Shown here one piece after another: positions 1-64,000 of a stretch of DNA of 64,000 nt (position 1 is its first letter; each line of letters starts with the position of its first letter). The position numbers and the translations under genes were made by a program. This DNA is from Candidatus Bathyarchaeum sp. (GTDB taxonomy: Archaea; Thermoproteota; Bathyarchaeia; Bathyarchaeales; Bathyarchaeaceae). The DNA is taken from positions 39,022-103,021 of the forward strand of contig JAOZIB010000025.1 in the NCBI GenBank assembly GCA_026014565.1. The letters are read 5' to 3'. Under the pieces are notes generated by a model. That model was given only the letters and a program-made list of their open reading frames with translations. It searched no databases and had not been told where the DNA came from.

Positions 1-1642
1 CGTCACCGTAACAAACTGATTGGCCCCATGGATCCATATAGACGTTTGAATATGCGTTGTTGTATGGCTCAAAGGCAGTAGTTGCCCAAAGTTGGTTACC
101 AGTATCCATACTGATTGCATAATGTGTCCGGGTTTCTTTTCCAGTAACAACAAACAATTTATGTTCAATCGAGAAGGGATGAGAACCTGCAAAGTCATAG
201 TGGACTCCTTCTACAGGTACTGGCCAGTTCTTGCTAAAGATGATTTCACCTTCGTGTCCGGGTCGTAGATCAACAGCCCAGTAGTGTGGGTTCTGAACCG
301 CAGCACCTCCGGCCCATTCAGTGTTTCCACCAATCATGCGGTCTTCTGGAATTACGAGTTTACCATAACTGACCATACCAAACGATGCTGCACCTGTTAG
401 GCGGTCAATGTCAACTGGAACAGTGTATTCAACACCGTATTCAGCATCAAAAGTTGTTCCTGTTGGTCTCCAACGTCCTGCCTCATATGTTGCAGTTGCA
501 CTGTCACCATATCCAGCAAGCATCATATCATAGTATGCTGCCGTGGAGTTCCACTTGGTCAGTGTTTCAGAAGCACCATCAATGTTGTAAAGCAAGATTT
601 CTCCATTTGGACCGGGTACACGTGTTCCTCCAGGAACGTTGGTCATTGAATATTCCCATACTCCAGTAAGAGGATCAAATGCGTGCCATGTAGTGCCTTG
701 TGTTGCCCATAGGTATGCGTAGCAACCGTGGTTGTTCATTGTTGTCCAGTAGAAGACTTGTCCAAAGGCGGGTGATAATTGTAGGTCAATGTCTTCTCCT
801 AAGACTTTCTCCCACATCATTTCACCTGTTCGTACGTTTACGGCATAGGTGTACTGTAGACCTAGAACATATCTAACGCCAATGAGAGTACCTGCAATAA
901 TCATGGGGTTGCTCCATTTTCCTTCGTAGGCGTCTCCGTCTTCGAAGCTGTGCCAACCCATTTCAAGACCTCCAGCGAGTCCACCGATATCTTGGACCAT
1001 TTCCCATATGATGTGGCCAGTATCTGGACCGTCGTTACCGTCTGCATTTCGGTTGTAGTGACCTCGTTTATAGTTTCCATCAAGCCAGCTAGCTGAGACA
1101 ACATTCCATTGTCTGTTTTGTGCATCGATTGGTCTTACCCAATATTCATCGGGTAGTGGAGCATCAGGGAAGAAGTGTCGACCTCCGCCTTCAGTTACGA
1201 CTAACTCGATTTCTGGAGTGTGGCTTGCTTCCATTATTGTTCCTGCTTCAAGACCAGCAACGGCAACTTCAACTTCTTGTGAAGGGAAATTACATACGAA
1301 CTTGTATGTTCCTGCCATTGTTGGTATAAATACGGCACCACCTAATCCTGTCGTGTCTGTATTGTAGGGACCTAAGGTTTCTGTGCTGCCATCAGGTTTA
1401 GTAACGGATATTGTTATTCCAGTCCAGCCTGATTGAGGCCATGCAGTTTGACGCGTAATACCATACGACATCAAGACTTCTTGGTTGACTCCGGCTTCGT
1501 CTGGAATCAATGATAGTACTGGAAATGATGGCCAGGTGTCCTGCGCAAATGTAGTGGGTATTACTACAAGAGTAGCAGACATGGTTAAAACTATCAGGAT
1601 AGCTAGTGCTGATAGGTTCATTTTTTTATTTAAAATTTTCAT
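1..1642 (-). CDS. Secreted PQQ-like beta-propeller repeat protein (N-terminus complete, C-terminus beyond window start)
   Basis: Absent from the ORF track because it is edge-truncated. My minus-strand translation from the ATG at 1642 gives MKILNKKMNLSALAILIVLTMSATLVVIPTTFAQ (signal peptide). The frame then stays open to position 1. It carries recurring blade-like motifs (AVNVRTGEMMWEK, HAFDPLTGVWEYS, YAISMDTGNQLWAT). Confidence 0.6.
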   Translation of the reverse strand, partial: MKILNKKMNLSALAILIVLTMSATLVVIPTTFAQDTWPSFPVLSLIPDEAGVNQEVLMSYGITRQTAWPQSGWTGITISVTKPDGSTETLGPYNTDTTGLGGAVFIPTMAGTYKFVCNFPSQEVEVAVAGLEAGTIMEASHTPEIELVVTEGGGRHFFPDAPLPDEYWVRPIDAQNRQWNVVSASWLDGNYKRGHYNRNADGNDGPDTGHIIWEMVQDIGGLAGGLEMGWHSFEDGDAYEGKWSNPMIIAGTLIGVRYVLGLQYTYAVNVRTGEMMWEKVLGEDIDLQLSPAFGQVFYWTTMNNHGCYAYLWATQGTTWHAFDPLTGVWEYSMTNVPGGTRVPGPNGEILLYNIDGASETLTKWNSTAAYYDMMLAGYGDSATATYEAGRWRPTGTTFDAEYGVEYTVPVDIDRLTGAASFGMVSYGKLVIPEDRMIGGNTEWAGGAAVQNPHYWAVDLRPGHEGEIIFSKNWPVPVEGVHYDFAGSHPFSIEHKLFVVTGKETRTHYAISMDTGNQLWATTAFEPYNNAYSNVYMDPWGQSVCYGD

Positions 1643-1974
1643 TTATTCATTCCTTCAATCATTAAAATCTGTAAGTTAATATTCCCAGTATTGTTTAAAT
1701 AATTTTTCATAAGAACAATATATTAAAAAAAATATAATTAATTTTTTTTATAGTTATAATTTTTTTAAAAAAATATGAAACTTGAGTCCTTATTCAAATA
1801 CTAACTCAAGATTCTAAAGCTAATCAAAGCACATAAATAGAAAATTTCATGTATTCAATATAAACCAAAAACTTCAAGAGTTGTTGTTCAGATATCGAAC
1901 AAAATCGACGTCGAAAATTGATTTTTTGTGTACGAAAACAGTTTTCAGTTTAAAAAATGTCTTCATTTCTTGGT

Positions 1975-4284
1975 TTAATCAAGCATTTTTAGCATTATTT
2001 CAATTTTTGGCGTTTGATATCCTGACACATATTCAGAAACTGTTTCTGGACAAAAACCAAATTGACTCAAAAGGTTGGACGCCGCAGAATATAAAAGAGA
2101 CAAGTATTTTTTTGCATCTGTAGACGTTTTTTCGTCAACTAGTTCTTTGGGTTTGACTCTACGTAAATGTTGTTTGTTTTGTGCATCAGTAAAAACGTAT
2201 TTTAAGCTGTTTCCAGGGTTTACCTCAAAACCTTCTGTTAGCAGCTGGTTTCCAACTATCCTTTGGCTGATGTTTTGGGAATACTCATGGGTTTGTTTAG
2301 AAAGGCGTTTAGTAATTATCAAGTCCCATACTGGAATCTCATGATCAAGGAGTTTTTTCTTGTAGGTTTTAATTACCTTCAAGGCGTCAGGAATTTTTTT
2401 AATAAATTCTTGTGAGTTCTCGGCAGATGATAAAGTTTGTATCATATCGAGCTGGGCGTTGTAAACAAACTTTGGGGTGTCTCTTCTTCGGGCGTCGATA
2501 CCTCTGATTTTGATAGTTCCATCAGTTTTTACGCCATAGTATCGGTTTGAAACAGGAACTCGTGAATGAGTTTTGGAAGGAAGAAAAACTATCCAGTTAT
2601 ACAGTCCCGAAAAATCCAAGGGCAAATCTAACTGTTTTGTGAGTTCTTCAACCAGTTTAACGTAATCTTCAGAAGAAGCACCGTCTTTTTTTAGCCATAA
2701 CGAATCTACAATTCCATGAATTAGCTTGAATCCCTTAGTTTCTGCAATATAAGAAGCGTTCAACAAAGACTCACGTCCAAAAGCACAAACTCCCATGTGG
2801 CCGTCGACGGTTCCGAATTTGGAGTTTCGGTAACCCAGATAACCAAAACAGGTTACAAGAATCCATTTCAAAGCGGATTGGCGTTTATCATAAACTTCTC
2901 GTAAAGTTTCGTCTTGGGTTTCTTTCGCCAGTTTTTTGTATAGTAGCCTTTTATTTACGGCAAAGTCTAAGACCTGAGGAACAATTCCTTGTTTTTTTTG
3001 GCAGATATGAAAGCCTAGCTCAGGAAATCTTACATTAGATTCCGAACAGCAGCCACATAGAACAGTTTCTGCTGAAATGTTGTATTTCGCCATCAAAGAC
3101 GGATACATGGACGAGAAATCAATTTCACCCACTTGGTCATGAATCCCCAGTTTTGGTTCATAAACAAAACCACCTCGGTCACCGATTAGGAGCTGGTAGG
3201 CGGACTTGAAAGATTCTCCGACATGTTTGTTGCACGGAATCAAAAATCCGTCTCTTAAAGCTTGATAGTTTTGAAGAGAAGACATAGTAGTCCCAATAGA
3301 ACACCGCGAAGCCTTATGCAGGGGTACTCTACAACTGCGAGCGATTTCGATCAATCCGTGAAATCCACTTTCTCGGAAAACAAAGGTGTTGTTTTCATCA
3401 ACGTGTATTCTGCCATAAAGTCGTCGAGTGGGGGAACGATAATAGGTTTGACCGTAGGACATGTATGTTGTTCCTTTCTTCGGTTTAGCGACCAGAGGGG
3501 TTTTGTCTCTGCTCAAAGTGAAGCTGCTTGAAATGTCGTTAATTTCTGCTCGTTTTGCAAGATAAGGCAATATGAACGAGTCCCCACCAGTAGTAAAGAT
3601 TATGTCGGGGTCAAATTTTCGGATCAGATAAGCAGTGTGCAGTAGTTTGTATCGTTCTGTTCCTGAATCAACAACTACCTTTTTTCCATCATCAAAAGTA
3701 ACAGCTATCTCATCAATGGGCACATCAAAGGTTGAGGGCTTGTGTTTTGCTTTGGAGCTTAACTGAAGCCCAGCGAATCTAAAAGGAGGAACCGAGTAGT
3801 TTACTGCGTCCACAGAATCCAAGAGCTTGTAACGCAGTTCATATTTTTCGATGTTGATTTCCACAAAGGCAAGGGGAAACAAGTCTCGCTCATACAAGTA
3901 AAGCTGGGAAGGGGCCACATCAGAATTATGAACCTGATACCTCAGATATTTTCCAGATTCTAAGATTTTGCGGACCAGAACAGGGATTTTTTGATAATTT
4001 GTTACAGTAACTTCAAGAGCCATGGACTTAGACCAGTTTGTAGAATCTACGTGTTTGCTCACAAAACGAATGGAATCAACAGGTAACTTGGAAACTAGGC
4101 TTTGCAGTTCATTTGCTGAAGCATTTTTGCTTGAAACATAAAAACAGGGTTTGAAATTGTCAACTAATTTCATTCGTTTTCCGTTTTCACAGATTATCCA
4201 AACGTTCATCTGCCCATCGGGAGAAGGGTAGACGTCAAGTAACCAACCTCTAACGGTCTTAAGAACTGGATTCTGTTGATGCAC
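1975..4284 (-). CDS. polB: Family B DNA polymerase, divergent PolB2-like, exonuclease motifs degenerate
   Basis: 769 aa. Motif A is EIDFSSMYPS, motif B-like is KWILVTCFGYLGY, and the motif C position reads HGIVDS. The Exo I position reads FAGLQLSS and the Exo II position reads GGDSFILPYL, both without the acidic residues. The GTG start overlaps the upstream ORF by 26 nt. Confidence 0.85.
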   Translation of the reverse strand: MHQQNPVLKTVRGWLLDVYPSPDGQMNVWIICENGKRMKLVDNFKPCFYVSSKNASANELQSLVSKLPVDSIRFVSKHVDSTNWSKSMALEVTVTNYQKIPVLVRKILESGKYLRYQVHNSDVAPSQLYLYERDLFPLAFVEINIEKYELRYKLLDSVDAVNYSVPPFRFAGLQLSSKAKHKPSTFDVPIDEIAVTFDDGKKVVVDSGTERYKLLHTAYLIRKFDPDIIFTTGGDSFILPYLAKRAEINDISSSFTLSRDKTPLVAKPKKGTTYMSYGQTYYRSPTRRLYGRIHVDENNTFVFRESGFHGLIEIARSCRVPLHKASRCSIGTTMSSLQNYQALRDGFLIPCNKHVGESFKSAYQLLIGDRGGFVYEPKLGIHDQVGEIDFSSMYPSLMAKYNISAETVLCGCCSESNVRFPELGFHICQKKQGIVPQVLDFAVNKRLLYKKLAKETQDETLREVYDKRQSALKWILVTCFGYLGYRNSKFGTVDGHMGVCAFGRESLLNASYIAETKGFKLIHGIVDSLWLKKDGASSEDYVKLVEELTKQLDLPLDFSGLYNWIVFLPSKTHSRVPVSNRYYGVKTDGTIKIRGIDARRRDTPKFVYNAQLDMIQTLSSAENSQEFIKKIPDALKVIKTYKKKLLDHEIPVWDLIITKRLSKQTHEYSQNISQRIVGNQLLTEGFEVNPGNSLKYVFTDAQNKQHLRRVKPKELVDEKTSTDAKKYLSLLYSAASNLLSQFGFCPETVSEYVSGYQTPKIEIMLKMLD

Positions 4285-4519
4285 TCTTTTTGTTCAACCT
4301 GTTCAATGTTTTTTGTTGCTCGACCAAAATGCACATTACCATTGCCTCAAAAAGAACTGGACGAGTAGCGTTACTACCAGCTGAAGCGTGGTTACGACAA
4401 ACATCCATCAACTGCTCAAAAGTTTCCCGGTCATCTTTTCTTAAAGCTCGGGCAAAACCGCTCCAGCGCTGAATTTCTTTGTCTAATCTCAGACGGTAAG
4501 ATTCAACAGTTTTTCCCAC
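4259..4519 (-). CDS. 86-aa predicted helical protein of unknown function, wedged between the RecA-like gene and polB
   Basis: GTG start lies 4 nt after the RecA-like stop, and the 3' end overlaps the polB start by 26 nt. I recognise no family. Confidence 0.5.
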   Translation of the reverse strand: MGKTVESYRLRLDKEIQRWSGFARALRKDDRETFEQLMDVCRNHASAGSNATRPVLFEAMVMCILVEQQKTLNRLNKKSASTESSS

Positions 4520-4523
4520 AAGA

Positions 4524-5258
4524 TCACTTCACAAAATCAAGAAGCGTACATTTATTTGAAGACAAAAACTCTACTTTGCCTAACTGTAAAAACGGATGTT
4601 TTTCCAAGATAAAATGGGGAATTTGTCGAAATTTTTTGATTGATGCTACAACGTTTGCCGATTCAAGTAAACTTTGATTAAAAAAGGGTGCACGTTTAGA
4701 CCAAAGATACGGTTTGTGAGTTGCAACCATTATTATTTGGTTTTGTTGGGCAAAACAAGATAGATATTCGGTTACTTGTTTGAAGATTTCTTCTGATTCT
4801 TGTCTTGGGACAGCTTTGTCAAGAAACAGATAAGCAAGATTAGAAAGGATAACAACTTTTGAGTCGAATCTTTTGACGGCATTTTGAAGTTTATCAAGAA
4901 TCAAAGAAACGAGTTGGTACACAGTAAAGGCTCGTGAAACAAAGATTTTTTCCAGAACCTGTTTGGGATCAAGTTCCCATTGTTGAGCAACTTCAGTGGT
5001 TTCGTATAATCTGAAGCTGTTGGCGCCGTCTATAAATAAAATATTACTTTCTAGTCCACCCAACTGGTACGGAAGTTGTGCCTTAACACATAAAGTCGGC
5101 AACAAAGACTGAACAGCTGACGAGCCTCGAAGGACTGCAAAGTCTCCCAGGATAAATCCCGGAAACAAACTGTCAACTATTTTGTTGCCCAATGATAAGT
5201 ATAGTTTTGATTCAGATTTTTTTAGAATTTGTGCGGGGTACATGTTGTTCACTTTCAA
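4524..5258 (-). CDS. RecA/RadA/RadB-fold protein with degenerate Walker A and B motifs
   Basis: 244 aa, collinear with the RadA/RadB core (…LPYQLGGLESNILFIDGANSFR…LDPKQVLEKIFVSRAFTVYQL…). The Walker A position reads LRGSSAVQS (no GxxxxGK[ST]) and the Walker B position reads VVILSN (no Asp). Confidence 0.65.
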   Translation of the reverse strand: MKVNNMYPAQILKKSESKLYLSLGNKIVDSLFPGFILGDFAVLRGSSAVQSLLPTLCVKAQLPYQLGGLESNILFIDGANSFRLYETTEVAQQWELDPKQVLEKIFVSRAFTVYQLVSLILDKLQNAVKRFDSKVVILSNLAYLFLDKAVPRQESEEIFKQVTEYLSCFAQQNQIIMVATHKPYLWSKRAPFFNQSLLESANVVASIKKFRQIPHFILEKHPFLQLGKVEFLSSNKCTLLDFVK

Positions 5259-5291
5259 GGTGGAGACGATTACATAGCTGGAAATGGGAGT

Positions 5292-5408
5292 TTATACGTA
5301 GCCGCTATTGAGTAGAGTCTCGATTTCTGAGAACTTTTTTTGTTTGGCGAGGTTTTGGATGTGGGTCAGGCGGTTAATGACTACTTGTTTGTATTCTGAT
5401 TGTTTCAC
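5292..5408 (-). CDS. 38-aa micro-ORF (KQSEYKQVVINRLTHIQNLAKQKKFSEIETLLNSGYV)
   Basis: Below the track cutoff. GTG start is preceded by GGAGGA plus 6 nt. Start and stop overlap (GTGA) with the upstream micro-ORF. Confidence 0.35.
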   Translation of the reverse strand: MKQSEYKQVVINRLTHIQNLAKQKKFSEIETLLNSGYV

Positions 5409-5518
5409 TTTGAATCCTCCACAGATTTAATCTGCTTGTTTGAAAAACAAAATAAGGCTACGGTTCCACCGACAACAAACAGAGGGGAGACCCCAGTGAA
5501 AGTGAAAACAAAACGCAT
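5405..5518 (-). CDS. 37-aa micro-ORF with one hydrophobic helix (MRFVFTFTGVSPLFVVGGTVALFCFSNKQIKSVEDSK)
   Basis: Below the track cutoff. ATG lies 28 nt after the NUDIX stop, and the stop overlaps the next ORF's start. No clear SD. Confidence 0.25.
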   Translation of the reverse strand: MRFVFTFTGVSPLFVVGGTVALFCFSNKQIKSVEDSK

Positions 5519-5546
5519 CACATACTCAAAAGTTTCAGGATAAAAG

Positions 5547-5990
5547 CTAGTATTTTTGGAGTTGTTTAAAGTGTTTTTGGATAAACAAACGAACAGATTC
5601 TGCGAGGTCGTAGCTGTTTACTTCGGTTAAGGAAACCCATCGGGCATCTTTGGCGTCACTTGTAGGCTGGAGGATTCCCGTTTTGGGTTTAGCAAGAAAC
5701 TGAAGCAAAACATAATGATACCAAAGTTTACCTTGTTTGTCCCACTCAACAATGTCGTAAGCATCCATTGGGGTGTCTTGAATAAGTTCAATTTCTATGC
5801 AGGTTTCTTCCAAAGTTTCACGAACAACAGCAACCCGGACAGCTTCCCCCAACTCCACTGCACCCCCAGGAAAACTCCATTTCCCCAAAGAGGGCTCAAC
5901 AGCGCGTTGAACTAGCAAAACTTTACCAGAATCAACAACAACTGCTCCTACACCTACCACGGGCTGAACAGGATACTCACGCTTCAACAA
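5547..5990 (-). CDS. NUDIX hydrolase (MutT-like)
   Basis: Nudix box GGAVELGEAVRVAVVRETLEETC. Confidence 0.85.
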   Translation of the reverse strand: MLKREYPVQPVVGVGAVVVDSGKVLLVQRAVEPSLGKWSFPGGAVELGEAVRVAVVRETLEETCIEIELIQDTPMDAYDIVEWDKQGKLWYHYVLLQFLAKPKTGILQPTSDAKDARWVSLTEVNSYDLAESVRLFIQKHFKQLQKY

Positions 5991-6231
5991 TAAACACCTG
6001 CTAGTATCAAAGTGATTTACGAGGATATGAGTTTACCTAAAAAATAAAATAAGAAAAAAAATATGCACTATTTTGAATAAAATATATTTTACTTTTATAT
6101 GAAGATAAAAATATGTTACATATTTAATTAAAATCTAAACATAAGAAATATAAGTAGCCCCAAGTAACGCCAAGAAAACCAAAAAAACATGCTTTTGGGA
6201 TGCGATAGCTTCTTTCTATCTTTGTTTCAGC

Positions 6232-7578
6232 TTGTTTTTGTTTGGAGACTTTCATTCAATGGAAAAATTCGTAAAACTTAGCACATATCAAAAATCCATC
6301 GCAAAAAAAGTAAGCAAATACACCACAGAGGGCAACTGGAAAGATTACACTTGGCAGTTGAAGCATTCAATAAAGGATGTAGTTACTTTTGAAAAATTAA
6401 CAGGAATAACTTTCACAGAAAAAGAGCGTCAAGAATTTGAAAAAATTGTCAGCAAATTCCCCATAAGCATCACCCCATATTATGCATCATTAATCGATAA
6501 AGAAAACTACCAAAACGATCCCATATTCAAGCAATCATTTCCGAATCCACAAGAATTGAATGTTTCCAGATATGACATGTCAGACCCCTTACACGAAGAC
6601 AAAGACAGCCCAGTAGAAGGAATCACACATCGCTACCCAGATAGAGTACTGTTTTTGGTCAGCAACCGGTGTTCCATGTATTGTAGGCATTGCACACGAA
6701 AACGAAAAGTTGGAGATTCCGACCACATTCCTTCCAAAGAACAAATCCTCAAAGGAATAAAATACATCAAAAACAATCGTCAGGTCCGAGATGTTTTGCT
6801 TTCAGGAGGCGACCCCCTGATGTTGCCGGATGAGTATCTTGATTGGATTTTAACAGAACTACGAAAGATTTCTCATGTTGAAATAATTCGAATCGGTTCA
6901 AGGATGCCCGTTGTTCTTCCGTATAGAATAACCAACGCCCTTGTGAAAATGCTAAAGAAACATCATCCAATATGGTTGAACACTCATTTTAATCACCCTC
7001 GAGAACTAACTCAATCAGCCCGTCAAGCTCTTTGTAGATTAGCAGATGCAGGAATTCCCTTAGGAAACCAATCCGTATTACTTGCCGGAGTCAACGACTG
7101 CCCCCGAATTATGAAAAAGCTTAACCAAAAACTGGTGCAAAACAGGGTAAGACCTTACTACTTGTTCCAATGTGACCTTTCAGAAGGACTGTCTCATTTT
7201 CGAACCCCTATCGGCAAAGGCATAGAAATTGTTGAAAGTCTTGTGGGACACACTTCAGGTCTTGCAGTTCCGACCTATGTTGTTGATGCCCCAGGAGGGG
7301 GCGGTAAAATTCCAATTATGCCGAATTATCTGATTTCGTATTCCACAAACAAGGTTGTGTTGAGAAATTACGAGGGAATCATAACCACGTATCACGAGCC
7401 AGACAGTTATGAACCTATTTTTTGTGACCGAAACTGTGACGATTGTATTTTGTTGTTAAAATTGGATGAGGCGGATGAAACAAAAGCCATAGGAATAGAG
7501 AAACTGTTGACCGATGCAGACAGCGAGACAACCTTGATTCCTAATGGGAACCCAAGATTAGAACGAAGAAACCAATAG
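6232..7578 (+). CDS. ablA: Lysine 2,3-aminomutase (radical SAM, KamA/AblA)
   Basis: Radical-SAM motif [14 protein letters not shown], then [10 protein letters not shown] and the C-terminal KamA-like region. The true start is probably the internal ATG (MEKFVKL, near 6259). Confidence 0.9.
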
Positions 7579-7590
7579 ACAAGTTTACAA

Positions 7591-8133
7591 GTGGGTAATA
7601 TGGCAAAAGAACAAAATGACTTGAACGTTAAGATTCGAAAAGTCAAAGTTGAAGACATAAAAGAAGTTTACAGGTTACTTGTAGAAAATAGACCATATGT
7701 AGGTCTGAATTCACGCTACACTTATTTTCTTTTAGCAAGGGATTTTTCAGACACCTGTGTAGTAGCTGAGCACAAGGGTAAGATAATCGGTTTTTCTTCA
7801 GGTTATGTTTCGCCAGCTAGAAATGATACTTTTTTTAATTGGGAAAGTGTTGTCCACAAAGATTACCGAGGGAATAGCTTACAAAAACAGATGCTCTTAC
7901 ATCAAATTAAAAATGCTAATGTAGAGTATTTTGAGGGCACAGTTAACCCCTCCAATAAAGTTTCGGAAAAAAATTTTTTTGAACTTGCAGAATTGTTGAA
8001 TGCCAAATGTCACAAAAGAGTGTTGTTCAAGGAAGAAGACTTTGAGAACGACGGACATGAAACAGAAACGTTATGCAGAATCGGACCAATACCGCAAAAC
8101 TGTAGAGTTAGTGCGATAATCAAGGGTTTATAA
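7591..8133 (+). CDS. GNAT acetyltransferase, EctA/AblB-like (putative beta-lysine N-acetyltransferase)
   Basis: Pattern LNSRYTYFLLARDFSDTCVVAEHKGKIIGFSSGYVSP…TFFNWESVV…RG resembles diaminobutyrate acetyltransferase EctA. It starts 13 nt after ablA. Confidence 0.7.
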   Translation: MGNMAKEQNDLNVKIRKVKVEDIKEVYRLLVENRPYVGLNSRYTYFLLARDFSDTCVVAEHKGKIIGFSSGYVSPARNDTFFNWESVVHKDYRGNSLQKQMLLHQIKNANVEYFEGTVNPSNKVSEKNFFELAELLNAKCHKRVLFKEEDFENDGHETETLCRIGPIPQNCRVSAIIKGL

Positions 8134-8287
8134 GGGGTGCTGAGAACCAAGAACATAGGTTCACACAGCAGTTTCGTTAACATTTAGTTTTGTTTTTGTG
8201 ACTGTGTATAGATTGTAAGATTTTTCTTACCGTCTTTTTCGTGTTTCCTCAAAAATAATGGTTTACTAAAAATATGGAGGTGAAGTT

Positions 8288-8479
8288 ATGCCATCACACG
8301 GTTCGTTATCTAAAGCAGGCAAAGTAAGAGCAATTACACCAAAAGTCGAAGGAAAAGAAAGACACAGCAGCGGCCCAAGAGTTACAAATAGCGGTAACTA
8401 CCATAAAAGAGTTGAATTAGACCGCGGAGTAGGACAATACAAACCCGGACAACGACGACGCAGACGCCGCAGAAGGTAA
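8288..8479 (+). CDS. rps30e: Ribosomal protein eS30 with C-terminal octa-arginine tail
   Basis: MPSHGSLSKAGKVRAITPKV matches the eS30 N-terminus. A GGAGGTGA SD lies 4 nt upstream. The protein ends QRRRRRRRR. Confidence 0.8.
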   Translation: MPSHGSLSKAGKVRAITPKVEGKERHSSGPRVTNSGNYHKRVELDRGVGQYKPGQRRRRRRRR

Positions 8480-8593
8480 CTTAGATTAGCACATTTTTTA
8501 GGACCTCATGCATTGTTGAGGTTCAAAAGATTTTTTATTAAATTTTTTACGTTAGCAAATAATATCGTAAAGTTCAATAAATGTTTATAAAAT

Positions 8594-8740
8594 GTGTTAA
8601 GAGAATTTTATAGAATTGTTAGCATTCCAGAAAGTGTTATTGTAAGTCACGGTACAAGTGGAATAAAAAAGTGGTTCTTAGGAAGCGTAAGCAACAAAGT
8701 AGCGGACCAAGCACCTTGCCCAGTACTCTTAAAGAAATAG
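8594..8740 (+). pseudogene. Universal stress protein (UspA) C-terminal remnant
   Basis: My translation gives …VIVSHGTSGIKKWFLGSVSNKVADQAPCPVLLKK. This matches only the last ~45 residues of USP (…G..G…LGSV…V…A.CPVL). No N-terminal part is present. Confidence 0.4.
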
Positions 8741-8742
8741 AA

Positions 8743-9199
8743 ATAAAAAAATCAAAAGTAATTTTAGACCATTTTGACTTGAAATCTCAATCTTTTGAAA
8801 AAGAGTTAGTTGTTTTTTATTACACTGAAGACAAAAAAAATAGTTACAGAACTGAAACAAAAAATTAAACAATACAAAGTAAAAGTAGTTCATACAAAAA
8901 ATCAATTTTTAGACATAATACCCAAAAAAGCAGGCAAAGGCAATGCTGCAAAGTATCTTGGATCAAAAATGAGTTTACCCATAATTTGTTGTGGAGACTC
9001 AGAAAATGATGAAGATATGCTAATAAAAAGTGATTATGCAGTCCTTGTTAAAAATTCATCCGATGACTTGAAAAAAAAGTTGGAGAAGATTCTGCATATT
9101 CATCGAGCAAATTATTGTTATGCAAAAGGAGTTTTGGAGGGATTAATGCACAAAGGCATCATCCCGCTGAAAGACAAAAAAAGAACTACAGAAAATTAG
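8743..9199 (+). pseudogene. HAD-IIB (sucrose-phosphate-phosphatase-like) hydrolase remnant, frameshifted and N-terminally truncated
   Basis: The C-terminal HAD motifs are present (LDIIPKKAGKGNAAKYL, CCGDSENDEDML). The preceding cap-like segment (QSFEKELVVFYYTEDKK) sits in another frame, with the shift at the A8 run at 8833-8840. No DxD nucleophile motif is present upstream. Confidence 0.5.
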
Positions 9200-9840
9200 A
9201 TTTTCATTCGAACTTTTTTGTCAATCACTGAAGCGCCAACAGGAACTTCTGGAAATTGTTGGTTAACACGCTGTCCAGCGATTTGGGATGCTTCGTTTAG
9301 TATGTCTTGTGCTGCATCATTTGGTGAATCAAAGGATAAATCAATTTGGCTACTTTGGCTAGTTTCACACATTATTCCGTTTAGCAGATTACTAATTTGA
9401 CCTAGTTCGTTGCCCGCATCAGGTAAAGTTCCAGAAATTCCTTTCCCAATATCACGTAACATGTTAACAGATGGAGAAAGCATACCAACTACGTCTCCAA
9501 ATTCTGAAACAGTTCCCAAACGTAACGAAATTTGTTCAAGGGCAAGTTTTGTATTAGAAATGTGTTTTACAGTTTTTCGTATCTCGGATAATTCACTAGC
9601 GTAAACCTTTGCGCGAACAAGGTCGTGCTGTGAATAGGCTTTAACGGTTTTAGCAAATAGTGACTTATCACGTTCAGAAAAACGGTTAACTGCTTTGTCT
9701 AAATGGCGAATCTGGATGTGCATTCGTTTATTTGCAGCATCAAGTCGGGATTTCAAAGGAGCAGGTTTACGAACCCTATCTTTTATTTTATCACTAATAG
9801 AAGATTTTTCTTCAAGTTTCCAGTTTTCTGTGAATTTCAT
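9196..9840 (-). CDS. cdvB: ESCRT-III (CdvB-family) paralog without winged-helix domain
   Basis: Collinear with ORF 39068..39721 (LKSRLDAANKRMHIQIRHLDKAVNRFSERDK… versus LKPRLDFAVKRMEMQIQKLDKAADRFTDRDK…). The C-terminal FPEVPVG is MIM2-like. I place the start at the internal ATG (MKFTENWK), not the track start at 9882. Confidence 0.8.
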   Translation of the reverse strand: MKFTENWKLEEKSSISDKIKDRVRKPAPLKSRLDAANKRMHIQIRHLDKAVNRFSERDKSLFAKTVKAYSQHDLVRAKVYASELSEIRKTVKHISNTKLALEQISLRLGTVSEFGDVVGMLSPSVNMLRDIGKGISGTLPDAGNELGQISNLLNGIMCETSQSSQIDLSFDSPNDAAQDILNEASQIAGQRVNQQFPEVPVGASVIDKKVRMKI

Positions 9841-10061
9841 AAATATCCCAGCAATAACAAAACAAGCAAATGTCATTAACATGATTAATATGATGATAAC
9901 ATGTAGACAATCATCAACAAAATAATCAATCTAGAATTGTTGAAACGTTTTTGTAACATCAATGTGAATATACAGGAGAAAATGTAGAAAATTATACAGG
10001 ATCATATAATTGTTCAGTTCAAGAAATTTTTAGCTTAAAAAAAATAAAAATTATTGATTCA

Positions 10062-10680
10062 TTAGATGCTCAATAAAATATAAGATAATAAGTAAATGGC
10101 GATGAAAAATAGTCCTATTTTACGGTTTACTTTTTCTTTAAATGCGAGGGTTAAAATAACAATCAATGAACCCAACAGAGCATATACTCCAGTTAACATC
10201 ACCAAATCAACAGATAAAGAAATGGGGAAAAATAACGGACCAATTCCAATAGAGAAACAAGCATCAAAAATGCAACTGCCTAAAGTGTTGCCGATTGTAA
10301 GTTTGAATTGATTCTTTTTGGCTGCTGCGACGTTTACAAACAGTTCTGGAAGAGAAGTTCAAATTGCCACAACGAAGAAACTAACAGTATACTCGGGAAT
10401 ATTGAAAAGTTTTGACAGCGCAATTCATATTCAATACAAAATATGCTCCTATTGCTACATCTGCAAAGCCTAGAGTTGCTCGTCTAAAGCAGTAAAAGTA
10501 TCGTTTATCTGAAGATGAAGCGTTTTTCGGGGGAGTACGTTTTATTGTTGGTTAAATTATTCACTATTATAATAAAAGAATCCAGCTAACAATTAAAATT
10601 AGTCCATTTAATCGTGTGATGTATCCGTTCTCAACAACTGCCAAAACAAGTATTATGGACAAAAGTTGTTTTTTGCGCAC
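10062..10680 (-). pseudogene. Na+/Ca2+ exchanger (CaCA family) remnant with in-frame stop and frameshifts
   Basis: The minus-strand translation contains the alpha-repeat signature …FFVVAI*TSLPELFVNVAAAKKNQFKLTIGNTLGSCIFDACFSIGIGP…. A TGA replaces the conserved Gly. Upstream parts are in other frames, and only about the C-terminal half is present. Confidence 0.6.
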
Positions 10681-10910
10681 TTAAATTTTATCCATCAGAA
10701 ACGGTGTTGCTACAAAAAGATGGAAAGATTACAAACAAGGAACTAGATTTAAGAAAAAATTATGAGTTATAGCTTCCAAGGTAAAAATATGATTTAAACA
10801 GTTTAATAGTATTAGAATAATTTCTTGTTGATAATTATCTTACAATAATAAATGATAAAAAAATAACAAAAAGTACTAATTTTAGCCTTCTTTGAGAAGA
10901 CTTATTAGTA

Positions 10911-11987
10911 ATGCTACGTTGCACCAACCAGATATCAATGACACTAAACGAAATTTTGAGTTACACAGTATTTGGCAATGCCTTACGAGATTACGTTTTA
11001 GCGATAGCAGTTTTTGTTGTCACGGTAATTGTCTTTAAAATAATCAAATATCAAGTTATCAAAAAGCTAAGTAATGCCGCAGACAAAACAAAATCAGACA
11101 TCGACGATCTACTGATAAAAATTGTAGATAAAATCGGCTGGCATTTTTACATATTTTTTGCAACATATTTTGCGGTGAATTTTATTCAGCCACCAGCTAT
11201 TGTAATAACAATTTTTGGTTACGCTACTCCGATGGTTGTAGTTTTCCTTATTATAAGAAGCCTACAACAGGTAGTGGATTATGGCATACTAAAAGTAACA
11301 AAAGAAAAAGAGCCAGAAAACGGACAATCAATAGCGAGCATACTAGGAAGAATCGCAAAAGGAATTCTTTGGAGTTTAGCTTTTCTGTACATTATTACCC
11401 TTTTTGGTTATGACCCAACAACTATAGTTGCAAGTTTTGGAGTTGCAGGAATTGTCCTAGCTTTTGGATTACAACATGTTCTAAGTGATATTTTTGCGTC
11501 GTTTTCAATATTTTTTGACAAGCCTTTCAGTGTGGGTGACTTCATAACGGTTGGGGGTAACTGGGGGGTCGTAAAAAAAGTAGGAATAAGAAGCACCCGA
11601 ATTGAAAGCCTTCAAGGACAAGAAGTGATAATTCCAAATCAAGAGTTAACCTCTGCTGAGATTCATAACTACAAAAAAATGGAAAAAAGAAGGGTGCAAT
11701 TTAGTTTTGGACTAATTTATGATACTTCGGCTGAAAAAATCGAGAAAGCCTTGGAAATAACAAAACAAGTTGTTAGTTCAGTTGAGTTAGTAGATTTTGA
11801 TAGGGTTCATTTCAAAGAGTACGGGGATTTTAGCCTAAACTTTGAAGTTGTATACCATGTGAAAACTTCAGATTACAACATTTACATGGATGTGCAACAA
11901 GAAATTAACCTAAAACTCAAAAAAGAATTTGAAAAAGAACAAATAGAATTCGCGTATCCAACTCAAACAGTAATAATAAACAAGTAA
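10911..11987 (+). CDS. mscS: Mechanosensitive ion channel, MscS family
   Basis: N-terminal TM helices followed by the MscS beta-domain pattern FDKPFSVGDFITVGGNWGVVKKVGIRSTRIESLQGQEVIIPN. Confidence 0.85.
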   Translation: MLRCTNQISMTLNEILSYTVFGNALRDYVLAIAVFVVTVIVFKIIKYQVIKKLSNAADKTKSDIDDLLIKIVDKIGWHFYIFFATYFAVNFIQPPAIVITIFGYATPMVVVFLIIRSLQQVVDYGILKVTKEKEPENGQSIASILGRIAKGILWSLAFLYIITLFGYDPTTIVASFGVAGIVLAFGLQHVLSDIFASFSIFFDKPFSVGDFITVGGNWGVVKKVGIRSTRIESLQGQEVIIPNQELTSAEIHNYKKMEKRRVQFSFGLIYDTSAEKIEKALEITKQVVSSVELVDFDRVHFKEYGDFSLNFEVVYHVKTSDYNIYMDVQQEINLKLKKEFEKEQIEFAYPTQTVIINK

Positions 11988-12102
11988 AAACAATAAAGTC
12001 CCAAAATTTTTTGGGATTTCCTTAAATTTTTTAACAAAAATGTGGAAAGAAAAACTATCCATAAACAGAGTTATCCATTAAAACCGAGCTCAAAAAAGCG
12101 AG

Positions 12103-12315
12103 CTAGAAAGCTGTCAAAAATATAGGTTCTACGTTTGTAGCTTTGGGTCCTTGTTTTGTTTGTTCTACTTCAAATTGGACTTTTTCGCCTTCTTGAAGAT
12201 AGGCTGCACCAACCAAGTCACTGCGGTGCACAAAAACACGTTTATTTTGTTTTTTTGTCTCGATAAATCCGTAGCCACGATCACAAATCCATTTTGTCAC
12301 TGTTCCTTTTGTCAT
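12103..12315 (-). CDS. cspA: Cold-shock domain protein
   Basis: 70 aa with GTVTKWICDRGYGFIE…VFVHRS (RNP1/RNP2 motifs). A GGTGA SD is present. Confidence 0.9.
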   Translation of the reverse strand: MTKGTVTKWICDRGYGFIETKKQNKRVFVHRSDLVGAAYLQEGEKVQFEVEQTKQGPKATNVEPIFLTAF

Positions 12316-12444
12316 TATTTCACCTCACTGTTGTTTTCTATAAGTTTGAGCTTGAATTCAGCCTCTTGAAGGGCAACTTGTTGCAGAATCGCAAAAAAGT
12401 TAAAGCGAGCTCACCCGCGTACATAGATAGTATTCTCAGCACGT

Positions 12445-12452
12445 TTTATAAA
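12445..12452 (-). promoter_or_regulatory. Candidate TATA box (TTTATAAA) for csp, implying a leader of roughly 100 nt
   Basis: The only strong TATA-like octamer in the csp upstream gap, about 130 nt 5' of the ATG. Confidence 0.3.
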
Positions 12453-12496
12453 GGTTCAAAAATTATAAAACAAAACTTGGAATTTGAAAAAACAGT

Positions 12497-13099
12497 TTAA
12501 TCAATTTTTATTTTTTCCGCTTTGTTCAGATTAATTTCTAAGACACCGTTTATGTATTTTGTTTTAATTGATTCAGGGTCTATTATGCAGGGCATTGGTA
12601 TTTTTTTGTAATAATTAAATTTCAAAGAATCCGCAACAACAATTATGTGGTCAGGTAAACCTTTGACTTGAATTTCTTTTTTTGTAACTCCGGGTAGTTC
12701 CATAACTACTTGAATTTCTTTATCAAGGGATATAACATCGATTAACAAATCCCATTGCTCATCAAATTTTGATTTTTTTGGGCACATTTTGGGCGAAATA
12801 CTCCCTAATCGTCGAATTCTTGGCTCACCATCGAGCCCTAAAGTAACACTATATCCATAAATGAAATGACCAAAGCTTTTATTTTTTTGCTCAGAAGAAA
12901 TTGGTTCTCTTTTTTTAGGGTCATTTAGAGAGGTTTCAGATAACTCTTTGAACTTAGTATCCAGCATTTTTTCGATTTTGTTGATTATTTCTTCTATTTC
13001 GCCGGATTCGTCATTTTTGTTTTTTGGTTGTTCATCTTTTTTTCTAAACCATCTAGACCAAAAATCATCCTTTATCAAACTTTTCACGCACATCTTCAC
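12497..13099 (-). CDS. hsp20: Small heat-shock protein (Hsp20/alpha-crystallin) with long N-terminal extension
   Basis: C-terminal ACD: DVISLDKEIQVVMELPGVTKKEIQV…KYINGVLEINL. Confidence 0.8.
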   Translation of the reverse strand: MKMCVKSLIKDDFWSRWFRKKDEQPKNKNDESGEIEEIINKIEKMLDTKFKELSETSLNDPKKREPISSEQKNKSFGHFIYGYSVTLGLDGEPRIRRLGSISPKMCPKKSKFDEQWDLLIDVISLDKEIQVVMELPGVTKKEIQVKGLPDHIIVVADSLKFNYYKKIPMPCIIDPESIKTKYINGVLEINLNKAEKIKID

Positions 13100-13300
13100 A
13101 TTACTTTAACTTGAGGGTTAGCAGGGGTTAAACCCACAATCAATACAAGGCCAATAAAACAGCATTCAATCCAAAAGGACTTGTGAACTCCATTAGAACG
13201 TAAAATTGCCCTAAGCGTGCTCCCCCACTAACCATGCTTTTTGTTCTCATTAAGTTTTATAAACATTCTAGTGAAATGATAATCTGGAAAAAAGAACAGT

Positions 13301-13450
13301 ATGAAAATAATTTGTGATGCTTGCTGGACATGTAAAAATCTGGACAGAAGAGAAAGCACGGGTGAAATTCCAGTCTGTTCGTTACTTGTTATTGGGGAAC
13401 AAATCAAAACAGAAGGAATCTGCCCAGATTACAAAGACGTGGAATCATAA
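13301..13450 (+). CDS. 49-aa Cys-rich micro-ORF (MKIICDACWTCKNLD…GICPDYKDVES)
   Basis: Below the track cutoff. It has a CxxCxxC plus two further Cys. No SD and no recognised family. Confidence 0.2.
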   Translation: MKIICDACWTCKNLDRRESTGEIPVCSLLVIGEQIKTEGICPDYKDVES

Positions 13451-13466
13451 TTTGTGTCAAGTCTAA

Positions 13467-14015
13467 TTACTTGCAGAGCTTCAGTGACCGTCTATCTTTT
13501 ATTGTGGCTTCTGCTAGTTTTCTTCCTAGATTCATAGCTTGTTTTTCATCTGTTTTCCAAGGGTTTGCACGTTCAGGAACTGTTTCGATTACGATCCCCG
13601 GCTTGATAAACATTGGATTAAAAACGCCCAAAATACGATCAATATTTTCAAGGGCAATTACTTGAGCACCAGTTCCAGTAGTAAAAACAGCCATGGGCTT
13701 ACCTGCCATGCTATCACGTAACGAATAAAGTTGCGTTAACAAAGCCAATATTTTCCCAGACATTATGCTAAAATGTGACGGCGAACCAATTGCATAACCA
13801 TCAGCTTCAATGACTTCTTGCACATCAACTTCTTCTGTTCTTCGCAGTTCAACCGACACGTCACAAACCAGCTTTACCCCTTTTGCTACTGCATTAGCTA
13901 GTCTTTCTGTATTTCCAGTATTCGAATCGTATATTATCAAAATTTTTGGACACAAACAAAAAACCTCACATATTATATGCTGAATTGTATATAAAAAACT
14001 AGCAGTAAATTTCAT
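13467..14015 (-). CDS. Flavodoxin-like FMN protein (WrbA/NAD(P)H:quinone oxidoreductase-like)
   Basis: KILIIYDSNTGNTERLANAV FMN loop, then GSPSHFSIMSG. The probable true start is the TTG at 13955 (MCPKILIIYDS). Confidence 0.75.
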   Translation of the reverse strand: MKFTASFLYTIQHIICEVFCLCPKILIIYDSNTGNTERLANAVAKGVKLVCDVSVELRRTEEVDVQEVIEADGYAIGSPSHFSIMSGKILALLTQLYSLRDSMAGKPMAVFTTGTGAQVIALENIDRILGVFNPMFIKPGIVIETVPERANPWKTDEKQAMNLGRKLAEATIKDRRSLKLCK

Positions 14016-14027
14016 AGGATAAAAAAA

Positions 14028-14468
14028 CTAGATTTTTGAATTCATCATGTAGTACGTGAAATCGTCCCATGCCTGAAAAAATGCAGCATCAAAGTCGTTT
14101 TTGGTAGCTAATTTTTTGTTAAAGTCACTGAAACTTTGTTTTACTTCCTGGAGTTTTTTGTAATTGCAATCCTTCAAACTAAAAATGTAAGGCTCATGAG
14201 AACTATCTTCTTTAAGAGCCGAAATCATACCTTGAAGGGCAAGGAGATAACCCAGCATCCATTGCGTTTCACTTCTTTCTTGTTTTATCTGCTCCAATAA
14301 AGCTTCGGCTTTGGTCCAGCTCCTTTGTTCAAGCAACGGAAAAAAACCACCCATAACATACAAAGAAAACCGCTTCTTTTGGTCCCGAACATCATGAACC
14401 CTAATCAAATGAGACGACAGCCCCCGATGGGTTTCATATGTTTTTCCGCAAAGCAAACAACTAATCAT
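14028..14468 (-). CDS. C2H2 zinc-finger protein with helical C-terminal domain
   Basis: N-terminal CLLCGKTYETHRGLSSHLIRVH (C-x2-C-x12-H-x4-H). Confidence 0.6.
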   Translation of the reverse strand: MISCLLCGKTYETHRGLSSHLIRVHDVRDQKKRFSLYVMGGFFPLLEQRSWTKAEALLEQIKQERSETQWMLGYLLALQGMISALKEDSSHEPYIFSLKDCNYKKLQEVKQSFSDFNKKLATKNDFDAAFFQAWDDFTYYMMNSKI

Positions 14469-14543
14469 GAACCTACAAACTCGACCAGATCATTAACTGC
14501 AAACTTGCAAAAATAATATTCAATCACCTAATTTAAATAATCA
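14330..14543. repeat. Copy A of a diverged direct repeat (5' end plus upstream region of the C2H2 gene)
   Basis: By-eye alignment with 19090..19306 in the same orientation. It is roughly three-quarters identical over the ~157-bp core 14387..14543 versus 19150..19306, with 1-2 nt indels. Confidence 0.7.
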
Positions 14544-14710
14544 TTCTTCGGCTGTAAAAAAGCCTACAAAATTGATTGATTCTAGGTTGGATGGCTTTTA
14601 TTTTTTGAAATATGAATCAATTTGTACTCAATTTGGGCATGAATTGTAAAAATATTTTTTAATGCATAAACCTTTTTTATTCTCATCAATTTAATGGGGG
14701 TAAATGAATA

Positions 14711-15109
14711 ATGAATAAAAGATTGATTTTTGAGTCACTTCTAATGTCGTCATTGGTAGTGGCACTAATGTCAGCAACGGTCTTTGCAGCATCGACCAGC
14801 CAAACAAATACAGATCCTGGGTCATATGGCAGTCATTCAAAGGCATATGTCAAAGTTTACTACACAACTCCTGGTCAGTTCACTGGAGAAGAATTCTTGG
14901 CAAGCAGGGATCCAGGAACTGGACAATTCGATGGCGCGTTTTATTACTGTTTCTTCATAGATGAAGAGTACTATCAAGGATATGATAACGACGACGAGCA
15001 TGATTTTGATTCAGATATTGATTGCACACTCGCAGCCACGTATACTACATCGGATTTCAAACTGGGTTATCAAGAGTGGACGTGCACAGCACTTGCGAAC
15101 CTTCCATGA
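14711..15109 (+). CDS. Small secreted acidic protein, unknown function
   Basis: Signal peptide (LLMSSLVVALMSATVFAAS), then a Tyr/Asp-rich domain with three Cys. Confidence 0.5.
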   Translation: MNKRLIFESLLMSSLVVALMSATVFAASTSQTNTDPGSYGSHSKAYVKVYYTTPGQFTGEEFLASRDPGTGQFDGAFYYCFFIDEEYYQGYDNDDEHDFDSDIDCTLAATYTTSDFKLGYQEWTCTALANLP

Positions 15110-15270
15110 TTGTTGAAGGTATTCGCTAAATCAATCCCTTTCCTCGTTTTTTATTTTGATATGAATCATTTATTGAACTTAAAAAGTATAAATGGATAAA
15201 AATCTCATTATTACAATAATGTTATATGTTTAATTAGTTTTTAAATTGTTGAACAAAGAGGGATAATTAG

Positions 15271-16071
15271 TTGAAGTGTGTTTACAGATCATCTATGATT
15301 GGGGCAACATCAGCGTTATTATTGTTTTCTCTCTTTTTCTTGTCTGCAAATGCACAATCAACGGTTTTTCCACCGATCTGGATGGAAGAAGGCGCTTTTG
15401 TTGAGTTTTCTTTTGAAGAAGGGATCTGGTATCCTTCCAATGAGCCTCCAGGTGTTGTATATAAGTCAGGAACTTTCAGGTGGAGCTGTATAGAGTTGGT
15501 AGGGACTGTTGCCCGATTGAATCTTACTATAAGTTATAATATTGAAGGAGAAGTCAAACATCTTTCGGGGGCGGCATTAGTTGATGTAATAAACAGGTCC
15601 GTTTATGATTTGGATGGTACTCATGTTGGTAGTACACAGCTTTGGTTAAAATCAAATCCCAATAATGGAGAGCAACTAGTTCTGTGGGATTTACCGCCAG
15701 ATGCAATTTTTGGCGCAGTGGAGACAAATCGCATTGGGGAAACGTGTCAAGGAAATCAAGAATCATACAAAGTTATTGGAAATGGAACAATTAACAACAA
15801 AACAGCTGTTTTCAACTTGCGTTGCGACATGAATACTGGGCTAATGATTCGTGGTTTAATGTGGAACGAAGCAGTATTTCGTGCAATGAACACGGGCTTA
15901 ATGAGCTCAGTGATCATTTCAGACACAAACATCGATTTAGGTCCAAGCACAGATACCTTTGACTTTAATTCTCTTTTCCCCATAATTATCATAGCTGTTG
16001 CATTTGTCCTTGTCTTTGTTTCAATTTATTGGACTAGAAATAAAAAACGCCTGTCAACAGGTAAAAAGTAG
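15271..16071 (+). CDS. Type-I membrane protein: signal peptide, ~200-aa ectodomain, C-terminal TM anchor
   Basis: TTG start is preceded by GAGGGA plus 7 nt. Signal peptide ends …LFFLSANAQS. The C-terminus is IIIIAVAFVLVFVSIYW followed by the basic tail TRNKKRLSTGKK. Confidence 0.55.
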   Translation: MKCVYRSSMIGATSALLLFSLFFLSANAQSTVFPPIWMEEGAFVEFSFEEGIWYPSNEPPGVVYKSGTFRWSCIELVGTVARLNLTISYNIEGEVKHLSGAALVDVINRSVYDLDGTHVGSTQLWLKSNPNNGEQLVLWDLPPDAIFGAVETNRIGETCQGNQESYKVIGNGTINNKTAVFNLRCDMNTGLMIRGLMWNEAVFRAMNTGLMSSVIISDTNIDLGPSTDTFDFNSLFPIIIIAVAFVLVFVSIYWTRNKKRLSTGKK

Positions 16072-16276
16072 CAACTATGACAAACTAGTTTTAGCATAAA
16101 TAATGAGCACGTCTAGTCATGAACTGACTTAATTATGCTGTTCGTCTATTATGATAAATACATGAAAATCAAATTCAATGATGAAAAATGAAACTGGACA
16201 CATTTTCAGGGGCAGAACATCTTCAATTGAAAGAAGTAATACAGTAGTGAATGTTACTTCAATCTCTTTTATTGAG

Positions 16277-16813
16277 TTACTGATTGACTTTGGAAGATTT
16301 ATTTCGTATAGTTATCACTGACACTATTGTTAGCAACATTCCTGTGACAATAATAGCACCTGAAGCACATAGCAGATCTTGCTCTATGCCATAAATCATG
16401 AATGACCAATTAGCGATTACAGTTTCGTTTGTAGGATTATACAACAGTATTGCATATTTATCTCGTTTTGGGATCTCTAAAGTATTCGTAAATTGTGCTG
16501 TTCCTTCGAAACTCCAAAGGGCGTCAATGTTCTTGTTTTCGTCCCACTGCCTTATCCCGTTTGAGTCTAGGACATACACGTCAATCGGAGCAGTAGCCCT
16601 CACTTCTAACTCAACGGTACGTGGACTCCAAAAAATATGACGAAAATCGCCTATTTCTATTCCTTGAGATTCCTTTGTAGGTCCCCACGAATTTGGAGCA
16701 AGATCAACACGTGTACCTGAAGAACTTGTTTCGTTACTTCTGTAAATTGTACCTGTTAGAAGCGAAATGCCAATAATCAAAAAGATAATGCTCCCGCGAG
16801 TCCATTTTTTCAT
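16277..16813 (-). CDS. Bitopic membrane protein (N-terminal anchor, beta-rich ectodomain, C-terminal TM), last gene of the ABC operon
   Basis: Starts 15 nt after the permease stop. Hydrophobic segments sit at both ends. No recognised family. Confidence 0.55.
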   Translation of the reverse strand: MKKWTRGSIIFLIIGISLLTGTIYRSNETSSSGTRVDLAPNSWGPTKESQGIEIGDFRHIFWSPRTVELEVRATAPIDVYVLDSNGIRQWDENKNIDALWSFEGTAQFTNTLEIPKRDKYAILLYNPTNETVIANWSFMIYGIEQDLLCASGAIIVTGMLLTIVSVITIRNKSSKVNQ

Positions 16814-16827
16814 TTAACGTTCACCCC

Positions 16828-17577
16828 CTAGTCAACCTCCATAAAATGAGTAAAATATACAAAAGATAAGACAAGCAAAACCACAGAAATAACCAGTGGA
16901 ACTGAAAGAGTTAGAATTAATGCCTCAGGAGTTAGTACACTAACGGCTAGTCCTCCAGTTGCACTTTTACCGGTAACATATTCTGCAACATGGGTACTGA
17001 GGTATCTTAGTCGTCCTTGTGCAGATAGATAATTTTCGCTACCTGCCACACTCTCGAGTCCAATCAATAACAAAATTGGCGACAAAATTGATATGGCTTC
17101 ATTTTTGGTAAACAATGAAACAGTTATGGTAACTGAACAAACCAATAAAATTTGAAGCAATAACCCAAAAAGTCCCACAAAATATTGAAGTTCAAACGGG
17201 TTCAAAACAGCAAGATAAATGTGCATTGAATACGCTGCAAAAAAAACCACAACAAATGTAAAAAATAAGGCAACAAACTTTGAAACAAAAAGATGCCACC
17301 GTTTTACAGGATATGATAAAAGTAGTTTATCTTCACCTTTGGAACTACCTCCGGCAAAACCATGAGCAAAAACTGCACTAACACCAAATGTTATGAACAT
17401 AAAAAGAGTTCCAGTAAGTCGATATAGCACACTATAATTGTCTCTAAAAGAAAGAACTATAGCTGTTTGAGATAACACGCCAATAACGGCTGTGGCTATT
17501 ATCAATTCAAGCATTGGAAAACTCAAATATTCTTCAAATGACCAACAAACTAATCCACGAAAAGTTTTAAACTTCAT
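16828..17577 (-). CDS. ABC-2 type transporter permease
   Basis: About 6 TM helices. It directly abuts the ATPase gene (its start at 17577 adjoins the ATPase stop at 17578). Confidence 0.65.
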   Translation of the reverse strand: MKFKTFRGLVCWSFEEYLSFPMLELIIATAVIGVLSQTAIVLSFRDNYSVLYRLTGTLFMFITFGVSAVFAHGFAGGSSKGEDKLLLSYPVKRWHLFVSKFVALFFTFVVVFFAAYSMHIYLAVLNPFELQYFVGLFGLLLQILLVCSVTITVSLFTKNEAISILSPILLLIGLESVAGSENYLSAQGRLRYLSTHVAEYVTGKSATGGLAVSVLTPEALILTLSVPLVISVVLLVLSFVYFTHFMEVD

Positions 17578-18501
17578 TTATTTTTCCCCTGCCGTTGCTT
17601 TGTAGATTTCGTCAAGAGTACCCATTATCTGCTGAAAATTCTTCAATTGCAGATTTAATTCTGCAGCAATTTTAGGAATTTCTCCATAGAACGTGTCAAC
17701 ATCACTGATTTTGCAGTAAACTTTGCCATCCTCAATCCAAATTTTTTCAACATTAGACATTTTTTGAACTTTATCTATGAAAACCCCAGGATTAGAAACT
17801 TCAATCTTGTAAACATTTGCCGAGTATTTTTCGGCCAAATCTTTGATGTTTCCTTGGTCAACGATTTTTCCTGAATCAATTATTGATAACCAATTACAAA
17901 CTTTTTCTAAATCACTTAAAATATGTGTGGAAATAAGAAAACTTGTACCCCGTTCTTTATGCATGTCTTTAATTTGATCCAATAAAGCAACTCTACCCAA
18001 TGGATCAATATTAGCTGTTGGTTCATCAAGAATAACAAATTCAGGTTCACTGATTAACGCTTGAGCTAAACCTAACCGCTTGAGCATACCCGCCGAATAG
18101 GCACCTATCTTTTTGTCTATTGCATCATCCAAACCTACATCTTTTAAGGCATTAGTTACACGACGATCAACTTGTGAAAGCTCATAAATCTGAGCAACAT
18201 GCTCCAAAAAACGTTTTCCTGTAAAACTGCTAGGATACGCGTTTACTTCATGCATTACTCCTAACCTACGTTTAATCTCATAAGAATCATGCCAACAATC
18301 CAAACCAAAAATAGTAGCTTCACCAGAATTAGCTTTCAACAAACCTAAAAGAACCCCAATAGTAGTCGTTTTACCCGCGCCATTCCTGCCAATAAAACCT
18401 GAAATTCCCTTTGGAATATTTAGTTCTAGCTCATTCAAAACAAAATTATGTCCAAAGGACTTGACTAGACCAGTTGTACTTACAATGAAATCACAATCCA
18501 T
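17578..18501 (-). CDS. ABC transporter ATP-binding protein
   Basis: Walker A GRNGAGKTT, signature YSAGMLKRLGLAQAL, Walker B FVILDEPT. Confidence 0.9.
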   Translation of the reverse strand: MDCDFIVSTTGLVKSFGHNFVLNELELNIPKGISGFIGRNGAGKTTTIGVLLGLLKANSGEATIFGLDCWHDSYEIKRRLGVMHEVNAYPSSFTGKRFLEHVAQIYELSQVDRRVTNALKDVGLDDAIDKKIGAYSAGMLKRLGLAQALISEPEFVILDEPTANIDPLGRVALLDQIKDMHKERGTSFLISTHILSDLEKVCNWLSIIDSGKIVDQGNIKDLAEKYSANVYKIEVSNPGVFIDKVQKMSNVEKIWIEDGKVYCKISDVDTFYGEIPKIAAELNLQLKNFQQIMGTLDEIYKATAGEK

Positions 18502-18523
18502 TTTAAACCACTCTTGCTCGGTA

Positions 18524-18817
18524 TTAGTGTTTCTTTTGTTTTTCCAAGCACAAATTTAATGCCTCTTCACCATCGGATGTTAGAGTGTAGAATTTTATTT
18601 GTCCAAAATCCACACACGTAACAAAAGTTTCATTCTTCATACATTTCAAATGCTTCTGCACAGTCCACCAACCCAACCCAGTTTCGGTTGCTATTTGATT
18701 ACAATTTTTTGGTACACCACACAACGTACGCATTATGTTCATTCGAGATTTAGCTCCTCTAGAAAACACAAGTAACAATTCAACTCTTTTGAGCCACTCA
18801 CCTTGCGTTCTAGGCAC
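18524..18817 (-). CDS. Winged-helix (ArsR-like) transcriptional regulator
   Basis: 97 aa with the HTH CNQIATETGLGWWTVQKHLKCM. First gene of the ABC operon. Confidence 0.7.
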   Translation of the reverse strand: MPRTQGEWLKRVELLLVFSRGAKSRMNIMRTLCGVPKNCNQIATETGLGWWTVQKHLKCMKNETFVTCVDFGQIKFYTLTSDGEEALNLCLEKQKKH

Positions 18818-19089
18818 GAAAACACAACAACCCCAAAATCATGATGTTGTAAAAGTTTATTATTTTTAAAGCACATAATTTGTAAAACATAAAAGATTAA
18901 CAGCCCCCACAACTTAAATGTAAATTACAGAATATATATAATTTTTGATCAAAAAAGAAAAAATATAAAAAAATAGCCTAAAGAATAAGTGTAAGAGCAA
19001 AAGTATACATACTAAACACAATACAAATCAGGAAAGAAAATTACATTTTTTGACTATAAACCACTAAATATTACAAAAATCAAATAACA

Positions 19090-19306
19090 GCAATTAACAC
19101 AAAAAAACTCCAATGTCAATACATAGAGAAAAACGTCATTCTTGAGTCTGAACATCATAAATCATAATCAAATGGGATGACAAACTCTTTGAGTTTCATA
19201 CTTTTTTCAATAAAGCAAACAACTAATCATTAAACTACAAACTTTACGATAGATCATTAACTGCAAACGTGTAAAAACAATATTCAACGAGCAAATTTAA
19301 ATAATT
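19090..19306 (-). pseudogene. Decayed paralogous copy (repeat copy B) of the C2H2 gene 5' end and its upstream region
   Basis: Minus-strand translation is MISCLLY*KKYETQRVCHPI*L*FMMFRLKNDVFLYVL…. The intact gene reads MISCLLCGKTYETHRGLSSHLIRVHDVRDQKKRFSLYVM…. The upstream ~85 bp is also conserved (…gatcattaactgcaaac…aatattcaa…aatttaaataat). Confidence 0.65.
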
Positions 19307-19552
19307 GCACACTTTTGATTAAGAACCGTTTTTCATGGGTATTAGGTGCTAAGCTAGAACACCATAACAAGTCAGTTACATCCGAATCTAGCCGTTTCTA
19401 GCCTTTTACAACTGAATTAAGATGCAATCCGAACCCAACAGTAGTCCAATTTTAAAAAAGAAACCCAAAAACCAAAAATACAAAAAACGATTTTTGTTTT
19501 TTCTGCACAGCACAAACTAAAGAAAACACATATTTTTGCATTTAATTTGCTG

Positions 19553-19603
19553 GTCAAGGTTTCTTGACTAGTTTACAAAAATTTTTGGTCAATGTTTCTT
19601 GAC
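19553..19603. promoter_or_regulatory. Two operator-like palindromes, GTCAAGgtttCTTGAC (19553-19568) and GTCAAtgtttcTTGAC (19588-19603)
   Basis: Each is embedded in the repeated string TGGTCAAnGTTTCTTGAC, 35 bp apart. They lie 55-105 bp upstream of the methyltransferase gene. Confidence 0.35.
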
Positions 19604-19658
19604 AAAAAACGTTTTTAGAATAAACCCACACGAAGTATTTTGAAGACAAAGGGAGGAT

Positions 19659-20369
19659 TTGGAAATAAACACCCAAAAAATCAAAAGCATTTTACTGTTC
19701 ATCGCGATAGTAAGCGTAGTAAGCGTATTCTTGTACTATTTGACCTTAACCTCCTTTGGCTGGAACCAATGGATGCTTGTAGCCGCCAACGTAGTTTTCT
19801 TTGGGATATTCATCGCCACCATACAATGGCGAAGAAAAGTAGCCCGCCTGCCAAGCAGTGTATACCTCGCCTTTACTGTAGCATTTTTCGCAGAAATGTT
19901 TGGCCTGCCCTTAACTATGTATGTGTTTATGGGAGTGTTTGGATACAGCGATGCCTATTCTATAGAGTTCTTTCTAACCCAATCCCTAGGACAAGAAACA
20001 GCCTTCATCATTCACCATTGGCTGTTTAACATCTCAAAAATTGTCATGGGCATCGGCATTCTACTGGTAATCTATGGATGGAAACAAATCTACCAAGGCA
20101 AAGGCAAACTCGTAACCACCGGACTTTACAGTTACATACGCCACCCACAATACTTAGGGTTCTTCATGATAACCTTAGGAATGAATATACAATGGCTAAC
20201 ATTCATCATGCTCGCCCTATGGCCAGTTATCATAGTCCTTTATTATAGACTTTCAAAAACTGAAGAAAAAGAAGCCATCGAAAGGTATGGAGACAGATAC
20301 ATCAAATACAAAAATGACGTGCCCGGATTTTTCCCCCGATATCTACGACCCAAACAAACAACATACTAA
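19659..20369 (+). CDS. Isoprenylcysteine carboxyl / phospholipid methyltransferase-family membrane protein
   Basis: Polytopic, with the motif GLYSYIRHPQYLGFFMITLG. The start is uncertain: TTG at 19659 sits only 1-2 nt after the GGGAGGA box, and ATA at 19665 is better spaced. Confidence 0.75.
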   Translation: MEINTQKIKSILLFIAIVSVVSVFLYYLTLTSFGWNQWMLVAANVVFFGIFIATIQWRRKVARLPSSVYLAFTVAFFAEMFGLPLTMYVFMGVFGYSDAYSIEFFLTQSLGQETAFIIHHWLFNISKIVMGIGILLVIYGWKQIYQGKGKLVTTGLYSYIRHPQYLGFFMITLGMNIQWLTFIMLALWPVIIVLYYRLSKTEEKEAIERYGDRYIKYKNDVPGFFPRYLRPKQTTY

Positions 20370-20754
20370 ACAATTCATTCTCCCCTTTTTTCAAAAATCA
20401 ACTAATTTTGAGTATGAACACTGAATTCATAAGTCAGTTAAATACCAAACATCACAAGTAGCTGCAATAGTGCTTGGAGAAAAATGTGATGGAAAAATCG
20501 TTCTCAATCCAAAGTCGAAAACAGTTACAAAAATGATTACGGAAACGTTCACCAACAAAATCCATACGCTTACACCAGAATTGCAAACTATTCGGGCAGA
20601 TTACAGGGTTACTGTAGGTCAGAATATAGATTAATCGTTTTCTAGTGAATAGAATCAAAATATATAACGTATACTGAATAGATACGAAAAGTATATTGAG
20701 AATCCATAAATAATATATACAAAAATTGGAAATATAAGTCAAGAGGCGTTAACA

Positions 20755-21051
20755 TTGCGAAGATCAAAACTTGAAATGTATATCGACATCATCAAGGTCT
20801 TATCACAAAAAGGCCCACTGAAGTTAACACACATCATGTACAAAGCAAACGTGAACTGCAGCGTACTCAAAGAATACTTAGATTTCCTCATTCAACAAGA
20901 ATTAGTTGAAGAAAAAACCATTGGCAAGAAAAGGATAGTTTTTGCTGTTTCAGAAAAAGGAATCAAAGTGTTAAAATATTTCAGAGAATTGAAAGCAATG
21001 CTGCCCGTCACAGAAGACGGACAAGCCAAATTACCGGCTTCTCTATATTAA
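20755..21051 (+). CDS. Small winged-helix DNA-binding protein
   Basis: 98 aa. RSKLEMYIDIIKVLSQKGPLKLTHIMYKANVNCSVLKEYLDFLIQQELVEE is typical of archaeal wH proteins. Confidence 0.6.
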   Translation: MRRSKLEMYIDIIKVLSQKGPLKLTHIMYKANVNCSVLKEYLDFLIQQELVEEKTIGKKRIVFAVSEKGIKVLKYFRELKAMLPVTEDGQAKLPASLY

Positions 21052-21228
21052 TAAGACATTTTTCTTTACTTTCTTCCATTTTGTTCGTTTAATCTAACTA
21101 CGTTTCACTGTTGATTTTTTCCGAGCAAGCATGTTCAGCCCAATAATAGCAAATAATGTATCATAAGATTTAATAAACAATATGTAGTACATCACTTCAG
21201 ATATACAAAAAAATCTAGGACCACAAAC

Positions 21229-21600
21229 ATGTCATCATACCGAAGAATCGATACAAAATCAACGCAACTTCTGGAAAAAATCAGAGAGAGCCTTGAGAAA
21301 CTCAACGATAAAATCGACATTATTATTGAAATACAAAAACATGGTCAAAGAGAACTGCCTGAAAACATACCTGAAGCATTAGACGTAATGACTTTGCTTT
21401 CACTTCCAGATCATTTACGAAAAACAGCAGTTACCCTTTGTAAACTTGAAAAAGCAACAGCTGACGAAGTCGCAGAACAAACAAAACGAGCCAGAGCAGT
21501 AGAAAGTGGTTACCTAAACCAACTCGTGGTCATGGGATACATGAAAAAAGAAAGAGACGGCCGAAAGGCTTACTTCTACGTCGACAAAGAGGAGACATAA
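21229..21600 (+). CDS. wHTH transcriptional regulator with N-terminal coiled coil
   Basis: LPDHLRKTAVTLCKLEKATADEVAEQTKRARAVESGYLNQLVVMGYMKKERDGRKAYFY. Confidence 0.6.
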   Translation: MSSYRRIDTKSTQLLEKIRESLEKLNDKIDIIIEIQKHGQRELPENIPEALDVMTLLSLPDHLRKTAVTLCKLEKATADEVAEQTKRARAVESGYLNQLVVMGYMKKERDGRKAYFYVDKEET

Positions 21601-21835
21601 CAAAATGGGAAAAATTATTGCAATACACGAGTACAAAGTCAGAACCAGAAAAAATCACTGTCAATTAACTTAACATTTACAGATTCCAGAAGCGGAAAAA
21701 GTCTGCTCGATGGACTTGGACTTTCGAGCCCCCAAGCCTTCACGTCATATTCAAAAAGAGAACATAATAGGTTTAAACAATATTATGAATTCAGGCATAA
21801 ACCAAATTTTTGTAGATATCCAAATTATTAGGTTA

Positions 21836-22381
21836 TTAATCTGAAGTCCAAAGCAAATACGAAGATCGGATAACCCAAAATGCACTCGCAACACTAGAAA
21901 CTGTCTCAGGAACAGCAATCCCAAAGGCGCACAAGTCTAACCCGTATATTACCCAAAACAAAACGCCAATAATTAGGGCAAAGGCAGCCAGAGTTGACCT
22001 TTTTTCTACAAAATAACTAATTGAAGAAAGGCTCAACATAATAAAAAACAAAATTGAAACTGCAGTATGTAATGAACCATAGACTTCATCAAACATAGCA
22101 ATAAATTGAAGAGATAAACCGGCTGCTAACAGAAAATAGCTGGTGTTTTTTGCATGTTTTCGGAAACTAGTTAAAGAATATAAGATTATAAAAAATCCAG
22201 TCAAAAGCAATCCAAAATTGAATAAGGCTGCAACAGGACTGTTAATGGAGTGGCCAAGATCGCTTAAGGCATTTTGGCTCCAACTGAACCAATGCGATAA
22301 GAATATTGATAGGCTTATGAATACCATAGCAGTTAATGGTCCAACAATACCAAAAAGTGTAAAAAATCGTTTTTTTAGCAT
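21836..22381 (-). CDS. Polytopic membrane protein (DUF998-like)
   Basis: About 6 TM helices, with an NALSDLG…AALFNFGLLLTG motif that resembles DUF998 from memory. Confidence 0.5.
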   Translation of the reverse strand: MLKKRFFTLFGIVGPLTAMVFISLSIFLSHWFSWSQNALSDLGHSINSPVAALFNFGLLLTGFFIILYSLTSFRKHAKNTSYFLLAAGLSLQFIAMFDEVYGSLHTAVSILFFIMLSLSSISYFVEKRSTLAAFALIIGVLFWVIYGLDLCAFGIAVPETVSSVASAFWVIRSSYLLWTSD

Positions 22382-22429
22382 TATGATTGACCCCCATAAT
22401 TTATTACGCTTCCATTAATTAAAGATTAA

Positions 22430-23167
22430 ATGGAGAATAGTATGTCTGGAGCAGAATCCCTTATTCCATTTATTAAAGAAAAAGGAAAAAATGACGAACC
22501 AACAATCATAGTGGACAGCCGAGAAGCAAAAACTGCACATAAAATAATCAAAGGACTAAAAGAAAAAGGAGCTGAAATAAGCATAAGATTCCTCGAAAAA
22601 GGAGATTATGTCATTTCAAACCAGTGTGCCTTTGAAAGAAAAACAGTAAACGATTTTGTATACACGCTTACACGAAGGTACCTTTTTGACCAGCTGCTTA
22701 CGTTACAAGAATGTTATCCGAAAGCATTTGTTTTAATTGAAGGCTATTTGCCAATCATATACAAATACAGCAAAATTCAACCTGCATCAGTTTGGGGGGC
22801 AATGTTTTCCATCGCCAAGCAAGGAGTTAATTTGATGCATACTAACAGCTACAAAGAAACTGTTGATTTTTTGTATACTGCAGCAAAACAAGAACAAATT
22901 ATGGAAAAAAGGGCACCAGCGGTACATCCAGTTAAAAAACATGAAAGTTTATCTGATTCTCAAATCTTTTTTATGGCTAGTTTACCCAACATTGGACGAG
23001 AAAAAGCTACTTCAATATTGAATACCTATCAGTGCCCATTGAATGCCCTAAATAATGTAGACAGGTGGCAAAATGATATTCACGGTTTGGGTCCAAAAAT
23101 TACTAAAAAAGTAAAAGAGGTCATTCATCAATCTTATACTGAAGCAGAAAATGCAAAAAATGAGTGA
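22430..23167 (+). CDS. xpf: Short-form XPF/ERCC4 nuclease with C-terminal HhH region
   Basis: ERCC4 motif IIVDSRE…KGDYVISNQCAFERKTVNDF, then LPNIGREKA…GLGPKITKKV. No helicase domain is present (crenarchaeal-type short XPF). Confidence 0.8.
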   Translation: MENSMSGAESLIPFIKEKGKNDEPTIIVDSREAKTAHKIIKGLKEKGAEISIRFLEKGDYVISNQCAFERKTVNDFVYTLTRRYLFDQLLTLQECYPKAFVLIEGYLPIIYKYSKIQPASVWGAMFSIAKQGVNLMHTNSYKETVDFLYTAAKQEQIMEKRAPAVHPVKKHESLSDSQIFFMASLPNIGREKATSILNTYQCPLNALNNVDRWQNDIHGLGPKITKKVKEVIHQSYTEAENAKNE

Positions 23168-23217
23168 AAAACTGTTTTTAGTCTTTTTACTAACAAATCG
23201 ATTATAATTTAAGTTAG

Positions 23218-24618
23218 TTGACCAAAATACATGCAGAGGCAAAGATTTTGAGCGGTCCAAGAAAAGATTTTGATCACATTTTTAGGGCATATGACATACG
23301 AGGCATTTTCGGAGAAGACCTAACAGAAGGAGTCGCCACCAAAATTGGGGCAGCTTTTGGCAAATTATTAGATGGAAAAACAGTTGTCGTAGGTAGAGAC
23401 GTAAGAGTCAGCGGTGAAAAACTCCGAGACGCCCTAATTTCAGGGTTGACTAGATTTTCAGACGTAACAGATGTTGGGGTCATCCCCACACCATTACTGT
23501 ATTTCGCTTCAAATATTCTACAAAAAGATGCAGGAATAATGGTCACTGCTTCTCATAACCCACCGAAATGGAATGGTTTCAAAGCATTTAGAGGACAAAA
23601 AGGAAGCATCTATGGCGAAGACATGGAAAACGTCAAAAACTATGCAAAAAAGTTTGACCCAAAAACTTTCGGTACCCCCAAAGGGAAAACTGCTAGACAC
23701 GAAGGCATAATCAAAGAATATCAAAATTTTGTTCAGAAAAAAATTAGCATTGAAAGAAAACTCAATGTCGTAGCAGATACGGCAAACGGAACATGCGGAT
23801 TAGTTGCCCCAGAACTTTTTGAAAAAATTGGCGTTAACATTTATACTCTTAACAGAGAACCTGACGGCACTTTTCCAGCTCATCTTCCAGTTCCTAAAGC
23901 TGAAACTTTAGGCGAACTGATGAAAGAAGTAGTTAACCGAAAAGCAGACTTTGGTGTAGGCTACGACGGGGACGGAGACAGAGCAGTATTCATCGATGAA
24001 AAAGGTAACCTGATTCCTGGAGATCTGACTCTACTTCTATTTGCAAAAGACATCCTCCAAAAACAAAAAGGAGGAAAAGTAGTATACGAACTAACATGTT
24101 CCATGGCAGTGAAAGAGTATGTTGAACAACTCGGAGGCATTCCCATAGTTGAACGAGTTGGTCATACTTTCATAATGGATCAGATGATTAAGCAAAAAGC
24201 AGTTCTAGGTGGAGAAAAAAGCAGCCATTTCTATTTCGCAGACGTCTACGGAATGGATGACGGAACTTTTGCCAGCATGAAATTGGCAGAAATTTTATCA
24301 AAAACTGACAAGAAACTTTCTGAGCTTGTTTCTGCTCTACCACAATATCCTTCGGTGTATGAAAAAAATTTCGAGTGCCCAGATTCGAAAAAGTTTATGG
24401 TGATTGAAAAAGTTCGTAGACAATTCAAAGCCCATGGACTTGAAACATTAGACATTGATGGCGTGAAACTGATAGAGGAAGACGGGTGGGTAATTTTACG
24501 GGCTTCAAACACTGAACCTGTAGTTAGAATTTCCGCAGAAGCACATACCGAAAAGAAACTCAACGAGCTTTATGATTTAGCAGTTAGTGAACTCAAAAAA
24601 GCGCTTAAAGGTGATTAA
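23218..24618 (+). CDS. glmM: Phosphoglucosamine/phosphomannomutase (alpha-D-phosphohexomutase)
   Basis: Active-site loop TASHNPPKWNGFK and metal loop GVGYDGDGDR. The exact start is uncertain (TTG options). Confidence 0.85.
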   Translation: MTKIHAEAKILSGPRKDFDHIFRAYDIRGIFGEDLTEGVATKIGAAFGKLLDGKTVVVGRDVRVSGEKLRDALISGLTRFSDVTDVGVIPTPLLYFASNILQKDAGIMVTASHNPPKWNGFKAFRGQKGSIYGEDMENVKNYAKKFDPKTFGTPKGKTARHEGIIKEYQNFVQKKISIERKLNVVADTANGTCGLVAPELFEKIGVNIYTLNREPDGTFPAHLPVPKAETLGELMKEVVNRKADFGVGYDGDGDRAVFIDEKGNLIPGDLTLLLFAKDILQKQKGGKVVYELTCSMAVKEYVEQLGGIPIVERVGHTFIMDQMIKQKAVLGGEKSSHFYFADVYGMDDGTFASMKLAEILSKTDKKLSELVSALPQYPSVYEKNFECPDSKKFMVIEKVRRQFKAHGLETLDIDGVKLIEEDGWVILRASNTEPVVRISAEAHTEKKLNELYDLAVSELKKALKGD

Positions 24619-25956
24619 TTGCAAACAGTTATCCTTGCGGGGGGAAAAGGAAAGCGGGTTTTTCCACTTGCAGCAAACAGCCCTAAACCCATGTTCAAAC
24701 TTTTAGGGAAACCCCTTATTCACCATGTTATTGATACCCTCAAACAAGCAGGACTAAAAGATTACGTCATTGTAGTAGGACACTGTGGTGAACAAATCAA
24801 GCGTTACCTAAAAGACGGAAGCAAACTAGGAGTTAACATCCAATACACTTTACAAAAACAGTCACTGGGCATGGCAGATGCGCTTCAGACTACAAAAGAA
24901 TTGGTTGATGACAACTTTTTTGTGGTCAACGCTGACGACGTTTTTGAAGCTACATTAATCAAAAACATGAAATCCCACTTTGAAAAAACTGGAGCAGAAA
25001 TTGTACTTTCATACAAGCCAGTAAAAGAGACATGGAAATTTGGCATAATAGACGTAAAAAATGAGCAAGTAACAGATTTTGTTGAAAAACCTCCAAAAGG
25101 AAAAGAGCCTAGCAACCTAGCAGTTGTAGGAGTTTACCTTTTAACGAAACAGATTTTTGATTACTACAAAAAAATCCCAGTTTCTGACCATCAATATGAA
25201 GATGCAATATTGCAGTTCATAAAAGACAAAAATGTAGTCAAAGCAGTAAGTTATGATGGTTTTTTTGCGGGCTACAAGTATCCATGGGACCTTTTCAGAA
25301 TAAATAAACATTTGATGGATAAACTACTAACTGAACAAAAAATTCATGAAAGTGCAAACATTTCTGACCGTGCAATAATTGAAGGAAACGTGTGGATATC
25401 AAAGGAAACAAAAGTGTTCGAAGGCGTGTGCTTACGAGGACCATGTTATGTGGGAGAAAACTGTGTGATAGGGGGAAACAGTTTGGTTCGAGATTATTCG
25501 TCCTTAGGTGAAAGATGCGTTGTAGGCTTTTCCACTGAAATTAAACATTCCCTAATCGGAGATGATTGTTGGTTCCATACAAACTACATTGGAGATTCAA
25601 TAATTGCGAATAACTGCCTATTTGGTTCAGGAACAACCACAGCAAACTACAGATTTGACGAACAAAACATTAAAGTCAAAATTGGAAACAAACGTATCGA
25701 TTCAGGAACAAATAAACTGGGTGTAATAATGGGAGATAATTGCAAAACAGGAATCAATTCTTGTATTGAGCCGGGAATAAAAGTTGGTCCCCAAAGTTTA
25801 GTCGGACCAAATGTAGATTTACAAGAAGATCTAGAACCGAATAAAATCATATTGGTAAACAAGGCAAGTTATATCAAAAAAGAGGATACAATAAAAATTT
25901 CTGCAGAAAGCAAAAAACAACTAATGAATGAATTGCTAAAAAAACAGAAGTTATGA
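24619..25956 (+). CDS. Bifunctional sugar-1-phosphate nucleotidyltransferase / acetyltransferase (archaeal GlmU-like)
   Basis: N-terminal ILAGGKGKRVFPL and C-terminal left-handed beta-helix hexapeptide repeats. TTG start is preceded by GGTGA. It abuts glmM. Confidence 0.8.
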   Translation: MQTVILAGGKGKRVFPLAANSPKPMFKLLGKPLIHHVIDTLKQAGLKDYVIVVGHCGEQIKRYLKDGSKLGVNIQYTLQKQSLGMADALQTTKELVDDNFFVVNADDVFEATLIKNMKSHFEKTGAEIVLSYKPVKETWKFGIIDVKNEQVTDFVEKPPKGKEPSNLAVVGVYLLTKQIFDYYKKIPVSDHQYEDAILQFIKDKNVVKAVSYDGFFAGYKYPWDLFRINKHLMDKLLTEQKIHESANISDRAIIEGNVWISKETKVFEGVCLRGPCYVGENCVIGGNSLVRDYSSLGERCVVGFSTEIKHSLIGDDCWFHTNYIGDSIIANNCLFGSGTTTANYRFDEQNIKVKIGNKRIDSGTNKLGVIMGDNCKTGINSCIEPGIKVGPQSLVGPNVDLQEDLEPNKIILVNKASYIKKEDTIKISAESKKQLMNELLKKQKL

Positions 25957-26068
25957 CACATCTAAAAATCTGAATAGATGGACTGCATGACATGCTCGCC
26001 AACAAAAAGGCTGTTTACTGTAGAAATAAATAAGTAGTTTGTTTATATGTTAGTGGCTAGGTGTTACG

Positions 26069-26494
26069 ATGTCAGTAGCTAAGAGAAATTTTGTTGGCGA
26101 GATTGGTTCGCTAATCGACAAAATAGTTATGGTAATTACAGTTGACGGAAAAAAATTCACTGGAACCTTATCGGGAATCGACCCAGACACATTAACTCTT
26201 GCATTATCAGACGCCAAAGACGAAAGAGGTGCAACAACCCACAAAATTTTCATGAACGGCAGCACAGTTGGACAAATTTTCACTATCCAAAAACCCTTTG
26301 ACCTAAAGGCACTAGCAGAACGGCTGGAAAAAGTTTTTCCAACAATGGTGAAACTCTACGAAGAACAAGGTTTCATTTGGGTAATGGAAAAAATCAAAGT
26401 AACCGAAAAAGGTGTAGTAGAAGGCGCAGGTCCAATCGCCGAACGAGTCCAGCGGGTACACGGCTTATTTATCAAAGACTCTGAATCTAAATAA
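26069..26494 (+). CDS. Sm-like (Lsm) protein with C-terminal extension (SmAP3-like)
   Basis: Sm1 is KIVMVITVDGKKFTGTLSGIDPDTLTLAL and Sm2 is KIFMNGSTVGQIF, followed by a ~70-aa C-terminal domain. Confidence 0.65.
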   Translation: MSVAKRNFVGEIGSLIDKIVMVITVDGKKFTGTLSGIDPDTLTLALSDAKDERGATTHKIFMNGSTVGQIFTIQKPFDLKALAERLEKVFPTMVKLYEEQGFIWVMEKIKVTEKGVVEGAGPIAERVQRVHGLFIKDSESK

Positions 26495-27239
26495 ACCAGC
26501 GGTAATCCGCTTCCCGATTCTTTTTTTCTACTGACGAAGGAGAAACAACACCAAAGGATTTTAAAACTTCACTTGTTTCCTCTGTCGCCTCTTCTAAATT
26601 CTCGACATTTACTTTCAAATTCAACAAAATATTAAGGACTTTAAGAACTTCACGAGTTGCCACAGCATCAGCATAAAGTCCAGGTGTTTCTGCCAGCAAA
26701 CTAAGACTTTTAATGTTTCGCAACTTGCATAAACCAACAAGCAATCCTGCTACTCCAAAAATGTGTCCTTTCATTATTTTTGCGTTTAAATCCAAGGCTT
26801 CTTGCAGGGTATCGATGTCTGAGGCTGTACAATAAAGTTCAGGAATTTCAACGGCTTCATCTTTTTTTAGTCCACCAACAGTGATAACGTATTTACATCC
26901 AAATTCTTCACATATGTCCAAAATTTTGCCACACAACTCATACTGCCCAACGGTCGTCAGGGCTTGTGTATTTCCATGAAGAATTATGAGGTCACGTTCA
27001 CCATTTTTTCCTTTGTAGTAGTAAAACTGATTCGTTGGGAAGTAAGTTTTTCCCCCACCTGTAGTCATTGCAAGGTCTTGAAACGATGAGGATTGAATCT
27101 GTGCAAACAGTTTTGCGTTTAACTGTTTGATGAGATGTAATGCAACGACATTAGCAACAAATCCTATTCCGGGTAATCCTTCGATTAATACAGGATTGTT
27201 CAAGACAGGTTTTTCGTAAAATTGTATTTTGCAGACCAT
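26487..27239 (-). CDS. PAC2-family proteasome assembly chaperone-like protein
   Basis: PVLIEGLPGIGFVANVVALHLI…LIILHGNTQ pattern. Confidence 0.7.
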   Translation of the reverse strand: MVCKIQFYEKPVLNNPVLIEGLPGIGFVANVVALHLIKQLNAKLFAQIQSSSFQDLAMTTGGGKTYFPTNQFYYYKGKNGERDLIILHGNTQALTTVGQYELCGKILDICEEFGCKYVITVGGLKKDEAVEIPELYCTASDIDTLQEALDLNAKIMKGHIFGVAGLLVGLCKLRNIKSLSLLAETPGLYADAVATREVLKVLNILLNLKVNVENLEEATEETSEVLKSFGVVSPSSVEKKNREADYRWFI

Positions 27240-27393
27240 AGTGTTTACCTCAGCGAAACCAGCACAACTAAGACAACTTTGAATATAAATGCAATGTTAA
27301 CAAGTTTGTTTGGATTGATGTTTTTGTTAAGTTAAGGTTAATAAATAAGCCTTCTGAGACACTACGGTATAGTGCTAGTTTGGCGGTTTCGGT

Positions 27394-29022
27394 ATGTCGT
27401 TTGAAATAATGGACAAGGATTTGTTGGGGCGTATAGGAAAATTTGAAACAAAAAGTGGGAAAGTAGAGACTCCGCTTCTGTTTCCAGTGATTAATCCAGG
27501 CATTCAACCGATTTCACCTAAAAAGTTACAAAATGAGTTTGGGTGCGAAGCCCTCATAACAAACGCTTACATTATTAACAAAAACTTCAAAGAAATTGCC
27601 GTTGAAAAAGGGTTACACAAATTTTTAGATTTTAACGGATCAATCATGACAGATTCTGGTGCGTATCAACTTCTTATTTACAAGGGAATTGAAACTACAC
27701 CAAAAAAAATTGTGCAATTCCAAGAAGCAATAGACACCGATATCGCCACAATCCTTGACATCCCCACGGGGTGGGGGGTTTCAAAAGAATATGCAAAATA
27801 TACAGTAACAGAAACAATCAAACGGGCCAAAGCTCTCAAAAAAATGAAATCACGTGATGAATTGGCTTGGGTTGGTCCGGTTCAAGGTGGACAATATCTA
27901 GATTTGATTGCTAAATCAGCAAAAGCAATGGGTAAACTGCCGTTTCAGGTTCATGCGTTGGGCAGTCCAACTCCAGTCATGGAGCAATACAAGTTTGATG
28001 TCCTGGTTGACATGATTGCTACCGCAAAGATGAATCTGCCGCCAGAACGTCCTCTTCATTTGTTTGGTGCGGGGCACCCCTTCATGTTTGCTTTGGCAGT
28101 AGCATTAGGATGTGATCTGTTTGATTCTGCGGCCTATGCCTTGTTTGCTCGTCAAGACCGTTACTTAACAGATTCAGGGACTAAAAGATTAAGTGAATTA
28201 GAATATTTTCCGTGTTCTTGTCCTGTGTGTAGTAAAACAGATCCTAAAACAGTTAGAGAACTTTCAAAAGATGAAAGACATCGCTTGCTTTCAGAGCACA
28301 ATCTTCATGTTAGTTTTGGTGAGTTACGACGAGTGAAACAAGCAATAACTGAAGGTAGACTCTGGGAACATATGGAAATGCGGGCATATGGTCATCCTTC
28401 CCTTCTTCAAGCATTAAAAAAGGTCAAAACATACAGTAATTATATTGAAAAACACAGCCCCGTCCATAAAAAAGGCGGAGTCTTCTTGTTTAATTCAACA
28501 AGTTTAGCTCGTCCAGAAGTGGTTCACTATCAAAAAAGGATTGTTAGTAGATACAATCCATCACAAGAAGCAAAACTTTTGTTGTTGTTACCTCAAACAA
28601 TCAAAAAACCATTCCACACGTCAAAAGAGCACGAAACATTACTACAAAACATTCATGAAAAAATGCCTGACAAAGTTGATTCAATCCATGTTTGCACATA
28701 TACTGCTCCCTTTGGTGTGGTGCCTACAGAACTTGATGATGTTTATCCTGTTTCACAAAGTATTATGACAGCTCCCTTTGATGATGAAACAATTTCAAAT
28801 GTAGCTCAACAGACACAAAATTACTTAATGGCTACAAATTACAAAAACGCAGTGCTTCTGAGAGAGCCAAAAGTTTGGAAAGGGAAAGTTTTGTCAGCAT
28901 GCAAGCGTGCCTGTAAAAAGAAACAGATTCCACTAGAGGTGGTGGAGGGAAAAGAGCCATGGGAAGAAAACAGTATTGCACACCTTATAGAAGTAATAAA
29001 TGAGATATTATCATCAGCGTAA
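27394..29022 (+). CDS. tgtA: Archaeosine tRNA-guanine transglycosylase
   Basis: MSFEIMDKDLLGRIGKFETKSGKVETPLLFPV, MTDSGAYQ, and a Zn site CSCPVC…H. Confidence 0.85.
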   Translation: MSFEIMDKDLLGRIGKFETKSGKVETPLLFPVINPGIQPISPKKLQNEFGCEALITNAYIINKNFKEIAVEKGLHKFLDFNGSIMTDSGAYQLLIYKGIETTPKKIVQFQEAIDTDIATILDIPTGWGVSKEYAKYTVTETIKRAKALKKMKSRDELAWVGPVQGGQYLDLIAKSAKAMGKLPFQVHALGSPTPVMEQYKFDVLVDMIATAKMNLPPERPLHLFGAGHPFMFALAVALGCDLFDSAAYALFARQDRYLTDSGTKRLSELEYFPCSCPVCSKTDPKTVRELSKDERHRLLSEHNLHVSFGELRRVKQAITEGRLWEHMEMRAYGHPSLLQALKKVKTYSNYIEKHSPVHKKGGVFLFNSTSLARPEVVHYQKRIVSRYNPSQEAKLLLLLPQTIKKPFHTSKEHETLLQNIHEKMPDKVDSIHVCTYTAPFGVVPTELDDVYPVSQSIMTAPFDDETISNVAQQTQNYLMATNYKNAVLLREPKVWKGKVLSACKRACKKKQIPLEVVEGKEPWEENSIAHLIEVINEILSSA

Positions 29023-29164
29023 ACTAACCGTTACAGTTTTTGGGAAATTAACAGCATTCGATAATAGAACATTGATAAAAAAAAGTCACTGTTTAAATGA
29101 TAGTGTGTAAATAAACCAGTTAATATTCCAATTATTAACATTAAATTACGAGGATGAAAAGGCA

Positions 29165-30421
29165 ATGGAACTCAAGTTTCTTGGAAGTGCAAGAGAAGTA
29201 GGCAGAGCAGGCATCGCAGTAAAATCAGAAAAAAACCAATTGTTACTAGATTACGGAGTAATGTTCGGTGAAGAACCCGGATTTCCAATGCATATTCCAC
29301 CAAAAGATGTAGACGCATTGGTATTGACCCATAGTCATCTGGACCACTCAGGTGGAATTCCACATTTTCACATACAAGACAAAAAACCCGTCTACGGTAC
29401 ACAATTAACCTTTGATCTTAGCAAGCCGTTGATTTCAGACTTCATTCGTTTGTCCGGTTATTACCTATCTTTTGAGTTCCTTGAATTAGAAGCAATGATG
29501 AAAAACAGTATTCATCTTGATTTCCGAAAAGAAAAAACAATTGGGGACATGAAGTTTCAGCTTCTCAACTCGGGGCATTTACCAGGAGGCGCTCAGGTTC
29601 TAATAGATGCAGATGGAAAACGGTTAGTTTACACGGGAGATTATAACGCCATAGATACCCAGCTTCTTGCAGGTGCAGACCGGAATTATGGTGACCTTGA
29701 TGGAATAATTATTGAAAGCACATACGCCAATGAAGTTCATCCCGACCGAAAAGAGATAGAAAAAGAGTTCATGGACTACGTGAACGGTGTTGTAGAAAAG
29801 GGTGGAACTGCGTTAATTCCTGCTTTTAGTGTTGGACGATCCCAAGAAATAGCATGTGTTTTAGCAGCGCACCATTTTGAGTATCCTGTCGTTATGGATG
29901 GCATGGCAAGGGAAGCAAACCGGATAATGTTAAATCATGCATCATACATGCGAGACCCAAAATTGTTCAAAAAAGCCCTCGGGGACGCAATTTGGGTAGA
30001 AGGGTGGAAAGACCGTAGAAGACTTGCAAGTAAACCAGGAGCAATAATTTCTCCTGCAGGCATGCTGAAAGGAGGACCAGCAGCCTTTTACATACAAAAA
30101 GTCGGCAAGAAAAAGAAAAATGGTGTGTTCCTTGTTGGGTATCAGATTCCAGGTACTCCAGGTCGTCAGTTGCTTGATGAAGGCAAATGCATAATTGATG
30201 ATAAAGTACAAAACGTAAAAGCTCAAGTGAAAAAGTTTGATTTTTCATCCCACAGTGGAGCTAACGAACTAAAAGGTGCAGTTAAAGACCTCAAAGGAAA
30301 TCCAAAAGTGTATGTAGTCCACGGTGAGCCAGAAACATGTGAAATGTTTGCTGAATGGATAAACACTGAAGTTGGACTGGAAGCTGTTGCACCCAAAACA
30401 GGTGAAAAGTTCACAGTATAA
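29165..30421 (+). CDS. Beta-CASP metallo-beta-lactamase RNase (aCPSF2-like, no KH domains)
   Basis: HSHLDHSGG motif, beta-CASP region, and a C-terminal VHGE motif. Confidence 0.8.
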   Translation: MELKFLGSAREVGRAGIAVKSEKNQLLLDYGVMFGEEPGFPMHIPPKDVDALVLTHSHLDHSGGIPHFHIQDKKPVYGTQLTFDLSKPLISDFIRLSGYYLSFEFLELEAMMKNSIHLDFRKEKTIGDMKFQLLNSGHLPGGAQVLIDADGKRLVYTGDYNAIDTQLLAGADRNYGDLDGIIIESTYANEVHPDRKEIEKEFMDYVNGVVEKGGTALIPAFSVGRSQEIACVLAAHHFEYPVVMDGMAREANRIMLNHASYMRDPKLFKKALGDAIWVEGWKDRRRLASKPGAIISPAGMLKGGPAAFYIQKVGKKKKNGVFLVGYQIPGTPGRQLLDEGKCIIDDKVQNVKAQVKKFDFSSHSGANELKGAVKDLKGNPKVYVVHGEPETCEMFAEWINTEVGLEAVAPKTGEKFTV

Positions 30422-30509
30422 AAGCCAAAAACATAGCTTTTTGGTTTCTATGCTTGTGGATAGATTAATCAATAGTGAAACTGTTTTATTGTAGAATATT
30501 AATCGTGTT

Positions 30510-31718
30510 GTGGTCATACCGTTGAAAATTACCGACCGAGTCCAGAATCTTGAGTACGCAATTCGCGATGTTGTAGGTCATGCCAAGTACCTAGAAAAGA
30601 ATGGAAAAAAAATGATTTATCTAAACATCGGCGACCCCCTTCAGTTTGATTTTCGGACACCAGACCACATTAAAGAAGCATTAATTGAAGCAGTTAACGA
30701 CGAAAAAAACTCGTATTCTCCTTCTGAAGGAATCCCTGAACTCTTAGACGCAATTTGTGAAAAGGAAAAACGAGTGGGAAAATTTGATGTTTTACCAGAA
30801 AACGTGTTGGTTTCTAATGGGGTTTCTGAAGCAATTCAAATGGTTCTAGGGGCGATAGTTGATTCAGGAGATGAAATTTTAGTTCCTGGACCAGCATATC
30901 CACCTTATATCTCATATACTGAGTTTTTTGGTGGAAAAGCAATCCAATACAAAACAAATGAAGATGACGCCTGGCAACCAGATTTAGATGATGTGAGGTC
31001 CAAAATTACGGAAAATACTCGAGCGATTGTTATTATTAATCCTAACAATCCTTGTGGTGCATTATATGACCGCAAAACAGTCAAAGAAATGGTTGATGTA
31101 GCGGGAGAGCATGACATACCAATCATTTCTGATGAAATTTATGACCAACTCGCATATGACGAAATAGTTAGCACAGCAAACGTGTCAAAAGATGTTACGG
31201 TTATCGGTCTTAATGGCTTTTCCAAAGTTTATTTGATGACTGGTTGGCGTCTTGGTTACATGTATTTTACTGGACAAAATGAACAAGCATTAACAGATTT
31301 ACGAGAATACATCATAAAAGAGGCAAGAATAAGGCTCTCAGCAAACACTCCAGTTCAAAAAGCAGCAGTTGCAGCCTTACAGGGACCGCAAGAATACATA
31401 GTTGACATGGTAAAGAAGCTAGAAGAAAGGCGTGATTATTCTTTCAAACGCCTCAACGAAATCGAGGGCATCACCTGTGCTAAACCGAGTGGCGCATTCT
31501 ATTTCTTCCCAAAGGTGGAAGGAATTGGTTCCCAATGGGCAAACGATATGGAGTTTGTTCGTGACTTGATAGACGAAACTGGAATAGTTTTTGTTCACGG
31601 GTCAGGCTTTGGCTCAAAATACGGTTCAGGACACTTCAGAGGAGTATTTTTGCCCCCACTTGAAATTCTTGAAGAAAGCTTTGATCGTTTTGGCAAGTTC
31701 ATGAAATCCAAAAAATAA
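30510..31718 (+). CDS. Class I/II PLP-dependent aminotransferase (alanine/aspartate aminotransferase-like)
   Basis: NPNNPCG plus the PLP-lysine motif GFSKVYLMTGWRLGY. Confidence 0.85.
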   Translation: MVIPLKITDRVQNLEYAIRDVVGHAKYLEKNGKKMIYLNIGDPLQFDFRTPDHIKEALIEAVNDEKNSYSPSEGIPELLDAICEKEKRVGKFDVLPENVLVSNGVSEAIQMVLGAIVDSGDEILVPGPAYPPYISYTEFFGGKAIQYKTNEDDAWQPDLDDVRSKITENTRAIVIINPNNPCGALYDRKTVKEMVDVAGEHDIPIISDEIYDQLAYDEIVSTANVSKDVTVIGLNGFSKVYLMTGWRLGYMYFTGQNEQALTDLREYIIKEARIRLSANTPVQKAAVAALQGPQEYIVDMVKKLEERRDYSFKRLNEIEGITCAKPSGAFYFFPKVEGIGSQWANDMEFVRDLIDETGIVFVHGSGFGSKYGSGHFRGVFLPPLEILEESFDRFGKFMKSKK

Positions 31719-31761
31719 CAATTTCGGCAACTTTTTATTTTCTAAATCCCTTCATTTTTAG

Positions 31762-32280
31762 TTGGGGTTTTGTTTGGAACTTTTTGATGCAATAAAAAAC
31801 AGACGCAGTATTCGAAAGTATCAAGATACTGCAGTTGAAAAAGAAAAAATCATGAAGGTTTTGGAGGCTGCTCGTCTTGCTCAGTCGGCAGCGAATCGTC
31901 AACCGTATGGGTTTGTTGTGATAACAGACAAAAAGACAATAAAAAAAATTAGTTCTGCTACATATCAGGAATGGGTTGCTCCAGTGATGATTGTATTGTG
32001 TGCTAATCCAAAGGAATCTTGGGTAAGAAAGGATAAAGAAGAATTCTGGAAAGTTGATGCAGGTTTAACTATGCAAAATTTGTCCTTGGCAGCATATGCC
32101 GAAGGTTTAGGAACATGTTGGATAGCAGCCTTTGATGAAGAAAAAACAAAATCAATTTTGGGGATTAAAAACCCCATTCATGTGGTTACAATGACTCCTT
32201 TGGGCTATCCTGATGAAAAAAAGGGTCCAATTACAGAGCGAAAATCCATTGAGGAACTAATACATTACGAAAAATGGTAA
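31762..32280 (+). CDS. Nitroreductase family protein
   Basis: AIKNRRSIRKY N-terminal motif. The likely start is the TTG at 31774. Confidence 0.8.
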   Translation: MGFCLELFDAIKNRRSIRKYQDTAVEKEKIMKVLEAARLAQSAANRQPYGFVVITDKKTIKKISSATYQEWVAPVMIVLCANPKESWVRKDKEEFWKVDAGLTMQNLSLAAYAEGLGTCWIAAFDEEKTKSILGIKNPIHVVTMTPLGYPDEKKGPITERKSIEELIHYEKW

Positions 32281-32301
32281 TGTTTTGGAGATTAAAAAAA
32301 G

Positions 32302-32763
32302 GTGGATAAAACTAAAGCACCAGATTTTTGTTTGCAAAACCAAGAAGACAAAAAAGTCTGTCTTACAGATTACAAAGGAAAATGGGTCATCTTATACTTT
32401 TATCCAAAAGACAACTCCAAAACTTGTACATTAGAAGCGGTTGATTTCACTGACAACTTGAAACAGTTTGAAGAACTGGACACAATTGTTATCGGAGTAA
32501 GCCCAGATTCAGTAAAAAGTCACAAAAATTTTGCATCCAAACATAACTTGAATATCATACTTTTGAGCGATCCAGAACATCAAGTTCTTGAACAATACAA
32601 GGTTTGGAAACTAAAGAAAATGTATGGACGAAAATACATGGGCGTGGAACGTAGCACGTTCATCATCGATCCTGAGGGCTACATTTGCGAAGAATACAGA
32701 AAAGTTCGAGTTAAGGGCCATGTTGAAGCGATTAAACAACGAATAATAGAATTAAAGCAATAA
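32302..32763 (+). CDS. bcp: Peroxiredoxin (Bcp-type thiol peroxidase)
   Basis: WVILYFYPKDNSKTCTLEA active-site region. Confidence 0.85.
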   Translation: MDKTKAPDFCLQNQEDKKVCLTDYKGKWVILYFYPKDNSKTCTLEAVDFTDNLKQFEELDTIVIGVSPDSVKSHKNFASKHNLNIILLSDPEHQVLEQYKVWKLKKMYGRKYMGVERSTFIIDPEGYICEEYRKVRVKGHVEAIKQRIIELKQ

Positions 32764-33305
32764 ATTAGCTATCCTTGCGGGGTATCGTTTCCAAGCATCA
32801 GGACATTACTTACACTTTTTACGTAAACGATCATATTAATCGATTGTCTAACCTCAAGATCTGCCCAACTGATTAATTCAGTTTTATTTTGACAGTTTTC
32901 GTCCCAATAAATTTCATCAACTGTTTTTATTGTTACAAAACTGGTAAACGAATGTCAGATCCAAAGTTAATCAAAAGTATTGAAACTAAATGTGTAATGC
33001 CAGTTGTCAAGACTACGAAAATAATTACCAAGCAAAGTCTGTTTTGATAAAACGGGAAAAGAGTGTTGCAACAACATTTTTGTTGTGAACATCCTTTTTT
33101 GCATTGAAGCTTATCAGTTATTAAAACCGACACCTAATTGGGGGTTACAACCAAAATGAAGTGTAATAAATTCATCTCGTTGTTAGTTTATAAGCATGCA
33201 AAAATTTTGACAAACTAGGGTAATGTAAACAAAACCTATTATCATAAACTAATTAAGTTACTGTCAACCAATTGGCAAAATACAAATAACATAAAGGTAA
33301 AATCA

Positions 33306-34256
33306 ATGGGAACAAGCCAATTTTCAGAGAAAGCTGATTACATTTCTCGATGCTTAGAACTTGCGATTCTTTTTGAAGTAAGTGGTTATCCGAAACCAGG
33401 AAACATCCACAGAACAGCAGACTTTTCAGAAACCACATTCGAACATTTCCTAGCATCAGCTGTTGCTATAGCTCCATCATTTAGAAAGGCAGCAGAACAA
33501 GGAATAAAATTTTTGAAGGGAAAAATTGAAGCTTCAGAACTGGGCATTGGTTTTGTAATTAAAGACGCAGTTAAAAGAATGCTATCTAGCCAAAACGGAG
33601 GTAACACGTTGTTAGGTGCAATCATTATTCTTGCTCCTATAGCCACAGCAGCAGGGATGACAAATGAAAAAATGTCATTACCTGAAGTTAGAAAAAACAT
33701 CAAATTGGTTGTTGAGTCAACCACTCCTGAAGATGCAATACAAACCTATGATGCCATTGCGCTTGTCAGTCCAGGCGGGTTGAATAAATCTAAACAGTTA
33801 GATGTAAACGATTCAACATCTAAAAAGAAAATTGTAGAGCAACAAATAACGTTGTTTGACACCTTCAAAATTGCATCATCTTATGATTCAATTGCCTACG
33901 AGTGGGTGAACAATTATCCGATCACCTTTGATTTGGGGTATCCATATTTCGTTAAAGAACTAGAAAAAAAGGGTAACTTAAACACTGCTACAGTTCATTC
34001 TTTCTTGAAAATTCTATCAGAAGTTCCAGACACATTCATTTCTCGAAAAGTAGGTCAAGAAAAAGCTGAAAAAATTTCAATAGAAGCAAAAAATGTGCTA
34101 AAACAGGGCGGGTTATCAACTTCAAATGGAAAACAGCTGTTATTAGAATTTGACAAAAATCTTAGAGCCCCAAAAAATGATTTGAGCCCGGGAACAACAG
34201 CGGATATAACAGAGGCAGTTTTGGCTCTCAATAATTTAACTGGATACATCCCGTAA
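33306..34256 (+). CDS. Triphosphoribosyl-dephospho-CoA synthase (CitG/MdcB) family protein
   Basis: EVSGYPKPGNIHRTADF…FEHFLASAVAIAP, then GGNTLLGAIIILAP. Confidence 0.7.
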   Translation: MGTSQFSEKADYISRCLELAILFEVSGYPKPGNIHRTADFSETTFEHFLASAVAIAPSFRKAAEQGIKFLKGKIEASELGIGFVIKDAVKRMLSSQNGGNTLLGAIIILAPIATAAGMTNEKMSLPEVRKNIKLVVESTTPEDAIQTYDAIALVSPGGLNKSKQLDVNDSTSKKKIVEQQITLFDTFKIASSYDSIAYEWVNNYPITFDLGYPYFVKELEKKGNLNTATVHSFLKILSEVPDTFISRKVGQEKAEKISIEAKNVLKQGGLSTSNGKQLLLEFDKNLRAPKNDLSPGTTADITEAVLALNNLTGYIP

Positions 34257-34397
34257 CAAGTGTGTTTCGGGTTGTAAAGAAGTAAATACTAAATTTCTTT
34301 TTTTGTGGCTCACTTTATATCAGAGTGTTACATAAAAAATGCAAAGCTTCGCTGTAGATGCTCCACAAGAGGATTCACATAAACGGAGAGAAAACTA

Positions 34398-35894
34398 ATG
34401 GAAGATTTGAGTGACTCAGGACCAAAACGATTGATTTCAGGGGGAGCTTGGTTCTTGGCGCTCATGATTCTGAGCGGCGTATTTTGGTTTGTCTTGGGAA
34501 TTCAGATCACAAATTACTACGGTCCTGCAGGTTTTGGATTATTCAACACAGCATATTCAACTTTTGATTTTATGTGGGCACTCATTTTTGGGGGACTCTT
34601 TGAGGGATTGATTCATTTTGGTGCCTGCCATTTAGCTGAAAAAAAAGAGGATGTTTCTCAGTATTTCGCAAAATATGTAAGGTATCTCACATCAATTAGC
34701 GTTATAATGTTTATCGTTTTAACCATTTTATCGTTTCAAATTTCAGATATTATCTACCGGACAATGGTTCTTTCATTGGGTGTTGCGTTCTTGTTCTCAG
34801 GAACAAAAGATGCATTGTCATCCATAAGCGGGTCGTTACATAACAGCAAACAACTTTCAATAACTCAATCTTTTGGATTTTATGTGGTTTCAATAATTGG
34901 CATAATATTTACAGTAATGAATGTTCCACAGGAACTATTACCGGTACTTGTGATATTTACGCCAATCTCCCAGTTAATTATCTGTATGTATTTTTTGAGA
35001 CCATACCTCAAGGATTTGGTCCGGTATAATGTAGACTGTTTTAAAAACAAAAATATCAAAGACTCCATTATCCATGATATTAAAGATTTTAAACAAATTT
35101 TCGTTTTTGGTTTTTCGATATCAGTGGGTAAAATATCTTTTATGATAATGAAGAGTCTGGACATTCCTTTGCTCAATTTGTTTTTTGATTATTCGGATGT
35201 AGGAGTATACAGTGTAGCAGATACCATATCCAGTGTTTTGTTCATGATGACAGCATTTTCCTTACCAATCATTTCTTCTGTTTCTGAAGCATGGACCAAA
35301 AAAGACGACGTTTTATTAGAAAAATATGTGAAAATTTCAATAAAGTATCCCCTCATTATTGGATTGCCGTTAACAATAATTATTTTTGCATTAGCTGAAC
35401 ATATCGTCCTATTATATAGCAGTGCAGCCCAAGCAGCAGCAGTACCCCTTCAAATTCTTATCATTGGAACTTTTCTTCTGATGTTTGGAAAAACATTGTC
35501 ATCAATACTTATTGGAATTGGAAAACCCAAACTATCCGGAACATTACTTGCAGTTGCTGCTATACAGTATCTTGTTTCATTGTTTGTTTTTGTTCCAATG
35601 TTTGGTCTGAATGGAGCCGCAATTTCTTTGACCCTCACAGGAGTAACATCTTTAATATTAATTCCATATTTTATTCACCGAAACCTAAAAGTCGACGTTT
35701 ATTCAGGAATTCCAAAAGTCATCGCATCAGGAATCGTAATGGCAATAATCATTCTGCTTTTCCCAAAAACTAACCTACTATATCTAATCCTAGGAGTAAT
35801 AGTAAGTGTTGCAGTCTATGGAGTTTTGATATACTACTCAAAATACCTAACTCAAGAAGACATCAAAATTCTAAGAAGCTCAAGAGAAGAATAA
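34398..35894 (+). CDS. MOP-superfamily polysaccharide/oligosaccharide flippase
   Basis: 498 aa with 12-14 TM helices in a Wzx-like layout. Confidence 0.7.
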   Translation: MEDLSDSGPKRLISGGAWFLALMILSGVFWFVLGIQITNYYGPAGFGLFNTAYSTFDFMWALIFGGLFEGLIHFGACHLAEKKEDVSQYFAKYVRYLTSISVIMFIVLTILSFQISDIIYRTMVLSLGVAFLFSGTKDALSSISGSLHNSKQLSITQSFGFYVVSIIGIIFTVMNVPQELLPVLVIFTPISQLIICMYFLRPYLKDLVRYNVDCFKNKNIKDSIIHDIKDFKQIFVFGFSISVGKISFMIMKSLDIPLLNLFFDYSDVGVYSVADTISSVLFMMTAFSLPIISSVSEAWTKKDDVLLEKYVKISIKYPLIIGLPLTIIIFALAEHIVLLYSSAAQAAAVPLQILIIGTFLLMFGKTLSSILIGIGKPKLSGTLLAVAAIQYLVSLFVFVPMFGLNGAAISLTLTGVTSLILIPYFIHRNLKVDVYSGIPKVIASGIVMAIIILLFPKTNLLYLILGVIVSVAVYGVLIYYSKYLTQEDIKILRSSREE

Positions 35895-36139
35895 TTTTTA
35901 GTTAAACCTAGAGAGTTTAGTAAATTTAATGTTACTAAAAAAATAAAAAGGGGAAGGGGGATTTGTTGGTTAACGACATGTTATTGGCAAGAGGCATTCA
36001 AACTTTTGTGCCGTTCTGGGATTCAGAGAGAAACCTTTGTCACATGGAGAGAAAGAGATTCTCAACAGATTCGAGAGGAATTGTTAAATCTCTGAATCTT
36101 TCCAAGAGCACTATTAGTTTGATGCACCTCTTTTCCAAT

Positions 36140-37348
36140 TTATAGGGCTTTGAACGCTTCAGACCATTCTTTGTATGTTGAAAGAACCCGAGGTGATACG
36201 CTGGGCTTTCTGTCAGCCAAGATATTCTTGAAGTCTTCAATTGAAAGAGGCCTAGGTTTTGCATGTTTGTCGCTTGCTTTGCCAGAGTCAAATAATTCGC
36301 CTATAACCCGAAGGTGCGCAGATTGACAAATGTCACGTATGTCACTGCCAGAAAATCCTGCAGCTAGACGTGCAAATTCGTCAAGGTCCATCTTAGGTGA
36401 GAGGTTTAGATGGTTTGTGTAAAGTTTCAGCAGATGTAGTCGAGCATCATAATCAGGTAAGGGAACCATAATTCGTTTTTGGAATCTTCGGATAAATGGC
36501 CAATCTAACGCCCATGGTTTGTTGGTTGCACCAATTACGTAAACGTGAAGTTTTTTGCCCTTGTCCATAACGCCGTCCATTTCCTTAAGGAACTGGTTGC
36601 GAACACGGGTCTCTCCACCAACTTCGTTGGAGTGCATGCCAATCAATGAGTCTAGTTCGTCGATAAACAATATTGCTGGTTTACCCTTTTTGGCTGTGTT
36701 TCTTGCTTGGTTGAAAAGTTTGGCCACATTTCGTTCGGCTTCGCCTAACCATTTGGACATTACTGATGCTGCGTCTACAGAAACGAACGCTCCGTCAATT
36801 TCTGTTGCTACTGCAGCAGCCAGCAATGTTTTACCACATCCAGGTGGACCAAACAAGAGAATTCCTCGTGGCCAGCCCAATGGGAATAGGTCAGGGCGTT
36901 CAACGGGGTAGACTATTGCTTCTTTGATTGCTTTTTTAGCGATTTCTAGACCAACTACTTCTTCCCATTTTACGTTGGGTTTTTCTTGTAATACTAGTTC
37001 GTCGTAGCTTGACTTGTCTTCTGGTGCACCAGCACCAGGCCTGGATGGTTCAGCGGGACCTTTTGGCACTTCTTCAGTGCGTTCGTATTGTTGCGGGGCA
37101 TAACCGTTGATTGGTTGAACGGGTGCGCCTCCTTGGAGGGCTTTTATCCGTTCTTGGTAAGCTTGTGCACGTTGAATGTAAACCGAGTTAAGTCCATAAT
37201 TCGGGTATAACCTTACAAGTTTCAAAAGAGTCGAGATACCTTTTTGGTACATTGTAATGGCCATGCCTTTGGAACCTTGGTTGTCAAGGCGTACGGCTTC
37301 TAAAGCGTATTTTGTTGCTGCTTGTTCAAGTTCCTCAGAAGCACTCAT
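36140..37348 (-). CDS. cdvC: Vps4-like AAA ATPase CdvC (MIT domain plus AAA+)
   Basis: N-terminal MIT helices, Walker A GPPGCGKTLLA, Walker B ILFIDELDS. I prefer the ATG at 37348 (GTGAT plus 4 nt upstream) over the track's GTG at 37357. Confidence 0.92.
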   Translation of the reverse strand: MSASEELEQAATKYALEAVRLDNQGSKGMAITMYQKGISTLLKLVRLYPNYGLNSVYIQRAQAYQERIKALQGGAPVQPINGYAPQQYERTEEVPKGPAEPSRPGAGAPEDKSSYDELVLQEKPNVKWEEVVGLEIAKKAIKEAIVYPVERPDLFPLGWPRGILLFGPPGCGKTLLAAAVATEIDGAFVSVDAASVMSKWLGEAERNVAKLFNQARNTAKKGKPAILFIDELDSLIGMHSNEVGGETRVRNQFLKEMDGVMDKGKKLHVYVIGATNKPWALDWPFIRRFQKRIMVPLPDYDARLHLLKLYTNHLNLSPKMDLDEFARLAAGFSGSDIRDICQSAHLRVIGELFDSGKASDKHAKPRPLSIEDFKNILADRKPSVSPRVLSTYKEWSEAFKAL

Positions 37349-37353
37349 GTGAA

Positions 37354-38238
37354 TCACGACGCAATCTTGATTTTACCTTTTACACCCAGAGTTTCTAAAG
37401 CTTTTTCAATTTCCCCACAGGCAACTTGCAAGTCGTTGGCACATTCGCCAATGTCTAGGTTGCCTGCTTTACGTTTTGCATACTCCAAAACAGATTCTTC
37501 TAGGTCATCTTTGGCAGCTGACCATGTGATAGTTTCCGTTTCAGTTTGTTTAAAGGATGAAAAACCACTAGGGAAAAATTCTGTTTCAGATTCTTCTGGG
37601 CCAGAAGCTGTGAGGGCAACCATTTGTCGTGGTTGTTCTACTCTTTGAGGTTGAAGTTGGGGTTGAGGCGCTGCAATCACTGGAGAAGTTGGAGGAACAG
37701 GAAGTTTATCTGTAATTTGTTCCTCCAAGAATTCTGCGACTTCTGCAAGAACTTCTTCGCCACCTTCAGTTTTAATGTCAGTGGGCACTTCCATCTTTGC
37801 AGAGTCGATTTTAGACATTGTCATGACCTCAAAGATTGTTTCGTTAACCCTTTCCATTTCCACAGCCATTTGTGGCATGAACGCACTAAGTCCTTTTGTT
37901 ACAGATTGCAAGTTATGAAGAACTGGTTTCAAGTCAGAGAATGCTGAGTTAAATTCTTTGAGTGTTTCTAGACGTAAGATGATTCGTTCCACTAGTATCT
38001 GAGTGTGATAGATTACTTTAGTTAGTTTTCTTAGCTCAGCCAGTTCGGTTGCAAATATTGTTGCACGTTCAGTGTTTTTTGCTTCTAATGCTGAGGCACA
38101 AGTTTTGAAGAGGATTTTATCTCTTCGCGTCAGTTTAATGACGACTTGACCGAGTTTTAGCTGTTGAGCTTTTAGTTTTGGTACTGCTTCAACAACTATC
38201 TTCTCAAACTGGGGAGAAGAACGAAAAGGATTTTTTAT
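37354..38238 (-). CDS. cdvB: CdvB: ESCRT-III core plus C-terminal winged-helix domain, with apparent non-canonical start
   Basis: The track ORF starts at GTG 37992. The frame is open back to the TAG at 38257-38259 and encodes …PKLKAQQLKLGQVVIKLTRRDKILFKTCASALEAKNTERATIFATELAELRKLTKVIYHTQIL. This is collinear with helices 1-2 of the other two ESCRT-III paralogs. That stretch has no ATG/GTG/TTG. A GAGGGA box lies 6 nt before ATA at 38238. KLPVPP is MIM2-like. The C-terminal wH-like segment is LEYAKRKAGNLDIGECANDLQVACGEIEKALETLGVKGKIKI. Confidence 0.8.
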   Translation of the reverse strand: MKNPFRSSPQFEKIVVEAVPKLKAQQLKLGQVVIKLTRRDKILFKTCASALEAKNTERATIFATELAELRKLTKVIYHTQILVERIILRLETLKEFNSAFSDLKPVLHNLQSVTKGLSAFMPQMAVEMERVNETIFEVMTMSKIDSAKMEVPTDIKTEGGEEVLAEVAEFLEEQITDKLPVPPTSPVIAAPQPQLQPQRVEQPRQMVALTASGPEESETEFFPSGFSSFKQTETETITWSAAKDDLEESVLEYAKRKAGNLDIGECANDLQVACGEIEKALETLGVKGKIKIAS

Positions 38239-38265
38239 CGAAATTCCCTCACAGGCCTAAAAAGG

Positions 38266-39018
38266 TTAGGAAGTTTGTTTGTTTGGATTCCGTACGTGGA
38301 TGATTACTGGAGGTTCAGGAAGATGTGGAGCAACATTGGTTTCTGGTTGATGTTTAAGAGTTTCACGTGGTCCAGGAACTGTGAGTTCGGGTTCTTTAGT
38401 TGTTGGTTTGGTTTTTTCTCCAATAAGTAGATTGTCTAGTTTACTTTTCAGTAGTTCTAGATCTTGTTTTTCAGCGTTAGCTCCTTTAAGTCCCCATTGG
38501 ATGATTTTCAATGCCTTGTCGTAAGAATCGTTTGTTAGTCTACCAATCTCTCGTTCGATTTCGAGGTTTATCAATGCAGAGTGCAGTTCGTGAATTTGTT
38601 TGTTGCAACGGTCAACTTCGCTATCTATTTCATTAATCAAGCATTTGGCTTTTTCTCTGAGTTCGTCCAGTGCGCCTTCAAAAGTTGAGTGAAGATCATC
38701 ATACATTTCGGGTGGAATCTTTTTCTTTTCTACTAGCTCATTGAGTGCTCGGTCTTTTCTCCAAATTAATGGAATTTCTTGGCAGAGTAAGTTAGCACTT
38801 AGTTTGACTGATGGAGAAACTACAAGATTTCCGTTGTTCATCTTTATTTGGTCACTTGAATAGCTTAAGAACTCTCCGTCACCGTGCTCAACAAAGACGC
38901 CATCTATCCGACCTGTGGGTGCTATCTTGAAGGAAGCAATTCGACCGATTTGTCTTCCATATTCATCCATTATTTGGTTGCCAACAAAAAGAAAAGGGTT
39001 GGAAATAGGTTTTGACAC
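38266..39018 (-). CDS. cdvA: CdvA (PRC-barrel plus coiled coil plus Pro-rich C-terminal peptide)
   Basis: N-terminal PRC-barrel-like FVGNQIMDEYGRQIGRIASFKIAPTGRIDGVFVEHGDGEFLSYSSDQIKM, a central coiled coil, and the C-terminal HLPEPPVIIHV (E3B-like). GGAGGTGA SD with a GTG start. Confidence 0.75.
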   Translation of the reverse strand: MSKPISNPFLFVGNQIMDEYGRQIGRIASFKIAPTGRIDGVFVEHGDGEFLSYSSDQIKMNNGNLVVSPSVKLSANLLCQEIPLIWRKDRALNELVEKKKIPPEMYDDLHSTFEGALDELREKAKCLINEIDSEVDRCNKQIHELHSALINLEIEREIGRLTNDSYDKALKIIQWGLKGANAEKQDLELLKSKLDNLLIGEKTKPTTKEPELTVPGPRETLKHQPETNVAPHLPEPPVIIHVRNPNKQTS

Positions 39019-39067
39019 AGTGTCACCTCCTTATTATCCGTGCATACCTACAGTTTTACTGCAGAGC

Positions 39068-39721
39068 TTAAGTTTCACTCTGCAGGGATTGCCCAAAAGA
39101 GGGCATTCCAGTAGGTAGATCGGGGAACTTTTCTTTGACTTTTTGTTCTGCGACACTGGCTGCTTCATTCAGGATGTTTTGTGCATCATCGCCTGCGGTC
39201 TGGAAATCGATGTTCATTCCAGAGTTGTAACCGGCATCCATTATGATTCCGCTAAGCAAGTTGCCAATGCTTCCGATTTCGCGTTCTGCTTCGGGGAAGA
39301 CTGTGCCCATTCCAGCTTTTACGTTTCGTAAAACGTTAACAGCTGGTGCAAGTGTGCTGACAACATCTCCTAGTTCGGAAACGGTGCTTAGTCTGAGAAC
39401 TATCTGTTCTAGAGCAAGTCTAGAGTGCATAATCATTTTTTCCATTTTTCGGATTTCGGCCAATTCGTTGGCGAAGACGTTTGCGCGAGCCATGTCGTGT
39501 TTTGTGTAAGCGCTAACTATTTTTTGGAAGATTGCCTTGTCACGGTCTGTGAATCGGTCTGCAGCTTTGTCGAGTTTTTGAATCTGCATTTCCATTCGTT
39601 TTACAGCAAAATCAAGTCTTGGTTTCAAGGGACCTGGTGGACGTACAGCGTCCTTTATTCTGTTACCGAGAGGGGTCTGGTCGACTCCTTCTCCCCATTT
39701 TTTAGCAAATTTTTCTGACAT
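39068..39721 (-). CDS. cdvB: ESCRT-III (CdvB-family) paralog without winged-helix domain
   Basis: 217 aa with an Snf7-like helical hairpin. The C-terminal FPDLPTGMP is MIM2-like. GTGAGGA SD. Confidence 0.85.
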   Translation of the reverse strand: MSEKFAKKWGEGVDQTPLGNRIKDAVRPPGPLKPRLDFAVKRMEMQIQKLDKAADRFTDRDKAIFQKIVSAYTKHDMARANVFANELAEIRKMEKMIMHSRLALEQIVLRLSTVSELGDVVSTLAPAVNVLRNVKAGMGTVFPEAEREIGSIGNLLSGIIMDAGYNSGMNIDFQTAGDDAQNILNEAASVAEQKVKEKFPDLPTGMPSFGQSLQSET

Positions 39722-39937
39722 ACTAATTCCTCACGCAAGCAGGTGTGTTTATACAATATTATTACATTGTTAATATGCAAAGATTATCCACATATATACC
39801 AGACATATCATGGGCATTCTGGGACTGTTTTGGGCTTTAAATCAAAGATTATAAGAGATATAGGGTTAGTATACGAAAATAGACAGTTTTGTGTAGGTTA
39901 GACTCAAAAGCGCGAAGAAATAACAGTTAAAAACACG

Positions 39938-40162
39938 GTGAAACGAATGAGTGATAGAGTAAAAATACTGGGAATATTTGCTCTGTTGGGATTCGTAGGC
40001 GGCATAATAGCTAACGTTGGTTTCCACACAGTGTGGCCATGGTTAACAGCTAACTTCCCTTTGACCTTCTCAGCAGAATGGGTTATCTCAGGGATCGCAG
40101 GAGCTCTGATAACTACATTCTTTGTAGTAATCTGGGTATACCTTAGTCAATCCTCTGAGTAA
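39938..40162 (+). CDS. 74-aa two-TM membrane protein
   Basis: Two hydrophobic helices. No recognised family. Confidence 0.4.
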   Translation: MKRMSDRVKILGIFALLGFVGGIIANVGFHTVWPWLTANFPLTFSAEWVISGIAGALITTFFVVIWVYLSQSSE

Positions 40163-40524
40163 AAAAGGGAAAAACATTCTCACCCATTTTGTTTTATGGA
40201 CTCCTTCCATACCTTTCTATAGCGTAGAGCATTACTTTTTTAATTTGAATTCTGCAAACCAATACAATCTAGTTACAAGAACAAAACACTTTCAGCAACC
40301 TCTCTGCGTTCACCAAGTTCGATAGGCCAAACCCATTAAATGCAAAATCGTTAACTAGGTTCTGGATCAGAAAATGGAGTTTACAACAGTTTGTTACAGT
40401 TGCCAAAATATATTGAATACGAAAAAATTCAACAGAATCAATTTAAATTCAATAAAAAACTGAAAACCTTTTAAGACACTCCAATTTTTTCAAGGTTAAG
40501 ACTTTTTGTGTGTTGAATTAGACA

Positions 40525-42492
40525 ATGCGGTTTGAATTAGTTGCGCCTTACAAGATGTCTCCGGGTCAAGCAGCAGCAGTGGAGAAACTTGTCAAAAATT
40601 TTGAGACAAAAAACAAACAGACTCTTCTAGGCATTACTGGAAGCGGAAAAACTTTTGTAATGGCAAATTTGATTAACAAACTGCAAAAACCTACACTCAT
40701 TCTTGCTCACAATAAGACTTTAGCTGCTCAACTATACGCAGAACTAAAAGAATTATTTCCAAATAACAGAGTAGAATACTTCATCTCATTTTATTCATAT
40801 TACCAACCCGAATCGTACCTGCCTACTACAGACATGTACATCGAAAAAGACTCGGATATCAACGAACAAATAGAAAAAATGCGAATGCATGCAGTTTCAA
40901 GTATTCTAAGCAGGGAAGATACAATAATCGTAGCCAGCATAAGTTGCATATACGGTTTAGGAAACCCTGAAGACTACGAAGGAATGGCAGCAAAATTAAG
41001 CACAGGAAAACCAATGAAACGTCGCGAACTGTTGCAGTCCCTTGTAAACATGCAATATGAACGCAACGACCAAGTTTTGGAACCCGGAAATTTTAGGGTA
41101 CGAGGCAATGTTGTAGACGTTGTTCCAGCTTACGAAGAAGACATTTTAAGAATCGAATTAGAAGACAACAAAATCAAAAACCTCAAAGAAGTACAAGCCC
41201 TCACTGGAGATATCAAACTAAGTCTAGATAAAATCACTTTATATCCTGCTCGCCAGTATGTTGTTCCAGAAGCAAAACAAAAACGAGCCTTAGACCAAAT
41301 ACAAAAAGAACTGGAAGATGAACTGCCAAAACTTCCGGCTCTTGAGGCTCAACGTCTTAGAAAACGTGTAACTTACGATATTGAAATGATAAAAGAAATG
41401 GGATATTGTAAAGGGATTGAAAATTATAGCCGTCATTTTGACGGCAGATGTACAGGTGAACCTCCATTTGTTTTGCTTGATTATTTCCCTAAAGATTATT
41501 TGCTGATAATAGACGAAAGTCACCAGACAATTCCACAATCACGGGCAATGTATAATGGAGATTATTCACGCAAAAAGAATTTAGTTGATTATGGTTTTCG
41601 CTTGTCATGTGCTTTTGATAACCGGCCTTTGAAATTTCACGAGTTTGAAAATAAGATGAGTAAAACTTTGTTTGTTTCTGCGACTCCAGCTGATTACGAA
41701 CTAAACAAAAGTGGAGAACCAGTGCAATTGATTACGAGACCTACAGGACTTCTAGATCCCGAGGTTGAAGTTCATCCCATTAAAGGTCAGATGAAACATT
41801 TGATTTCAGAAGCGAAAAAGACTATTGAAAGGGGTGACAGAATTCTAGTTACTACCCTCACTAAAAGAATGGCAGAAGATTTGACAGATTACTTGGTCAA
41901 AGAAGGCTTACGAGTTAGGTACATGCACTCAGAAATTGATAGCTTAGATAGAATCGAGCTAGTCAGGCAATTACGGGCTGGAGAATATGACATTCTTGTA
42001 GGAATAAACTTGTTACGTGAAGGCTTGGATGTGCCTGAAGTTTCTACTATTTTTATTTTAGATGCAGACAAAGAGGGCTTTCTAAGGGATGAGCGTAGTC
42101 TTATTCAGACCATTGGTCGGGCTGCCCGTAATGTTAACGGTAAGGTGTTTTTGTATGCCGATGAAATGACCCAATCCATGAAAAGGGCAATGGAGGTTAC
42201 CCGTTTTAGGCGTATGTTCCAGAAAAATTACAATAAAAAGCACAATATTACTCCGCGAACAATTGAGAAAAGTGTAGCTGAAAGTGAAAGAAAAATTAAA
42301 GGAACAAAACATTTGGCTAAAACTGAGATTCAAAGAAAGCTAATCGAGTTTGATGCCAAGATGCGGGCTGCGGCGGAACAGTTGGAATTTGAGAAGGCAA
42401 TTGAGTTTAGGGACCGCATTAAGGAGTTAGAGAGGTCCTTGGATTATGTTTTGAACAAATCTGAGAAAAAGTCTCGAAAAAAAGGTAAGTAA
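40525..42492 (+). CDS. uvrB: Excinuclease ABC subunit B
   Basis: GITGSGKTF, helicase motifs, and a C-terminal UVR domain (QLEFEKAIEFRDRIKELE). Confidence 0.95.
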   Translation: MRFELVAPYKMSPGQAAAVEKLVKNFETKNKQTLLGITGSGKTFVMANLINKLQKPTLILAHNKTLAAQLYAELKELFPNNRVEYFISFYSYYQPESYLPTTDMYIEKDSDINEQIEKMRMHAVSSILSREDTIIVASISCIYGLGNPEDYEGMAAKLSTGKPMKRRELLQSLVNMQYERNDQVLEPGNFRVRGNVVDVVPAYEEDILRIELEDNKIKNLKEVQALTGDIKLSLDKITLYPARQYVVPEAKQKRALDQIQKELEDELPKLPALEAQRLRKRVTYDIEMIKEMGYCKGIENYSRHFDGRCTGEPPFVLLDYFPKDYLLIIDESHQTIPQSRAMYNGDYSRKKNLVDYGFRLSCAFDNRPLKFHEFENKMSKTLFVSATPADYELNKSGEPVQLITRPTGLLDPEVEVHPIKGQMKHLISEAKKTIERGDRILVTTLTKRMAEDLTDYLVKEGLRVRYMHSEIDSLDRIELVRQLRAGEYDILVGINLLREGLDVPEVSTIFILDADKEGFLRDERSLIQTIGRAARNVNGKVFLYADEMTQSMKRAMEVTRFRRMFQKNYNKKHNITPRTIEKSVAESERKIKGTKHLAKTEIQRKLIEFDAKMRAAAEQLEFEKAIEFRDRIKELERSLDYVLNKSEKKSRKKGK

Positions 42493-42539
42493 AATAGGCT
42501 CCATTTGTTGTGAATACAACCTGTAACAGTGAAAAAAAT

Positions 42540-45416
42540 ATGAGAGATAGTATTTTCGTTAAGGGTGCACGAGAGCACAACTTGAAGAACGTTGATGTAG
42601 AATTACCTAGGAACAAGTTTATTGTAATTACGGGGTTATCTGGTTCAGGAAAATCTACATTAGCTTTTGACACCATCTATGCAGAAGGCCAACGAAGATA
42701 TGTAGAGAGTCTTTCAGCTTATGCGCGCCAGTTTTTAGGTTTGATGGATAAACCAGATGTGGATTCTATTGAGGGATTGTCGCCTGCAATTTCTATTGAG
42801 CAAAAAACTACGAGTAAGAATCCTCGTTCTACTGTTGGAACTGTAACCGAGATTTATGATTATTTGCGTTTGTTATTTGCCCGTATTGGGGTTCATCATT
42901 GTCCAAAATGTGATAGTTTAATTCATCCTCAAAGTCCAGAAAACATTACCAGCCTAATAATGAACGAACTAGGCAAAACCTTGACCTTTCTTGCACCTAT
43001 TATTAGGGGAATTAAGGGGACTCATGAAAAAGTTTTGGAAGATTTGAAAAAAGATGGATATACCAAAGTGCGGGTTGATCAGCAAATTTATGATATTGAA
43101 CAAATTGCCGAAATTAAAATGGAACGTTACGTGAAGCACTGGATTGAAGCAGTAATCGACACAGTAGAAATCGACAATGAAGAGCGCTCCAGAATCGCTG
43201 AAGCAGTAGAGCAAGCCTTGGAAGTTGGCAAAGGAACAATGATAGTTATCGATGGCAAATTGGACACCAAACAGTTGCGAGAAGTAGAACGTTTTGAGGC
43301 AGAAACAGTATACAGCACCTTTGGAGCGTGTCCAAATCACCCAGAAATTGTATTTGAAAGTCTAGAACCCCGCATGTTTTCCTTTAATTCACCATATGGA
43401 GCATGCCCAGAGTGTCACGGTCTGGGTAACACAATGGAACTTTCTGAAGACTTGGTTATTCCAAACAAAAATAAATCAATCATCGACGGGGCTTTGGCAG
43501 TTTATGGTAAGATGGATTTGAGTTGGAGAGCCCAACAGCTTGCTGCGGTGGGTAAAAAGTTTGGTTTTGACGTTTTTACTCCAATAAGGGATTTTACCAG
43601 AAAACAACTTGACGTGTTGTTGTATGGAACTAAAACGGCCATTAAAGGAAGTTGGTCAAACGGTGCCAGCATGTGGATGCGCAAAGGCTGGGAAGGGGTT
43701 ATCCCTCAAACCATGAGGTTATATCGTCAAACTGAAAGTGAAGGCAGAAAAGAAGCAATCATGAAGTTTATGAAAGAATCTCCGTGTGCTGCGTGCAACG
43801 GTAAACGTTTACGTCCAGTTATGCTGGGTGTTCGATTATTGGACAAAAACATAAGCGATGTTACCGAACTTTCCATAGAAGATGCGGTTGAGTTCTTTGG
43901 GGGGCTTTCAAACAAACTAAACGAAAAAGAGCTAGTAATCGCTAAACAAGTCCTTAAAGAAATTAATGAACGCTTAGGATTTCTAAAAAATGTCGGTTTA
44001 GGTTACTTAACTTTGGCTAGGTCTGCACGCACATTGTCAGGTGGGGAAGCTCAACGTATTCGTTTGGCTACGCAGATTGGCAGTAACTTGATGGGTGTTT
44101 TGTACATTTTGGATGAACCAAGTATTGGTTTACATCACAGAGATAATAAAAAACTCATAAGCACTCTGCACAGGCTACGAGATTTGGGTAACACTCTTAT
44201 CGTAGTGGAACATGACGAAGAAACCATCCTTAACTCCGATTATATTGTCGACATGGGTCCAGGAGCTGGTATTCGTGGAGGACAGATTGTTTGTCGAGGA
44301 AATGTTTCAGAAATTATGGAATGCAAAAATAGTCTCACGGGCAAGTATTTGTCAGGTAAATTAAAAATTGAGGTTCCTAAAAAACGTCGAAAACCTGTTG
44401 GTCACCTGATTCTTGAGGGCGCAAAGGAAAATAACCTCAAAAATGTGTCTGTTAAGCTTCCGTTAGGGGTTGTGTGTGGAATAACAGGAGTTTCAGGTTC
44501 AGGAAAAAGCACTTTGATGAACTTAACAGTCATGCCTGCGTTGCGGGCTAACTTTGGGGATCATGTGGACAAGGTTGGGAAACATAATTCAATTGATGTT
44601 CCAGAAGAAGTTCAGAGTGTTATCATAATTAATCAGGAGCCTATCGGTAAAACTCCTCGGAGTAATCCTGCGACATATACTAAATTGTTTGATGAGATTC
44701 GCAAACTCTTTGCTCAAACTAAAGATGCAAAAATGAAAGGATACAAACCTGGAAGATTCTCGTTCAACGTGAAGGGAGGCAGATGTGAAACATGTGGAGG
44801 TTATGGGGTTATTAGGATTGAAATGAATTTTCTGCCTGACGTTTACGTGAAATGCAGTGACTGCAAAGGCAAACGTTACAACAAAGAAACTCTGAGCATC
44901 AGATACAAAGGCAAAAACATTGCTGAGGTTTTGGACATGGAAGTTGAAGAAGCTGCAAAGTTCTTTGAAAATATTCCATCCATTTCTCGTAAACTTCAAA
45001 CCTTGCTGGATGTAGGCTTAGGGTATATCAAGTTGGGTCAGAGTTCAACAACCCTTTCGGGGGGAGAAAGCCAGCGCATCAAAATTACTCGTGAATTAAG
45101 TAAACAAAAATCGGGTCATGTGGTTTACATGTTGGATGAACCTACTACGGGTCTTCATTTTGATGATACTAAACGTTTGATTCAGGTGCTTAACAGTTTG
45201 GTAGATAAAGGAAACACTGTTTACGTGATTGAACACAACCTCGACGTTATAAAAAGTTGTGACTACCTGATTGATTTAGGTCCCGAAGGCGGAGATGAAG
45301 GCGGACAAATTATTGCACAAGGAACGCCCGAAGAAATCACTAAAGTTGAGGGTTCATACACAGGGAAGTTTCTAAAAGAGTGTAACACAAAAGATAGAAT
45401 TGGTTGTTATCATTGA
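42540..45416 (+). CDS. uvrA: Excinuclease ABC subunit A
   Basis: GAREHNLKNVDV, GLSGSGKSTLAFDTIYAEGQRRYVESLS, two ABC modules and zinc modules. I prefer the ATG at 42540 over the track start at 42510. Confidence 0.95.
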   Translation: MRDSIFVKGAREHNLKNVDVELPRNKFIVITGLSGSGKSTLAFDTIYAEGQRRYVESLSAYARQFLGLMDKPDVDSIEGLSPAISIEQKTTSKNPRSTVGTVTEIYDYLRLLFARIGVHHCPKCDSLIHPQSPENITSLIMNELGKTLTFLAPIIRGIKGTHEKVLEDLKKDGYTKVRVDQQIYDIEQIAEIKMERYVKHWIEAVIDTVEIDNEERSRIAEAVEQALEVGKGTMIVIDGKLDTKQLREVERFEAETVYSTFGACPNHPEIVFESLEPRMFSFNSPYGACPECHGLGNTMELSEDLVIPNKNKSIIDGALAVYGKMDLSWRAQQLAAVGKKFGFDVFTPIRDFTRKQLDVLLYGTKTAIKGSWSNGASMWMRKGWEGVIPQTMRLYRQTESEGRKEAIMKFMKESPCAACNGKRLRPVMLGVRLLDKNISDVTELSIEDAVEFFGGLSNKLNEKELVIAKQVLKEINERLGFLKNVGLGYLTLARSARTLSGGEAQRIRLATQIGSNLMGVLYILDEPSIGLHHRDNKKLISTLHRLRDLGNTLIVVEHDEETILNSDYIVDMGPGAGIRGGQIVCRGNVSEIMECKNSLTGKYLSGKLKIEVPKKRRKPVGHLILEGAKENNLKNVSVKLPLGVVCGITGVSGSGKSTLMNLTVMPALRANFGDHVDKVGKHNSIDVPEEVQSVIIINQEPIGKTPRSNPATYTKLFDEIRKLFAQTKDAKMKGYKPGRFSFNVKGGRCETCGGYGVIRIEMNFLPDVYVKCSDCKGKRYNKETLSIRYKGKNIAEVLDMEVEEAAKFFENIPSISRKLQTLLDVGLGYIKLGQSSTTLSGGESQRIKITRELSKQKSGHVVYMLDEPTTGLHFDDTKRLIQVLNSLVDKGNTVYVIEHNLDVIKSCDYLIDLGPEGGDEGGQIIAQGTPEEITKVEGSYTGKFLKECNTKDRIGCYH

Positions 45417-47017
45417 TTTCCTTGTCTGAACCGTCCCAGTTTAACAGTTCAGAAATCCCTACCCAGCCCGGAGTTTACATTTTCAAAAACAAAAAAGATG
45501 AAATCATCTACATTGGCAAAGCCAAAAACCTTAGGGCAAGAGTTCGAAGCTATTTTTCCAAGTCATATCAGACGCTTAAGACCCGTCATCTTGTCGCCCG
45601 AATCCAACACATAGAATGGATTATAGTTTACAATGAAGTAGAAGCCTTACTATTAGAAAACAAGCTAGTAAAAAAACACAAACCAAAATACAACATCAAC
45701 CTAAAAGATGCAAAAACCTTCGCATACATTGCCATATCAAAGGATGCTTATCCACGAATTTTCAGCACACGAAAACCCTCTTCAAGACTATACATGTTTG
45801 GCCCCTACACAGAAGGCTACCTGCGCCGTGAGTTGCAAAGGTTAGTTATTAAAATTTTTAAACTGCGCACTTGCAGAAAACTGCCAAAGCGAGCTTGTTT
45901 AAATTTTCACATTGGACTATGCACAGCTCCATGTGAAGGCAAAGTCACCAAACAGCAGTATGGTAAACAGGTAGAGCAAGCGCGTTCCTTTTTGATGGGA
46001 GACTACGAACAATTAACTGAAAAACTCACCGAACATATGCATAAGGCCTCTAAAGAAATGCATTACGAACGAGCACTGGAGTTGCGTAATCAGATTGCAT
46101 CGATTAAATTGCTTACACAGAAACAGGTTGTTGATTCTTTCCGAAAATTCGACCAAGATGTTATTGCCTTTCGCAGGCTTGGGGATAAAATACTGGTTGT
46201 TCAGATGGGCATACGAAAAGGAGTTTTGTTGGGCAAAAAAGAGTATACCTTGGATTTTGAGCTAGAGATTGAACAGATGTTTTTGAAAGAGTTTTACGAC
46301 AAGAACCGCATTCCTCAAGAAATTTTACTTAACATGGAAGCTTGGGCAGATAGTGAGGAAAAAACAGCGTTAGAGAAGTATTTTGCAACCATAGCGGGTG
46401 CTCCAGTTAACATTAGTGTTCCAACACGGGGCGATGAACTGTATTTAGTGAAATTGGCGGAAAAGAACATTGAAGCAAACCTAGATGAAGACAGCGCTCT
46501 AGTTGACCTTCAAACGGCGTTGAATTTACCGTCACTTCCACGGGTAATTGAGTGTTTTGATGTTTCTAACCTGGGAAAAGAGCACGTAGTTTCGGGAATG
46601 GTAAGGTTTACGGATGGAGTCCCAGATAAAAACAACTATCGTAGATTTAAAATGAAAACAGTAAAAGGTCAAGATGATTTTGCCAGCATGCAAGAAGCAG
46701 TAACCCGAAGATATCGGCGTTTGATTAATGAAGACTTGCCTCTTCCAGATTTGATTTTAGTTGATGGCGGGTCTGGACAGGTTTCGTCTGCGAATTTTGC
46801 TTTAAAGTCGTTGGGTTTACAGATTCCACTTATCGGTTTAGCCAAAAAGTATGAAGAGATTTTCTTGCCCGATGAAACAATCCCCCGTAGGTTTAAGAAA
46901 AACAGTAGAATGATGCTCATGTTGCGTAAGATTAGGGATGCTGCTCACAACTTCTCGATTAGTTATAGCCGAAAACGTAAACAGATGAAAACACGAGAAG
47001 AATTTAACAACAAATAA
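45404..47017 (+). CDS. uvrC: Excinuclease ABC subunit C, apparently lacking the C-terminal (HhH)2 domain
   Basis: GIY-YIG (GVYIFKNKKDEIIYIGKAKNLRARVRSY), UVR domain (YERALELRNQIASIK), and the endonuclease domain ending RDAAHNFSISYSRKRKQ. The protein stops about 15 aa later. It overlaps the uvrA end by 13 nt. Confidence 0.9.
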   Translation: MLSLISLSEPSQFNSSEIPTQPGVYIFKNKKDEIIYIGKAKNLRARVRSYFSKSYQTLKTRHLVARIQHIEWIIVYNEVEALLLENKLVKKHKPKYNINLKDAKTFAYIAISKDAYPRIFSTRKPSSRLYMFGPYTEGYLRRELQRLVIKIFKLRTCRKLPKRACLNFHIGLCTAPCEGKVTKQQYGKQVEQARSFLMGDYEQLTEKLTEHMHKASKEMHYERALELRNQIASIKLLTQKQVVDSFRKFDQDVIAFRRLGDKILVVQMGIRKGVLLGKKEYTLDFELEIEQMFLKEFYDKNRIPQEILLNMEAWADSEEKTALEKYFATIAGAPVNISVPTRGDELYLVKLAEKNIEANLDEDSALVDLQTALNLPSLPRVIECFDVSNLGKEHVVSGMVRFTDGVPDKNNYRRFKMKTVKGQDDFASMQEAVTRRYRRLINEDLPLPDLILVDGGSGQVSSANFALKSLGLQIPLIGLAKKYEEIFLPDETIPRRFKKNSRMMLMLRKIRDAAHNFSISYSRKRKQMKTREEFNNK

Positions 47018-47031
47018 CATTGCTTTTGTTG

Positions 47032-47484
47032 CTATTTTCTGATTTTCCGTTTGCCCAGAACTTTGCGGAAAGTTCCATGTTTAGGGCATTCATACAATCC
47101 GATGTGAAGTTGCAGGCTTTTGCCGTTTTTATCTGGTCGTCCTGCCATTTTCCATGTCTTTTTGGGTTCAAATTTTCGTGAACATTTTGGACATTCGGCT
47201 ACATTCGGCTCCATCACGGCAAAGTACATTCGGTTGCCAACCACTTTCATTTTTATGCTGCCTTGGCGGACCATTGCATGCAAAAGAGTGGTGAAATCCG
47301 CTATCGCAAAGGTAGACCTTCTGATTATTTCAGGGGTGGCAAAGTCTGTATGGTAATGTATTCCACCCATTATTTCCTGAGAAGTAAAAGCGCCATCTTT
47401 TCGGTCTTTGAGGAAATTGGTGATTTCCTCTTCGACTTTGCTGTGTAGTTTTCCGCCTTCAAATTTTGTTTTAGTTATAGGCAT
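47032..47484 (-). CDS. Winged-helix plus C-terminal zinc-ribbon protein, unknown function
   Basis: CPKC…x27…CPKHG ribbon. The N-terminal wH-like region reads FTSQEIMGG…LLHAMVRQGSIKMKVVGNRMYF. Confidence 0.5.
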   Translation of the reverse strand: MPITKTKFEGGKLHSKVEEEITNFLKDRKDGAFTSQEIMGGIHYHTDFATPEIIRRSTFAIADFTTLLHAMVRQGSIKMKVVGNRMYFAVMEPNVAECPKCSRKFEPKKTWKMAGRPDKNGKSLQLHIGLYECPKHGTFRKVLGKRKIRK

Positions 47485-47680
47485 AAAATTACCCGCTATT
47501 GTTATTTTAGATAAATTGTGTCGCCTTGGAACGCAGTATTATCGTGATTTGTATGTTTATTCTAAAGAAAATATAAATTAAATCTTACGATTCACTAATT
47601 TTGATTTTGTCTAACTCTGAAAAACCACAAAACATAAAATAGAGAAACCAGAACATACGAACTTACGAGAGCGAAGAAAC

Positions 47681-47875
47681 ATGCCTGAAGAAATCTTTGA
47701 CGTAGACAAATTCGTAGAAATTGCAGAAAAAGCAGAATACTGCAACATTAAAAGACATGAACGCGAAGTTAAACTCAAACTACGTACCCCAAACAAACTA
47801 TACACCATAAAAATAAACCCCACAAAAGCAGAAGAAACCATCAAAAAACTAAGCTGTGAAATACGCGAGCTTTAG
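47681..47875 (+). CDS. rpl38e: Ribosomal protein eL38
   Basis: 64 aa. MPEEIFDVDKFVEIAEKAE…KLKLRTPNKLYTIKINPTKAEE is collinear with eukaryotic L38 (MPREIKDIKDFLEIA…YLYTLVI…KAEKL). Confidence 0.8.
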   Translation: MPEEIFDVDKFVEIAEKAEYCNIKRHEREVKLKLRTPNKLYTIKINPTKAEETIKKLSCEIREL

Positions 47876-48337
47876 TCAACCAAATAAATCTGCACCTTTT
47901 TTGTTTTCTGAAGAAAAAGGTAAGCAGCCAACAGATAACTTTGCAGACAAGGTTATTTTGTTATAACAGACAAATGAAACAAAATCTAGTTTGTTTTTCA
48001 AAAGATAATTGAATTTAGTCTATTGGACTACTGAATATATTTTTCGTGATCCAATAGTTGATGAAAACGGATTAAGTTTCAATTCAGAGCCGTAGGTCTG
48101 ACGTTATTTATGGTCAAAGTTTTGGAACAATAGTACGATGAGGGCTCTCAAGTCAGCCAACTTGGACGGACCGTAAAGGTTTGCCTTAAGATCCATCATT
48201 TTTGATTCCTCATCCCATTATACTGAGTTTTATTTAGCATCTTTCTGTTGTGCTAATGGCACATCCCGATTCAAAACCTATTTTGATTTTGTAGTTACAT
48301 CTAAGATTGAAAGTTCAGGAAACATATAGATTTCTTT

Positions 48338-48644
48338 TCAAGAATCAATTGGAATCACTAAATCAGTATCAGGTATTCGAAACGTACGAAGTTCATCATT
48401 TAGGTAAACTTTTTTCAATGTTGCTTGTTTATCTCCAATGTTGGTTATGTGAATTCACATACATGTTTGATTGAAGCAAACATTATCTATTCTTAGTTTC
48501 CAAGTTTTTGAGAGTTCACCCATATCATCAATATTTTCGCTGGTGAATACGTAAACTAAACTTAGCTATGACCAATAGAAGTATGAATAACAACGTAGAG
48601 GTAAGCGCAGAAATTGCCTTTTTGGATGTAAGGGATGTAAACAT
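48338..48644 (-). pseudogene. Archaeal type IV pilin-like (class III signal peptide) gene remnant with a frameshift and an in-frame stop
   Basis: My translation gives MFTSLTSKKAISALTSTLLFILLLVIAKFS, then a frameshift, then VYVFTSENIDDMGELSKTWKLRIDNVCFNQTCM*IHITNIGDKQATLKKVYLNDELRTFRIPDTDLVIPIDS. Confidence 0.4.
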
Positions 48645-48814
48645 TATCCCAACAATCCAGAATGGTACAACAAAAATGGACAAGTTTAAAAATTAAACTT
48701 ATGAATTAAAATTAAATTTTCGCCGTAGAATTCATTAATAATTTGCCTCACTTAGGAAAAAATTTCAAACATAAATTAAAATCAGTAAAAATATTCAAGT
48801 CAGAAAAAAGAGTT

Positions 48815-49438
48815 CTAATTTAAGGGGTATAACAAGTTGTACTCCATCAACCCAACAGCCAAAGCAATTAAAGTTCCAGCCAAAGTTTGCGTAGGAGTGT
48901 GATTTTTTAGCTTTATTCTAGACCAACAAACTGCAATTATAATCAAAGATAGGGGAATTATCTCTAAACCAAAAACAAAAACCAAAGCAAAAATTGGACC
49001 AGTCACTCCAGCACAGTGGATGCTAACTTTCCAAAACTGGTTAACCACCATTAAAGCCGCAGTAACAAAAATGTAACCTAACGCTAACAAAAACAAAATT
49101 GTAGTTTCAGTAAAAAAGAACAAAAATGCCGCCGATAAATAACTAACCAAAGCATACAAGAAAAAAGGCAAACGGTCTTCTCGATTAGAAACATAAAGGT
49201 CTACAGTTTTCTTTTTGTAATAATAAATTACAGGCAAAAAAGGAAAAAAGGCAAACAACAAAAAACTCGCAATAATACTCAAACCCGGACCTAAAGATCC
49301 CAACCCAATCGGAGAAAAAAGAGAAAAAACCACAGTTGCCAATATGGCCACAATCGGAGGAGACAAGTACTTTGAAACAAAGGCGGCCAAACTGCAACTA
49401 AAGTCAGATTGGGAACGAGGGCCACAATTATTTTTCAT
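48815..49438 (-). CDS. PAP2-like membrane phosphatase
   Basis: Six TM helices, with degenerate PAP2 motifs (NREDRLP; KVSIHCAG; SRIKLKNHTPTQTLAG). Confidence 0.5.
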   Translation of the reverse strand: MKNNCGPRSQSDFSCSLAAFVSKYLSPPIVAILATVVFSLFSPIGLGSLGPGLSIIASFLLFAFFPFLPVIYYYKKKTVDLYVSNREDRLPFFLYALVSYLSAAFLFFFTETTILFLLALGYIFVTAALMVVNQFWKVSIHCAGVTGPIFALVFVFGLEIIPLSLIIIAVCWSRIKLKNHTPTQTLAGTLIALAVGLMEYNLLYPLN

Positions 49439-49700
49439 GGTGAGCTATACAACAAATCGAACCTAATAAGTAATACCTAAAATGAAACCACAAAAGTTCA
49501 CAAGTTCGTTCGGCATATTAGTAATCTAATAGTAGTGTTGAAAACAGATTGTTTTTTAAAAAGCTCTGCACAATACACAACAAAAATCCATAGTTCACAT
49601 AACTTTGAGAAGAAAGGAAACAATATTATATTCAAAGAACAGAAAAGATACAGACAGTGTAAAAAATTACACAGACAATAACACATTTTGGTGACAAATT

Positions 49701-50465
49701 TTGGATGCAACAAAAGAGAAAAAACCACTCAACAGCATAAACATAGCATTAATCGCCGTATGGACTGCTCTTTTGCTTTCACTCAGTTTTTTGATAATAT
49801 ATCCAGTCCCAGGAGTAAGCGTTACAATCACTTTCTCTACGGTTTTACTCTCAAGCCTGACCGCACCCTTGCTAGGACCAATATACGGACCAGTAGCAGG
49901 TTTAATTTTTGGATGGACAGTTCCTTACATCAACCCAGCAACATCGATTGGAATCTTAACCTTTCTTGCTCCCACCTTATCTGCACTAATGAGTGGATTA
50001 GTTCTGTTCAATCGATGGAAAGAAGCCCTAATAATATTGATTGCCCAAATGGCAATATGGTTTGCTCACCCCTTTGCGTGGTATGAATTCATGCCGGCAG
50101 TAACATGGGGAAATTGGCTGGTTTTGGCATTAATCGTTATTCCCCCAGTAAGGAAATGGATTGTAAACACAATAGTCACTAGAAACAAAAAACAGCTACC
50201 CATTGCCCTTTGGTGCCTCGCATGGATTGCCCGCACAGGCGGAGACACAATCACAGGAAACAACATCTCCGCATGGGTGCTTGGATGGGCAACTCCAGAA
50301 CTTTATCCATATTGGGCACCAATGACTCTTTACTATGCAATCGCAGATTCACTAAACTGCCTTATCGGCGCACTAATCGGTACTGCTGTTTTGATTTCCC
50401 TAAAAAGAAGCGGCATACAAATAACCGCCGTGGATTATCTGCAAAACAAATTAAGGTCTAAGTAA
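49701..50465 (+). CDS. Polytopic membrane protein, unknown function
   Basis: 254 aa with about 7 hydrophobic helices, Trp-rich. No recognised family. Confidence 0.5.
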   Translation: MDATKEKKPLNSINIALIAVWTALLLSLSFLIIYPVPGVSVTITFSTVLLSSLTAPLLGPIYGPVAGLIFGWTVPYINPATSIGILTFLAPTLSALMSGLVLFNRWKEALIILIAQMAIWFAHPFAWYEFMPAVTWGNWLVLALIVIPPVRKWIVNTIVTRNKKQLPIALWCLAWIARTGGDTITGNNISAWVLGWATPELYPYWAPMTLYYAIADSLNCLIGALIGTAVLISLKRSGIQITAVDYLQNKLRSK

Positions 50466-50499
50466 ATTAAAAAATACACTAACCAAAGAGGGACAAAAA

Positions 50500-51516
50500 C
50501 TGGGTAACATATTCAGAGAAGGTGACCTCATAGAAACCAAAGACAACATTGTTTTTGACGTTAAAGGCTTAGTCCATCCACCAGACAGGGTTATTGCGTT
50601 TATTCGGTATGTTCCAGATTTGGATGGAGAAAGGAAAAGAGATGGAAAGCGTTTCACCAAATTTTATGCCCTTGCCAAACGGTATGAACTGCTGAAATGT
50701 GAATATCCACAATACCTGATTAATGACCCCGTGTTTAACACTCTCTTGTGTGAAGTTCCAACCCAAGACATCAAAACCCATTACCAACCGGCAAAGGGAA
50801 TACAAAAACTGCGCAACAAAAACAATTTAGACGAAGTCGAACACGCAGCCTTGGACTTTATGAAAATCTTACAAAAAGAATCGGGCGTACAATGGGAAAA
50901 GCTGGGAGTTTCAGGCTCCATACTTGTTAACCTTCAGGAGCCTGCATCTGATATTGATTTGGTTGTTCATGGAACACAAACAGGTTATCAAGTAGCAAAA
51001 ACCATGAAACGGTTACTAGAAGACAAAAACAGCCCCATGGAAGCATACGACAATCAAGGACTAAAAGAACTGTACGAGTTTCGCTCAAAAGACACAAACG
51101 TAACTTTCAACGATTTTGCAAGAACAGACTCACGAAAAATATCCCATGGCAAATTCATGAACAAACATTTTTTCATCCGGTTCGTCAAAGACCTCAACGA
51201 AATTAACGAAAAATATGGTGACAAAATATACAAACCCGAAGGTTATGCAAAAATCAAAGCAACAGTCACCAACAATTCCCAAGCTTTGTTCACACCGTGT
51301 AGCTATGAAATCAGTGATGTACAAATAACTGAAGGCCCAAAAATTAACCAAATAATGGAAGTCTCATCATTTCGGGGCAGATTCTGTGAACATGCAAAAA
51401 ACCAAGAAAAAATTGTTGCCCAAGGCAAACTAGAAAGAGTGCAAGAAAAAGGAAAAGCAGATTATTACCGACTTTTACTTGGAAGCAAACCATCAGATTA
51501 TATGATTTTGGTTTAG
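50500..51516 (+). CDS. Pol-beta-superfamily nucleotidyltransferase with conserved N-terminal domain, apparent non-canonical start
   Basis: NTase motif GVSGSILVNLQEPASDIDLVVHG. The track starts at TTG 50620, but the frame is open from 50455 and encodes LGNIFREGDLIETKDNIVFDVKGLVHPPDRVIAFIRYVPD with no ATG/GTG/TTG. A GAGGGA box lies 6 nt before CTG at 50500. Confidence 0.65.
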   Translation: MGNIFREGDLIETKDNIVFDVKGLVHPPDRVIAFIRYVPDLDGERKRDGKRFTKFYALAKRYELLKCEYPQYLINDPVFNTLLCEVPTQDIKTHYQPAKGIQKLRNKNNLDEVEHAALDFMKILQKESGVQWEKLGVSGSILVNLQEPASDIDLVVHGTQTGYQVAKTMKRLLEDKNSPMEAYDNQGLKELYEFRSKDTNVTFNDFARTDSRKISHGKFMNKHFFIRFVKDLNEINEKYGDKIYKPEGYAKIKATVTNNSQALFTPCSYEISDVQITEGPKINQIMEVSSFRGRFCEHAKNQEKIVAQGKLERVQEKGKADYYRLLLGSKPSDYMILV

Positions 51517-51621
51517 AGCAAAAATTTTGAAATAATTAATTTTAGCTTTTTAGAATGAAAAACTGTACCTTTAAATCAACTCACTAACTATACAATCGAA
51601 GAAAGAAAGGGGAGATCTAAG

Positions 51622-51906
51622 ATGCAGACAATAAAAGTTTCTGGAAAAAATAACAAACATCATCTTCTGGTTTATGCCCTAAGCACCTGTGGTTGGTGTA
51701 AACGGACTAAAAAATTCTTGAAGGATAACGATGTTGAATACGAATACATTGACATCGACTTAACCAACAACGATGACAAAGAAGAAATCAAAAAAGACAT
51801 CAGAACCCGTGGAGGCCCCCTCGCATACCCAACACTAATTATCGATAACAAAATTTTGCTTACAGGAGCGCCTCAAGACAAACTAAAGGAGATTCTTGAA
51901 CTATGA
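51622..51906 (+). CDS. Glutaredoxin-like protein (CGWC active site)
   Basis: VYALSTCGWCKRTKKFL…YPTLII. A GGGGAG SD is present. It overlaps the next gene by 4 nt. Confidence 0.8.
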   Translation: MQTIKVSGKNNKHHLLVYALSTCGWCKRTKKFLKDNDVEYEYIDIDLTNNDDKEEIKKDIRTRGGPLAYPTLIIDNKILLTGAPQDKLKEILEL

Positions 51907-52457
51907 CAACCACAGAAAACATCAAAAAACGTGTTGAAAACGACGCAAAAGCAAACGGATACTATCTTAACCCCGATCCAGAAATGCTTCAAGAACTCAT
52001 AGAAGGCTTACAAAAAAATGAAGAAAGATACAAATATCCATCATGTCCTTGCAGATTAGCTTCAGGCAAATTAGAGCTAGACAGAGACATAATCTGCCCT
52101 TGTGATTACCGCGCCCCCGATGTAAACGATTATGGTCAATGTTATTGTGCACTTTACGTCAGCAAAGATGTGTATGAAAGAAAAGCAATGCAACAGATTC
52201 CAGAAAGAAGACCAATAGAAAAACAAGGCAGAGCATATTCGGTTTCAACTGAGGAGCAAAAACCACAAACTCAAACCCAGACTGAAAAACAGCCCAAAGA
52301 AACAAACATGACATTATGGCACTGTCAACAATGTGGTTACGTTTGTTTCAGAGAAGATCCACCATACGTTTGTCCAATTTGTAAAGCAAAAAAAGAAATG
52401 TTCTCAAAAATTGCGTTAAGCATACAAATAAGCAAAGAAACAGTTAAAACACAATGA
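51903..52457 (+). CDS. Ferredoxin:thioredoxin-reductase catalytic-subunit-like protein fused to a C-terminal rubredoxin
   Basis: FTR Cys pattern CPCR…CPCDY…CYCALY, a linker, then WHCQQCGYV…YVCPICKA. Confidence 0.8.
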   Translation: MTTTENIKKRVENDAKANGYYLNPDPEMLQELIEGLQKNEERYKYPSCPCRLASGKLELDRDIICPCDYRAPDVNDYGQCYCALYVSKDVYERKAMQQIPERRPIEKQGRAYSVSTEEQKPQTQTQTEKQPKETNMTLWHCQQCGYVCFREDPPYVCPICKAKKEMFSKIALSIQISKETVKTQ

Positions 52458-52502
52458 AAATAAACTATGATCCAAAAACAAGAAAAAACGCGACTGCCAC
52501 CA

Positions 52503-53612
52503 CTACATCAGCAGCTTTAACCTCTTAATTGCATCAAGTTTTACTTTATTACCTATTTTTGCTTGGTTAACAGCGTTATTTAAAATTTGAATAGTTTCAT
52601 CATAGGATTTGCGGTCCACAGGATAGGGAACTCCGTCTTTTCCACCCACACAAAAACTATACTTTATTGGGTCTTGCCAACAAGGCTTTTCACCATGAAT
52701 CATTTCAGAAACCAAAGCCAATGCCCTAACCGTTGCAGGACCAATCCCACGGATTCCAATTAATTCTTCATAATTTTTAGGTTGAAAATCATACGCCCGT
52801 TGAACTGCTTTCCAGTCAAGCCTACGGGGAAAACAAAAAGCATCAAGCTGAAAATCATTCTTTGAAGATTGAGAAATCCAATCCTGCAACGAAGACTGAT
52901 TTAGAGGACGAACAGACAGCACCAATTTTTTCAGTTTCTTTGGTGACTCTTTGGAGATATCAGTAGAAGCTTTTCTGCATCCTTCACTTGATTTTGCGGT
53001 CATGTCTAACACTACATCTTTTTTTAGATCTCCAACCACGGCATCGTGAGGTTCGACTACAAAATCTTTGACGGTATCGGACACCCAATGATACCTACGA
53101 GCAGATTTGTCCTCAGCATTAATTCCTTGTTGAACTACAGCCCAACTTCCTTTTTCAGTAACAAAAAATGCATGATGATACAAAGGATAACCCGCTTGAA
53201 TGGCTGCAGTGTCAACTTTTGCACTCATTTTACTGGCATACAATAATTCATCAATCTTTTTAGATGAAAAACCGTACTTATCCCCTAGCAACCCGATTTC
53301 TTCTGGGGTTTTTCGAGAAGTTTTTCCTTTCCCACCACACACAGTCAACCCAAGTTCTTCAGAATTTATTGCACTTTTTAAAACCCCAGTTAAAACAGTT
53401 GTCACACCAGAAGAGTGCCAATCATAACCCAAAACACACCCCAAAGCTTGAAACCAAAAGGGGTCAGAAACACGTTTCAAAAACAGGTCTACACCATATT
53501 CATCCACCATTATTGTAGTCATCTCCTTTGCAAGTTTTTGCATCCGAAAAACAAGCCATCGTGGTGCTTTACCATAATGAAGGGGAAGACGAGTAACACC
53601 TGTTCGTTTCAA
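52503..53612 (-). CDS. Conserved archaeal protein (DUF763-like)
   Basis: …KRTGVTRLPLHYGKAPRWLVFRMQKLA…DPFWFQALGCVLGYDWHSSGVTT… resembles DUF763 from memory. The track start at 53768 overlaps the PPAT gene. The TTG at 53612 gives MKRTGVTRLPLH. Confidence 0.6.
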   Translation of the reverse strand: MKRTGVTRLPLHYGKAPRWLVFRMQKLAKEMTTIMVDEYGVDLFLKRVSDPFWFQALGCVLGYDWHSSGVTTVLTGVLKSAINSEELGLTVCGGKGKTSRKTPEEIGLLGDKYGFSSKKIDELLYASKMSAKVDTAAIQAGYPLYHHAFFVTEKGSWAVVQQGINAEDKSARRYHWVSDTVKDFVVEPHDAVVGDLKKDVVLDMTAKSSEGCRKASTDISKESPKKLKKLVLSVRPLNQSSLQDWISQSSKNDFQLDAFCFPRRLDWKAVQRAYDFQPKNYEELIGIRGIGPATVRALALVSEMIHGEKPCWQDPIKYSFCVGGKDGVPYPVDRKSYDETIQILNNAVNQAKIGNKVKLDAIKRLKLLM

Positions 53613-53676
53613 TACAACACCCACAACACTGATAAAACAGGAGAAAACGCCCTTAAAATATTCTTGTAAACCAAAA

Positions 53677-54147
53677 CTAGAGCAAGTTACCTTCGCGGTC
53701 GATTTCTTCAAACCAAATACGTGTCGAAGAAATTGGATAATTGTCCTCAGACAGAACCATTTTAACAATCACAACGGGTAAAACTGATAAACCCATAGCA
53801 GAACGTTTTTTGTTAATCTTTTTTGCTTGAGGTTCGGTTTCTTCGCTTACTACTATGGCTTCAATTCGTTCATCCGTCAACGTAAGGCCATAAGAATCAA
53901 ACAAAGGAATTATTTTCGCTCGCTCTGACAAACAATTTTGTTTTAAAAAATCATTCAAAGATTTTAAGCGTTCAGAATATGGCGCAATTGCATGGGGTTT
54001 CTGAACCTTTTGTACAAATTCATCGGAACTAAGACCAACGAGAACAAATTCCCCGACCTCAAAAGCCTTCAAAAGAAGAGAAAAATGACCCTTATGAAAT
54101 AAATCAAAGGTTCCACCAACAGCCACGGTTCCAAACCGTTTTCCCAT
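53677..54147 (-). CDS. coaD: Archaeal-type phosphopantetheine adenylyltransferase (cytidylyltransferase fold)
   Basis: VAVGGTFDLFHKGH nucleotidyltransferase motif. 156 aa. Confidence 0.75.
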   Translation of the reverse strand: MGKRFGTVAVGGTFDLFHKGHFSLLLKAFEVGEFVLVGLSSDEFVQKVQKPHAIAPYSERLKSLNDFLKQNCLSERAKIIPLFDSYGLTLTDERIEAIVVSEETEPQAKKINKKRSAMGLSVLPVVIVKMVLSEDNYPISSTRIWFEEIDREGNLL

Positions 54148-54519
54148 TACGTTTCATCACCAGAGTATGCGTCCACTTTGAAAATCAATGTTAACTATTA
54201 GAATGTTTTGTTCAGGCAAAAATTTCTTAAAATTTAATTAACACAATCGACAGTTTTAACATAAGCAAAGCATGAACAACCTCACCAAGCATGTTTTGCG
54301 CAACACCAATCCCAATCATTGCAGTATCAATAGTTTTCCAAGTTTTCAGGTTCCATTTCATCGAATTGCTTTTTTATCTAAGCACAACCCTCAAAGAAAT
54401 AATAATTCTGTGGAGTGCATAAACACATTCAATCTATTCGTATTCGTTAAAAGTAAGGATAATAAAAGATTTTAAGAATAAAAATACTAAACATTACAAG
54501 TTAATGGGGGAACAATTAT

Positions 54520-54747
54520 ATGAAATATAAAATTGAAATTAAGCGAGAAAATTGCATTGCATGTGGTTCATGTTATTCCTTAAATCCGTCCCATTTTGAA
54601 CCTGATGACCAAGGAAAATCAACTGTTATCGGCGGAGAAACTGACGATTCAATTTCAATAGGGGAATTCGACGACACAGAGATTGAAAGTGCCAGAGACG
54701 CAGAAGATTCGTGTCCAGTATCCATAATCACAGTAATTGAGGTTTAA
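54520..54747 (+). CDS. Small single-cluster ferredoxin
   Basis: CIACGSC…SCP motif, acidic, 75 aa, with a GGGGGA SD. Confidence 0.7.
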   Translation: MKYKIEIKRENCIACGSCYSLNPSHFEPDDQGKSTVIGGETDDSISIGEFDDTEIESARDAEDSCPVSIITVIEV

Positions 54748-54824
54748 ATCTTAAAAATAGCGTAAAGTTTAAAGGCTTAGCAGAGGGTTCCCTCTAAATA
54801 CTTGTTTAGAATGAGGAATGATAG

Positions 54825-55367
54825 TTGAGTTCTGAAGAAACACTGGTGGAAAAAAAGACCAAAGTCCTCATAAAACTTCGCGGTTACAAAGTGGTTAAAA
54901 AAGAGGAAATAAAAAACGCCATTAGTTACACTCTCAAAATGAAAGATGGAAAAAAAGCCATCCTTTGGGCAATTACAGCAGATGCAACAGTAGGAGTTGC
55001 ATATGTTACACAACTCAAAAAATCCATGGATGATGCCGAAATCGAAAAAGGAATCATCACAACCATAGGGAAATACACCCACACCGCAAAATCGCGCTCA
55101 AAAACAAGTGGCATCGAATTAATTCCAAAAATATTTCCTGCATTTCAAATATTCAATCATGATTTCGTTTCAAAGCATGAACTTCTAACACCGGAAGAAA
55201 AAACTCAATTTCTTGAAGAAAGCAAAATTGTACCATATCAACTACCACGAATCAATGCTTCAGATCCTGCAATAATTGCAGTTGGTGGCACCCCTGGAAA
55301 TATTGTGAGAGTCATCAGAAACAGCAAAACCGCAGGAAAATATGTTTCATACAGATACATAGTCTAA
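54825..55367 (+). CDS. rpoH: RNA polymerase subunit Rpo5/RpoH with a eukaryote-like Rpb5 N-terminal domain
   Basis: The C-terminal 70 aa (HELLTPEEKTQFLEESKIVPYQLPRINASDPAIIAVGGTPGNIVRVIRNSKTAGKYVSYRYIV) are a classic RpoH. The N-terminal ~105 aa are collinear with the yeast Rpb5 N-domain (LRGY…, ILWAITADATVGVAYV…, EKGIITTIGKYTHTAK…IELIP). Confidence 0.85.
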   Translation: MSSEETLVEKKTKVLIKLRGYKVVKKEEIKNAISYTLKMKDGKKAILWAITADATVGVAYVTQLKKSMDDAEIEKGIITTIGKYTHTAKSRSKTSGIELIPKIFPAFQIFNHDFVSKHELLTPEEKTQFLEESKIVPYQLPRINASDPAIIAVGGTPGNIVRVIRNSKTAGKYVSYRYIV

Positions 55368-55547
55368 AGAGGCCGTAAAAAAGGGAGATAAAGTCTCCAG
55401 AACGAAGGTCATAATACGCATGCAACAACTAAGCATTTTTTGTTTATTTTTTTACACTATTACTTAATATTTAATCAAAATACCATATTTTCAAAAAATA
55501 TTTAAGAGAGATTGTTCAAAACCTTTTCTCCAAAAGAGAGAGCGTCA

Positions 55548-56105
55548 ATGGACATAACAACACTGTTGATTGCAACTGCATTAGCTATGGATTCGTTTTC
55601 AGTGGCGCTTGCAAATGGTCTAGCAACAAAAGTGTTCAATGTCTCGAAAGGCATTATGATAGGAACTTTTTTTGGATTTTTTCAAGCAATCATGCCAGTA
55701 ATTGGCTGGTACGCGGGAGTCCACATATTAGATCTAATTTCAGAAATTGATCACTGGGTAGCATTTGCACTATTAGCGTTCATTGGGTCCAGAATGATTT
55801 ATGAATCAACAAAAAAGGACAGCGAGAAAATTGTAAGCTCACTCACCATTAAAGTTCTTTTGATGCTTTCAATAGCTACAAGCATTGACGCTTTAGCAGT
55901 TGGTCTAAGTATATATGTTTTAGAAATTTCAATTATTTCACTTGCAATAGCAACAGGAATAATAACATTTTCGCTATCTTTCTTTGGTGTTTACATCGGG
56001 GGCAAATTTGGCTACATCTTACAAAATAAAGTTGAACCACTTGGAGGAGTTATCTTAATTATAATTGGACTACGAATATTCCTTGAACATTTAGGAATCA
56101 CATAA
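55548..56105 (+). CDS. mntP: Manganese efflux pump MntP family
   Basis: MDITTLLIATALAMDSFSVALANG and a second repeat SIATSIDALAVGLS. Confidence 0.8.
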   Translation: MDITTLLIATALAMDSFSVALANGLATKVFNVSKGIMIGTFFGFFQAIMPVIGWYAGVHILDLISEIDHWVAFALLAFIGSRMIYESTKKDSEKIVSSLTIKVLLMLSIATSIDALAVGLSIYVLEISIISLAIATGIITFSLSFFGVYIGGKFGYILQNKVEPLGGVILIIIGLRIFLEHLGIT

Positions 56106-56277
56106 AAAAACCGCAGTTAAACGAGTTTTGGATTAAATTATTAAAGATAAGATCAAGTTACTAAATTAGATTTGTTCATATTATTCTTTCTCTGGTAATA
56201 TACCCTAGAAGGAAATACAGTATTTTCATCAGAATCTATAGAAGAAAATTACTAAAAAATAATACCAAGGAAGTATA

Positions 56278-56499
56278 TTGAAAACTGACACCGTTCAAAC
56301 GCTATGGGAGCAAAGAGACCACCGTGGAATACTTGCAGAAATACTAGAAACAGCAAAAGGTAAACAAGGCAAAACAAAAATTATGTACAGAGTTAATTTG
56401 AGCGTTAGTCAGGTCAATGAATATTTATCTTTCTTAACTAAAATGGGTTTTGTCAAAGTTCAAAACGAAAAAGGAAAAAACCTAAGAAACAACCAGTAA
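56278..56499 (+). CDS. Small winged-helix protein
   Basis: 73 aa, similar in layout to ORF 20755..21051 (ILAEILETAKGKQGKTKIMYRVNLSVSQVNEYLSFLTKMGFV). Confidence 0.5.
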   Translation: MKTDTVQTLWEQRDHRGILAEILETAKGKQGKTKIMYRVNLSVSQVNEYLSFLTKMGFVKVQNEKGKNLRNNQ

Positions 56500-56832
56500 G
56501 GTCTATAATTACTTGATATTTATGTGGAAATGTCCAACTACTGTCAACCAAAGAATTGCACACCCCATTGATAACAGGATATGTTAATTCGGCCTCAAAA
56601 AAATAGACCTGAATAAAAAATGGCTATATCTACAATTTTCAAAAATTAAAAATTGAAAAAGAGCCCCTATTAATTCAAAAAGTGGTTATGCAATAAATTG
56701 GAACATTATCAAATTTCGTGTAACAAGCGAATTATTTTATACACAAGTTTATAAGTGGCATACCGATATTGATTTTTAGAGTTAGTGCTCTAACAAGCTA
56801 ATTCTCTTAATGAATGAGGAGGTGCAAGCCGA

Positions 56833-56985
56833 ATGTCTTATGGTGGACCACGCGAAATGCACGATGCAGTCTGTTCTGAATGTGGGCAAAAATGTCAGGT
56901 TCCTTTCAAACCAGATGCAAGCAGACCTGTATATTGCCGAGAATGCTACGCAAAACGAAGACCCCCGAGAAGAAACAGATACTAA
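56833..56985 (+). CDS. 50-aa zinc-ribbon protein (CxxC-x17-CxxC type)
   Basis: Below the track cutoff. My translation gives MSYGGPREMHDAVCSECGQKCQVPFKPDASRPVYCRECYAKRRPPRRNRY. A GGAGGTG SD lies 8 nt upstream. It replaces the overlapping track ORF 56810..56998. Confidence 0.6.
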   Translation: MSYGGPREMHDAVCSECGQKCQVPFKPDASRPVYCRECYAKRRPPRRNRY

Positions 56986-57207
56986 GCTACGAAAATAGCT
57001 TGATGTGTGTTATTCGATTTTTTACTATATTTTTTATTTTTTAAAAGCTACAAATTTTAAAAAAATATTTTTTTGGATATTTAATTTTAAGGTTGTGGAC
57101 CTATTCAGGATCAAAAGGTGTTGATTCATCTCGAAAAGGTAGGGTATATCAAAATATTAAGCATAAAAAAGAAAAAAGGTTTCAATTGGAACCGAACAGT
57201 TCCAAAT

Positions 57208-57771
57208 TTATTCGTCGTAGTAGATTAGGTCTAAATCTTCAAGTTGTTCATGAAGTTTAGCAACTGCACGGTAGACGTCTTCTTCTTTGGTGGCGCCAGT
57301 GCAAACCAGTTTTCCGCTTGCGAACAAAAGGATTACTACTTTTGGTTCGTCCATACGGTAGATAAGTCCTGGGAACTGCTCGGGTTCATACATGGTCTTT
57401 CCAAGAGAGTAGGCACAATCTTCCAGCTCAATTCTTCCAAGAAGGTTAGCTGAAGCAACAATGTTAACTACTCTGATCTCAGGTTTACCTGTGATGATTA
57501 TGCCACTTTTTTTCAGTTCACGTACAACTTTTAGAACTGCTTTTTTAGATTCGTTTTCAGATTTTGCTCCAGTACAAACCATTTTTCCTGTGCTGAAAAT
57601 CAGGATGGCTGTCTTAGGTTTTTTTAATCTGAAAACCAATCCGGGAAACTTTTCTGGTCGATATTCAACTAATGGGTTTCCCTTAACAACGGCGTTTAGG
57701 TCTATGTTCTGATTCAAGGTGGCAGAGGATACAACATTTTCAATCCGAATAGAGTCTTCAAGCTTAGGCAT
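57208..57771 (-). CDS. tbp: TATA-box binding protein
   Basis: Two TBP repeats (IENVVSSATL…PGLVFRLKKPKTAILIFSTGKMVCTGAKS and VNIVASANL…PGLIYRMDEPKVVILLFASGKLVCTGA) and an acidic tail. Confidence 0.95.
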   Translation of the reverse strand: MPKLEDSIRIENVVSSATLNQNIDLNAVVKGNPLVEYRPEKFPGLVFRLKKPKTAILIFSTGKMVCTGAKSENESKKAVLKVVRELKKSGIIITGKPEIRVVNIVASANLLGRIELEDCAYSLGKTMYEPEQFPGLIYRMDEPKVVILLFASGKLVCTGATKEEDVYRAVAKLHEQLEDLDLIYYDE

Positions 57772-57797
57772 ATTTAAACCCGCCTTATACCAATGAA

Positions 57798-57822
57798 GAC
57801 TTATAAGGGCGTATTTAAAGGG
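57798..57822 (-). promoter_or_regulatory. Candidate TBP promoter (TTTAAATA and CTTATAAG boxes)
   Basis: On the minus strand, cTTTAAATAcgcCCTTATAAGt lies 30-45 nt upstream of the ATG. No SD is present, which fits a short or absent leader. Confidence 0.3.
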
Positions 57823-57858
57823 TTCTGGAAATCACAGAAAATAAATCATAGTAAATAC

Positions 57859-57905
57859 GAAAAAAGTTAATGATGAAAGAAAAAATTACAAAATAATAAA
57901 AAAGA
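57859..57905 (-). terminator. Oligo-T tracts downstream of cdhE
   Basis: The minus strand reads ctcTTTTTTattaTTTTgtaaTTTTTTcttt… within 65 nt after the cdhE stop. Archaeal terminators are oligo-T. Confidence 0.35.
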
Positions 57906-57922
57906 GTGAGAAAGTAGCTAGG

Positions 57923-59341
57923 CTACTTCCATTTTTCTTGCAAGAACTTTGCAATGCCTGAAGAGTCTTGTGGACCAACCATTACTTCCCATTTGGAAAG
58001 TTCTTCTAGTTCCCCACTTAGACGCGCTGCTTTACCAGGTATTATGAGTTTTCTGTGTTTGACTTTGTCTTCAACTCCGCTTTCTTTGATTGCATCAGCA
58101 ATAGTTTCTGCAGTCATTTTTCTGCCTGCGACACCACTGTCGATTGCTGTTCCTTCAGAGTCAACAACAATCAAGTATACAGAGTTTCCAGAGGATTCAA
58201 TGTCTTGAGCTACAGTGTAATAGGTTAGTGCGAAGTTTGAGGTCATTAGTACTGGTGAGTTTTCGTCAGGTGTTCCAATTGCTACCATTTCAGCTTTTAC
58301 TGCGACTGGTTTTCGTGGATCAGTGTAGATGTTTTGTCGCAACACAGTAAGTGGCAATAGCGACCAGCCTTCTGCTGCATGCATAATTAGAGCATCAGCA
58401 TAACGAGTTACAAGCATAGCTGCAACTTGGGCTTCTTTCCAAGCAGTTAGTGTAGCATTTGGTGCGGGTTCAGTCCATGCGGTTATTGGAGTTCCGATGG
58501 TTGGGTGAGCAAGTAGTTCGTCACCAAGGTTACATGCGGCCCGTCGAATCATTGTGAAGTTGTTGATTGTTTCACCTAAACCTGCGTTTGCAAAGGTTCC
58601 TGGGTCTAATACAACATCTTCAACGCCATAAGCAATCATTGTTTTTACTAGTGACCGAAGTAGTGAAATGTCATTTGGTGCAGAAACAACTAGTGGACAT
58701 TTGTACATTAGCGCTAGTTCTGCCATTTCTTTCCAGTTGTCTTTGGTTGCAGCATACAATAGGGGTCGAGCTTTAGGAATAGCCATCAAGCCACTTTCAA
58801 CGATTGCTGCATCATAAGAGCACAAGACAATTGGCAGATTGGTTTGTTCTGCAACTTTCTTAACTGCTGCTTTGAATTTTTCAGCATCATTTGAGGTGGA
58901 ACGAACGGCAATCATCTGTAATTGTAGGTTGTTGCCGATGTAGATGTAACTGAAGTCTTGAGTGTATTTTACACGGGAAGAAATTTCTTCATCGCTCATT
59001 TCGTCAGTAACGTCTATTGCAATTGCTGTTGGGTTGGTATATGTTAATTCGTGGCGATACATTACCAATTTACCGCCAATTGTAACTGCCTTATCACCAA
59101 CTCCAATGGTCACTTCTTTGACTGCTGGTTTAAGCATTTCAGCTAGTTTAGCATAGTTTTTCTTGTATTTTGCGTCTTGCAGCGGAGTACATTTGTCCAA
59201 GTTGATTTCGCGGTTGACTAATTTTGTGGCAAAGGCCATACAGTTGTCTTCGCCACATTCTTTGCAGTTTGTTTTTGGAAGTAATGAATAAATGTCGATT
59301 GGACTAAGTTGTTTAAGTCCGCCTTTTTGTTTTTCGCTCAT
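57923..59341 (-). CDS. cdhE: ACDS gamma subunit (corrinoid Fe-S protein large subunit)
   Basis: N-terminal 4Fe-4S motif CKECGEDNCMAFA. 472 aa, last gene of the cdh operon. Confidence 0.9.
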   Translation of the reverse strand: MSEKQKGGLKQLSPIDIYSLLPKTNCKECGEDNCMAFATKLVNREINLDKCTPLQDAKYKKNYAKLAEMLKPAVKEVTIGVGDKAVTIGGKLVMYRHELTYTNPTAIAIDVTDEMSDEEISSRVKYTQDFSYIYIGNNLQLQMIAVRSTSNDAEKFKAAVKKVAEQTNLPIVLCSYDAAIVESGLMAIPKARPLLYAATKDNWKEMAELALMYKCPLVVSAPNDISLLRSLVKTMIAYGVEDVVLDPGTFANAGLGETINNFTMIRRAACNLGDELLAHPTIGTPITAWTEPAPNATLTAWKEAQVAAMLVTRYADALIMHAAEGWSLLPLTVLRQNIYTDPRKPVAVKAEMVAIGTPDENSPVLMTSNFALTYYTVAQDIESSGNSVYLIVVDSEGTAIDSGVAGRKMTAETIADAIKESGVEDKVKHRKLIIPGKAARLSGELEELSKWEVMVGPQDSSGIAKFLQEKWK

Positions 59342-59354
59342 TTCATTTTTCTCC

Positions 59355-60566
59355 TTATAGTGTGGATGATACCCAGCTTGCTATTTTTTCGGTGTCAAGG
59401 GTTCCAGTTTTGGTGGTTAATCTCTTGATTACGTTTCGTAGTGTTTTGACTGCTGCAGGATGCAACATCATGAATAAGTCAACACCAGCTAACATCAAAG
59501 TCAGACCAGTTACTACTTCCCATAATGGACCACGAAGGTTCTTGTCTCCCCATTCGGGGTCAAGGGTCTTCCATGCTTCTCGGGCAGCCCATGCATTGGT
59601 TGTTCCAGAGGACATAGGTTGCTGGAGCTCGGGATCACCTAATAAACCAGAAATTCGGGCACGTTCCATAATGGTAAAGGCGTAATCTAGACCATAACCA
59701 AGAGCAGCAGTTGTAGTGTCCATGATTATGCGATCTTTTGGTAAGTATTCCAGAAGGCGCCTGTTTAGTTCTCTTGCCTGGTTAAGATCCATTGGAGAGA
59801 ATGCCAAAGCGACGTGACCATGTTTTTCGACTAGTTTAGCAGATTTTTCAATGTCCATGTCCAAAGTAATTGTACTGATGAGAAGTCTTTCGCCTTCACA
59901 TGCTGCAGTTACTTTTTCGAACACTGCTAAATCTTTTTCAGGGTCACCACATCCTCCAACTACAAGAGGAACATCAACAGCTTGCAATACATCTTCAACT
60001 GTTCGAACTGCTTCTGCAGGAGTGGCAGGTTTGGGGTTAAGAGGATCAATACTGACCAAGTGTAGTGTTACCATGTCTGCGCCTAATTTGTCAACTACGA
60101 ATTTGGCCCATGAAACAGGGTCTTGGTATGCGTCACCAAGTTCGTTTCGAACTGCTTTGGGTAATGCGGTTTTGGAGTCAAAGACGTCAAAGGAAACTAC
60201 TGGTGGGTTGAGTGTTGGGTTTTCAAAAGTATAGAAGGCAGGAGATTTTTCTCCGCCAATGGTGATTGTCTTTCCTCGGCTTCCACCGTCCTTTTTGGTT
60301 GCACCAAGAGTCACTTCAGCTACTTGTCCAGGATATTTCTGGACAGGAAGGGTAAAGGGTGCATCCAACAAGGATGTTGGTTTTGCTGCGGCTTTCAGTG
60401 CTGCTACTGTGGGGGGTGCTGCCATCATCATTCCAGGCTGGAACAAGATTTGTAGTTCATCGAGTAGGATGTCTACGTCTTCGAGTTCTAGTTCGTTGTT
60501 GCCTGCTAGCAAGTCGAATAGTTCCGAGGGGAACTTTTTATCGTCATTTTTTGCGCCTTCAGGCAT
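59355..60566 (-). CDS. cdhD: ACDS delta subunit (corrinoid Fe-S protein small subunit)
   Basis: 403 aa with TIM-barrel-like CdhD/AcsD sequence. Its position between cdhC and cdhE supports the call. Confidence 0.88.
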   Translation of the reverse strand: MPEGAKNDDKKFPSELFDLLAGNNELELEDVDILLDELQILFQPGMMMAAPPTVAALKAAAKPTSLLDAPFTLPVQKYPGQVAEVTLGATKKDGGSRGKTITIGGEKSPAFYTFENPTLNPPVVSFDVFDSKTALPKAVRNELGDAYQDPVSWAKFVVDKLGADMVTLHLVSIDPLNPKPATPAEAVRTVEDVLQAVDVPLVVGGCGDPEKDLAVFEKVTAACEGERLLISTITLDMDIEKSAKLVEKHGHVALAFSPMDLNQARELNRRLLEYLPKDRIIMDTTTAALGYGLDYAFTIMERARISGLLGDPELQQPMSSGTTNAWAAREAWKTLDPEWGDKNLRGPLWEVVTGLTLMLAGVDLFMMLHPAAVKTLRNVIKRLTTKTGTLDTEKIASWVSSTL

Positions 60567-60571
60567 TCAAT

Positions 60572-61987
60572 TCACCTTCGTTTCTTTTTGGATGTTTCTC
60601 GTTTGATTATTACTTTTTCTGCGTGGATTTTAGCATTCTTGAAGATTATCTTGAATCCGCCAGCGGACATTGTTGCAGTTGACATTGGAACCATTGTTCC
60701 CATGGTTTCCATTCCTTCTGCTTCTTCAGTTTCTTCTTCTGCTTCTTCTTCAGTCCATCTTTGAACTACTGGGTGGTCTTTCTTTTGCAGGTACTCTTTT
60801 AGTTCGTCAATGTTTTTGGCTTCTTCTTCTGTTGCTAGTTTGTCAACAACATCTGCGGGTATGAATTCTTTCACGCGTTCTTTGATTTCTTTTGGCAACC
60901 AGACAATTCTGTCCCATCCACCGTCTGCGCTCATGAATTTGGGCGATCGCATGTATTCGATGGATAGACCGTGGAATCCGTCTACTTGTCTACCACCAGA
61001 GGTGGAGTCAGCCAAAGTTGAGAATGCCAAGCCGTTTACAGATACTCCGCGGTAGCCGCGGTCGACAATACCGTAACCTTCTACTTCAGGAATATAGAAA
61101 GCGATAGCCTCGAAACAACCACAAGAGGTGTGTGGATAACCAAAGCCAGTATACATCCATACACGTTCAACTGCACCAAGTGATTTGTTATTGACTGCTT
61201 CGTTTGCGCCAGAGAATTCACCTTTTTCTGCATCAAGTACTTCGCCTTTTGGAACAGCGAAAATTGGACCTTTTGGGTCAACTTGTGCAGATGCTCTGCC
61301 GTCGAACCAGCTGATTGAACCACAGTTAGAGTATCGTTGAGGGGTAATTACACACACGTGAGATGGTGCGAAAGATTGGCACAAAGTGCAACCGTAGAAT
61401 GTGTCAACGTCTTCATCTTTCATTCCTCGAGCTTTTGCATCACGGTGGTTGTATACTTCCATGTATTTGTCAAGGAGTTCTTTTACTTTGTCAGCGTCTG
61501 TTACAAATGTAACTTGGATTTTTTCGATGAAAGGCAGTTCACTCTTGAAAAGTCTCATCAAAACCTTCCCAACATATTCAAAGGAGGTTAATCCTTTTTC
61601 AAATGATTTTTTGCTGATACGAACCCAGATGTCATAGCGTTGGTTTAGGTGCATGATACCTTCGATATAGTTCAGGTATTCATGGAGTCGACGTTCGGTT
61701 ACACCTTCAAGGTCTTCTTCGAATTTTTCACCAGCAACCTCAATCAAAAGACCGAAAGGAGCATTGCCACCTTCTGGGAGGTCTTTTAGATCAGGACCGA
61801 TGATGTTTACTTTGCCGTCTTCGACTTCGTCCATTGGTATACCGCGTACAATTTCGAACTTTGCTGGTTGTTTTGGACCGCCTAGTTCTATTTGCATGTT
61901 TCCTTTGCGGATTCGTTCTCCTTCGTAAATTACTCCAACATCCACGGGGATGTCTTCAAACATTGACATTTTTTTAATTTCCTCCAA
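60572..61987 (-). CDS. cdhC: ACDS beta subunit (acetyl-CoA synthase, A-cluster)
   Basis: FYGCTLCQSFAPSHVC…HTSCGCFE A-cluster cysteines. Confidence 0.93.
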   Translation of the reverse strand: MEEIKKMSMFEDIPVDVGVIYEGERIRKGNMQIELGGPKQPAKFEIVRGIPMDEVEDGKVNIIGPDLKDLPEGGNAPFGLLIEVAGEKFEEDLEGVTERRLHEYLNYIEGIMHLNQRYDIWVRISKKSFEKGLTSFEYVGKVLMRLFKSELPFIEKIQVTFVTDADKVKELLDKYMEVYNHRDAKARGMKDEDVDTFYGCTLCQSFAPSHVCVITPQRYSNCGSISWFDGRASAQVDPKGPIFAVPKGEVLDAEKGEFSGANEAVNNKSLGAVERVWMYTGFGYPHTSCGCFEAIAFYIPEVEGYGIVDRGYRGVSVNGLAFSTLADSTSGGRQVDGFHGLSIEYMRSPKFMSADGGWDRIVWLPKEIKERVKEFIPADVVDKLATEEEAKNIDELKEYLQKKDHPVVQRWTEEEAEEETEEAEGMETMGTMVPMSTATMSAGGFKIIFKNAKIHAEKVIIKRETSKKKRR

Positions 61988-62528
61988 ACTTGTTTATGAT
62001 TGTTTCAAAACTTTGATTCCATTCCTCGACTTTGAGGTTAGGGAAAGACCAACTAGCATTAGGGTTGTAATATCGATCCAAAGTTATGGTTTTTAGATTG
62101 CACGAGAAATGTTTCAATCCGGATAAAACCAAGTATTCCATGTAGTATGGAAGACCCATAAAGACAGCAAGATCGTAAGGACCTTTTCCGTCTAAACCGT
62201 TCCATGTGGGATCTTTGAGTCGGTTACCGATGTCCATTACAGACATGCTAGAAGCAGGTGTGAATCCTGCTTCCACAAATGCCTTTGCAGTATGGGCGGT
62301 GGCAACAACAGGGGCGCCACTGCCTTTGCTTAGGCTAATTGTGTAATCGATCATTTTTCCAGTGTCTTTGTCAGCTTTGGTAGCCAAGTGTCCTACAACA
62401 ATGATTGGGCGCTTTGCGCGCTTTATCATTGCTGCAGCTATTTCGGGTTTTGTTATTACGTTAGCTTTTCGGGGACCAGCAACTTCTGCTGTTTGCCAAG
62501 GTTCTGCTTTTGCACTCATTTCTATCAC
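61974..62528 (-). CDS. cdhB: ACDS epsilon subunit
   Basis: 184 aa, overlapping cdhA (4 nt) and cdhC (14 nt). CdhB-like sequence. Confidence 0.85.
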   Translation of the reverse strand: MIEMSAKAEPWQTAEVAGPRKANVITKPEIAAAMIKRAKRPIIVVGHLATKADKDTGKMIDYTISLSKGSGAPVVATAHTAKAFVEAGFTPASSMSVMDIGNRLKDPTWNGLDGKGPYDLAVFMGLPYYMEYLVLSGLKHFSCNLKTITLDRYYNPNASWSFPNLKVEEWNQSFETIINKFGGN

Positions 62529-64000
62529 GCTCGTTTCCTAACCATTCTTTCTAACAATGTTGGGTCGGGAATCTTTGTTTCTTCCCAGCCTTTTTCTTCA
62601 AGGATTTTAAGGATTTCATCCTTCATTGTTAGTGGGATATCCATCTTGTTTCGGACATATAGATGTATGTCGTCAGGCATTACACCATAGTACCGTTTGT
62701 GCAGGTCGATGTAATGAGTCAATTTCATGCTACGTCCTTTAGATTGGTCATTTGGTCGCATACACAATTTAGCTAACATTACAATTGCTTCTTCTTTGCT
62801 TTCAGCTGAAGTGAACAAGTGTTCAGGAGCAGGACCAACGTATACTTTGTCGCCAGTTCGGGCATCGTATACCATCCAGTCTTCTTTCTTGTCTTTTCGT
62901 CCGAGAAGCATACGTCGATACTTGGAACCATGCGGACCGACTACTACTGGCACACCAAGTCTCCAGAATCCAGAAGCGATTGATGCAGCTTTTTGGGACA
63001 TTGCTCCCCAAGCCAAACCAACTGCTCCAACACGGTTGTGAATATAGTCAGCGATCTCTTCGTAGTTGGCACGTAGGTTGCGTTTTGCGAAGATACTAGC
63101 GATTTTGATTGCTGCACCAGCAATATGTGGGTTAGAAACACATGAACCAACGTTCAAGACACCTCCAGCATCAAAGCTGCCAGGAAACTTTTCGTATAGA
63201 GTTTTTCCATCTTCATCTTTTGTCATTGCTGCGGACATTGCTGCACATCCTGAAAGAACAACGATGAATCGGCGTTTAGCAAATTCTTCTGCAATTTCTG
63301 CGACTTCTTCGTTACCACCAGGGTAGTTTGCACATCCAACTAAGGCAATAATTCCTGGAATTTCACCAAGAACTATAGGACCACCCACGTTTCGGATTTC
63401 AACATCTTGGATAGCTCCACGTCCAGATCGCATCATGAATTTTTCATTAAGATCTTTTTGTTCACCTGCTTTGATCATGTAGCTATGCAATGGGAAGTCT
63501 TTTGGACAGGCACTGTCACATCTTGCACATCCAATACAGTTATTGTAAACTTCTTGGAATAGACTAAAGTCTCCTTCTGCTGCAGCTTTCATTGCTTCAG
63601 GAATAGGTTGGTTATTTGGACAAGCACGAACACACTCGTTACATCCAGAACAAGCCGCACCTGCAGCTTTGATTGTTTCAAGGTCAGGAATTACGCTGAA
63701 TTTGTTTCGTTTAGGTGTAACTGCAATTGCGGTTTCAACTGCAACTTCTCCTGCTTTGTCTTCATCAAAAAGTAGTGTACCAGGGATTTTACCTTCAACT
63801 AAATTAGATATAAGTTCAGATGCTGGAGCATCGGTGCTGTCCTCAAGACCGAGACAGTTCTTGGGGCTTGTTGCAATTACAGGTGAGTGAACTTTTTGTG
63901 CTTCTTCCAAAGTGTCCGCACGGATACATTGTTCATCCACTACGATAACGTCTGCTAGTCCGCTTCGGATGTATTTTAGTTGCCAGGAAATTGGACCGAT
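62525..64000 (-). CDS. cdhA: ACDS alpha subunit (CO dehydrogenase), N-terminus beyond window end
   Basis: Ferredoxin-like inserts CSGCNECVRACP and CIGCARCDSACP, and a C-cluster region. The frame stays open upstream of the track's GTG at 63940 through to 64000 (IGPISWQLKYIRSGLADVIVVDEQC). Confidence 0.93.
   Translation of the reverse strand: MGPISWQLKYIRSGLADVIVVDEQCIRADTLEEAQKVHSPVIATSPKNCLGLEDSTDAPASELISNLVEGKIPGTLLFDEDKAGEVAVETAIAVTPKRNKFSVIPDLETIKAAGAACSGCNECVRACPNNQPIPEAMKAAAEGDFSLFQEVYNNCIGCARCDSACPKDFPLHSYMIKAGEQKDLNEKFMMRSGRGAIQDVEIRNVGGPIVLGEIPGIIALVGCANYPGGNEEVAEIAEEFAKRRFIVVLSGCAAMSAAMTKDEDGKTLYEKFPGSFDAGGVLNVGSCVSNPHIAGAAIKIASIFAKRNLRANYEEIADYIHNRVGAVGLAWGAMSQKAASIASGFWRLGVPVVVGPHGSKYRRMLLGRKDKKEDWMVYDARTGDKVYVGPAPEHLFTSAESKEEAIVMLAKLCMRPNDQSKGRSMKLTHYIDLHKRYYGVMPDDIHLYVRNKMDIPLTMKDEILKILEEKGWEETKIPDPTLLERMVRKRA

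Follow-up and report, generated by a model that had tools for sequence, protein, structure and literature searches.

A two-domain form of RpoH in Bathyarchaeia with a predicted inactive Mrr-type fold at its N-terminus

Within the window, by which we mean the whole 64,000-nucleotide stretch of DNA analyzed here, one gene (54825..55367, plus strand) probably encodes the Rpo5/H subunit of the RNA polymerase of a Bathyarchaeon. It does so in a long form of two domains, of which the N-terminal is an inactive Mrr-type fold. That this is a genuine and conserved RpoH with its two domains in the order of eukaryotic Rpb5, as had been proposed from the sequence, is upheld by more than 300 homologues and by comparison of a predicted model with known structures, where the 34 best matches in the PDB are all two-domain Rpb5. 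The canonical archaeal RpoH (Rpo5) is a protein of ~80 aa (4qiw_H, 8cro_H, 7ok0_H). The long form differs from it in having an additional N-terminal domain of 105 aa, and in the position of its gene, which does not lie upstream of rpoB.

Archaeal RpoH has been described as lacking an N-terminal extension, with the N-terminal module being eukaryotic (PMC3906176, PMC1802627), and in a survey of PD-(D/E)XK proteins the family Rpb5-N is entered under 'Eukaryota' (PMC3424549). The long form goes unmentioned where Rpo5 is discussed in recent reviews and in a 2026 study on how the small subunits of archaea evolved. In the open full-text literature we found no published description of a long RpoH, mention in subscription papers being possible, and the form appears to be undescribed in the searchable literature. 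The original prediction had allowed that it might be both common and documented in this lineage. It is common, with more than 300 clusters and more than 40 genomes, but no paper describing it was found.

The gene and its C-terminal domain

The gene comprises an open reading frame of 180 aa plus the stop, and begins with TTG. This start, at 54825, is forced by in-frame stops lying directly 5′ to it (..tga tag TTG). The sole other candidate is an ATG at codon 39, the use of which would truncate the fold. Homologues of 174-181 aa, more than 300 in number, retain residues 1-38, with E9 and R19 invariant. A Shine-Dalgarno-like sequence (GAGGA, 54813..54817, plus strand) can be read 7 nt 5′ of the TTG, and a possible TATA box (TTTAAA, 54768..54773, plus strand) lies ~52 nt 5′ of the start codon. 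Beyond the stop, a T-rich run (TTTTTTGTTTATTTTTTT, 55436..55453, plus strand) is a putative oligo-T terminator. With a likely terminator at this position, the long rpoH gene would be monocistronic.

There are no polymerase genes among the neighbors of the long rpoH, and rpoB is absent from the whole 64-kb window. The gene is flanked by those for a ferredoxin (54520-54747), an MntP pump (55512-56105) and TBP (57208-57771, minus strand). Other genes nearby encode a wHTH protein, a small zinc finger and ACS/CODH.

The C-terminal domain of RpoH docks on the largest subunit (Rpo1) in all archaeal and eukaryotic polymerases. The C-terminal 75 residues of our protein (aa 106-180, 55140..55364, plus strand) are an ordinary RpoH domain. 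This part of the original prediction was borne out by a match of residues 107-179 to PF01191 (E 5e-25, 87.4 bits, cutoff 23.5), and by a score of 84.6 bits for the NCBIfam equivalog model NF007129 (RpoH), which passes the cutoff of 83. When the sequences of the PDB were searched, the best matches were archaeal RpoH chains at ~65 bits over residues 106-180, whereas Rpb5 chains matched the C-domain at 51-58 bits. Several of the eukaryotic Rpb5 chains extend into the N-terminal half, with residues 54-205 of the Arabidopsis protein aligned to residues 33-180. The fold is likewise that of RpoH. In a Foldseek comparison with solved RpoH chains (six cryo-EM and four crystal entries) the domain gave TMt 0.82-0.89, with rmsd of 1.5-1.7 Å and 43-49% identity.

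The N-terminal domain, Mrr nucleases and Rpb5

We predicted the structure of the full-length protein with AF2, run without templates on a 34-sequence alignment. The model has a mean pLDDT of 90.9 and a pTM of 0.81, and contains a standard RpoH C-domain. The Rpb5 chains that make up its 34 best Foldseek matches in the PDB come from Pol I, II, III, IV and V and from ASFV. The whole chain superposes on Rpb5 with TMq up to 0.82, TMt 0.72 and an rmsd of 2.8 Å over ~200 columns, so the superposition that had been proposed as a check matched the whole-chain geometry. A short archaeal RpoH covers the C-terminal half of the model only (TMq 0.39). The two domains are thus predicted to be packed as in eukaryotic Rpb5, where the predicted inter-domain geometry could have been influenced by the presence of Rpb5 structures in the AF2 training set.

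As assigned by profile and by fold topology, the N-terminal 105 residues (54825..55139, plus strand) are a restriction-endonuclease fold of the Mrr family that has lost its catalytic residues, an inactive PD-(D/E)XK module and putative lower jaw. The Pfam family Mrr_cat (PF04471) matches residues 15-100 at 28.6-30.5 bits, passing the cutoff of 21, and NA-iREase1 (PF22722), an inactive restriction endonuclease family, matches more weakly. All 15 archaeal N-domains tested match Mrr_cat. The model PF03871 (RNA_pol_Rpb5_N) has no match in the window protein and matched just one of the 15 (E 0.027); this model spans yeast residues 6-99 only, that is, the helix and insertion region without the second half of the domain. 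The AF2 model gives the N-domain an a-b-b-b-a-b-a-b topology at pLDDT 93.

In a joint alignment the GGID and QAK (QxK) catalytic motifs of Mrr are aligned with NAISY and with residues of the type WAI, WCI or RIP. The catalytic D...(D/E/Q)xK residues are missing from all the archaeal and eukaryotic N-domains of that alignment, and their absence rules out an active nuclease. The RpoH-linked domain also differs from Mrr-type domains in never standing alone. Searching 1.84e9 (1.84 billion) representative sequences by phmmer with the N-domain alone gave 39 matches. With the exception of two repeat proteins, these were RpoH proteins with both domains (176-191 aa) or fragments of them left by truncation or frameshift, and there were no stand-alone nucleases or eukaryotic Rpb5 among them. 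Since the matches are confined to RpoH fusions, the N-domain is a distinct family found linked to RpoH only.

The resemblance of this domain to Rpb5-N goes beyond chance. When a profile built from 15 archaeal N-domains was run alone by hmmsearch against all PDB sequences, the eight best matches were Rpb5 chains, of which the seven metazoan and plant proteins had E values from 3.7e-7 to 4e-5. Profile positions 28-91 align with residues 54-117 of human Rpb5. No nuclease was found below E 0.3, though E. coli Mrr itself gave nothing significant against the PDB, which thus offers little as a control for sequences of the Mrr type. In a Kariarchaeaceae long RpoH the alignment with human RPB5 runs over residues 61-209 as one HMMER domain (E 3e-17). 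The window protein is indeed colinear with yeast Rpb5 along its whole length, and the four motif pairings first noted by eye are recovered, those at RGY, VGV and G-I-x-V...T..A by both MAFFT and hhalign and that at IE by MAFFT.

The three families were compared using hhalign, with inputs of 61 archaeal N-domains, four eukaryotic N-domains and eight bacterial Mrr catalytic domains (E. coli Mrr and seven plasmid homologues). The yeast Rpb5 sequence used is 100% identical to 1dzf_A; those of K. phaffii and S. pombe were taken from PDB alignments, and the human sequence was checked over residues 12-50 and 57-209. The archaeal N-domain matches Rpb5-N with 94.4% probability (E 9e-8, score 46.5), and with 90.7% over 108 columns in global mode. 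It matches bacterial Mrr with 96.5% probability (E 8e-10, score 58.5). Rpb5-N and Mrr match one another with a probability of just 14% and a score of 25.2, and the matches of eukaryotic Rpb5-N to Mrr_cat are marginal (E 0.003 to 0.1) or absent. The archaeal N-domain is therefore intermediate in sequence, since it is like both Mrr and Rpb5-N while these two scarcely match each other. By these profile comparisons it is best described as an Mrr-like inactive domain lying between the two, which bridges the Mrr nucleases and the eukaryotic jaw.

The bridge is not quite symmetrical. Pfam, hhalign and Foldseek all place the N-domain slightly nearer to active Mrr nucleases than to Rpb5-N. When the N-domain model alone was used as the Foldseek query, EndoMS/NucS (E 2e-5), MspJI, AF1548 and EcoT38I ranked above Rpb5 (E ~9e-3), the TM-scores being similar for nucleases and Rpb5 at 0.6-0.7. 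The description as an Rpb5 N-domain thus stands in so far as the similarity to Rpb5-N is significant; it does not stand as a family assignment, with Mrr_cat passed, PF03871 failed and Mrr giving the higher score. Nor is the domain nearer to Rpb5-N than to generic nucleases, as the original prediction needed it to be. Distances between N-domains are saturated and added nothing beyond hhalign. With a four-sequence HMM of the eukaryotic N-domain, the window protein scored only 9 bits and other long forms as much as 23 bits, and Asgard N-domains were not favored over those of Bathyarchaeia.

Eukaryotic Rpb5 (RPABC1; PF03871 and PF01191; yeast 1dzf, human POLR2E) has a PD-(D/E)XK-fold N-domain followed by Rpb5_C, in the same order as the archaeal protein, and in both the nuclease active site has been lost. 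The archaeal N-domain is shorter, at ~105 aa compared with ~140. It lacks the extended N-terminal helix, and also an insertion of 15-25 residues between the first two strands that is present in eukaryotic N-domains only (MAFFT and hhalign). The C-domain of the archaeal protein is the nearer of the two to archaeal RpoH. The charge differs as well. The N-domain of the window protein has a net charge of +9 and a pI of 9.7, and 58 archaeal N-domains, mostly from Bathyarchaeia, have a median net charge of +8 and a pI of 9.7, whereas eukaryotic N-domains have a pI of ~5-7. The charge varies within the archaea too, being acidic in Hadarchaeota, as in eukaryotes, and neutral in Kariarchaeaceae.

Distribution and genomic setting of the long form

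The homologues of the window protein form more than 300 clusters at 90% identity, and its named relatives are called 'Candidatus Bathyarchaeota archaeon'. Those among the 120 matches listed are 174-181 aa in length and 77-94% identical, and each has both PF01191 and PF04471. Database pipelines already annotate long forms as RpoH with these two families. The N-domain is well conserved in the Bathyarchaeal alignment (A4), where pairs of sequences are on average 46% identical over it and 59% over the C-domain. Identity among archaeal long forms falls to 26-40%, so that they are deeply diverse. The linker IELIPxxFPxFxIF is conserved.

The wider occurrence was examined by scanning a single genome for each GTDB species with a 5-sequence alignment as the query, keeping the best 80 loci and analyzing their open reading frames. 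Among these loci the long form was found in more than 40 genomes labeled Bathyarchaeia or Bathyarchaeota, six of which are complete chromosomes. It is also present in Asgard-labeled MAGs (Ca. Sifarchaeum, Ca. Wukongarchaeum, Helarchaeota and two Heimdallarchaeota lineages), in Hadarchaeota and a near-identical MAG labeled Thermococci, and in a few other archaea. Its assignment to Kariarchaeaceae (Heimdall) was also named independently of the GTDB scan. The short form was seen in Nitrososphaerota, Caldarchaeales, Desulfurococcales, Methanomethylicia, Nezhaarchaeales, Hydrothermarchaeota, DPANN groups and others. By mechanical calling it is 63-123 aa long, and 146 aa in one Methanomethylicia MAG. 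Other N-terminal additions to RpoH occur elsewhere, namely a SAP-like motif (P0299) and three tandem Mrr-like modules (L023 and L050).

The two forms differ sharply in their genomic setting. A short rpoH is followed directly by rpoB at 26 of 27 loci, the lone exception being a truncated locus, while rpoB was not found within 5 kb of the long-form gene at any of 58 loci. The location of rpoH outside the rpoB operon in the long-form lineages matters for operon-based annotation and for work with marker genes.

Role and origin of the jaw

The lower jaw of Pol II, next to the downstream DNA, is made by the N-domain of Rpb5 (PMC2847245, PMC1802627). The inactive nuclease domain of the long RpoH would, by analogy, occupy the lower jaw adjacent to the downstream DNA duplex. 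The strong positive charge of the Bathyarchaeial N-domains suits a non-catalytic contact with that duplex, and in Bathyarchaeia the basic domain would probably grip the downstream DNA without cleaving it. Such a grip would probably lend stability to open and elongation complexes, and would resemble the part played by Rpo13 in Sulfolobales, an accessory element close to Rpo5 that contacts downstream DNA (PMC3479171, PMC7289017). The likeness to Rpo13 is one of function only, and in the role suggested for the basic N-domain; Rpo13, limited to Thermoprotei, is a subunit in its own right, small, helical and unrelated. The charge argument does not generalize, as the N-domains of Hadarchaeota and eukaryotes are acidic. 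Alternatively or additionally, the domain may offer a docking surface for factors, as for eukaryotic Rpb5.

In the literature on how RNA polymerases evolved, the N-terminal jaw of Rpb5 is regarded as an innovation of eukaryotes; its origin may be archaeal. We lean, by a little, toward a history in which an inactivated Mrr-type nuclease was fused to RpoH in archaea before the eukaryotes arose, the Rpb5 jaw being a diverged descendant that gained its insertion and turned acidic. More tentatively, and with somewhat less than even confidence, one could trace the jaw to a long subunit that survives in Bathyarchaeia, Hadarchaeota and several Asgard including Heimdallarchaeia, and that was inherited and remodeled by eukaryotes. 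The archaeal forms would then be the missing intermediates between nuclease and Rpb5-N. If this is true, the origin of the jaw moves from eukaryotes into archaea, its donor was a domesticated Mrr-type restriction nuclease, and natural intermediates are available for probing how the jaw functions at the downstream DNA channel. That the eukaryotic jaw descends from an archaeal fusion is plausible but unproven, because the N-domain lies slightly nearer to the Mrr nucleases.

The main rival is a convergent fusion, in which an Mrr-like domain joined RpoH independently in archaea and in the eukaryotic stem, making the archaeal protein an analogue of Rpb5 and not its ancestor. A bona fide member of Mrr_cat that scores slightly nearer to nucleases than to Rpb5-N is what this would give, as is the patchy occurrence of the long form across Bathyarchaeia, some Asgard and Hadarchaeota. 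The SAP-like and tandem Mrr-like additions show that other modules, too, have been accreted at the N-terminus of RpoH. Moreover, the eukaryotes are not grouped with the Asgard long forms either by the scores of the eukaryotic HMM or by a neighbor-joining tree of the C-domain. This tree (76 columns, 200 bootstraps) was without resolution, with the eukaryotes and a DPANN sequence sharing a long branch and the long forms not gathered in any one supported clade. We nevertheless consider independent fusion unlikely. The archaeal and eukaryotic proteins agree in family, in position, in the linker and in how the two domains are predicted to pack, and the same catalytic residues have been lost in both. 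Rpb5-N is far nearer to the archaeal N-domain than to bacterial Mrr (hhalign scores of 46.5 compared with 25.2, and probabilities of 94% compared with 14%), and several MAGs labeled as Asgard have the long form.

A different proposal concerns the protein itself, which might be a paralogue that is not part of the core polymerase; genomes with it would keep a short RpoH at rpoB, and the long protein would serve as an alternative subunit, as a regulatory one, or as a factor docking on RNAP by its RpoH-like domain. This would accord with the complete separation of the long form from rpoB (0 of 58 loci), which is unlike the short rpoH (26 of 27). One MAG (JASFPO01) has two different long copies, and in the 2026 study the accession of a Bathyarchaeota Rpo5 lies two numbers from that of Rpo1, a hint that some Bathyarchaeota-labeled MAG has its rpoH in an operon. 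We think it improbable all the same. The C-domain is conserved as an orthologue would be, with its 43-49% identity to solved RpoH and its passing of the NCBIfam equivalog cutoff, and PF01191 serves as a single-copy archaeal marker (PMC7554672). None of the 27 short rpoH loci, 26 of them rpoB-linked, was labeled Bathyarchaeota. No assembly among the best 80 loci gave both the long and the short form, which is weak evidence as it comes from one peptide pattern.

Reading the gene as a core Rpo5/H of archaeal descent, we find very little to recommend transfer of an Rpb5 gene from a eukaryote or a giant virus into archaea. The two-domain Rpb5 of eukaryotes and that of ASFV-like viruses do both match the model. 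However, the C-domain is archaeal, scoring higher with archaeal RpoH (65 bits) than with any Rpb5 (51-58), and the N-domain is more nuclease-like, being nearer to Mrr nucleases than any Rpb5-N is, devoid of the eukaryotic insertion and failing PF03871. The deep diversity of the archaeal forms, down to 26-40% identity, also speaks against a transfer, and we rejected it on the character of the two domains. Finally, a fusion created by annotation or assembly, in which the frame of a nuclease gene had been run on into a short rpoH, has nothing beyond the unusual TTG start in its favor and a negligible probability. It was rejected because the architecture recurs across hundreds of independent contigs and six complete chromosomes; the frame is single and unbroken with stops upstream, the IELIPxxFPxFxIF linker is conserved, and the single-chain AF2 model is confident.

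Position of rpoH relative to rpoB

Linkage to rpoB divides the short rpoH genes, which encode the C-domain form only, from the long genes, which encode an Mrr-like N-domain followed by the RpoH C-domain, and the dichotomy is clean. In the GTDB scan (one genome per species, best 80 loci, L008-L087), in 26 of 27 short-form loci rpoH abuts or overlaps the beginning of rpoB, whereas rpoB lies within 5 kb of the long gene in none of 58. One short rpoH-rpoB operon, in archaeon isolate B48_G17 (L071:4956-8710), encodes an RpoH with 64% identity to Bathyarchaeal C-domains, and it bears on the question of whether a short, operon-linked rpoH has been kept in relatives of Bathyarchaeia.

Additional modules on subunit H

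In P0299, a 142-aa protein from a 66 kb Logan contig, the RpoH C-domain follows a DNA-binding motif of SAP-like type (PF18953, E = 1.7e-4; PF02037, E = 0.03). The motif is an N-terminal accretion on subunit H of a different kind from the N-domain of the long form. In archaeon Dive96_bin2.176 a mechanically called 436-aa ORF (L023:1233-2543) carries three tandem modules resembling Mrr_cat (PF04471), the family matched by the long-form N-domain, and then the RpoH C-domain. A near-identical protein is encoded in Heimdallarchaeota S139 (L050:142-966) by a 274-aa ORF whose start lies 142 nt in from the locus end. At the other terminus, the long RpoH of Thermoproteota archaeon S9B3_HD70 (L021:4899-5636) is extended by an acidic tail containing ...EREEEEGEELEWEEEEI.

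Neighboring genes

In one long-form clade the TFB gene is convergent with rpoH, with 4 nt between them (L006:1206-2715 and L007:1163-2672). The TBP gene of the window (57208-57771, minus strand) lies 1.8 kb downstream of rpoH on the opposite strand. The closeness of rpoH to both genes may be coincidence. Between rpoH and TBP are genes for a wHTH protein (HTH_45; 56278-56499) and a 50-aa treble-clef zinc-finger protein (56833-56985, plus strand; PF23477, E = 1e-19). Two further mechanically called ORFs, which lie in different frames, overlap the latter. This archaeal window also has a complete uvrB-uvrA-uvrC cluster of bacterial type (40525-47017, plus strand).

Duplicate copies and suspect bins

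The Bathyarchaeota MAG JASFPO01 contains two different long rpoH genes (L014 and L039) belonging to different Bathyarchaeal clusters; either the bin is chimeric or the genes are true paralogues. A contig labelled Candidatus Krumholzibacteriaceae bacterium (L067) bears a Bathyarchaeia-type long rpoH, and the bacterial MAG is therefore probably contaminated.
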